The translations under genes were made by a program, and so were the position numbers. Source: Zootoca vivipara (Eukaryota). From it: DNA of 64,000 nt. Each line of letters opens with the position of its first letter. The stretch's first letter is position 1. The stretch lies in assembly GCF_963506605.1 (NCBI RefSeq), contig NC_083278.1:73718001-73782000 (forward strand), written 5' to 3'. Positions 1 to 64,000 of the stretch are shown one piece after another. The notes beneath the pieces were generated by a model, which was not told where the DNA came from, did no database searches, and saw only the letters and a program-made list of their open reading frames with translations.

Positions 1-342
1 CATGCAGTGCACAACTTGTGGCTCACTAAGCCTGTAGAATTTGTAGCCCACCAAGTTAAGCGCAACCCACACCCGCTGGACAGTGGCAAACAAAGGGTAC
101 AACAATACTCTTCCCTTCCCCCCCCCCCAGAAGTGCTAAAAAGAAAGGTTGACAAGAACTTCAGAAGCTACTGGGCATGGCATCTTGGGCTTGGGGAGTC
201 ATCCGTCGTGCAGGCCTGTTACAAACAGTGCCTCTCACATACATACTTGGATACTGGAGACAAACAACCCACACTGATTTTCTAGCCATTTGAAATCCTA
301 GGAAGCAAGGTGCTACAGAACAAGGTCCCATTTCTGCGTATG

Positions 343-516
343 CAGGGGTGCACCTAGGGGTTGGCCACCACCAAGGACGCAGGCCCAGGGTGTGTGTGCA
401 AAAATCGTGCCTCTCCACTCTGGCTTTGAGTGGCTAGGAGGCCATCCGCCTGACTCCTTGGGTCACTCCTCTTCTGCTCCTAGCCAAGGGCACGAGGGAG
501 TCTAGGTACGCCTCTG
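343..516. mobile_element. Degenerate hAT-like MITE
   Basis: Imperfect TIRs CAGGGGTGCACCTAG ... CTAGGTACGCCTCTG; TSD not clean. Confidence 0.45.
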
Positions 517-1469
517 TGTGACTGTGATGGAATTCAAAGTTCCTGTTTGCTTCCTTCGTTTGGCTGCATGTGACAGAAGCATATGCCAGGCGAGCAATCA
601 GCTATTCATTTGAAGGTTTGAAAAACTGAGGCAGTCAGGCAGTTATAGGATTAGACCATAATCCAAAACACGCTCAGCCAGAGGGGAAAACATACACAAA
701 CAGAAAATGCTGCACACAAAACAGACGTCCTTTAGTTTGTTCCGTTGATTTTGGTGGGTGTACTTGAATGTTGAGCTGGGGGGAGGGACTTTAGAAAAGG
801 TTAGAAAAACCTTAGAAGTGATATCTCAGGCAACTCAATTTCCAGATGTTTCTTTTTAAAAAACGGTTTCACTTAATTGTGTGGCTCACAGGCAAGCTGT
901 ATGTTGCCTCTACCATTGCCCCCCTCCTCCATCAAGTACCGTTTGTGCATGTCATTTTATCACCACCTCCTCTGTGTTTTGACCCATCCCACTGTTTCTC
1001 CTTTTGCACGTCATGTTGACCAAGGCTCCTGACTCATCTATCACATGAGGCGACAGAAAGGAGACCTGGTTTTATCTTTTGTTTCATACTGTTTCCCCAC
1101 TGCGCTAACAAGTACAATGACACAGCCTTTATGTAATTTTTCACCCTCTGGGCAAAGACAGGCTGGGGCGGGGGGGGGGGGAGGTGAATTAGTTCACTGC
1201 TCAGTCTCAGAAATCAGCAGGTCTCAAAACACATTGCAGATAGTCTCTGTTTTGTAACATTTACAGCAGAGACACTTTGAACTGGTTCTAGAAGTTGTTG
1301 GTCCTGTTTTGTATTTATAGAAGACCCACCACACTGCTTCGAAAGTGGACAAGTCCACTCATGTGTTCGTGGATTGGGAATGCTCTCTGTCTGGGGAAAA
1401 GCTGAAGAGGGACTCTGGATGTAGCCATTTAAAACCTTAACTTCTTTTCCCTGCGGTGGTTTTCCAGGA

Positions 1470-1657
1470 CAGATCCACACTATGCATGTAAAGCACACCC
1501 ATCATTCATTTAAAACACATGACTTCCTCCAAAGAATCCTGGGAACTGTAGTTTGTTGAGGTCCTAGGAATGTTACTCTGTGAGGAGGAAACTGCAGTTC
1601 CCAGGATTCTTTGGGGGAAATCAAGTGGAAGGTGCTTTAAATGTGTAGTGTAGACCT
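1470..1657. mobile_element. Palindromic non-autonomous DNA element (GGGAACTGTAGTTT family)
   Basis: Inverted arms aagaatcctgggaactgtagttt / aaactgcagttcccaggattctt; related copies at ~17835, ~20200, ~30090. Confidence 0.6.
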
Positions 1658-2969
1658 CCCCTAAGACAGCTCGGTTCTTTATCGCATCAGCATCACTTTC
1701 CCTCTTACCTTAGGCATGGGGAAGCTCAGCCCAGGCTCCTATCCAGCCCATGAGACTCTCCCTGCCTAGAATATGCCTCCTCGCTAGGCCACACCAGTTC
1801 TCCTCAGGTTACATCCCTCACCAGCCTAGAGGCAGGCAGTACACCAACACAATGCCTATCCTGTCCAGAGCACCCCATTTTCAGAAACACACACTCCAAA
1901 CCTGGCAAAGGCTGCATTGGGTTCTTGGTGATGATATTTTACGTATGGTGCTTTATAGATGTGAGCCACCTGGAACTTGGAAGAGCCAGGATAAAAATAA
2001 GAGGGAGGAAGGGAAGTCCATTGCATCCATTACTTGACACCAGCCAAACCAAGTGGAGAACAGTACTCCCTAAGGGATAGTGCCTCCCATTCACATATAC
2101 ATTCATACGGGTATGTTAGAAGCAATATTCCCTATGGTGTGTCTGGTTTCATAGTGCTGGGTTTCATAGTGCTTCAAAAACCTGAAAAAGCTACTGGGCC
2201 AAACCATCAGATCAAAGAAGCAAGGAAACCCTGCTCTATTGCAATGCCTTCAACTCTCTTAAAAGCTATTGTTTGTCTCCATCCTTAGATGCATTCTGTT
2301 TCATGCTGGTAAAATGAAGCAATGCCACGATCCGCCCTCTTAATATGAATCAGGCAGTGTAGGCTATTCATTGTCAACTGTGTACAGGTAGGAGGGATAA
2401 ATGCATTTCTTTATTATGAATCAATATTTCACTTCAAAACAAACCTCAATGTGGTTTAGAATAATATATGTAAACCACAATAATATATGTAGTAACACAG
2501 CAGCAGCAATAATAATATCTCAACAGAGCATCACATTTGCTGCATTGTACACTATCTTCCATTTGGGCACTGCTGTCACATTAAAGAGCTTATATTTGTA
2601 TAACTCCAGGTTTTGCTTCTGGTAAAATCCATTTCTCATCAACTTTACATGGATCAAGGTGAAACCTGGAAATGACACCCACGCCACCTTTTGTTTAGAC
2701 TGCCACCACTTTTTTTACAAGCATGCTTGCAAATTTTGCCTTAGGTCATAGCACAAGAGCTACTACAGCCAACAGACTTTATAAATGACCTGTCCACATT
2801 CTCTAGCTAGGTTCAGATGAGCTTGCGGTCGACAAAAAATATGTATAAAGTGGCATAGTTCATGCTCATGTACTTTTGAAAATCAGGAACTGCAGAACTC
2901 ACCATCAACAAAGTCACAGATTCATAGTCTGTGTCTACTATTACTGTTACACCACTTTTTATTGCTCAT

Positions 2970-3696
2970 AGAATCATAGAGTTGGAAGAGACCACAAGGG
3001 CCATCCAATCCAACCCCCTGCCAAGCAGGAAACACCATCAAAGCATTCTTGACATATGCTGTCAAGCCTCTGCTTAAAGACCTCCAAAGGAGGAGACTCC
3101 ACCACGCTCCTTGGCAGCAAATTCCACTGCCGAACAGCTCTTACTGTCAGGAAGTTCTTCCTAATGTTTAGGTGGAATCTTCTTTCTTGAAGTTTGAATC
3201 CATTGCTCCGTGTCTGCTTCTCTGGAGCAGCAGAAAACAACCTTTCTCCCTCCTCTATATGACATCCTTTTATATATTTGAACATGGCTATCATATCACC
3301 CCTTAACCTTCTCTTCTCCAGGCTAAACATACCCAGCTCCCTAAGCCATTCCTCATAAGGCATCGTTTCCAGGCCTTTGACCATTTTGGTTGCCCTCTTC
3401 TGGACACGTTCCAGCTTGTCAGTATCTTTCTTGAACTGTGGTGCCCAGAACTGGACACAGTACTCCAGGTGAGGTCTGACCAGAGCAGAATACAATGTTA
3501 CTATTACTTCCCTTGATCTAGATGCTATACTCCTATTGATGCAGTCCAGAATTGCATTGGCTTTTTTAGCTGCTGCATCACACTGCTGACTCATGTCAAG
3601 TTTGTGGTCTACCAAGACTCCTAGATCCTTTTCACATGTACTGCTCTCAAGCCAGGTGTCTCCCATCCTGTATTTGTGCCTTTCATTTTTTTTGCC
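2970..3696 (-). mobile_element. CR1 LINE, 5'-truncated (end of ORF2 plus 3' tail)
   Basis: ORF 2974..3705 has CR1 ORF2 motifs (CEKDLGVLVD, LVRPHLEYCVQFWAPQFKKD, LEKRRLRGDM); minus-strand 3' end ttccaactctatgattctatga. Confidence 0.95.
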
Positions 3697-3702
3697 CATG
3701 AG

Positions 3703-4100
3703 CAAGGATGGGCCAGTGTATCAGTTTCCATTTCAGTTTCTCATTTCCCCCCAACCCTCAGTGCAGTTCTTCACATTTCCACATCAGTTTGCTTAAAAAC
3801 CAAAAAAAGAGGTCATCATGGAAATTCATCAGCATTTTGACACAAATTTCTCATTATATGCACGTGTTAGCATGTAATTTCCCCAAATATACTCATTTTT
3901 GGAAAAGCAGTTGTCTCTGATATAATGCATTTCCATATGTCCTTTTTACTAGTATATGCATTTGTGTGTTTATTACTTGGCACTGCAAGATTCAGAGAAG
4001 TCCAAAATTTGAAGGATGGATATGTTGCAGTCACCAAAATTGATAATTAGGTAGGTTCATCTTTAAATGCAAAGTGAATTGAATTTCTCCCCCATCCCTA
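3703..4100. mobile_element. hAT-like non-autonomous element
   Basis: Termini caaggatggg ... cccatcccta; right flank ctcaagag (4101-4108) matches left flank ctcatgag (7/8) once the CR1 is removed. Confidence 0.55.
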
Positions 4101-4923
4101 CTCAAGAGGTTTTGAATAGCAAAACATTTGTGCCACCATTCAGACATTTCAAAGCATGTGCTCTCTTTAAAAACAAAAACAAACCTTGAAAATTAAACTT
4201 TGCACCTTAGAAAATAATGCTATTTATTTATTTAAAATATTTATATCCCATTCTTCCATCATAACAAGATGATCCCGTAGAGGTTTTCCATTTACAATAA
4301 AATACATAAACAAATAAGCATAGACAACAACAACAAAAATCTAAAAATACTATGTATCATTACATCTGGCTTTGTGGCTCAGACTAGCAAAGCTTAAGAC
4401 TTCAAAGAGGTTTTCATTCAGAAGACCTGAATTCTAAGCCCAACTGCAATTTTAAGGATCATTTATGCAGTTAAAAAAGCAAACTAGCTTTTTGGATTAT
4501 CTCCTAGGCCCTGCTTTGGTTGATCGAATCCAAATCTGAAGTTTTCAATGGACTTGTCTGGACTCATCCCAGCAGGTTATGAAAGGAAAATGTGGTTTTC
4601 ATGATGTGCCAAAAGGAATAACAATTTGCAGAATTCTATATATCCCAGATCCCATTCTGACTAAAGATGAACATTAAAAATAGGAAGACACCAAAACAGA
4701 TATAATTAACTGTATCTCAAACAGTTTATGCCTTGTGACTTCAATTTACTTCTGAAAATAATTCCCTCAGATATATCTATTTAGAAATCTGAATATAGAA
4801 TAGAAGACCTCCCAAATTGGAAATATCATATAGGGTGCTTTGTAAGAAAATGATTAGGTTTAGTGCTAAGGATTTAATCCCAGGGTTTACTGAGAATTAA
4901 CTTCCATTCTGCTTTTAATACGG

Positions 4924-6029
4924 TGTCGTGGAAATTTGGTCCCAAAATGCGCTTCCCTGTTAGAGGGACAGGCGCGGCTTGGAAGCTCCGGGATTGCGCT
5001 TGGTTCGCCTCCGCCGGGAAAATGACAGAGACCACGCGTTGCTGTCAGTGAAAACAAACAGATCCCTTTATTGAAAAAATGCAGAAAACTACAGCTGTAG
5101 GGTCCCTGCCTCTGGAAAGAAGGAAGGGCCCCCGGGAAATGGTGAAGTCCCCCTATATACCCTCCTGTTCATGCATGGAAATCTCTGGACTAGGAGGGAG
5201 GGGGAGACAAGGGCGACGGGTGGGAGATCGGATTAGCTGGGTGCGGAGATGACTTCTCCTTTCAGATGGAGAGATGTCAATTGCTCTTCTCCTGTCGCTG
5301 ATGGTGCTCCCTGTTGTTTGGCAGGAAGGGCAATCAGTCGAGATGGGTGCAGAGGTGGGGCAGTTCCTGGCGATTTCCATGGGGTGGAAGTCCGCCCGGC
5401 AGTGTTTTCCTCCAGGCCATGGAAGGGTGGGCTACGTTGAGGATGGCAATTTATTTGAATAAAGTTGTTCCAGCTAATCCCTCTATTGTCCGTGTGTCCT
5501 TGAATGGGTATAGGGTGGTAGTAGGGCAAGGTTCAGGTGGGTTGGGATCATACAGGGTTCATACAGAAAATATACCTGGAAAACATACCTAATGCAGGGA
5601 TTTCTAATTAAAAGGTAGCAGTCCTGACATATACAGTTCTAAGATATAAAACAGCAATTCTAATACAGAGGCAGCGGATAGAGATTTCATGGTAAGAGAA
5701 CATATAATAGGCTGTATTATTAACTTGAGTAGAAAAGTTTAACTTTGGATTTGGGCGGTTTCCCCCCCCCTTCTTCTGGAAACATTGTTTTGTTCTGGGC
5801 GGAGGGGAGGTGGAGAGGGGAAATGTGTGAGTTTATGCTAACTGTTGTGCATATGCAGATCCTTAAGCCTTCCTTCAGGCAGGGTCGAGTCCTAGCTGGA
5901 GGGGTGGGGAGACAGGGAAGATGGCATTGAACAGGATTCTGGGTATTGCAGCTGTCAAATTCTGTCACCCCTCTCTGTTCATTAATAATGGTGTCCTGCA
6001 AACCCCCCCCCCAATATGATTTTATAACA
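4924..6029 (-). repeat. ERV 3' LTR (1106 bp)
   Basis: tgtcgtggaa...tataaca; minus-strand TATATA (5154-5159) and AATAAA (5067-5072); abuts the PPT. Confidence 0.95.
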
Positions 6030-6040
6030 GCCCCCTCTCT
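6030..6040 (-). promoter_or_regulatory. Polypurine tract
   Basis: Minus strand AGAGAGGGGGC immediately before the 3' LTR. Confidence 0.85.
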
Positions 6041-6249
6041 GAGGCAATATTGTTGTGTAACAACCAATCATTGCCTCACATAATATTCTCCATTTCCCAG
6101 GTGGTACATTGGCACAACCTAGGGGTATGTGGTGGCGGCTCAAAGGGGGCTTGGGAGAAGCATTTTATAAGAAATGGTATATGCCTTACATTACCGGGAA
6201 GGTCCACCAATGACTGAAAAATGCAGTTTCCTTGGAGTTTGCCTTTTGT

Positions 6250-6680
6250 GTGTTCTCAGGTGTAAAAGTTAGCTTTCTGGTCCCACACCTCCATCATGGC
6301 ACAGCAGCAACAATCCCTGGTGAATCCCCTTAGGGCTTTCATATCGACCATGTCACCTGGCACTCACCATAGCTGCCACAGGTTTGGGCATGTCATGAGA
6401 GAGATGCCTTTGCCTTGGGCTTTCTATGGGATTTTTTTATTATAGGCTCTGGTCTTGCACTGTAGTAGGGAGTTGCTCAGTTACTCTTAAAGGGAGAAAG
6501 CTACTTGCACCTTGGATACACTTGCCCAATTAGAACTGACCCAATTATAATTTATACAGCCCCATAAAAACCATTCTGAAAAGGGCACATGTCCAAATTG
6601 GTCAATTTAATTCTATAAGGAATCATTCCAGGTAAATCAAGGCATATACACCTTCTTGTATCTGCTGGTTTCATGAATCC
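6250..6680 (-). pseudogene. Decayed integrase-like remnant (end of core and C-terminal domain)
   Basis: Minus-strand peptides LDLPGMIPYRIKLT..DMCPFQNGFYG, PGDMVDMKAL and KGIHQGLLL resemble the retroviral IN motifs W..LP.AL..IR.TP..GLSPFE..YG, PGDWVYVK and WKGPY.VLL, with stops and frameshifts. Confidence 0.45.
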
Positions 6681-7103
6681 TGAAACTGCTTCTTGGTATG
6701 GCGGGGGCCCCTTCAGTGGGGTGACGATAGGCATTTGTCGGGGTGCTGTGCTGTCACCCTTCAGCTTCTTTCGGGCGCTCTCAAAGATATCAAGGTACCT
6801 AATCTGGAGGGGGTACTGGTCTTCTAGGGCGACACGCAACGCGGCCAGTCGTTGCAGATTAAAGGATCCCTCCCTTATCCATCGCAGTTCTGCGGGCTGC
6901 CTTGCAGTAATTTTCACCCAATCTTTTGTGCAGAGTTTCATCAATTTCGTTTGCGATATTCCTTTCCCCTCTGAAAGGACGTCCCAGTGGTTGAGGACGT
7001 ACTTCAGCGGGCTGTCAGTGTTCAGGCGAGAAGTAAGCTCCGGCGGAGCTTCCTTCTCCCCTGAAGCCTGCAGCGATGTCCCTTTGGACAAGGGTGCACC
7101 CAT
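6552..7103 (-). CDS. gag: Truncated retroviral Gag: myristoylatable matrix plus PPPY late domain (183 aa from ATG at 7103)
   Basis: Kozak aaaATGG; MGAPLS (MGxxxS); SPLKYVLNHW, LCTKDW, WIREGSFN and QIRY match the gammaretroviral MA pattern (TPLSLTLDHW/FCS.EWP/WP.EGTF/QVPY); PPPY at 6696-6707; no CA or NC. Confidence 0.85.
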   Translation of the reverse strand: MGAPLSKGTSLQASGEKEAPPELTSRLNTDSPLKYVLNHWDVLSEGKGISQTKLMKLCTKDWVKITARQPAELRWIREGSFNLQRLAALRVALEDQYPLQIRYLDIFESARKKLKGDSTAPRQMPIVTPLKGPPPYQEAVSGFMKPADTRRCICLDLPGMIPYRIKLTNLDMCPFQNGFYGAV

Positions 7104-7794
7104 TTTTGCCCTGGTCAGTCTCCGAAGGGGCACTTGCGCAAGTTCTAGCCCTGGGCAGTCTCCGACGGGGCTTTGGGGTCTCTCGGGGTTCTGGGGACTC
7201 CTGGGGAACCTGGGGCACGTCTAAGGAAGGTGGACAGACTCCGATAGGAAAGTGGACCGACTCCGATAGGAAAGTGGGCTTGGGAAGGTTTGCTAAAGGG
7301 CTCTCTAAGGGAAAATGGGGTTTGGAAAGTCTCCTTAGGAAAACGTTCTAGGAAAGTGGGCACACTCCGAGGAGGACTCCTACTCCCACCCAAAATTTAA
7401 TAGTGCCACAGCAATCTCCCTGCCTTTTACACTCTAGACTCAGGTCCTACTGAACGCTTGCCCACGCAATGCCAGATCGGACCTGAGGAATGCAAAGTAG
7501 GAAAAGGGAACGGGCGCACTTGCAATCTCTGGTCATGGGTCATTCCTAAGAAAGGTCGCCATGGCAGAGGGGCGTCTTCACCCGGGATAGCTAAGCGAGA
7601 AAAGGGAGAGTTGCCAAGGCTTGCTATCTGGGCAAAACTCCGACGGACAACAAGCCTTGGGGAGGAAAAGGGCAGCCGCAAAACCTTCCAGCCTGGGCAG
7701 ACTCCGACGGGCTTTGGGTTTTTTGGCTATGAAAATAGGAAAGAGTTTGATTGCTGTGACAATTCCCACCCCGAAAAGCCAATTCCCTATTGAT

Positions 7795-7800
7795 ACTCAC
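7795..7800 (-). promoter_or_regulatory. Candidate ERV major splice donor
   Basis: Minus strand AAC|GTGAGT in the leader between PBS and gag. Confidence 0.55.
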
Positions 7801-8046
7801 GTTGCAGCGCGCTGCCTTCTTTTCCTGAAGCTTGGTCACCTCGCAACAATCAGGAGAAGAAAATCTTGTAAAAATCAACCCCCCACGGCCGTCTGGATCC
7901 TGTTTGTTTTCCCTGTGTGGTCCCGCTAAGGATCCCAGTTAGGCCAGAACTCCAGGGACAGTCAGGGAAGGAGATCCCCCCTGCAAATGGCTGGGTGCGC
8001 TTGGGCCCTCCAACCACGGCTCCCCCAGAGTACGGCTAAACGAAGG

Positions 8047-8064
8047 CTCCTGGCTGGCTCGCCA
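8047..8064 (-). promoter_or_regulatory. Primer binding site, tRNA-Arg(ACG)
   Basis: Minus strand TGGCGAGCCAGCCAGGAG is complementary to the 3' 18 nt (CTCCTGGCTGGCTCGCCA) of vertebrate tRNA-Arg(ACG); lies 5 nt from the 5' LTR. Confidence 0.9.
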
Positions 8065-8069
8065 TAAAC

Positions 8070-9177
8070 TGTCGTGGAAATTTGGTCCCAAAATGCGCTT
8101 CCCTGTTAGAGGGACAGGCGCGGCTTGGAAGCTCCGGGATTGCGCTTGGTTCGCCTCCGCCGGGAAAATGACAGAGACCACGCGTTGCTGTCAGTGAAAA
8201 CAAACAGATCCCTTTATTGAAAAAATGCAGAAAACTACAGCTGTAGGGTCCCTGCCTCTGGAAAGAAGGAAGGGCCCCCGGGAAATGGTGAAGTCCCCCT
8301 ATATACCCTCCTGTTCATGCATGGAAATCTCTGGACTAGGAGGGAGGGGGAGACAAGGGCGACGGGTGGGAGATCGGATTAGCTGGGTGCGGAGATGACT
8401 TCTCCTTTCAGATGGAGAGATGTCAATTGCTCTTCTCCTGTCGCTGATGGTGCTCCCTGTTGTTTGGCAGGAAGGGCAATCAGTCGAGATGGGTGCAGAG
8501 GTGGGGCAGTTCCTGGCGATTTCCATGGGGTGGAAGTCCGCCCGGCAGTGTTTTCCTCCAGGCCATGGAAGGGTGGGCTACGTTGAGGATGGCAATTTAT
8601 TTGAATAAAGTTGTTCCAGCTAATCCCTCTATTGTCCGTGTGTCCTTGAATGGGTATAGGGTGGTAGTAGGGCAAGGTTCAGGTGGGTTGGGATCATACA
8701 GGGTTCATACAGAAAATATACCTGGAAAACATACCTAATGCAGGGATTTCTAATTAAAAGGTAGCAGTCCTGACATATACAGTTCTAAGATATAAAACAG
8801 CAATTCTAATACAGAGGCAGCGGATAGAGATTTCATGGTAAGAGAACATATAATAGGCTGTATTATTAACTTGAGTAGAAAAGTTTAACTTTGGATTTGG
8901 GCGGTTTCCCCCCCCCCTTCTTCTGGAAACATTGTTTTGTTCTGGGCGGAGGGGAGGTGGAGAGGGGAAATGTGTGAGTTTATGCTAACTGTTGTGCATA
9001 TGCAGATCCTTAAGCCTTCCTTCAGGCAGGGTCGAGTCCTAGCTGGAGGGGTGGGGAGACAGGGAAGATGGCATTGAACAGGATTCTGGGTATTGCAGCT
9101 GTCAAATTCTGTCACCCCTCTCTGTTCATTAATAATGGTGTCCTGCAAACCCCCCCCCCCAATATGATTTTATAACA
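8070..9177 (-). repeat. ERV 5' LTR (1108 bp)
   Basis: Near-identical to 4924..6029; TATATA 8300-8305 and AATAAA 8213-8218 on the minus strand. Confidence 0.95.
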
Positions 9178-10067
9178 ACGGCATAGCCAATTTCTTCACA
9201 TAAAAAAGGGATGGGGGAACAGTCAGCTTCCTAAGATCAGAATAAAAAGAACAACAATTGAATGAAATTTGCATCTCTGAAAACCCAAATTATATTTGTG
9301 AGTAATCAGTGTATTAATTCAGGGACTTTTCTATGGTGCTAATCACTGTCATTATGTTTCTGAGCACTTCAGATGCATTAATGAATTTATTCTTGTAGCA
9401 TGCTTGTACAAAAGAGCAGTGCTGTTCCAGTTTAATAGATGGTGTTTTGAAGCACAGGGAGAAGACGTAGTTGATGTAAAGTTGCCCAAAAATTCTGACC
9501 CGCTGTTTGAACAAAGAGCTCTTAAATTCTGCTCTAAATCAGCAGGAATGCGCTGGGCACTGGCGTGATCATTACATCAGCTTCTGCAGTTCAGATGCAT
9601 ATTTGTCAAATGCAGAGCGTGAAACAATAAGCAACTTGTTTCCGTTTATGTTACCCATGCTATGGCTTCTGTTGTGTTCAGAACAAATTGGTTCGCATTG
9701 ATCAGCGGATGAATGGTGAACGAAATCAAAGTGAGCAAGAATCAAAGTGATTTCATCTGATTTTATATCAGGGCAAAGGTGCACTTTAGATATTCAGAAA
9801 ACAGAGGCAATGCTTGCTTAACTGCCACTTGACACAAATTGGGAAATTGCCATCTTGCTGCCACCACCACCCTGCCACTGCCACTGCCACTGCCGCCTCC
9901 CTTACCTGGGTTGTGGGGCGGCGCTTGCAAAGCAGAAATCTTGCCAGTGGTGGAGGTGCCCACAGGTGTGCTATCTCGTGGGCTTCCACTGCACAAGGCA
10001 GCTGCCTCAGCCTGCCTCATAGGTAGGCCAGCTCTGTCAGAAAATGAATAGAGTCAATAGACCATTA

Positions 10068-10434
10068 AAAAGGTAAAGGACTCCTGACAGTTAACTCCAG
10101 TCGCGAACGACTCTGGGGTTGTGGTGCTCATCTCGCTTTACTGGCCGAGGGAGCCGACATTTGTCCATAGACAGTTTTTTCCGGGTCATGTGGCCAGCAT
10201 GACTAAGCCACTTCTGGTGAAACCAGAGTAGCGCACAGAAATACCATTTACCTTCCCGCCAGAGCGGTACCTATTTATCTACTTGCACTTGACGTGCTTT
10301 CGAACTGCTAGGTGGGCAGGAGCTGGGACCGAGCAATGGGAGCTCACCCCATTGTAGGGATTCGAACCGCCAACCTTCCAATCGGCAAGCCCTAGGGCTC
10401 TGTGGTTTAGACCACAGCACCACCCGTATCACAT
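10068..10434 (-). mobile_element. Sauria SINE
   Basis: Reverse complement of the GGGACGCGGGTGGCGCTGTGGTCTAAACCAC...CCTTTACCTTT type SINE; 12-bp TSD aatagaccatta (10056-10067, 10435-10446). Confidence 0.9.
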
Positions 10435-10557
10435 AATAGACCATTAGTGAGACCATCTTATCGCTTCAAAATGAAGGAGAGAGATGCTCACTCACATGGA
10501 TGCTTCCGCCCTGTAAATTAGCATGTCACAGAGAAAATAAGGCTAGAAATCTTCCAC

Positions 10558-10720
10558 TCTTGGGCAAAGGTGATTGAGCGGGTGGTTGCTGAACAACTCC
10601 AGGCATGCCTGGAGGATGCAGACCATTTGGATCTCTTCCAATCGGGATTCAGGCCTCATAGTGGGACTGAAATTACTTTGTCCATGCTGGTCAATGATCT
10701 CTGGCGGGCTAGGGAAAGAG
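10558..10720 (+). mobile_element. L2/CR1-group LINE RT fragment
   Basis: Translates LGKVIERVVAEQLQACLEDADHLDLFQSGFRPHSGTE. Confidence 0.75.
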
Positions 10721-11855
10721 GTGAAATGTGATGGTGGGGTTTTGGTCAATCAACCCAACAACATCAACTAGCTAAGTGTTTGGAATGTGCACAGGGCACA
10801 GAATCCCTCCAAGTTTGGAAACACAGTTGAAGTCCCATAAAGCTTCAAATTAAGAGTGGAGGGAGTAGCCCCCTCCCTCACATAAATCAATGTGAGGATA
10901 AAATGGGGAGAAAGAGAACCACCTTGAGCTTCTTGGAGAGAAGGTGGGATATACTGTAAATTTAATTAAAAACAAAACCCAGCAACGTGAGATTGTTGTT
11001 AAGGTCTCTCCTACATAATCTATAGCCAAGAACAAGCCTTTAGTTTTACCTTTCAGGAAGAATGCAAAGAAAATATTCACTTCTTTATCTTTTTTGAACA
11101 ACAGAGCCATGTGAAAATACAGACATGATTAGATATGTAGGTAGACAGACAAACATATGGATCACCCACTTATATCTATGGACTTGCATTCTAAGCTATT
11201 TGCCTTGCAGACATCTTAGCTAATTTAATATAACTTATTCCCATGGCCACACAATGGTGTGAAATATGGCAAATGGTGCAATGAGAGTATGAGACTCAGA
11301 TTTTGCGTGCAAAGGAGTCTGAAGGTCAGCGGTGGACATGGGAATTTCCCCTGCATCTGGACAAGTTACCAGTCCTAGGAAGCCTTACATGGTGGTTTTT
11401 GTGCTCTACTGTGTGCTGCCATGTGAAAAGATGCATGGAATCAGAAAATGTCATGTCACTTTGTGCTGACTCTGAGCTCCCCTGAATTAATGCAGCTTTG
11501 CTGAGCATATCTGTTGTGCATGACCAGCACTAAATATGGGACTGGTCCTGCCTGTACACTTCTCATGACCTCCCACAATGTCACTCTTCATTCCTGCTAA
11601 GAAAGGACATTCACAAAGGTTGACCACCCAGCGCTCTTGTTGACATTATCATGTGTAGTTCATATACATGGGTAGAGAAGGATTTTGAGTTTTATCTGGA
11701 TATAAACTTCAAACATCAATAAAATGAACTTAAAATGCAGCTAGGTTGTTCTTTTTCTCAATTCAGATTGAAGGTGGAAAAGCACATCAAAACACAGCAG
11801 TTCATGAGGAACAGTAGGATAGATACGGATTGTGGTTAATGTCATGTGTACACTA

Positions 11856-12191
11856 CAGTGGTACCTCGGTTTAAGTACACACTTGGTTCCGGAAGTCTGT
11901 ACTTAACCTGAAGCGTACTTAACCTGAAGCGAACTTTCCCATTGAAAGTAATGGAAAGTGGATTAATCTGTTCCAGATGGTCCGCGGAGTACTCAACCTG
12001 AAGTGTACTTAACCTGAACTATGAGCGTAATTGGTTCTGGAAGTCCGTACTTAACCTGAAGCGTACTTAACCTGAAGCGAACTTTCCCACTGAAAGTAAT
12101 GGAAAGTGGATTAATCCGTTCCAGACAGGTTCGCGGAGCACTTAAACTGAAAGTACTCAAACTGAAGCATACTTAAACCGAGGTATGACTT
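11856..12191. mobile_element. Tc1/mariner (Tigger/pogo-like) MITE with internal repeats
   Basis: TA|CAGTGGTACCTCGG ... CCGAGGTATGACTT|TA; internal gtacttaacctgaa repeats; shorter relative at 50462. Confidence 0.8.
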
Positions 12192-13169
12192 TACTCCCCA
12201 AATCAGTGGTGGGAGTGCCCTAGATGCAGAGTAAACGACTGTCCGTACACAACCCTGGGTTCACTTTGTGCCACATTTCCCCACAATTCTGCATCATCAA
12301 AAGATGACAATGAGAATCCAGAAATAGGATAATTGGCATTGCAACCAACTGTGCCACCCAGCAATCTAAAATGCGTGAAGAGTTATTTTCATTACCTCGC
12401 AAATATGGAATGCCCTTCTCTCTACCACCATCCTTCAGACATCTTGTAAGCATATAGCTTTTTGCTCAGGCTTCCCCTGACACATGAGATTGGACCCTGT
12501 CATTATGGAAGTCCTGCTTTCAGAATACTGGTATACTGGTTTTTGTTACACTGTTTTATTGTTTTCATGTTTTATTTTTGCATACAGTATAAAAAACCCC
12601 ATACAGTTTTAAGTCCAACCATTAAGTGGCTTAGAACTACTTCTATCCACTTACTCCCAACCACAAAATCATAACATATATGGTACCGCACAAGCTCAGC
12701 ACCTGATAAAGGGAATAAACAGCACTGGTACCGTAGCAGACAATAATATTAATCTTATTCTCTCGGTAGCCATACATGGCAAAAGCATGCCAGAAAACTG
12801 TTTAGATGGGCCTTCTAAGATGCACTCTTTGGAGAAGCGGAATTACTTTCATCCCCTTGCAAAAGCACATGATGTCTCTCCCCCCGCCCCCCAGTAACAC
12901 CATGAGACTTCCCCTGATATACCGGTACGTCTGTCCTTGGGAGATTTATTTCTGACTCATTCACTGTTTTTATGCTCTGCATGCATGAGGCTCTCTTATC
13001 TGATGGCTGGAATGAGCTGGAATGTTATTACAGAAGTATCACTGACTCAGTCGGGGAGTGGCTTCACTAATATTTCTCAATATTGGCCAAAGAGTCAAAA
13101 GGGTGAGGATATGGTAAATCCCATTCCACAGGAAAGGAGTCGACATTATCAGTTGCTTTTACAGTGTAC

Positions 13170-13250
13170 CTTTCTTGGCAGAAGATTGCTTTACAGATTA
13201 CATGTAGAGAGAGCTATCCATTTTCAGCGCAGGGTCTACTTGAAACCCGT
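13170..13250 (-). other. Candidate 81-nt non-coding (5'UTR) exon of the minus-strand gene
   Basis: Acceptor tgttctcacAG and donor AAG|GTACAC; contains uORF ATG GAT AGC TCT CTC TAC ATG TAA (13221..13198). Confidence 0.35.
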
Positions 13251-13633
13251 CTGTGAGAACATCAACAACAACAGGATTTGTAAGAAAAAGTCACAAGTAA
13301 CTTCTGAGAATGTGTGTAAAATATGCTTTTTAAAAACTTCTTTCTCCTAGTTTTTTAGTTCCAGGTGACCACAAACTGCAGACCACAGTATTTGCTTTTT
13401 TATTTTAGTTCACACAATACGGACATTGTAAAGAGGAGAAAGGGGTTTTGCATATAGATACAGGCAATGACTCTTTTGCACAGAGGATTGTTCTCCTGGC
13501 CCCCGTGCACATCAGTGGAGTGCGCATAAACCCCTTCTGCCCCTTCACACACTGCCCTGCCCCACTTTCCAGCCACTTCCAGCTTGAAGCAATGCAGACA
13601 TGCACAGTCACGAGTCAATTGGATGTTGGCTGT

Positions 13634-13732
13634 AGATATAGATATAGATACAGATACAGATACAGATACAGATACAGATACAGATACAGATACAGATACA
13701 GATACAGATACAGATACAGATACACACACACA
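13634..13732. repeat. (AGATAC)n hexamer microsatellite followed by (CA)n
   Basis: Direct reading. Confidence 0.95.
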
Positions 13733-13751
13733 TATGACCCAAACTACTGGG

Positions 13752-14091
13752 TCATAGGGTCATTTTCAAAAATGCATCCTCCCACCTCTATATATATATA
13801 CAGTTGTACCTTGGAAGTCGAACAGCTTAGTTCCCGAACGTTTTGGCTCCCGAACATTGCAAACCCAGAAGTGACTGTTCCGGTTTGCGAACTATTTTTG
13901 AAAGCCGAATGTCCCATGGGGCTTCTGCAGCTTCCGATTGGCTGCAGGAGCTTCTTGCAGCCAATCAAAAGCCACGCTTTGGTTTTTGAACATTTTAGAA
14001 GTCTAACGGACTTCCGGAACGGATTGTTTGACTTCCGAGGTTCGACTGTATATGGAGGTGGGAGGATGCATTTCTGAAAATGACCCTATGA
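13752..14091. repeat. 41-bp inverted repeat arms flanking a MITE
   Basis: 13752-13792 and 14051-14091 are reverse complements with 2 mismatches. Confidence 0.9.
13801..14048. mobile_element. Tc1/mariner-type MITE
   Basis: TA|CAGTTGTACCTTGGAAGTCGAAC ... GTTTGACTTCCGAGGTTCGACTG|TA. Confidence 0.8.
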
Positions 14092-14984
14092 TCATTGGAC
14101 ACCCTAGGCTACTGAATATGTAGAAAACCAATCAATTCCCACATTCACTTCTTCTTTAGACTTCTCCACTCGGCGCATGAAGGTGAGGTTGGAGACAGCG
14201 CACCCAGTGTGCAAGAATATTGGGGGGGGGGGGGTTGGCACATGTTCCCCTGCCCCCTACACATTCAGACCCTCGTGCTTAGGCTGAACAACTGAATAGG
14301 GCTTTTGTGGCTGGGTCACATAGGTGTGGTGTAGAGGGGTCTCTTCTCCCCACACCCTATTATGTTTCGGCTATCTACTTTCACATCTGGAAGTTGGTCT
14401 TGCACAGCATGACCTTTCCCCCACATTTAGCTGCTGGTAGTGGCATGATGGTTTTATAACTCACACTTGATCCACTGTTTTGTGAGCAGCAGCAGGTAAA
14501 TGATAGTTTAAGCCCTTACTAACTGGGGGTCAAACATTGCTGGGCTGCACTGTTCCAAAAACCTGGACTGTGTTTGTTTTATTCTGCCGTTTCTCTCCTG
14601 GTGCAGCCCTTCTTTTAAGCACGGAGGTCATCTTTCTTTCCTTGACACCTGCCAATTGCAACAGTGCTGCAGCTTAGATAACAACAGAAGAACAAGGAGC
14701 CTGGCTAATCTTTCCACTATTGGTGTCAACAGAAGGGCACTTCCAAATGTGATTAATTTCCCACACAGATGGTACTTCTGTGGGGGGGGGGGGAACATGC
14801 CAGCCACTTGTAAATCACCACATGCGACAAATGCACACATCTCTTTTGGGCTACTTAGTTTGGAAGTATGCAATTGCCAGGCATGATTTCCGACTGACAT
14901 GCTTTCCTACATTATTATGTGTTGTGTTTCTCTCCCACCTTTCTTTCAAGGAGTTTCCGGCATATAACGTTCACCCAACACCTT

Positions 14985-15085
14985 TGTTTTATTCTCACAA
15001 CACCCCAGTGAGGTAGGTTAGGCTGAGAGATGGCCCAAGGTCAACCCAGTGAGGAGGACCTGGACCTGGGTCTCTGTGCTCTCAT
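14985..15085 (-). mobile_element. MIR/Ther1-like SINE fragment
   Basis: ttattctcacaacaccccagtgaggtagg...gctgagaga..ggcccaaggtca core-like sequence. Confidence 0.45.
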
Positions 15086-15364
15086 CTGGCACATTCCCTA
15101 TGCTCTGCAGGTTCTCTGGCGTGCCATTTGCATGTTCTACTTGTCATGAAATGGAGCATGTTTGAAGTAAACTTGAGAGGTAGCATTTTTAGCTAATAAG
15201 AAAGCAGTTGTGGAATAGTTGTGGAAAGTCTCAGCCAACTGTCACCTATGCAGCACGCTTAGGGAAGGCCTGCTGTCTGCCACAGTTTTTAGGGATGTAG
15301 GGAGCTATGCACAATACACAGAAGTGCGCATGAGAAGATCTTGGCCACCTCAGGCCGTTGATTT

Positions 15365-15775
15365 TAGATATCATAAAGTGTCTGGAAACCAAGCCTCATG
15401 AGGAACAGTTGAGGGAGTTGGGTATGTTTATCTTGGTAAAGAGGGGTCTGAGAGGAGATATGATAGCCATCTTCAATTATCTCAAGGGCTTCCACATGGA
15501 AGATGGAGCAAGCTTGTTTTCTCCTGCTCTGGAGAGTAGGACCCAAACCAATGAATTCAAGTTACAAGAAAGAAGGTTTTGACTAAGCATCAGGAAGGAA
15601 GGACCTTCTGGTGTCTCCCAGGAGGTGGTGGGCTCTCCTTACTTGGAGGTTTTAAAGCAGAAGTTGGATGGCCATCTGCCACGAATCCTTTAGTTGAGAT
15701 TTCTGCATCACAGTGGGATGGATTACATGGGCCCCAGGATCCCTTCCAACTCTGCAATTCTTTGATTCTATGAAT
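15365..15775 (+). mobile_element. Older CR1 LINE 3' fragment
   Basis: EEQLRELGMF..KRGLRGDMIAIFNYLKG; tail cccttccaactctgcaattctttgattctatga. Confidence 0.85.
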
Positions 15776-16254
15776 TTATGATAGCTGTATTTTTACTGCC
15801 AGTGAGGGGGCAGACACTTTTGGGATTTTCTACCCTGGAGCAAAATACTTTGACCAACCTGGATACGATGCACTTTGACTTGCTGTTCCACCTCAAGCAA
15901 TAAAATCTCTTGTACCAACCTGGAAATGTCTGTGTTGTGTCATCAGAGCTTTCCACCAACATTATTGTGTCTTGCTAATTGTCTAACTGTATGTTACCTT
16001 TCCAGTCCATTGTTTCTGAGTAGGGCATGCATGTTTCTACAGAAATTTTAATTAAAAGGAAACTAAGGGACATTAACAATCGAAACCTGTCATTGACTTT
16101 TGCTTTATTTTGGTTCATTAACTTGTCATCAACACAACTTTCAGTTGGGCTAAGAGCTGGGGAGAACCATTGTTTCACAAATGGAAGATCATTCCAGATT
16201 GAACCACCCAAAGGATGTCAATAGCCTTTGCAGCAAAGGTCATATTTTAGCATT

Positions 16255-16325
16255 TGTTTGCTAGTAAGCATGTAATATGTTTGCTAGTAAGCATGTTTGC
16301 TAGTAAGCATGTTTGCTAGTAAGCT
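16255..16325. repeat. Minisatellite, about 4 copies of 16-bp TGTTTGCTAGTAAGCA
   Basis: Direct reading. Confidence 0.85.
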
Positions 16326-16396
16326 AGTAATATTTAGACCTGTGCTCTTTAGATGTAGCAGCACAAGTCGTTTCTATTAGGCAGGAAAGGAACTTA

Positions 16397-16548
16397 GGGA
16401 CCTGGAATAGCTCAGTTAGTAGAGCATGAGACTCTTAATCTCAGGGTCGTGGGTTGGAGCCCCATGTTGGGAACAAAGATTCCTGCATTACTGGGAGTTG
16501 GGCTAGATGATGGTCATGGTCCCTTCCAACTCAACAATTCTGTTCTGT
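16397..16548 (+). mobile_element. tRNA-Lys(CTT)-derived SINE with CR1-type 3' tail
   Basis: Head tagctcagttagtagagcatgagactcttaatctcagggtcgtgggttggagccccatgttggg resembles tRNA-Lys(CTT); tail gggttgggctagatgat..ggtcccttccaactc. Confidence 0.8.
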
Positions 16549-16577
16549 TCTGATCAGGATAGAGAAAGCAGAATTGA

Positions 16578-16732
16578 GGGAAGGGCTGTAGCTCAATAGC
16601 AGAGCCCCAGTTGGATCACTGGCATCTCCAGGTGGGGCTGTCTGAAACCCTGGAGAGCCACTGCCAATCAATGCAGACTGACTCCATTGGATTAATGGTC
16701 TAACTCTGTACAAGGCAGCTTCCTACATTCCT
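16578..16732 (+). mobile_element. tRNA-derived SINE (Squam3-like), degenerate
   Basis: gggaagggctgtagctca..ggcatctccagg..gaaaccctggagagcc..aaggcagcttccta; relatives at ~28765 (+) and ~30495 (-). Confidence 0.55.
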
Positions 16733-17597
16733 CTCTCTGGTAGAATATTTGTATTGATTTCTTCTTATCAGATAACATTGCCTTGAACTCCACAATGCAA
16801 ATACCTCTGCTTTGCTCTGAGTGCAGGTGGAGGTTAGGGTTATATTTATTTCTGTACTCAGGCTTAAGAACTCTCACTAAGTTTTGTGAAGTCACAAATT
16901 TGCAGGCACCTACTACCCTGCCCAGCCAAAACCGGAATTTATAGAACTAAACAATTCAAGTGTGTGCTTTTGGATAGCTTCCAGCATCACCGAGATAGAT
17001 CGTAAGCCTAATATCTTTCCCTGCCAAATACAGGAGCGAGATAAGCTGCAAGCTAAATTGAAAACTCCACTTAGGCAGCTTGAAGGCTCAATATAAATGC
17101 TTTTGACATTCCTACACATATGTTGGATTACTCCCAGTTAGCCCTTGACTTTCAGAACTGGCACATGAACAACCAGAGCTCATGCATCATTTGGACCCCA
17201 AAGAAACATTTCAGACAGCTAAACAATGCATGTGCATTATGAGGCACTGGATATTGTCAGTCAGGAGGGTTAGTGGAATCATAGAAGTCATTATAAGTAA
17301 GCCATACTGCCCTGGCAACTTTCTGCATTTCATTAAATCTTTTAGAATTGATTGACTATGACAGCAATCCTTCACACAGCTAAGGCTGCTTAAATCCTAT
17401 TGGATTCCTGCCTAAATGTCTGCAAGAATGCAATGCATAAGGTTGCAAATGAGCTGAATGAAATCTTGCCCATTCCTGCACAGTAGGACTTTTTGAAAGA
17501 AGTAGAGCATGGATAGCCATTAATTTATTTAATATGCAAATACATTTCCCAAAGGCCCAGTGTGAGTAGCAACATTTTACCTTCTAAGAATCTTGCA

Positions 17598-17599
<2 letters not shown>

Positions 17600-17630
<31 letters not shown>
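17600..17630. repeat. (GT)n microsatellite
   Basis: Direct reading. Confidence 0.95.
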
Positions 17631-17633
<3 letters not shown>

Positions 17634-17834
17634 AGCTACGAAACTAAAACTGAGGAAAAAGTAACACTGCAATCCTGCCATGCTTACTTGGGAGTAAATT
17701 CCACTGAAATCAGCAGAACAGTTAAAGCTAAATGTGTGGGTGTGAGGTTTTAGGGCTAATTTAATGTGATCAATCTGGAGCACTGTCAATGTGGGTTATA
17801 TTGTATGCATCAAGGCTGAGTCTGATATCCCCTG

Positions 17835-18485
17835 ACACACCATACATTTAAAGCGTATGGTGTCACTTTAAACAATCATGGCTTCCCACAAAGAATTCTG
17901 GGAACTGTAGTTTGTTCAGGGTACTGAGCGTTGATAGAGCCCCCTATTCCCCTTACAGAGCTACAGTTCTCAGATCAAGGCCGTCTTAAGGGTATCCAGC
18001 GGCGTGGTGCAAAATCCCTCCTGGCACCCCCCTCCCAGCTTGCTAGGCGCCGTTGGAACGGCGGCTAGCAAGCCTGCTGTTGCGAGGGGCCGTGGCGGGA
18101 ACAGCGCACAGTGGAGGATACAGTCGACCGCCCCCTGCAAGTGCAACAGAGGAGGGGCAGCGGCAGAGCTAGGCTGCTTCAGCAGCAGCGCCTCGCTCAC
18201 CACCTCGAACATGAGCAGAGCACGGGGCTGCTGGGCGCCCCAGCCCAGCGCCCCTGATGGGGAGGCGCTGTGGCGCACCGCGCCACTAAGCCAAATGGAA
18301 AGGACGGCTCAGATTTCCCTGTGAAGAGGTATTAATTGTTAAACCATTCTGGGAATTGTAGCTGTGTCGTGGAAATAGGGGTCTTCTAACAACTCTCAGC
18401 CCTCTTAACACATTCCCAGGATTCTTTAGGGGAAGCCATGACTGTTTAAAGAGGCATTATATTGCTTTGAATGTACAGTGTGAAT
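17835..18485. mobile_element. Palindromic GGGAACTGTAGTTT-family element interrupted by a hAT MITE
   Basis: Arms tttaaacaatcatggcttccc..gaattctgggaa / ttcccaggattc..gggaagccatgactgtttaaa. Confidence 0.65.
17976..18308. mobile_element. GC-rich hAT-like MITE (nested)
   Basis: CAAGGCCGTCTTAAG ... AAGGACGGC; tcagat repeated on both sides; related to 35939..36100. Confidence 0.6.
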
Positions 18486-18589
18486 GCAGTCATATAGTCT
18501 TGTAATTTTGCCAGCAAGCATCCGAACAAAAACAAAAAATCCTATCTATGGCTTCCCCGGAGAGAAGCCAACCATAGCTTGAATTAAGA

Positions 18590-18590
<1 letters not shown>

Positions 18591-18639
<49 letters not shown>

Positions 18640-19026
18640 TTATTTGTATCCCGCCCATCTGGCTGGGTCTCCCCAGCCACTCTGGGCGGCTTCCAGCAAA
18701 GATTAAAATACAATAAAATGTCACAAATTAACACCTTCCCTAAACAGGCCTGCCTTCAGATGTTTTCTAAATGTCAGGTAGTTGTTTATCTCTTTGACCT
18801 CTGATGGGAGGGCATTCCACAGGGCGGGCACTACTACTGAGAAGGCCCTCTGCCTGGTTCCCTGTAACGTTGCTTCTCATAGTGAGGGAACCGCCAGAAG
18901 GCCCTCGGCGCTGGACCTCAGTGTCCGGGCAGAACGATGGGGGTGGAGATGCTCCTTCAGGTATACTGGGCCGAGGCCGTTTAGGGCTTTAAAGGTCAGC
19001 ACCAACACTTTGAATTGTGCTCGCAA
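18591..19026 (-). mobile_element. L2 LINE 3' fragment with (TTA)n tail
   Basis: RAQFKVLVLTFKALNGLGPVYLKEHL; (AAT)n at 18591-18638. Confidence 0.9.
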
Positions 19027-20057
19027 TTTGTATTTGCAAAAGAAGTCTCGTGACCAGTTAAGCATATGCCAGACTGAAGCAAACAATCAAGTTCAACCCA
19101 AATTCACATTCAGCCATTTGCATCATGAGGGTGGCCTTAAAATAGCAAATGAATGGTTGAGCACAAACCTTGTTAGGTGGTGGAATGTAGGTGGTCATCC
19201 TCGTAGTTAGCTGGTGATGGAGAAACAGATGCCACCTTCTTCTAGGAACAGGATATTTTCTGTAGTGGTCAGTGGAATCATGGGAGATGCACTTCGCTGA
19301 CCCATTTAGGATGGGCCAGGAAAACATACATTTCATCTAGGCAGTGAGGTGAACTGGAAAAAGTGCATAGAACATTAATGTTGTGGCAGCTCTTCAGGGA
19401 CTAGGTAAACTCTACAAATTTTTTATTTTATTTTTTGTGTAGGCAAGAACTCCCCAAGTCCTTGGGTGGAAGGTTTTCTGCAAGATTTCCTGCAGGGATT
19501 CCCCCCCCCCGGCTAGGACACATTTAAAGCAACAACTGTTACACTGAAATTTGGGGTAGAATCTATAGCTTACATTGAGTGTGTGGAATGAGAATGATCA
19601 GAAAGTTGCATGAGACCTTAGGCATATGTACATGCATCTGTGTGTACTGTTCACTTGCACGGTCTATTCCCTTTTTGGTGACAGAAAGATCCTGTGCAGA
19701 GGTATATGTGTCTATATGCTGTGCCACACATGAACATGGGCCATACAGAGCTGGACATGGGTTACCACCCTTGCTTGGGCACAGAACCATCTAACAGATT
19801 CCTGAACCTGATCCCATGTCTTGAGAGTTCTTCCTTCAGGAAAAAGAGATGCTTAAGGAATCATCTTGGTACGAAGGGAGCTACCTCTTTCTGCAGCCCG
19901 TGGCTCCAGTTCTGCTGGAGGGCAGACCAAGGGGATCGTCCACACTTTCCCCCTGAAAAACACACCCTTCACCACTGAATCAGAACAAACCTCAACCCAT
20001 GGAAAACCCGATTGCCATTTGTCCCAATTAAGTGGTAAACCATGGGTTTTTCTAGAG

Positions 20058-20060
<3 letters not shown>

Positions 20061-20095
<35 letters not shown>

Positions 20096-20119
20096 CACGC
20101 ACACACACACACACACACA
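20061..20119. repeat. (CA)n microsatellite
   Basis: Direct reading. Confidence 0.95.
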
Positions 20120-21910
20120 AATTTCTAGAGGGAAGCAAATGGAGGTGTGTGGCCACAGCTGTTCTAGACAGTGGAGCATCACAGCGATATTTCCAAGGCT
20201 ATACCTTTCAAGTACATTTGAAGCACATTTCTCCCCTGAAAGAGTTTTGGGCACTGTAGTTTATTCCTCACAGAGATACAATCCCCAGGTGTTGCCTGGG
20301 AAGAGGGATTTAGTTGTTAAGCCACTTTGGGAATTGCAGCTCTGAGAGGGAAATAGGGGTCTCTGGAGCAACTTTTTAGCGCCCTTATCAAACTACACTA
20401 GATTTGAGCTACTATTTGATGGTGGCTCCCTCTGACTGTAAAAATCACAAGGTTTTATGTCTTGCTTCTGTGTAAAAGAGAGTTTCATCAGGTGTGCCCT
20501 GAATGGCTCTTCCCTTTTTACCTTCTGGGATACCCCCCACAGCTGCTCTTTATAGAATCCTATGAGCACATTGTACATGCATGTGGCTTCTGTGTGGCTG
20601 GGATGTAGCCTACAGTACTAGCCACAAGTGTTAGTCCGTTATTCCAGAATACCAGCCAAATGGTGCTGCTGTCATGCGGCGACATGCCAAAATAACTGAA
20701 AACCCCCAGCAACTGTTCCACTATAAATGGTAAGTGCATTAAGACCCCAGGTAAAGAGCTTGTTAAAAGCCATTTAAATGTCTGTTTTGTTTGGAGACTG
20801 GATGAATGTTGTTTGTTCCAGGCATTAAAAACCACTTCATGGTCAATACAACAGGGACCTATGAAGCAGGGGAAAGGCTATAAACCCTCAGTGTGACATG
20901 GAAAAGGTTCACTGAAACTGACAGCTCAAAGGAATACACAACATCAGTATCTGCTACTGTTTGCCATAGAGATCAAAGGGAGGCTTGAACTCTTGACCTG
21001 GTGGAATGTGGGCTGGGAATTCCCTAACTCCATAATGTTCAGCCGAGATTGAAAATCCATGACAGCGCTGTGTGTTGTTTCTCTCAAACCACCATTGCTG
21101 GCTCGGCTTTTTCAGTTATAACGACGGCAGCATTAGTCTGGTCCAGGGTGAAACTGGAGATAGTACCTTGCTGTTTGGGCCCCCCAAAAGATGTGACAAT
21201 ATTCACACAGTCAGCAATGGCATGGCTCATTTTAGAAGCAAATAGCAGCCACAGGGTGTTTGTGGTGTGTGGGTGTGGATGTAGGTGCGGGTGCGGGAGA
21301 GAGTCAGATCAGAACTGTGGTCCAGTTTAATTCTTTGCCGCTGCTGGGGTCCAAACCCAGATTCCTCACTTCCCCCATGGCTTGGGATTTTTTTCTCCAG
21401 ATGCAAATAGCAGCTGGGTGGGGGGTAAGGAATCCATGCCATCACTAGATATGTGAATCGCATTGGCCCTCAGTCCTCTTTGTGTGTGTGTAATTATAGG
21501 TGTAATGCCCTTTAAAATCCTTGTCTCAAAAAGCAGCTTTGCAGTCCCTAGCTGGCAGAAAACAGTTGGAACTTGATTGTCTGAGATGGTCAAATGATTA
21601 ATAGACTCCGCAGTCACCAGTTGTTGAACAAGCTGGGTTTTCTAGTTTGCCAGCAGCGGCTGATATCCAAAGATCCCGCTGGGTCAACAGAAGGCATCTC
21701 TGCTTGTACAGCGGTGTTGCTGGTTTCCTCCCTCCCTCCTGCACTGACCCTCTTGCTGCCTGGAAAGCAATTCTGGACACCCCCAATAGGGATTTCAGGG
21801 CTCACAGGGGACATACAGAAGGGGACAACATTGTGCTGTTGTTTTACAAACAACAAAGGGGGTTCGGTCCCCTTCCAGTTGTATAGTGGAATATTTGGAT
21901 TAAGTCAATG

Positions 21911-22486
21911 TGTGGAAACAGGATATCCACAATAGATGGAACTCTTTTAGGCAACTGTCATGGACTGGCTGGTTGAAGAGATGCTGTGGGAGGCACCAGC
22001 TGGAGAACCCCCAAGGAAACCCCCAGCGGAAGAAGATGCAAAACCAGGGGACTGGTGGTGGAGTGGTGATGAGTGGTCAGAGGGAGAAGAGGAAGCAGAC
22101 TGGGAGAAGGAGGTGTCGGAAGCTGAACAGGCAAAAAGGGTTTAGTGAGAAGGAAGAAGCTGGGGCAGAAAGCAGTCCTGATGCAGAGGCTGGAAGTGGG
22201 GGGCAGGAGACAGGGATGAGGCAGGCTGCTAAAGAATCCAGGGAGTCTCCCTCTCTTGCTGTGACCAGCTCTCCCCGCCTAGTCTCTTAGAACATGCAGA
22301 GAAATGAAAAGAGCAGAAGATTGGTTGCACGCAGATGCAGTCCCTGATTGCTTGGGGGGGGGGACCTGGAGAGGAGGGAAAATATCCTTTGCCAAAGCAA
22401 CAGTACTGGCAATAGCTTGTTTTTTCACCCCTCAAACAAATGGTCAGAAAGGGATTAGTCTGGGTGTGTGTGCAAACATATTCACA
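21911..22486. mobile_element. Solo LTR (Gypsy-like), 576 bp
   Basis: TGTGGA...TTCACA termini; 4-bp TSD AATG (21907-21910, 22487-22490). Confidence 0.55.
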
Positions 22487-23474
22487 AATGATTGCTCCCT
22501 CTTTTAGCTCATCTCTGCTCTCCGTTAAAGAAACCTTGTGCCACTCATAGTAAAATAATAGGTTTGAGACTCAAGTATATTTCTGCATTAGTTGTTACTT
22601 TGGACCTGCAGATTTTTGCAACATCCTTCAAAACTGCATTTTGTATCTCCCCCCCCCCAAAAAAGTAAAAATAGCCATATTCATAGTATTACGGTAGTAT
22701 CCATGAGGTCCTTTACAGCACTATTTGTAAGGTATAACACACCCTTCAGTTAATAACTAGTTCAAAAAGTAGCTTTTCGTGGTTGTAAGCTTATCACAAA
22801 GTCATATTTTATTGTTGTGACATACCAATGAGCAGCCTCTCTGAAATGTGAGGGAGACAACAAAAGAGAAACTTTTGAAAGGTGCAAATGGAGAAAAGGT
22901 TTTGCTCTAAGTGTAAGGAGCTCTTTTAGATTGAAATATGGGTCAAATCTCTACATTAGCCATAACAGTCTTGTGGGCTGCAGAGGTTTGGTTTCCTGGT
23001 GGATTTTGACTTGTGAATGTTGATGTTACATTTTAGAAGCAACTTCAACTGCACAGCTGCTACCTGGAGTCCCGCATGAAATGATAAAATGAAACCAGAA
23101 AAGAGATGACAGGAAGATGGTACAAGGTCAACATATCTTCCTCCCATAGAGGCTTGTTGCTTGCTTTCTCTGCTATGGAGCAGATGTTCCTCTATCTCTT
23201 TTTAAAAACTTTATTTCCTCTTTTATTGCTGCATCGAAGCAACTGTACTATTAATAGCAATCTGCAATAAGGGATTGAGCAGGCACTCTGCTAACTCCAA
23301 GCATCCAGAGGCCCATTGCTGATCCAGTCTTTGCTTGTAACACAAACAGTGTGAGGGCAACTGGGCTCTTGCTCACCCCTCTCCCCTGCAGCTGAACTCC
23401 AAGACCAGAAATGCGGCCAACTTAAGGGTGAAACAGAATGGCTAGGGGAGACATTTATACAGAAGAATTGGTGG

Positions 23475-23564
23475 CATAGCTGTCAAGTTCTCCCTTTTTT
23501 AAAGGGAAATTCCCTTATGCTGAATAGGCTTCCTCGCGAGAAAAGGGAAAACTTGACAGCTATG
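23475..23564. mobile_element. 90-bp hAT MITE
   Basis: TIR CATAGCTGTCAAGTT / AACTTGACAGCTATG; 8-bp TSD attggtgg. Confidence 0.9.
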
Positions 23565-23847
23565 ATTGGTGGGTGAGCAAGCAAGGGTTAAGGACTTACT
23601 GCCCCATCTGTGTTCTTTTACAGATTTGGGAACATACCCTTCCTGAACGATCATGCACTTCTGATCTGGGACTGGAGAGAGAGAGAAAATGCAGCTTTGC
23701 AAGGATGCTGAATTTGCAATGTGTGTCTCTCTTGTATCTTTAATGAACTCAAGGTAAACAAAGCAATCCTTCAAAGCAGAAATGGTGTGTTTACATATTC
23801 TGGCAACTCTTGCTTTGCTTATTACATTTCCCGACACATATAACTTA

Positions 23848-23850
<3 letters not shown>

Positions 23851-23896
<46 letters not shown>
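23851..23896. repeat. (GT)n microsatellite
   Basis: Direct reading. Confidence 0.95.
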
Positions 23897-23899
<3 letters not shown>

Positions 23900-24444
23900 T
23901 CTCTTAAGAAGAAGTGTTTATAGCACACACGACTGTGAGCGGTTTTGGATTTTGCGTTGTTTCTGCAGAGGAGAAGAACTAACTGAGTCAGAGTTGCGTC
24001 GATTAGTTCAAATATGCACTTCAAAAGATCTAAGCTTCATAAAAAACATGCTGATTTCCCCCTTCTTCTTGCCGATGCCAAGGGTATGGCAGAAGGAATA
24101 GTATCTGCATTTAAAGACTCGTAATTATTATGCAGATAGACTAATATGGAACGTACTCAGAATGCACACACAAAATGAAATAAAATAGGTCTCTGGTAGC
24201 CAATGTGGTTTTGGACTACAACTCCCTCTCAGCCAACCTTTCACATGGTCAAGGATGATGGGAGTTGTAGTCTTATCAATATATAGAGGGCTCCACATTG
24301 GGTATTCCTGAAAGGAGGATACAGTCGGTGCTTTTGTGTATGAAGCTACTCACCATTACGGAGTGCCGTCACTTCATTTCTTTTTCTTTTTTCCTGCCCG
24401 TGACAGCCATTTTGTGCTGGCACCCACAGCACAGTTATCAATTT

Positions 24445-24914
24445 ATGACATATAACACCAGTCCTGAAAGATCTACATTGGCTCCCAGTACGTTTCTGAG
24501 CACATTTCAAAGTGTTGGTGCTGACCTTTAAAGCCCTAAACGGCCTCAGCCCAGTATACCTGAAGGAGTGTCTCCACCCCCATCGTCCAGCCTGGACACT
24601 GAGGTCCAGCGCTGAGGGCCTTCTGGCGGTTCCCTCACAGCAAGAAGCCAAGTTACAGGGAACCAGGCAGAGGGCCTTTTCGGTAGGGCCACTATTAGGA
24701 AGGGAGGGCCCTGTGGAACGCCCTCCCACCAGATGTCAAGGAAATAAACAACTACAGTACCTGACTTTTAGAAGACATCTGAAGGCAGCCCTGCTTATGG
24801 AAGTTTTTAGTGTTTGATATTTTATTGTGTTTTTAATATTCTGTTGGGAGCAGCCCAGAGTAGCTGGGGAAACCCAGCCAGATGGGCAGGGTATGTATAA
24901 ACAAACAAACAAAC

Positions 24915-24963
<49 letters not shown>
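24445..24963 (+). mobile_element. L2 LINE 3' fragment with (TTA)n tail
   Basis: TPVLKDLHWLPV..KVLVLTFKALNGL; same family as 18591..19026. Confidence 0.9.
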
Positions 24964-24967
<4 letters not shown>

Positions 24968-26796
24968 GGCAGCTTATTTCTTACAACAACAACAACAACA
25001 AAGCACCACATACAGCTGAATAGGTTTTATTTATTAAATGTGTATTTCCTGCCAGACTAATGACAGAAGGCTCTTATGAGAGCTTTACACTTTACATCTG
25101 GGAACTGCTGAGCTCCACTTGAGTTAGTCATACATGATAATGATGATTATTATATACTTTTTTTCCTAATAGTGGCACCAAATGTGCATCACACTTTATA
25201 GAACCATGTATACAAAGCAGCCAGAACACTCAGCCCAGGTCCCTCTCTTGACCTTACAATCTAATGGTCAGGGGATTGTTTAAAGGGTTTTGTTGGGTTT
25301 TGTTGTTGCTGCTGTTATCAATACTCATTTTAGATTCATGCGGAAATAGTTCGATTATGGTTGTATACATTTTGATGTGTTTTATTTATTGTTTATGACT
25401 ACTTCTGTTATGCTTGTAATTATGTAAATCTTTTCACATTGTAAGCGGCCTTGAGCACCATTTCAACTACGGAAAGGCAGCATACACATTAAATGGTGGT
25501 GGTAATAAATTTGAGCAATAGAGAAGGCAGCAGGGGAGGAAGGGCAACAGGTAATATGAAGAAATACGGCTGCCGACAATTCCTTGGGGCCAAAGTTGGT
25601 GGCGATGCTGAATGACCCTTTGCATTTAACAAGTACATTTTTTGAAATCTTATACCATCCACTGGTGTGTCTGGCAATTATCAGTATCACATTAGTTATG
25701 GGGAGGGAATTTAATTCATGCCTCCCCTGCTGCAGTGCTGATGGAAAATCCCTTCTCTGAAGCTGCTATTCAGCTGGGAGAAAATCCCCCATTGGTGCCA
25801 GCTTCAAAGCACCAGAAATGACAACATATCAGCAGTCGCTCTTTTGAAAAAACATGCTGTTCTTAGACTTTCCATTTTATTGTTTGTTTGTTTGTTTGTT
25901 TGTACAATGTATATACTGCTCAAGTGCAATTGTCTCTAAATGGTTTATACAAGGATGTAATAGGAAAAAGTATAAAACTCAGTTAAAACTACAAAATCAG
26001 GCTTCACTTGAAATGCCTGCTGGAATACAGAAATTTTCAGTACCGGTAGCTGCTGGAATTTCAGCAGGGGGGTGACCAGTCTGACTTCAACTAGAAAGGA
26101 GTAAAATTGAGCCCACCATACTAAATTCATGGCTCCTGGTGGATGCAAGCCGTGCTTCTGAACCATGTGAGACTATGAACAGTGACTCCCCTGAAGACTT
26201 CTGTGATTGGGCATACACATTTTAGATTACAGAAGATATTTTTCCTTATTGCTATGTCCATAAGCAAATCTTTATTAGTTTTGTACCCGCCCACCCAAAA
26301 ATGCCCCTTTATGGGTTATATTTCCATCAGACAGAATTCTGCTTATTCATGGCTAATGGAAGCTTTGTCACGTAATCTACCGAGTGCAAACTTTGACTAG
26401 AATCCAGACTCTAGCCTTGGGCAAGGTTGAGGCTGTTCAGTTAATGATTGCCTGCATAAACACAAATCCATGGCTCGGTTTTACTTCAGATCTGTATTGA
26501 TGTGCAGAGAGACTGGTGTAATCTGTGCTGTGCCATGAGTCATCTTGGTAGACTATTAGCATAAGTGCCCTGGAGAATGTCCAGACACCTGCACTATGTC
26601 AAGAGGAGCGTTGCTGGTCATGGCTTATCGTGTGCTGCTCCCATAAAACATAGCAGATAGAATGTCCTCTTCAAAAGGCTACCCTCCGAGCTAGTTTCCT
26701 AGCTTTTAGCAACTTCCCTCATTCTTAGGTCTGGCTCTTTAATCAGTAGGTAGGATTTTCACTTCCTGCATCTGTAATCTGTGAATAACTCTAGAT

Positions 26797-26945
26797 CAGG
26801 GGTGTCAAACTCAAATTCATCGGGGGCCGCATCAGCAGTTTGGTCACCCTCAAAGGGCCGGTTGTGTCTGTAGGACTATGTGTCCACTCTTTATTATCAT
26901 AAATTATTGTCACTGCATTCAATTATTACTGTTTTTTGTAATAAT
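26797..26945. mobile_element. hAT-Charlie-like terminal fragment
   Basis: ctctagat|CAGGGGTGTCAAACTC..GGGCCGCA start. Confidence 0.55.
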
Positions 26946-26949
26946 GTAA

Positions 26950-28260
26950 GCTCATTCCTGCCCCCACGCGGATCACATTCCTGCGTCGTGGCGCATGTGT
27001 GGGAGGGGATGTAAACGAGGGAAATTTGAACAAAAGGTGGGGATCGACGGCTTCCGGGGGGGGGGCCAACTAAACCTTCGGCAGGAAGGAGAAAGCCACT
27101 GCTGGGATTAAAAACCTGCAGATGGAAAGAGGGCTTCCCTCTCCCGCCCTGCGCACACCCAAACCCCGCTAGGCAGGATGCCACACCCTGCAACCCACCC
27201 CATGCTTTGGAGAGGGGCAGGAACATGCGGTGCAGCACCAACTCCCTGCTTTGCTTTTGCATCCTCCCTCCTCAGCGCCAGAGTCCCTTCCCCTCGCGCT
27301 GAGGGAGGGCAGCGGATTTCTCGAGGAGGAAGGCGGCGGCAGCCCCAGCGGACGTGCATCTTCGCCTCAGAGCTGCTCTTCCCCCCACCCACGCTGTTGT
27401 CGTCTTCGCCGCTGCCTCTCCCTACCAGGAGTGCAGGCAGAGGAGGCTTGAAAACCTCCCCCCCCCAAAAAAAATTTCCCCTCCCACCTACTCAAACCGC
27501 GAGGCGACTCCATCTGGAGCCCTACATCACGAGGGGCTGAGAGGAGGCGGCGGCAGAGCGGGAAGAGCAGGAACCCGTGCCGTCGTCGCCGCCTCCCTCC
27601 CGGCCGCCCCCCGGGGAGCAGCTCTGCCGGAACTGAGAAGCCAAAGGGCGGCTTGGGGTGGGGGGCAGAGCAAAAGCCAGGCACCCTCCCGAGTGTCTAT
27701 GAGGAGAAAACGGGGGATGAGGGAATCAAGAGAGCGACTGTTGCGCTTCGCCTACTTCCCCCTCAGGCTCACTCTGCGTCCCTTTCGCCCGCTCGCTCGT
27801 CCACCTCCCGGATGCAGCCGAGGAGAGGAAGGGAAACGGTGGGCGGCGGCTCCCCAGTGCCGCCTCACTCGCTCTCAGAGACAACAGCAAAGCCCCCCCA
27901 AAAAACCCCCAGCGCTGCTCCATCCCGGCACCAACTTTGCCGGCGGCGCCTGTAGGGCTTTCCTACCTCCTCGGCGGGCTTCCTCCTCCTCCTCCTGCAT
28001 CTCACTTCCCCGTCTGGCCGCTGTGCCACCACCTCCCTCAGCCTCATTCGAAATTGAAATTCCCTGGCAAAGGCCGTCAGCGCGGCTCCAGCGCCCCGCC
28101 CTCCGCCTGCAGCCCCGCCCCCGGTTTTGACCCTCGGCCAATCGCAGGCTCCAGAACTACTGTCAGTGGTTATTGTCGGTGGCGGCTACGCGGGCCACAT
28201 GACGAGGTCTGGCGGGCCGGATTAGGCCCCCGGGCCTTGTGTTTGACACCCGTGCTCTAG
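26950..28260 (-). promoter_or_regulatory. CpG-island promoter with probable non-coding first exon (likely SIPA1L2 by synteny)
   Basis: CpG-dense; GC box ccccgcccc ~28113-28121, CCAAT ~28138-28142, minus-strand donor GAG|GTAGGA at 27967/27966; gene identity inferred only from the SIPA1L2-MAP10 head-to-head arrangement in mammals. Confidence 0.6.
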
Positions 28261-29162
28261 ATGATCCTACCAAGAATCCACCTTAGTGAGCTGCTGCAGC
28301 ATCATCATAAATGCCAGGCTGAAAACATGCTCATCTAGGCTTCTATCACCAACTCTCATCAATACTGGCACACCTTCATCCCCAATCTTAATGCTTTGTT
28401 TCCTGATGCACTATTTCTTCTTGATCTCATTCAGCAGAATGCAGAAATGTGGAGAGCTATGGATGTATTTACCTGGTGGTTCCATCTCATGACCTAGCAG
28501 CCAGCCATTCCCAAGCCTCCCACAGCCCAACATTTTGGAGTAACAGCTGGCTAAGAACGCATCTGAACACTGCTGGGAAATCTCTTCCTTTATTAACCAA
28601 GTTACTTCCCCCCTGGCACAGGGCTATCAAATGCAAACTTGTGGGGCTTCAGATGGAAACATTGCCTACTTTTCTAGCAGTGGTTAGTAAAATGTTCCTC
28701 TTGAGAAGACTAAGCAGAGGCATTATTAATGCGGAAGAGCTGCAGAGTCTTTAAGGACTGTTGCTCAGGAGTGTGTCACCTGCCTTGGAGGCGGGAGAAG
28801 ATCCCTGGTCTGATTGCCAGGTTGGATTGAAACCCTGGAGAGCCAATAATTAGACAAAAGCAAGGTAGGTGGATGAGAAGTTTGATAATGCAGACTCCTA
28901 GGTTCCTGTCTGTGCAGTTGCCGTTCCTAAACTACTTTTCTAGCTGCTAGAAAACAGAACCAATGGAACCCTTGCAAATTGCCCAGTGCATAGGTACAGA
29001 TGTTGTTTCACAGCTGGTCCTAAATCATATGGCTTTATCTTGCTGGCATTTGCCTACCATTCCCCTCTGGTGAAATGGCTTATTATGGTTGCACGGAATA
29101 GTTCTGAGTACTACCATATGCCTCACCCAAAATGACTTCCCAGCAGCATTTACATTCATTAG

Positions 29163-29164
<2 letters not shown>

Positions 29165-29206
<42 letters not shown>
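29165..29206. repeat. (CA)n microsatellite
   Basis: Direct reading. Confidence 0.95.
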
Positions 29207-29208
<2 letters not shown>

Positions 29209-30494
29209 AATTCCATTAGGTCCAACAGCACTAGATCCATCGGTTGCTGCTGATGTTAACAGCTTGAGGACATTACCTCTTCTAGGCAGACAGAGTTTCA
29301 TAACCTAATAAAGCCAGGAATTAGATCCTGGCTCAGCGCCTCTGCAACTCCAGCTCAGTAAGCCAGCAAAACAGAAGCTGTATCTGTACATTATTTATAT
29401 CCCCCATTGTCCAAAATATTAATTTACCAAAAAAGGCAGGAAGACAAAGCAAACCTCTGGTACTCTGTGCTGCTCATGGATTTCAGAGGCCTTGCCACAC
29501 AGGCATGAGTTTCTGAAACAGAGAGATGTTGCCTGCTATTCAGTTTTGCTTCAGAGAATCCACAAAATGGTTGTTAACATTTCCTCAAGTCTGCTTTGCA
29601 GAATCAAAGACCTGGTTCCCCAAATGTCCTGATAATAATGTAGCTGGTATCCTGACCCAAGTATAATTCTGATTTAACCTTGGGTTTTTTGTGTTTTGTG
29701 TCGTTTTGTTTTCTAAAAATGCTGAGCATTTTTATAGCACCCCCAGAGTGTTTAAAGCACTTCACATACATAAGAACTATTGAGGTAAATCGTTCTTATA
29801 ACCCCCTGTAAAGTACATTGGTATTATTATCCCTGTTCTTCAGATGGATGACTGAGGCTAAGTAATAGTAGCTGCCTTTCCTAAGGCCACATACTGAATA
29901 TCTTAATAATACATTTTACAGTGTGACTTAAGTGGGGGAAAGGAGGCAGGTTTGTGCCCCAAAGAGCTTACAATCTCGAAATCTCAACAGCAAAAGAGGT
30001 TCCAAAGGATGTCAATAAAACAAAAGACGAAGGGAGAGGCCAAGCTATGAAGGAATGAGGCAAATTGAGGTACATTGTGCCTCCCCCAAATAATATTAGG
30101 AATTGTAGTTTACCCCTCACAGAGCAACAATTCCCAGCACCCTTAACAAACTACAGTTCCCAGGATTCTTTGGCGGCAGCCATGTGCTTTAAGTGTCTAG
30201 TGTGTATTTGGCCGAAGCTAACATGGGATGAAATGTGTGTTAAATGTTCTTTTTTAATACAATTTTTTTAAAAATTGAGCAATCAACTTATTTTTACATC
30301 TGGTCAAAACCAAAAACCATGTGTTGACTTGCCATTAGGAATCAATAATCAGGACACAGAATCAGCCCAGAAGATAATCCTGAATTAGTCAACAATATCA
30401 AGAAAATATTTCCAATGGAGTTAAATGTTCTTTTGAAATGTTGTAGCAGCACCCAAACTTCAAAGGCATCACTACCTATCAGATAAGTTCTGAA

Positions 30495-30690
30495 GTGGGA
30501 CTTGGAGACACAGAATGCTGCCTTCTCCCAAGTCAGAGTCTTGGTTAATTCCATATAGTGACAGGCAGAATCTGTCCAGGTTTTCAGACCGGAAACTTCC
30601 CCAATCCTATCTAGAGACATTGGAGGATGAACCTGGGACTTTCTGCTGATAAATCTTGCACTCCACCACTGCACTATGACCCTTCTATGT
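30495..30690 (-). mobile_element. tRNA-derived SINE (Squam3-like), degenerate
   Basis: Reverse complement similar to 16578..16732, including B-box-like gtcccaggttcatcc. Confidence 0.5.
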
Positions 30691-32028
30691 GGCTCAGAAA
30701 ACAAACACCAGCCTGCTCAGAACTCTGGGAGACAAATGCATTCCACTTTCTCAGGACTGCCTCAAACATTACAGCCCACAACATGCACATTGCGGGGAAA
30801 AGACAGTTATGAATGCCATGTGGAAGCCATAATTCTTGTAAACAGCTTACCATGCGGTTAGGGCGGCTGACATCATGCGAGGTGTCTTCATACCAGCACT
30901 AGATTCCCTTGGTAGCCACTGGCATGGAGAGGTGTCATATTACTGGCCCAAACAACACCCTGAGTTGTTTACAGGCATGATGATTTCCACATGCAGAACC
31001 ACCCCATGGAAACATTTCTTGGTAGCACTTGGGTGGAGGAATGCAACATTTTTGAACCTGCCCTCGGCTGATTTCCCATGAAAAACAGCTGCCAGGCAAT
31101 GGGCCAAGGTGGAGGGAAGGATGTTGTTCAGGAGGAGGAGGAGAAGGTTGGGGACAAAATAGTAGATTCAGAAAGAGGCCAGATGGGAGAGTTGGAGGTA
31201 AGATTCAGGGTGAAAAGGAGACCCCAGGGACCCCTGAATTAAGGGGCTCGGAGGGTGTCGTCATGCTCCCCATTGGCCACACAGATCAGTTGTAGGCTGC
31301 TATAGGCAGATTTAATGGGCCAAACCTGTGCTAACTTGCAAGAAAAAGAGGTGCCGGAACTTGATCCAGGTGATCAAGATACAGTTCACCCAGCTGGTGC
31401 TTTGGCTGAAGGAGGAACCAGATTCCACAAAGCGAAAAGAATATGTTTGTCTGGAGCTGGCGGACAGATTTCCGAAGAGAAAAATCAACGGTGATGCTTT
31501 CAAGTGTACAGGTCTTGCAGTGGAATAATAAATGTGACATTGCCAGCCTGCCGGCGAGTGCATTCTTCTGTGTCCTTGCATCACCTGCACAGCGTGGACA
31601 TGCCTAGTGAATCACATGGACACCATCCATCTCTTGGGCTGCCCTGTAAGAGGCTGCCCTGGACTTCTCCCGAATCCAGGAAGGGGAGGATGTAAAATAC
31701 TGTGCCTGGATTAGTGGTGACCCCTGGACCACTTCACCATCCTCTTCATAACATACACATTCAGGGACCACTGAGTGATTTGAAGGGCAGGGCGAGGTGA
31801 TCATGCTCCCTTGTGCTGCTGGATGCCATTTTGTTAACTCCCACCTAAGGCTCCCCAATGAGAGCAGGAAGCATTGTTCTCCTGGATGCTTCATAATAAA
31901 GTCACATGAGGATATGGCATTGGTGTGAAGCCAAATCAAACCATACTCTTATGGATTTGGGGGAGTGGGGAAATGTGTCCACCAGCCATCAGGACTCCCA
32001 AGAGTGCAACCGACACTACTGTCTAAAC

Positions 32029-32164
32029 CAGGGTTTCCCAAACTTGCGTCTCCTGCTGCTTTTGGACTACAACTCCCATCATCCCTAGCTAGCAGGACCG
32101 CTGGTCAGGGATGGTGGGAATTGTAGTCCAAAACCAGCTGGAGACCCAAGTCTTGGAAACACTG
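32029..32164. mobile_element. hAT-Charlie-like palindromic MITE
   Basis: CAGGGTTTCCCAAACTT ... AAGTCTTGGAAACACTG; 8-bp TSD gtctaaac (32021-32028, 32165-32172). Confidence 0.9.
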
Positions 32165-32416
32165 GTCTAAACCATGAAATGGGGGGTGGTAGTGGTGGAA
32201 AGAGTGAAGGGTGTGCAATTTTAGGGCTCCTTTTCCCTTGAAGCCCCCAGTTTCAGGCAGAACAATTTCGTGAATAACTTTCAGCTTAGCTCTATAGGAG
32301 ATGTCCTCCCACAGTGCGAAAAAGGCAGAGCATTTAAGCTGCTGCTTCTTATGCCCAAAGGAGATTGAAGACACCAAGGATCGCTGCCTTTCCTTAACAT
32401 TGTTCCATGTTAAATG

Positions 32417-32506
32417 CATAGCTGCCAAGTTATCCCTTTTTTACAGGGATTTTCCCTTATGCTGAATAGGCTTCCTCACGAGAAAAGGGAAAACTTGGCA
32501 GCTATG
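32417..32506. mobile_element. 90-bp hAT MITE
   Basis: TIR CATAGCTGCCAAGTT / AACTTGGCAGCTATG; 8-bp TSD gttaaatg. Confidence 0.9.
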
Positions 32507-33298
32507 GTTAAATGCTCTTTGGCTTTTGGAAACAAGGTCAAATAGATTTAAGCTGCTTATATTATTAAAGTTCTCTGCAGGAAGACAGGGGACAAAGTTG
32601 TTTTCTTCTACAATTTTTTTTAGCCAATCTATTACTTAACACCAGGTAACATATAAATTGCCATTGTAATTGTTCAATGTACAGCATCACTGTCACTTTT
32701 TACAGTATCTTTTGTTAGAAAAGTTGAGAGGTTGCAGAAGGGCTAGTAACATCACATCTAGACCACGGGCAATGTTGCGTTTCTGATAAAATGCACCCCA
32801 GCGTTGCTTTTGATTTCCCTGCTGTCATACCGCTATTCATTGTGTGAGGCCAATGTAATATTTTTAGCCTACCGAAAGCGTGTCATTGTCTTGCCTTATC
32901 AAGAAGGCTGCCTTGGGTCATTCCTACTGTTGAGAATAACAATGACTCAGAGCAAAAGGTCACAAGAGTGCAAAGATGTTTGAGAAAAGCTCTGCCAGAA
33001 TCCTTCTGCCTAGCTGACAAAATTCCAGAATACAGATGTAATCTTTCCCCATTTATACATAGCTGAAAACATCCCTGGTCTGTCCCAGAGCCAGTTTCTC
33101 GATGTGGGAAATAGCAGCAGACATGTTTAGTGGGGCACATAATTTAAAATATGTAAGAGTTAAAGGTGTGGGTGAGGTGGGACTTGTCCTGCATTTCTTC
33201 GGCTTTGTGCACATTTGCGGCTTGAAACACAGTGAGTGTGTGGCCCTGCCCTCTGGTTGTGCTTTTGTATGCTGCTCCTCACACCAGAGAGGTGGTGG

Positions 33299-33388
33299 CA
33301 TAGCTGTCAAGTTTTCCCTTTTCTCGCGAGGAAGCCTATTCAGCATAAGGGAATTTCCCTTTTAAAAAGGGAGAACTTGACAGCTATG
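33299..33388. mobile_element. 90-bp hAT MITE (opposite orientation)
   Basis: Reverse complement of 23475..23564; TSD imperfect. Confidence 0.85.
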
Positions 33389-33428
33389 GACTGGTGGGGC
33401 TGTCTCTACCTGATGTCCATTGCCTGGG

Positions 33429-33925
33429 AAAATGGACATAAATCTGACATCAGGAACCATAAGACAGAGAAACCAGTAGGAGAACACTTCAAACTCCCAG
33501 GACATTCTATACAAGATCTCAAAGCAGCTGTTTTATTACAGAGAAATTTCAGGAACAGACTGGAAAGAGAAGTTGCTGAATTGGAACTCATTACCAAGCT
33601 TAAAACCATGGAGCCACCTGGGATGAATAGAGACATCGGATTCTTATCTCATTATGCATGATCAAGCGTTCTTTAGCGCCTCAGCCCTTGCTTCCCCCCC
33701 CCCAGGACTAATTGCAGTCATCATCAGCCGTTAACAGCCATCCACAGGTTTACCACTCCCACCAGCCCATCACCCATTCCCACCCATCCCCACCACCCTC
33801 TGTATATATATATAAGGGTCTGACACTTCTGTTTCCAGTGTATCTGAAGAAGTGTGCATGCACTCACACTTCTCATACCAAAATAAAAACTTAGTTGGTC
33901 TTTAAGGTGCTACTGAAGGAATTTT
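33429..33925 (+). mobile_element. Penelope-like element 3' fragment (GIY-YIG C-terminus, 3'UTR/pLTR, degenerate hammerhead)
   Basis: NGHKSDIRNHKTEKPVGEHFKLPGHSIQDLK..REVAELELITKLKT..GMNRD* ending 33661; gtatCTGAAGAagtgtgcatgcac at 33840. Confidence 0.85.
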
Positions 33926-34845
33926 TATAAAAATGTAGGCATTGCGCGCGTGTAAGTCACAGCCTTTCTCCGTAACTGCTGAACCATAATGTAACAAATT
34001 TGGCCACAACGTTCCATGCCCATCAGGGAGGGATCTGGCATACTTTCCCCCCAAAAAAACCACACCTTTCACACCTAAAATAATGATTAAACACAAAATA
34101 GTGGCGCCCAAATTAGACGTCACCACCAGAAGCTCTGAAGACTCCAGAAGCATCCAATAGAAAGGCAGGTCGCACGCTGCCGCCTCCAAAGCTACGCTGC
34201 CAGATGACACCACAAAATTCCACAGCAACCAACTGAAAACAGTCCTTTGGCAGCAACAAGGCCCAGCTTTTTCAATAGGCCGCAGCATTGTCAAGCAGTG
34301 AAAACTGAGTAGGCCGCACCATTCAGTAGGCCACAGGCAAAACCAAACAGAATAGGGCCTTTCACAACGGGGGGGGGGGTTCACAGGGATGAGGCACAAT
34401 GGGGGGGCACATAGCCATGGGGGAAAAGGAAGAACCCTGAGTCAGCCAAAGCAGTGATGGGTGGGTTGGGACAGGGAAAACTGAGTAGGCCACAGGCAAA
34501 AACAAACAGAATATGGGCCTTTCACAGGGTGGGGGAATCACAGGGATGAGACACAGCAACGGGGGAGGGGGCTCACAGGGATGAGGCACAACAAAGGGAT
34601 GGGGAAACCCCATAGCCATGGGGGGGGGAGGTAGGACCCTGAGTCAGCCAAAGCAGTGGGGGTTGGGGACATTTTCAGGAACACGCGTGGGTGGGGGAGT
34701 CTTATTTTTGAAATTTACAGTAGGGGAGTCAGGGTTGGGACAGGGCAGGTGAGGGGACTCTGAAGGGAGATTCTGAAGGACCATTTGACAAAAAAAGGTC
34801 CACTTAACACAAAAACCCACAACAACGTGTGGCCGGGCCAGCTAG
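33926..34845 (+). mobile_element. Non-autonomous Helitron
   Basis: 3' end: hairpin ccaca-acaacg-tgtgg, then CTAG (34842-34845) followed by T; AT-rich 5' end ataaaaatgtagg; internal ~175-bp tandem duplication; the 5' TC terminus is not visible. Confidence 0.6.
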
Positions 34846-35938
34846 TTCACTATAAAAATCAAATTACAGAGATGCAGTTACATACAGCCAGATTTTAAGA
34901 TGAATCTATATAGTCCAACCACAACAAGGAGTGAGTCATGGGGCGATTATTTATTGACTCTATATATAATCAGAACATGGAGACCAGTCCACAGAACTGT
35001 CCAATTTGGTTTCACCCTCGACTATTTGACATTAAGATAAAATATATCTCAAGAAGCTACAGGATGCCAATGGATGATGGCTATTGTCATGTGTAGTTCA
35101 AAAAACCACCGCACAGCCTTTGCCTTACTTTTTATCCCACAATTGTGATGGATCAACCCAAATTGCCTCTAACATCTCCCCTATCAGCAGGAGGACAGGA
35201 TCCACCCTGAGGGAAGAAGAAGGGCAGAATGATTATGAATATTTTCAAATTTTTCTCTGGCTTCGCCGTTCTTTGCCTCTCTTCTATGGGCAGAAAATAG
35301 CAAGCCAACCCCCCTCCCATTCCTGTTCTTCCTGGCTCAGCTTTTTACAGTTCTGCTTGTCAAAAGCTTCCAGCAAGTCTGCATATTAATGAAAGCACAT
35401 CTTGTACATTTTATCCGAGCGACTGTGTGTGAGAGAGGAAGGGCAAATGGGTACAAGACGCCAAAGTGTTTCCAAAGAAGCCCATCTGCAAACTTTGATG
35501 GGTTTCGCCTTGTATATACTGTAATATTTCCTGTGTGTGTGTGCAAAGTGGCTAATGAGCCCTACCAAATCCCATTCTGTGCCACAAGCACCTTGCCTAT
35601 TTTGGTTTTTCTCCATTTCTCACTTTCCTAATCTTTAAGGTCTTCCCAGTTCTGCATCACTCCATGCTTTACTTAAAAAAAATCTACACAAAAATTCACC
35701 AACATTTTAATGAGAACCTCCCTTAATTTTTGTATGCAATTTGTCATTCAGAACCCTCAGAATTTGAAGCATGGGGAAGCAAAGATTTTATAATTTGGCA
35801 TAATATTTGGTTTAATAGATATATATTTGTATAATTTGGAATAATCGGTTTGATATGATTGATTTGTAAGTGAAAATCTAATAAAATTTGAATTTTTTTT
35901 TCAAAAAATTGAATGCAATTTGTCTTGGCTCCCACTGG

Positions 35939-36100
35939 CAGGGCCAGCCATAAGGCAAGGCTGGGTGGCGCAATGTGCCAGGCCGCCAGGGGGGTGCGTG
36001 CTGCTGCGCCAGACAGCCGCACTGGGAAACGGGGCGGGGGGCGTCAGAGGGATCTTCACACCACGGCGCCAGGGCGCCAGATATGCTTAAGATGGCCCTA
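35939..36100. mobile_element. GC-rich hAT MITE
   Basis: CAGGGCC ... GGCCCTA; 8-bp TSD cccactgg (35931-35938, 36101-36108). Confidence 0.85.
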
Positions 36101-49845: not shown

Positions 49846-50220
49846 GGGGATGTGGATGGCGATGTAGTCTAAACCACTGAGCCTCTTGGGCTTGCCAACT
49901 GGAAGGTTGGCGGTTCAAATCCGCACAATGGTGGTGAGCTCCCATTGCTCTGTCCCAGCTTCTGCCAACCTAGCAGTTCAAAAGCACACTAGTGCAAGTA
50001 GATAAATAGGGACCACTGCAGCTGGAAGGTAAACAGCATTTCCAAGCACTCTGGCACTCCTCATGGTGTCCCGTTGCACCAGAAGCAGTTTAGTCATGCT
50101 GGCCACATGACCTGGAAAGTTGTCTGTGGACAAACGCCGGCTCCCTCAACCTGGAGATGAGCGCCACACCCCATTGTCGCCTTCGACTGGACTTAACCAT
50201 CCAGGGGTTCTTTACCTTTA
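49846..50220 (+). mobile_element. Sauria SINE
   Basis: gtagtctaaaccactgagcctcttgggcttgcc ... tttaccttta. Confidence 0.9.
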
Positions 50221-50461
50221 TAAAAAAAAAGGCACGTACATCACCAGCACTCTTCTTGCTCACAGAGAGCAGCTCTTGGCACCTCTCCTCTGCTCAAAAT
50301 GGGAGGTTGGGTGCCACACCCTGGCATCCAGTCAAATGGATGGAGGGTATTCAATGTAAAATTGACGAGCCAGGGCAAACAGGAACTGAGCAGGAAGAGT
50401 CTCTCGTGCATTATGGAGTTTTAAGGGATATTTATAGAGACTTATCCACCATAAGGAGGTA

Positions 50462-50639
50462 CAGTCATACCTTGGTTTAAGTACGCTTCTGTTTAAGTAC
50501 TTTCAATTTAAGTACTCCGCAGACCGGATTAATCCACTTTCCATTACTTTCAATGGGAAAGTTCGCTTCAGGTTAAGTACACTTCAGGTTAAGTACAGAC
50601 TTCCAGAACCAATTGTGTACCTAAACTGAGGTACCACTG
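50462..50639. mobile_element. Tc1/mariner MITE (short form of the 11856 family)
   Basis: TA|CAGTCATACCTTGG ... GAGGTACCACTG|TA. Confidence 0.8.
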
Positions 50640-52883
50640 TACTTCTGGACAAATGGACGCCCCCAGGCACTGCATTAAGTCAAACTATGGTTTTTTGTGA
50701 ACACACAAACACTGGGAAACTGCAACTGCTTTGTTTCTCCCCATGCAGGGCTAAATCACAGCTGGGCTCAGGATGTTGCCCAAAACTGGGCTTGTGCTTT
50801 AGCTTTTTCCAGACTAACTAAAGTTTGTCCTATGATTTATAGCTTATGGGTTGTGCAGGACAGCTAAGTCATGAGTGCAGTGCGATAGCAGAATAATCAG
50901 GGAGGAACAAAGAGATCATCATTTTACCTCTAGGAGTCCATACGCTTGTGCTAAGCCATGACTTACCATGATGAGTGAGCCAGGCCTCTGCTTATTCTGG
51001 CTATCCCCTGGAGCAGCTATTTTAATTTGCCACCATTGCCTTGGATTTGGAAGGATGTAAACTGCAGTTTTAGCTATGAAGACATCCATCCTTTAAGAAG
51101 GGAAGGCCACCATCTAATTCCTAGTGATGGGCATTAACATTTAAGTCAGCTTAGTCCCTGTAGAATCAGCGATACAAAAATATATATTTGTTATTGTAAC
51201 TGGGCTGTACGTCAGGCAAATGTAGGAATTTATTCAGGCCAAACTCAGCCTCAAGCTGCTTTCAGTGCCAGAACTCAGTCAAAGAATAAACATCACTTTA
51301 CTACGCAGTTTTTTCTGGACAAGCTTAAGAGTATCTATCTTATAGCCAGCCCCTATGTCAGGAAAGGGAAATATCTGGGCCCTCATTTGCTGTTGGACTA
51401 TAATTTCTATTATGCTTGACCATTGACCATGCTAGCTAGGGGGTTGATGGGAATTGGAGTCCAACCACAGGTTCCTCCAGGCCTCCCACCCCCATCTCTT
51501 ACCTATGTGTTGGGATTAGGGGTCAAATCTCTCAGATCAGAAGGTATAATTTTAGGGTACTTACTTTGGGTAAAGGCAGGTTTAGCTGTGAACACTAATT
51601 CTTTTAATCGATCAAATTTAACCCCCCCCCCCCAGCCTGCCAATGCATTGGCTAAATGCTGACTATAAACCATTTTAAAGTGCCACAAAATGCAGCAAAT
51701 TTTTCATTTCTTCTTAAAGTGGTGTATGGCAATTATTGGCAGGGAAGGCAGGAGGCAGAAAGTCAAGAAACAGAAAAAAGGGAGGAGTTTCATTTTCACT
51801 TCCATTTATCAGAACCTGCTGGAAATAAAGCACAGCTTTGAGGGCTTTTCGTTTATTTTTCTTATTGTTTCACCAGTTTTCTTTCAGCTGAACAAAACAA
51901 CTTTTTAAAAGTAAATCTCTTTTCACTCATCATTTCTTCCTTTCAGTGTTGCTGGGACTATTTGGAGACGATGAAGGTGATGATGAAGTGAGGGAGCCAA
52001 ACGGCCAGAAAAAACAAACAAGCCCTTGTCTCAATTCTCACCTCTCAGCGGTACAGCCCAAGTTGCCTCAAACGTACAAGGAGAACAAATGGGGAAGCCA
52101 TTTTTAAAACTGTTTATTTAGCAATTATTCTGATTTGTTTGTGAAGAGGTTATACTACATCACATTAAGCAATTGCTATTGCGTGCTTTCCAGTGCATTT
52201 TCCCACTACTTTCCTTATTGCCAACAAGTCCATTGTGGTGGTGGTGGGGTTTGGGAATGGGAGTGTCAAATTTACTTTAATTGCTCGCTGTCAATTTGCC
52301 TGTACGTGATTGAATCCAACCTGCAAAAGAGCAAAGCTCTGGAAGAATCCCAAGACAACCTACTCAAATGAAGGCAATCTGCCCAGAGAAGCAGCCTTCA
52401 GTATCAGGGACCACAAATGTAAATTAGTTCCATATGCCAATATGCATCCAAATGCAAAAGTCATGTCTTCAACTGAAGCATCACTTTTAACACATTTAGA
52501 TGTGCGTTCTACTCCATATCCAAACGGGAAAGCACATCTAAATGTTTGTTCCAGTGAAAGCAACAGGCTTCCTCATTCAAATATGCCTCCTTACATTACA
52601 TTACAGTCCCCAAGAAGTACACAGAAGTCTGCTTCCACATGCAGATTGCCTTCTCTGGATCTGGGCAACAGCATAACATTTTGGAAAGGCACATAGCGCC
52701 GCATGTAACGTATGCCCTGATAATGAATTCACTTTGGCATATCTGGAGCTTAGCAGCGTGCTGAGATTTCTCATAGGTCTCAGGTGCTCATTTAGCACAT
52801 GCAGCCTCCACAGAAACATCAGGCCTAGGCCAATCATCTGGCAGACCACACAGCAGACTAGAGAGAAACTTTGGGAGACCTGT

Positions 52884-53240
52884 AAGGTAAAGGGACCCCT
52901 GACTGTTAAGTCCAGTTGCAGACAACTTTGGGGTTGCGGTGCTCATCTCGCTCTATAGGCCGAGGGAGCCGGTGTTTGTCTGCAGACAGCTTCCAGGTCA
53001 TGGGGCCAGCATGACTAAGCCACTTCTGGTGAACCAGAGCAGCGCATGGAAACGCCATTTACCTTCCCGCCAGAGCAGTACCTATTTATCTACTTGCACT
53101 TTGATGTGCTTCCGAACTGCTAGGTTGGCAGGAGCAGGGACCGAACAACAGGAGCTCACCCCATTGCGGGGATTCGATCTGCCGACCTTCTGATCGGCAA
53201 GCCGTAGGCTCTATGGTTTAGACCACAGCACTACCCGCGT
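52884..53240 (-). mobile_element. Sauria SINE
   Basis: aaggtaaagggacccctgac ... tttagaccacagcactacccgcgt. Confidence 0.9.
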
Positions 53241-53559
53241 GCAGGAAGAACTGTGGGAGCAGTCAAATTCTGCAGAGAGCAAGGACATGAATCATACTTT
53301 TTGGAGTGGGGTGCTGGCTTTCACACTTTGTGCTGAGACTGCAATCAGAAGCAAACATGCCAAGAAATATTTCCTGTTGAACTCAGTAAGACTGACTTCT
53401 GAGATTATGGAATTATGGAGCTGGAAGTGACATCAAACGTAGTCTAGTTCAACTCTATGCCATAAGAAATGCACAACAATATCCCTGATGGGTTACCATC
53501 CTGCCTCTGCATGTTTAGGATTAGGACGTAAAGCGTACAGTTGGTCTTCATGTTGGCCC

Positions 53560-54170
53560 AAGGGGTGGGAACCCTGGACTTAATCCTGAGTGGTGCCCAG
53601 AATCTTGTGCAAGAGGCAAGTCTTGTCAAGCCATTTGGGAGCAGTGACCGTCTGGAATTGTCCAGAAAATTCAACACAGTCACATTTGCCTTCAAAAGAA
53701 ACTTCCCCAACAATAGGGGACTGGTAAAAAGGAAACTGAAAGGCAAAGTCAGAAGGGTCGAATCACTCCAAAATGTTTGGCAGTTGTATAAAGACACAAT
53801 ATCAAGCTCAACTGGACTGTATATTGCAGATCGGTAAAGGTGCTACAAGGGCCAAGTATATGCTGGTGTGGCTACTCAGCAATCAAAACAGCTTTTAGAG
53901 GCAACAATGCTTCCTTGAGAAAGATGAACACAAACTTTCTTTTGGGGGGAGAGGGGGCACAGGTAGACAGTATGGTGTGCAAAAAGAAAAGAAAAGAAAG
54001 AATTTGAGCACATTGCTGAAAATATTAGACCAACAAGAAGTTTCTTAAATGCAGTAGAAACAGAAGGCCCTGGCTAGGGAAGCAGCTGGACCCTTGGAAG
54101 ACAAGGGAGCCAGAGGTGTGTAAAGGAGGGGAAGGGGATTGCAGAGCAGCTGAATGAATTCTTCGCACTC
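53560..54170 (+). mobile_element. Old CR1 ORF2 fragment (end of endonuclease and linker)
   Basis: TLDLILSGAQNLVQEASLVKPFGSSD; downstream AEQLNEFFA-like sequence. Confidence 0.65.
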
Positions 54171-56829
54171 AGATCCTGCTTGCATGCTTCCCACAGGCAT
54201 CTGGTTAGCCACTGTGAGTTGAGTACAAGTTGTCAGAATAGATGGGCCATTGGCCTCCATCTGATCATTTCTGATGTGGAAAAAGACAGTGAGGTTGGAT
54301 CCAGGCTTAGTCTGCAATCCAGCCCCTCTTCAAACTCGGATATGTGTGAATTGGGTGCTGAGGCTTCCTCTGCCAACCCTGCTGGCCCCTGTCTGCAGTG
54401 ACACCAATGTAATTCCACAAGCACAGGACTCCCCATTTCGCATGACAAACAAATGCAGTTGCCAAAGCAGGACATTGCTGGGGGTGGGGGGTGGGGAGAT
54501 AAGTCAGTCTAGAACAGCTGGATCCCAAGATGTCCCTACCAATGTCACTTGACAGTGCCCCAAACACTGCAGGAGCTCCAAGCTATTCCTCACCTTCCAC
54601 CCGAAAATGAGCAACAGGGCTGTGGAGACATTGGTGGTTCCACTGCTTTGTCAGCCCTGCTGCTGCCCGGCTGGAGTGCACATGTTTTGTTAGTCATGCT
54701 TAGAATGGACTTGTTGAAATCAATGACATTACTCTTAGGTATGATTTAAGTCTGGCTCCAACGCAGTGTTTGAATCAGCGATATACGGATAATAGACATG
54801 AAAAGATTCTGCATAATTCAGGAAGCATTGCAACTACATAAAGTACTTTACTTCTCAGCATGTGATTATCTGGAGAATCAAAAGGCAAACACATGCATGT
54901 GTAAACCAGATACAGGAGGAAGGGAATCTCATGCAAACATGCTTTTTGAACTGATGCCTGAAAGTGGCTATCATATTGAATAGAGGAGGCTATGGAGGGA
55001 TGGTGCCTGAGTTTGAGAGTGTTCCGATGTTTGATTGTTTAAAATAAATATTTATTTGGCTATGCAATATTACAAGTATTTAAGAATTTATTTATTTTTT
55101 AAAATATTATGAGAAAGCAAAAGACAAATTGCTATTTCAATAGTTTATAGATGCTTTCAATCTTAATGGATTGTTTTCAGAAACTGTTACTATAAATGTA
55201 ATACGGTTATATTATGTACAAAAGGGAGAAACCAAATCCTAACAAATACATTCTAGCTTAAAATAAATCTCATACTAGTAAAGTGTTCCTGTCCTGCATT
55301 GTGCATTTAATCCTCTAAACTGTATTAAAAGCACAAGCTTTACCATGCATCATAATACAGACCACAGGCTACTCAGCATGTGAACCTTGGGCATTTCCCC
55401 ATGATTTAAGTATTTTAAAAGTAATCATTAATACGTGCAATACTGTGTCATCTTTGGGGGAAGAGTAATTCATTCTATAAACCAGAAAGGGAGTACAGTA
55501 TGTGCTTATTTCTAGCCTCTTCCCACAATGAAAGGGCACTGCTCCCTCCCTGTCATGGAGGGAAGGGAGGCCATATCTGGACTGTACAGCACATGCTCTG
55601 TATTCTCTCCAGGCTGCTTGAGTGCACAACTCTTGTTTTAGGCAGCACAGATTCCAGCTCACTGAGATGTGTTACATTAATCCTAACAAACAAGACGAAG
55701 CCAAGTCAAATCTGGTACATTGGCTTGAACTGTTGACAACAGCAATCTTCCTGTCTGCAAACTAAGTGCCATACGTGAATTATTCACTCCAAATAATTCA
55801 AACCCCAAGTGTTTAAGTCTTGGGTGAAGCCCAAAACACAATCAGATTAAGGATAAATCAGTGAGTTTGAAGGGGAAAGATGGTTTTGGAATAGTTTTAA
55901 TTTCCATTCTGATTGTTTGATATTTGGAACAGTTCATTAACTTTTTCAAGCATTCTCTATGCAAGAATGAGTAATAAAAACACACGTAGTTCTCATGAAA
56001 GTTCATGTGCTCAGAAAACCAGTCTGTTACAATGACTGAGTTATTTTGCAGGGGGGGGGGGAAGAGTTGAATTTGACATTTTATGTTCAATGGGGCTACA
56101 TCTGTGGATGCTCCTTTTTCTTGACAAAACCTCCCCAAAAGGATATTCATCTTCCTCTTCTGATGAGGATGGCTTAAAATCACAAAAGCTTGGGCCCAGA
56201 TTTATCTTGATTTTGAACACTGCCTGCATACTTTCAGTGCTTTTATCAATGAAAGCAGAGCTAGCTAAAGCGATCACTCAAAACAAAAATTAAAGTCGAA
56301 CACAAATCCTATAATTTCATGTTGCAGTGGAGATGATTTCTCTTGTACAGCAAAAAAGATAGCACATATTCCAAAGCCTGCAGCTAAAGAAATACATGCA
56401 TCCATATGTAAACAACGGTCGTCCCCTTTGAAATCCCACTCACCCCCCTCTTCCAACACTTGCAACATTTAACATTAAAAAAACAGCACAAAAGGGGGAA
56501 GCATGTATAGGAAATGCAAAAACAAACAAATCTAAAACCCTGAGGGGCATTCAAGCAAAATTACAAATTCATCCCGTTTATTTCCGCTAGATATTGATCA
56601 GCATGTGCTCACACTGAAGACAACAACCCAAAAGCAATTTAAGGTGCTTATATTTGTCTGGATTGTGCCCCTCAAGTCAGGAGACCAAGGAAGGGGTAGG
56701 GGGGACGGACGCCAGATTTTTTTCCACTGGTATCTCAGAATGCTAAAAACTATTTTTGCTCTAAGCGAACGGCTGCTTAAACATTAACATTAAGACAAAA
56801 TGAGGCGCTCAAGACAATGAAACCCGTTC

Positions 56830-57750
56830 TGCTGCCGCGGATACTGCGCCGTTGCTGGTACAAGCCTCCACCTGCGGCAACGGCCTGCTGTCTAGTAGCT
56901 CCCAGCATTAACACGTCTCTTGGCGGGGGTTGGACTAGATGACCCCTGGGAATCCCTTCCGACACCGATACGGCCTGGAGAGCTTGATCGCAGGAGATTC
57001 CCAGAGGGCTTTGCGGCCGCGGCGTACAGAAGCAGCGATGGCCGCCGGTCGCTAGACAACGGCTTCCATAGAGATAATTATACGCGGAGGCTGGCGCGCA
57101 CGCGCGCGTGTCGCCTCGCTGTTTTTCCCCCCCTCCGGTCTCGTGAGAGCTGTCGACTGTGAGCCGGGATGGAGGACGGCGACGGTTGCGAGGAGAGCCT
57201 GTTCTCGCTGGAGCTGCTGGTGGAGTCGGCTCGCGTGGAGCCGCGGCTGCTGCCGACGCCCATGCCGGCCAGCAGGCCCTTCCGGCCGGCGGTGGCGCTG
57301 CGGCTGCTGGACTTCCCGACCCTCCTGGTGCGCGCCCCGCACTCGGTGCCGGGCCCGCTGGTGCCCTTCGGCCGGGGCAAGTCGTGCCTCTTCCGGCTGC
57401 GGCCGGGCGCCCTCAAGGGTCTCCTGAGGCGCTCCCCGCTCTACGCGCTGTTACTGGCGCTGCCGCCGGGACAAGGCCCCGCCCGCCTGCTGGGCACCTC
57501 CAGCGTCTCCCTGGCGGCCGCCGCCGAGGAGCTGCTGATGGGGAGCGGCCCCGGAGGACGAAGGGGGCAGTTTCCGCTGAGGGACCTGATGGGAGAGCCG
57601 GTGGGAGAACTGGGCCTGAGCTACCGCCTGAGCAACTTGGGGCCCTGCCTGCTGGGGCACTTGGGGCAGGGGGCGGCCCCCGGGGAGCCCCACATCGAGG
57701 AGCGGCACAGACCTCCACCTCGTCCGTCGAGCGTCCACAGCGACAGAGGG
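56830..57750 (+). promoter_or_regulatory. MAP10 CpG-island promoter and 5' CDS
   Basis: CpG-dense; NRF1-like gcgcgcacgcgc ~57094-57105; TCTCGTGAGA (57139-57148), one mismatch from TCTCGCGAGA; Kozak gggATGG. Confidence 0.75.
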
Positions 57751-59742
57751 ATCAACCTGGAGCTCATCCCAGAGGGAGAAGAAGACCAGCAGGACCCTGC
57801 CCCAGAAGGTGGCAGCACGGAGTCCTTAAGCAGCACCCTTACGGAAAAACAGCCCCCCAGCCTTGCTGTGCAGAAAGCAGCCCAAGAGTTGGAGATTTTG
57901 ACCAACATCTTCTGCCCCCCGCCAATGTACTATAGCCACCCGGCTGAAAATTCTTGCTCCACGCCGAAAGCTGCGGCATCAGGGATGGTGTCGGTGGCTG
58001 CACCTCGTGAACCTTTTCCCGAAGAAGAAATCGTCTTTCCCTCTGCAGAGCCTATTAAGGAGGAGCCTTTGAGTAGCGTCCCGGAGCCTCCCTTGGCATC
58101 TCCAGCGCTTAGTAGCCATGATCAGCTCAGACAAACCTTGAGCCAGCTGCCTCTGCTGAATGCTTTGTTGGTGGAACTGTCCCTGCTGAGTAACCAGTCG
58201 CTGCAGCCAGGGCCGTCTACTGTGCACCCTCAGTTAGCATGGCTATACCAAAATGTAGCAGATGGTACAAAAGCCCCACCCTCAAGTGTCAAGAGTTTAT
58301 GCCCCTTCCGGGAATATAAAAAACCCTCTCTTAATCATAAAGACAGAGGAAGGTCTGCTAGCCCAAAGTTAAAAAGAAATCGCCCAGATCATTTAAAATG
58401 CATGTATCCCTCCATGCAAGTTACGAACCCTGGTAAAGGATTCCCAAAAATGGAAAGAAGTGGCAATCTTGAGAAAAACAATACCAAGGAAAACTCTTCC
58501 CCTAGACGAAGGCTTACGTATGGGCTAACAAATACTCTAAAACTTCGTTTGCTGCGCTCCAATCCAGTCATGTTGAAAGTGCATGAAAAAAGGGAACATC
58601 GTAGAAAAAAGCAAGGAGACATCACCATTGAAAGGAAAAGCAAAAGCTCTTCAAATAAAGGGAAACTATTGCGGAGCTCTCCCGAGCGCCATTCAAAGTC
58701 TTCTGGACAATTTGATGAAAAAAGCATCTCTGAAGAAAATGCTCAAATAAATGAAAATGTTGAGACTCTAATACAAAGCAGTACTGACCAAGATTACTCT
58801 GCCCCCATAAAGGGACTAACCTGTGATCTCAAAAAAAAAGTTGCAGCCCGCCGTGTAAAGAGTCATGAAAATGCAAAACACAAGAGCTTTCCTGAAAGTA
58901 TTGGCTCTTCTTATAAAGAAAAGAGTTTGAAAGTCCATCTGCCGAGAGTCTGTTTGCAGGATACTAATGCCCTTGAAAGTAAAATTGATACAGAAGAAGA
59001 AAAATATGTACTGAAAAATAATTGGGATGTTTCAAGCCTTCGTAATGATAGCCAAAGAAACAACTTTGAAAGCAGCCATGGACTTAAGAATTCAAGTGAT
59101 GTGGTTCTTAGCTCTGAAAATGTAGCCTATTCAGAAGATTTCACCAATGCTGACAGTTCATGTACAGCCTTAGAAGCTCAAGAGAACAGCTCTGAACCTT
59201 TGCTAATAAACCCAAATCAAAGCCAGTCTGTTATGGACTCAGATTCTAAAATGTCTGAAAGAAGTTTGACCTCTGAAAGCATTTCACCCCCTGTTCCAGT
59301 TCCCTCAGATAAATCTCCTATCCAATCTCTTAAAAAGACCTATTATTCAAAATTTAATGAAAAAACCACAGGTGTTGCTCTTCATGAATTTGATCATGAT
59401 TCTCCTTCTGCAAGAGTTTCAAAAGAGGAACCTGCAGCTCAGCGGGTCAACAAGGAAGAGAGCAAAGATATGCAGACCTTGGGGGAGGAACAAATTCCCT
59501 CTGAGATAAATAATAGTGTAGAAAAAGACGAATCATCTGTGGAAAAGAGCCAGTCAATAAGGACATCTCAAGTTAGCTCTTACTTGCCCTCCAGTGTGTC
59601 TGATGTTGATCTTAGTGGGTTAGAAGAAAGCAATCCATCTGAAAAAGAAAAAGATGATAATTTTGAGATGGAGGATATTACTAATCAATATAGACACATC
59701 AGTGAATTAGTAGTAAACAAGCTTCCAGGATACACAATGTAA
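57169..59742 (+). CDS. MAP10: Microtubule-associated protein 10 (KIAA1383/MTR120), single coding exon, 857 aa
   Basis: N-terminal LFSLELLVE..AVALRLLDFPTLLV..FGRGKSCLFRL (DUF4497-type region), VHPQLAWLY (HPHLAWLY motif), LTYGLTNTLKLRL, YSEDF, C-terminal ELVVNKLPGYTM; uninterrupted ORF. Confidence 0.95.
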   Translation: MEDGDGCEESLFSLELLVESARVEPRLLPTPMPASRPFRPAVALRLLDFPTLLVRAPHSVPGPLVPFGRGKSCLFRLRPGALKGLLRRSPLYALLLALPPGQGPARLLGTSSVSLAAAAEELLMGSGPGGRRGQFPLRDLMGEPVGELGLSYRLSNLGPCLLGHLGQGAAPGEPHIEERHRPPPRPSSVHSDRGINLELIPEGEEDQQDPAPEGGSTESLSSTLTEKQPPSLAVQKAAQELEILTNIFCPPPMYYSHPAENSCSTPKAAASGMVSVAAPREPFPEEEIVFPSAEPIKEEPLSSVPEPPLASPALSSHDQLRQTLSQLPLLNALLVELSLLSNQSLQPGPSTVHPQLAWLYQNVADGTKAPPSSVKSLCPFREYKKPSLNHKDRGRSASPKLKRNRPDHLKCMYPSMQVTNPGKGFPKMERSGNLEKNNTKENSSPRRRLTYGLTNTLKLRLLRSNPVMLKVHEKREHRRKKQGDITIERKSKSSSNKGKLLRSSPERHSKSSGQFDEKSISEENAQINENVETLIQSSTDQDYSAPIKGLTCDLKKKVAARRVKSHENAKHKSFPESIGSSYKEKSLKVHLPRVCLQDTNALESKIDTEEEKYVLKNNWDVSSLRNDSQRNNFESSHGLKNSSDVVLSSENVAYSEDFTNADSSCTALEAQENSSEPLLINPNQSQSVMDSDSKMSERSLTSESISPPVPVPSDKSPIQSLKKTYYSKFNEKTTGVALHEFDHDSPSARVSKEEPAAQRVNKEESKDMQTLGEEQIPSEINNSVEKDESSVEKSQSIRTSQVSSYLPSSVSDVDLSGLEESNPSEKEKDDNFEMEDITNQYRHISELVVNKLPGYTM

Positions 59743-62700
59743 TTACCAATAATAATGACCAGATCAAAGTGAAAATGTCTTTATTTTTATATGCTAAGTT
59801 TGCAAGTATTATGACTGTTTTTCACAAATGCAATTTTTATTTTATAAGCGATATATATAAAAAATGTACCATTGGTATTTTTAGGTGAGCCATCCAGAGC
59901 ATGCATGATTAACTCTGCAACTGTTTGGATTTTAGGCCAGTGCTCCTGCCACACACGTACACAATGGTGAGCTGCTTTTGAAACACAAGCAAGTTTCAAA
60001 AACTTTTGGGAGAAGACTGCCATTCAAATATACATTTTTGTGTTTCCAGTGAGTATTTGGGTGCATGCAGAATTCCTATCTGATGGCCGATGTTTCCCAT
60101 TTTTAGCAGTTTCCTCTCATTGCAAGTAGATACTGGGATCTTTGATTTGTATCAAGACTGGCATGGGGTAAAGGATTGACACTCCCCACCCCACTTCATT
60201 TTAGAAAAATGCAAGGCTACGTAACCTTATGTCGTGTCCAGTTTGGACCTAAGTATAAGAAGTGGAATAGCATTGCTGCCATGTGCCACATTTGGCCTCT
60301 GCCATGCTAGTGCTAAATATTATTTTTAAAGAGAATCTGGGCTTTTATGCCAAAAGGCAGATCTAACATGTAGCAATGGCTGCACTCAACAATTCATTCT
60401 CTGGAAAAAAAATTCAGCCTGATCAATGTTGATCAAGTCAGTAATATGAATAAGTAAAAAACGCTTTTTGATATTGTTTTACTGCAGCACCACTTGAATG
60501 CCATGTGATTGTGCAGTGGTTCTACCATCCTAGCTAATGTCCATTAATTGTTCAGTGATCAAAACAATTTGTATACAAGTCCTCAGACACACTTTCAATT
60601 CAAATAGAACAGTCTAATTCTTAAATTAATTTCAGAAGGGGGAAACAGTTAAAATGAGATGAACAGGAGCACTCTCACATTTATTTTTAACTGATATATG
60701 AGAGACAAGGAAATTCCAAACTGACTGTTTATTGTGCAGTCACACTGATAGGGTTGCATGAAACTTGTGTGGAGGCTATATGATGCCACCAGTTTATGGA
60801 GAATTCATCCTGATATGTTAGCGCAGTGCTTATATGACATTGCCAGCTTGTGATCGTTATCTTTCATTTTCCAGGGCAATTTCCCTCACTTTTATTGGAC
60901 TTTTTGCAGTGAGAAAAGTAACACAATAATTACCCTAGAAAGTGTGGGATAATAACTAACTTTTGCAAAGATAAATAGCCTGTTTGGAAGCACGCTGGGT
61001 GTTGTGCATCAGTGGTACTGATTTTTGTTAAGGATGGGATATAAATGCCTTAAGTAAATAATACTAGTAAGACCAAGTTCATATAAGTTTTAGGGTAGAT
61101 GTGTTTTGTCTCAATTAAGAGCCAAGTCCTGTTTCTGTTACAGTGCAAGTTCATATTGTGGCTGCCCCTAAAATCATGTCAGATCTTATTTCATAAATGC
61201 AAAGGATCTTATTCTACCGCCTGCCAAGTGTACCTGGAAAGGGTAGATTTAAGAGTTTCCTACTCTTTTGTGTGAAAGTACCATAAAGAACCTTTGATAA
61301 GCAGTGGATTGAGATCAAGAATGAAACAAGATTATGTGCTGGGGTTCCATAGGATTGGGCTCTTAGTGCATCAGTACCAGAAGTGAGTGTCTTGTTATAG
61401 ACAAATGCTACTTTAGTTTCATTAGCATAAACATTGCATTCATAATGTCAGAAGAAATGGTACAGTATACTGAGACCTTTGGGTATAGAAATAAAATAAA
61501 TAATAATAAATACAGTAGTATGTAGAAGGTTTGATTCAATTCAGTGTCCTATTTTAGAGTACTACAGGACAATTTGAAGTGAATCAGGATCAGAAAGGAA
61601 AACAAATGCAGAATTTATAGGGTGTGTTTAGGACAAAACTGGGTTTGGGACACCATAGAACAAAATATAGAAAACGCAAATGAAATTCAATTGCAGGAAG
61701 GAAGATTTCATTTAAGTTGGAGAGGGGGCAAATTAAATTGAGGGTGTTATGGGAGACAGTATTCTCAAACTATGCATAGTAAGTTTCCATGAATGATGAA
61801 AAAAGCTCATCCTCTCAATAATAATATAGACTAAACACAGATATTTTGAATGGCTCTGCTCACTCTTGTCACTGGAAGAGCAATAATCCAGAAAAGCCAA
61901 TGTACTAAAAAGTGAGGCAGTTTTTCTGTGAGTGCATGCGCAGGAGGGAAGGGAGGAATATTGACTTCATAAGAACACACAAATTGCAGCTTTAACATCT
62001 CTGCCTTTTCAGAGAAACCTACCTCTCACCTGAGAAATCTAGCCAGAGGCAAGTTGTGGACTCCCCTGTATCAGATTTTTTTGAGAATGTAATTGTTTGA
62101 ATTTAAAATTTAAAGCTTTAGCCCTGTTCATTTACAATTTAAGGATTCTATCCTATTTAGGCAGACATATGTACTTGTGAACTAAGACTTCACTTTTCTA
62201 TCTTTGCATCGTTTCAGAATAGTTCTGGAGCTGCCCAGTCACAAAGAGGAGACTAGGCCACACACAAACTTCAACATACTCAACCAGGCCTTTGTGTTGG
62301 AGCTTCATATTTATAGATTTATAGAATCCTGCTTTAGAGCAGTGGCTTGATTGGGAAAAGTTCTGAAGTTCCCTTTTGCCCTTCTCTTTTTTTTCAAATG
62401 TTCCTGTCCAATTAATTCCTCATTGTCTGCTATTGTGATCTGAAAGTTTATTGGGTACAACTCACTCAGATGCTGAGATGTTTCCACAGGATGTTAATCT
62501 TGTTTCACCAAGACAGCAGTTCATATAATAATATTCTGATTATATTTAGTGTTAATATATATTTAGTATTAAGTTGCATTTTTAAATGTGTTATTAAATA
62601 ACAATTCTCAATATTTTACCCAAAATTGAAAAATTTCTTTACAGTAATTGTATTTTTCCTAGTTTCAAAATGTAATGATAGAATGAAATATATTTTCTTT

Positions 62701-62955
62701 GTTATACAATATTTGTTACTGCCTTGGATTTGGTTCATTCAGAGAAAAATTAAAATAATTTACAGTTGGTTCTGAAAACATCAGTTATTTTAAACTCTCG
62801 GTTATTTAAAACATACTACCGTATTTAACATTTTTCAAACTCTGTGCTGGAAAACTCTCAGTTTGTTGAAGCCCAGTATAGCACTTCCCACACCACTATA
62901 AAGGATTCTCAAACGCTCAAGAGCAGTTTTTTGGGGGGGGTATAGGGGGAATAAG

Positions 62956-63298
62956 GGGACACAGGTGGTGCTGTGGTCTAAACCACCAGGCCTCTTGGGC
63001 TTGCCAATCACATGGTCGGCAGTTCAAATCTGCACGATGGGGGTGACCTCCTGTTGCCCTGTCCCTGCTCCTGCCATCCTAGCACGAGTAGATAATAGGT
63101 ACCACTGCGGTGGTACGGTAAACGGTGTTTCCATGCACACTGGCTTCCATCACGGTGTCACATTGCACCAGAAGCAGTTTAGTCATGCTGGCCACATGAC
63201 CTGGAAATCTGTCTGTGGACAAACGCTGGCTCCCTTGATCCCATACTCTTAATTTGACTGGACTTAACTGTCCAGGAGTCCTTTACCTTTTACTTTTA
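62956..63298 (+). mobile_element. Sauria SINE
   Basis: gggacacaggtggtgctgtggtctaaaccacc ... ctttacctttt. Confidence 0.9.
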
Positions 63299-63820
63299 CA
63301 GACGGAATACATTTTCTACAAAAATGTAGAAGCAGTTTTTTACAAGTATGCAAAGGAAACAAGTTTTGTAGTCCACTGAGCATCTAGTTTATTATAGCGT
63401 TTTAGTTCTAGCACATTTCTAGAGAAATCACAGTTTTTGCAATTTCTGTTGGGGAAACCAGTGCAATTCGGATGACATTAGCAATGTTTGAATCCTACTG
63501 AAATCAGAATGCATGTTGCAATGGGGGCAGGACATAGGAGCACCAATGATATTTTTTAACAGGAGTTTATCTAGAAAACTGGTTAATGTTTCTCATTTTG
63601 TTAAAATGTAAGACTTCCCCTTTTTTTATTCCTCCCCTCCCCTTAATATGACCAAACAGAATTACTGTTGAAAATACTTTTCATTCTGTATTTTGCTATT
63701 GGTAAGTGCATTCTATTAATTCCGCAGCTGCCTGTTCTAAAGGCTTGGGTGCCTACTTGTATCTAGTTTCAAATTGTTTGTATTTATTTCTAATAATTTT
63801 CCTGAGCTTACGCAGCCAGC

Positions 63821-64000
63821 TTGTTGTCATTTAGTCGTGTCCGACTCTTCGTGACCCCATGGACCAGAGCACGCCAGGCACTCCTATCTGCAACTGCCTC
63901 CCGCAGCTTGGTCAAACTCATGTTCGTAGCTTTGAGAACACTGTCCAACTATCTCATCCTCTGTCGTCCCCTTCTCCTTGTGCCTTCCATCTTTCCCAAC
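63821..64000 (-). mobile_element. BovB (RTE) LINE 3' end, runs off the window
   Basis: ttagtcgtgtccgactcttcgtgaccccatggac...ctgtcgtccccttctcctt is the reverse complement of a BovB 3' end. Confidence 0.85.

Follow-up and report, generated by a model that had tools for sequence, protein, structure and literature searches.

Non-coding elements with a helper-like LTR, PBS and leader that are moved in trans are represented in rodents by ETn/MusD of the mouse and VL30/MLV of the rat, pairs that differ from the lizard pair described here in retroviral class or in host. Recombinants between a competent ERV and a defective parasite are also known in the mouse. In cattle, the sections of PMC10924933 drawn on here describe C-type, D-type and Recombinant elements of ERVK[2-1-LTR], which are betaretroviral, carry a Lys PBS and have had de novo insertions measured in sperm. 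In the koala, recombination of KoRV with PhER has given rise to recKoRV, which keeps the KoRV LTRs and is present in many copies, the LTRs of PhER being unlike those of KoRV (PMC6112702). Here we analyze a 4.3-kb insertion in minus-strand orientation in the lizard Zootoca vivipara (assembly GCF_963506605.1, contig NC_083278.1), located within a window, that is, the whole stretch of DNA analyzed, of 64,000 nt. We conclude with good confidence that it is a very young provirus, present as a single copy and insertionally polymorphic, that was assembled from two families, likely when co-packaged RNAs of both were reverse-transcribed in one round. Literature searches found no published description of this system of helper, non-coding element and hybrid.

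The insertion has the structure of an integrated LTR provirus, with LTRs that end in TG...CA, a PBS, a PPT, a short TSD and an empty allele (Table 1). The first-pass annotation had described LTRs of 1106 and 1108 bp that are one C apart in each of two poly-C runs, and alignment agrees, with 0 substitutions and two single-C indels over 1108 columns. The ACGG TSD, tRNA-Arg PBS, PPT and 2040-bp interior that it listed are all real, and its description of the copy as very young, non-autonomous and gamma-like also holds; the LTRs are unsubstituted, and the coding content is limited to a truncated gag in place of intact gag, pro, pol and env. The PBS corresponds to the 3' end of tRNA-Arg(ACG) plus CCA; a combined T-loop and PBS pattern has four matches in the genome, and tRNA-Arg(acg) was called at all three loci scanned. 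The Gag frame consists of 138 helper-derived codons followed by 45 codons read out of non-coding sequence. It is 98% identical in amino acids to residues 4-144 of helper Gag, starts with Met-Gly and contains a PPPY late motif; its N-terminal part is likely matrix, as assigned by position alone, and neither the truncated Gag nor this part has a Pfam or PDB match of its own. The helper-type leader likely carries a packaging signal. As had been claimed, PR and RT are absent from the interior; the accompanying claim that Env is missing was nearly right, except that 33 aa of the C-terminal tail of Env persist as a remnant. Apart from this tail the 3' interior, which is CpG-poor (o/e 0.11), has no protein similarity. 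Open reading frames within the LTR were rejected as chance occurrences, with 0 Pfam matches for the five frames scanned.

Table 1. Features of the insertion, in positions of the window.
Feature	Position	Strand	Remarks
Left TSD, ACGG	4920..4923	.	
3' LTR, 1106 bp, chimeric	4924..6029	-	U3 of non-coding-family type, R-U5 of helper type
AATAAA in 3' LTR	5067-5072	-	
3' interior of non-coding-family origin	6030..6698	-	1-3 differences to six such copies
PPT	6031..6040	-	separated from 3' LTR by one C
Env C-terminal tail remnant	6071..6157	-	inherited from non-coding family; 33 aligned aa, 70% to helper Env
Truncated Gag frame, 183 aa	6552..7103	-	
Interior recombination joint, 11-nt microhomology	6688..6698	-	common to helper gag (directly after PPPY codons) and non-coding family
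Leader, helper type	7104..8046	-	~95% to leader of non-coding family
PBS for tRNA-Arg(ACG)	8047..8064	-	adjoins helper-type 5-nt spacer
5' LTR, 1108 bp	8070..9177	-	
U3/R-U5 type switch in 5' LTR	~8275-8279 (conservatively 8234-8279)	-	
TATA in 5' LTR	8300-8305	-	
Right TSD, ACGG	9178..9181	.	

The provirus is a mosaic of two parents. Its R-U5, PBS, leader and initial 138 codons of gag share 98-99% identity with a coding gamma-like ERV, hereafter the helper, while a non-coding family supplied U3 and the 3' 658 bp, with 99.9% identity in the 3' interior. Neither half is decayed, contrary to the initial reading of the interior: q1-1382 (1382 bp) carries an open gag start and shows 15-23 differences when compared with each of six coding proviruses (98.3-98.9% identity), and q1372-2040 (669 bp) is 99.6-99.9% identical to six young non-coding copies. 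These two segments overlap in an exact 11-mer, and only six 11-mers are common to the helper (5.8 kb) and non-coding (4.9 kb) interiors; the joint sits on one of them. Trans-splicing was rejected as its source: there is a pyrimidine run on the non-coding side, but the helper side lacks a GT. The second switch lies within the LTR, where all 25 informative sites of q642-899 are of non-coding type and q903-1105 has 29 helper-type and three non-coding-type sites (q913, 1092 and 1093). The change falls about 25 nt past the TATA box (q873) and likely coincides with the start of R, placed here from the TATA box rather than from transcript ends. The 30-nt interior junction has one match in the genome at up to one mismatch, so that the copy does not belong to the proposed lineage sharing one deletion, and it is a helper x non-coding recombinant; the helper-type U5/PBS joint occurs seven times, in the six coding copies and in the window element. 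Because ten differences in the helper segment, six of them inside 58 nt, are shared against all six coding copies, the exact helper parent is absent from the assembly.

The coding family that contributed the 5' half is itself very young, in agreement with the earlier suggestion of a recently active helper. Among 40 scored of 45 candidates, six copies match at 100% and one at 96%. In these six, gag (694-820 aa), pol (1251 aa) and env (666 aa) are all open, and the LTR pairs, fully identical in two of the six, have 0 substitutions in 10,076 columns. In all six, Gag contains a Gag_p30 capsid and a single CCHC finger (the motif is present, with zf-CCHC below the Pfam cut-off), and gag and pol lie in one frame with one stop codon between them, TGA followed by CAA TCA, which suggests stop readthrough; the corresponding stop of MLV is TAG. 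Pol comprises an MLV-type RT (YVDD), RNase H and an integrase with MLVIN_C, and its best PDB matches are p80 RT/RNase H chains (E 7e-160). Env is of gamma type in six of six copies, with CXXC in SU, a furin site and CX6CC in TM; its Pfam TLV_coat score is weak (21.5 bits, below the 22.5 cut-off) and the strict immunosuppressive-domain pattern is unmatched. By its gag, pol and env features the family is a class I gamma-like ERV. In the databases the closest proteins are ERV Pols of lacertids (60-81%), and the only annotation given to the copies themselves is that of 'NYNRIN-like' host genes. Another, less closely related ERV family (33 matches among 40 scored, about 70% in pol), whose leader has 183 nt in common at about 85%, may serve as an additional helper.

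The non-coding family is far more numerous, with 253 and 254 candidate loci in two interior searches of the genome, and has an interior of 5-6.3 kb. No LTR substitution was found in 16 of 20 measured copies; this measurement left out six of 26 loci, among them L029, which has four LTR substitutions in a separate measurement. Two sets of 13 copies contain no retroviral frame of at least 200 aa, except for L065, which carries one extra segment bearing RT; L035 has no Pfam match. The 4.5-kb middle of the family has no Pfam match in six frames, and beyond the family copies the window and the loci examined contain nothing that matches it below 85% identity; the 40 scored of its 254 genome matches are 90-100% identical and thus family-like. 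Lacking coding capacity, having helper-like PBS, leader and ends, and consisting of young copies, the family fits a non-autonomous D-type/ETn-like profile. Judging from the recombinants only, it is likely mobilized by the helper. The idea of mobilization in trans therefore stands, but the defective lineage likely mobilized is this separate family. In addition to the window element, a subfamily with 1.3-kb LTRs has about 750 nt of helper-type U3, and the solo LTR L085, with its own TSD, is a second chimera of non-coding U3 and helper R-U5; as read from sequence, these two LTR types record separate exchanges between the families.

The insertion had been proposed to be possibly polymorphic, and this is borne out by public contigs: the site is empty in three samples (S3, S4 and S5) and filled in two (S1 and S2). 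Seven contig runs were compared at the site, two of them (X12 and X14) without flank cover, and their depths are not taken as copy numbers. The empty allele joins 4919 to 9178 with four letters that fit either side, as expected of a clean 4-bp TSD; in S4 this joint has a depth of 3.4, and its shorter side spans 30 letters. In both X1 and X2, a left-flank contig (4065-4953) runs into the helper-type U5 end and right-flank contigs from 9150 run into the non-coding-type U3 start. S1 and S2 are possibly not independent of the assembly, because they come from one study and their flanks are almost identical to it. The provirus probably has the same orientation as a SIPA1L-family gene and sits upstream of that gene's first coding exon. 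In a raw RNA run (X21, about 6% read), 153 reads were recovered, most of them 90-99% alike and falling on non-coding-type parts, so none can be assigned to the window copy.

Since the same chimera is present in both LTRs, a reverse-transcription step is needed, and the two joints, one where R likely begins and one at a microhomology of 11 nt, are as predicted by template switching on co-packaged RNAs, a mechanism described in PMC6894440 and in PMC10924933, in the sections drawn on here. Under this explanation tRNA-Arg would prime on helper RNA, and the strong-stop DNA (R-U5) would jump to the 3' R of a non-coding RNA, from which U3, the PPT and 658 nt of interior would be copied. Reverse transcription would then return to the helper RNA at the gag microhomology and copy the gag start, leader and PBS, and the helper integrase would most likely have inserted the product, giving a 4-bp TSD. 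We infer co-packaging rather than observe it, because a chimera formed in DNA and transposed once gives the same LTR layout.

That alternative, in which ectopic recombination or microhomology-mediated deletion formed a chimeric precursor that was transcribed from a helper 5' LTR, so that the window copy is its once-retrotransposed daughter, keeps a small share of the probability. It predicts the same LTRs of non-coding U3 and helper R-U5 and the same microhomology, and the helper donor is unsampled in any case, given the ten shared differences. However, the assembly holds no precursor, the junction having been matched once, and the two further inter-family LTR exchanges are simpler to explain by routine co-packaging. 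It is very improbable that, as the first-pass annotation had it, the element is a member of an old lineage, deleted and with its integrase decayed, that was multiplied in trans. The copy is indeed non-autonomous and its 3' interior CpG-poor and non-coding, but it is single in the assembly, each half matches a young family at 98-99.9% identity, and the integrase similarity is not clearly above that of shuffles: the supposed remnant has no Pfam match in three X-read frames and no tblastn match to helper Pol at E<0.05, and the best of 120 Pol-bearing proteins scores 26.9 bits, in antisense, against best scores of 21.6-24.6 in five shuffles. An assembly artefact or gene conversion behind the LTR identity or the mosaic is scarcely credible: the region consists of high-copy repeats, and among the contigs listed none spans the interior joint (contigs drop rare forms), but contigs of two samples tie the flanks to the expected LTR ends, the chimeric LTR has no relative in the genome closer than 97%, its 39 non-self matches all stop at q1091, and there is an empty allele with a clean TSD.

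Template switching between co-packaged RNAs thus remains our preferred origin. The element has no enzyme gene, and within the present assembly it has not multiplied; it probably documents that RNAs of the non-coding family, which has about 250 copies, are packaged by the coding family. More speculatively, we can imagine, without considering it probable, that the helper is infectious or transposing today in common-lizard populations, that the non-coding family is a parasite repeatedly taking the helper promoter, that the helper half came from a variant absent from the assembly, possibly a circulating virus, and that the 1.3-kb-LTR subfamily expanded after capturing a helper U3.

Recombination of a competent ERV with a defective parasite is known from cattle and koala, and therefore the principle is not new. 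At this locus such recombination is cleanly recorded in a reptile, and each of the two predicted switches can be read from the sequence. The locus also points the way to a gamma-like ERV that is very young and has six copies with open coding frames, and to a parasite family that outnumbers it about 40-fold. The insertion site is usable as a presence/absence marker between samples. The helper family resembles the 'ERVi' of Wang and Han 2023 in its near-identical LTRs and open genes; the window copy shares insertional polymorphism with ERVi but lacks intact genes (PMC10435555, where Zootoca appears, among the supplementary files searched, only in a genome list, as an assembly of 25,252 scaffolds). 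Like cattle ERVK, as portrayed in the above sections of PMC10924933, the lizard system combines few coding-competent copies with a gene-less majority whose ends are shared and whose middle cannot be aligned; both systems also show insertional polymorphism and one recombinant element, and in cattle the C x D recombination has been read as evidence of co-packaging. It differs in being gamma-like, with an Arg PBS and a more extreme ratio (6-7 versus about 250 candidates), and in being known from sequence alone; with this pair, the model of PMC10924933 that 'defective elements displace their helper' can be put to the test in a wild squamate. As in recKoRV (PMC6112702), a young gammaretrovirus, in the lizard a gamma-like one, has recombined with a resident non-coding element, its 5' end joined to that element at a microhomology, as at some recKoRV breakpoints, with TSDs and co-packaging proposed. 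Unlike recKoRV, the lizard hybrid is a single copy without helper LTRs at its ends, the LTR itself being chimeric with a U3 of non-coding type, and unlike PhER, its non-coding partner is itself young and has leader and LTR ancestry in common with the helper.

The provirus in the window is a real feature of the genome. As the first-pass annotation held, it is bounded by the target-site duplication (TSD) ACGG and by near-identical LTRs, which differ by two single-C indels and by no substitution over 1108 aligned columns. The absence of LTR substitutions sets a 95% upper bound on its age of ~270-1,360 kyr if 5e-9 to 1e-9 substitutions per site per year are assumed. Its interior spans 2040 bp and begins, after a 5-nt spacer, with a tRNA-Arg primer-binding site (PBS), again as annotated; it matches tRNA-Arg(ACG), with 4 genomic matches, and all three of those scanned were called tRNA-Arg(acg). 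The reported integrase remnant was not found in this copy. A truncated Gag frame, likely matrix plus PPPY, is open at window 6552-7103.

Positions of the provirus, neighboring features and related coding proviruses (G000, genome assembly; C, contig; L, locus)
Feature	Position	Strand	Basis or remark
Provirus with LTR pair	4924-9177 = G000:C3:73,722,924-73,727,177	minus	LTR alignment, TSD
LINE-like ORF2 3' fragment	window 2974-3720		no Pfam match
CpG-rich block	window 27001-28000		
MAP10	window 57163-59742		intronless gene
Six helper proviruses	L021-L026 with L053-L058 and L073-L078; G000 C16, C8 (two), C2, C13, C10		

We searched the genome with the interior of this copy (q-numbers are positions in the element's own orientation). 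The 40 scored of 492 candidates comprised the copy itself, six proviruses at 98-99% over q1-1382, one copy at 96%, and 32 leader-only matches (q4-1058, 95-96%). The six proviruses are gamma-like; this family, which we call the helper family, has gag (694-820 aa), pol (1251 aa) and env (666 aa) open in every copy, with gag and pol in a common frame interrupted by one TGA and with PPPY, CCHC, DTGA, YVDD, HHCC, CWIC, RNRR and CX6CC motifs throughout. Between copies pol varies by 0-4 nt, their LTR pairs carry no substitution over 10,076 columns, and five of the six have exact 4-bp TSDs. Their LTRs are unusually long (1553-1739 bp), and the variation in Gag length apparently stems from a repeat region after PPPY. 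In the 96% copy the gag and env frames are split, the LTRs show 3 substitutions and the PBS is different; a genome search with RT found only these seven copies above 74% (40 scored of 45 candidates). Within the region searched, helper Pol has 100% identity with a protein entered in the database as 'NYNRIN-like, Zootoca vivipara', and the family is thus annotated as a host gene. A helper-derived fragment (L083, G000:C3:64.65 Mb), lacking pol and env, joins a partial leader and gag with extra repeat units directly to a partial helper LTR.

The last 661 bp of the interior match another set of loci, with identities reaching 100% (40 scored of 253 candidates). For this non-coding family the candidates numbered 253 in one interior search and 254 in another, which are first-look counts rather than verified copy numbers. 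Its interiors span 5.0-6.3 kb, with a leader ~95% like that of the helper, 40 codons from the start of gag (67% aa), 32 codons of the Env tail, and a CpG-poor middle without protein similarity. Among 26 loci examined, 16 of the 20 copies measured lack LTR substitutions (the 20 together carry 9 in 23,360 LTR columns) and 16 have exact 4-bp TSDs, in a sample of best matches to the window that is biased toward young copies. The family's 4.5-kb middle (seen in L035:2350-7339) is AT-rich and CpG-poor, carries microsatellites and resembles captured host DNA; a search for its source found none. One copy, with a longer interior, holds a 393-aa RT-bearing frame (L065:6164-7342), the extra segment probably being a later insertion. 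Young copies of both families show PBS variants: an exact tRNA-Arg match, a one-base change or a one-base insertion.

The window copy combines segments of both families in a mosaic. Informative LTR sites are all non-coding-type from q642 to q899 (25 to 0) and mostly helper-type from q903 to q1105 (29 to 3); given a TATA box at q873 and AATAAA at q960, the type switches at the likely U3/R border. The same chimera is present in both LTRs. All 39 non-self LTR matches end at q1091, and a genome search for the helper-type U5/PBS joint gave 7 occurrences, in the six coding copies and here. Interior q1-1382 shows 15-23 differences from each helper copy and q1372-2040 shows 1-3 from six non-coding copies, the parts overlapping by an exact 11-mer directly after the PPPY codons. 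This is one of only 6 11-mers common to the two families' interiors, about the chance level for their lengths. The interior joint was found once in the genome, which speaks against the earlier proposal of a defective lineage sharing this deletion. Ten differences in the helper part are common against all six helper copies; six fall in q1068-1125, where three match the 96% copy and sequencing run X5 has the window state at two. The helper donor is not sampled in the assembly.

Such a structure likely arose during reverse transcription. Synthesis would have been primed on helper RNA, and strong-stop DNA transferred to R of a non-coding RNA, from which U3, the PPT and 658 nt would have been copied before a template switch back to the helper at the 11-nt microhomology; helper integrase would then have integrated the product. 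A two-template scheme of this kind is described in PMC6894440. The same layout would result from a chimera formed at the DNA level that transposed a single time, but the assembly contains no such precursor.

Two more exchanges, read from sequence comparison, point to repeated contact between the helper and non-coding families. In the 1.3-kb-LTR non-coding subfamily (L032 and similar, 1309 bp), ~750 nt of helper-like U3 (about q51-800; 0-3 mismatches per 50 nt against a helper LTR) are flanked by non-coding-type ends. A solo LTR (L085, G000:C6:91.78 Mb) has a mostly non-coding-type U3, a helper-leaning R-U5 and its own TSD, GTAC, and is likely an older, independent recombinant. The genome also holds a second multi-copy ERV family (L087-L088, G000:C2:8.72-8.73 Mb, and 32 similar matches), ~70% like the helper in pol, many copies of which score identically. 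A 183-nt leader segment (~85%), possibly a packaging element, is common to all three families.

The suspected insertional polymorphism was confirmed in contigs from 7 runs, representing 7 samples, out of 23 runs listed. Single contigs in X4 (sample S3, depth 47) and X6 (S5, depth 22) skip 4920-9177 with a 4-letter overlap, and X5 (S4) shows the same empty joint weakly (depth 3.4). In X1 (S1) and X2 (S2), flank contigs enter the LTRs on both sides, those from the left through helper-type U5 and those from the right through non-coding-type U3, and no empty joint is present among the contigs listed; X12 and X14 leave the flanks uncovered. S1 and S2 come from one study and are possibly related to the source of the assembly, from which X2 differs at 2 right-flank sites. 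Since the flanks of the empty alleles in S3 and S5 carry ~1 difference per 100 letters relative to the assembly, presence or absence may be a between-population difference.

SPAR_C exons lie ~75 kb to the left of the provirus on the minus strand, and a 517-codon frame 30 kb to the left looks like the first coding exon of a SIPA1L gene, with no match in a Pfam scan. The CpG-rich block may be the promoter of this SIPA1L-family gene, which by vertebrate synteny is likely SIPA1L2; the provirus would then lie in sense orientation within the predicted 5' region. The LINE-like fragment is presumably CR1-type, judging by resemblance.

A description of this helper/non-coding system was absent from the literature searched, whose coverage excludes most subscription papers. 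The Zootoca assembly in the screen of Wang and Han was fragmented, and in 14 of their files searched the species appears in the genome list only (PMC10435555). The window copy is of value mainly because it leads to a lizard ERV pair, helper and parasite, that is young. Recombinants of this kind are already known, and it adds a further case: closest is ERVK[2-1-LTR] of cattle (PMC10924933), which comprises competent C elements, defective D elements and a single recombinant, followed by recKoRV (PMC6112702).
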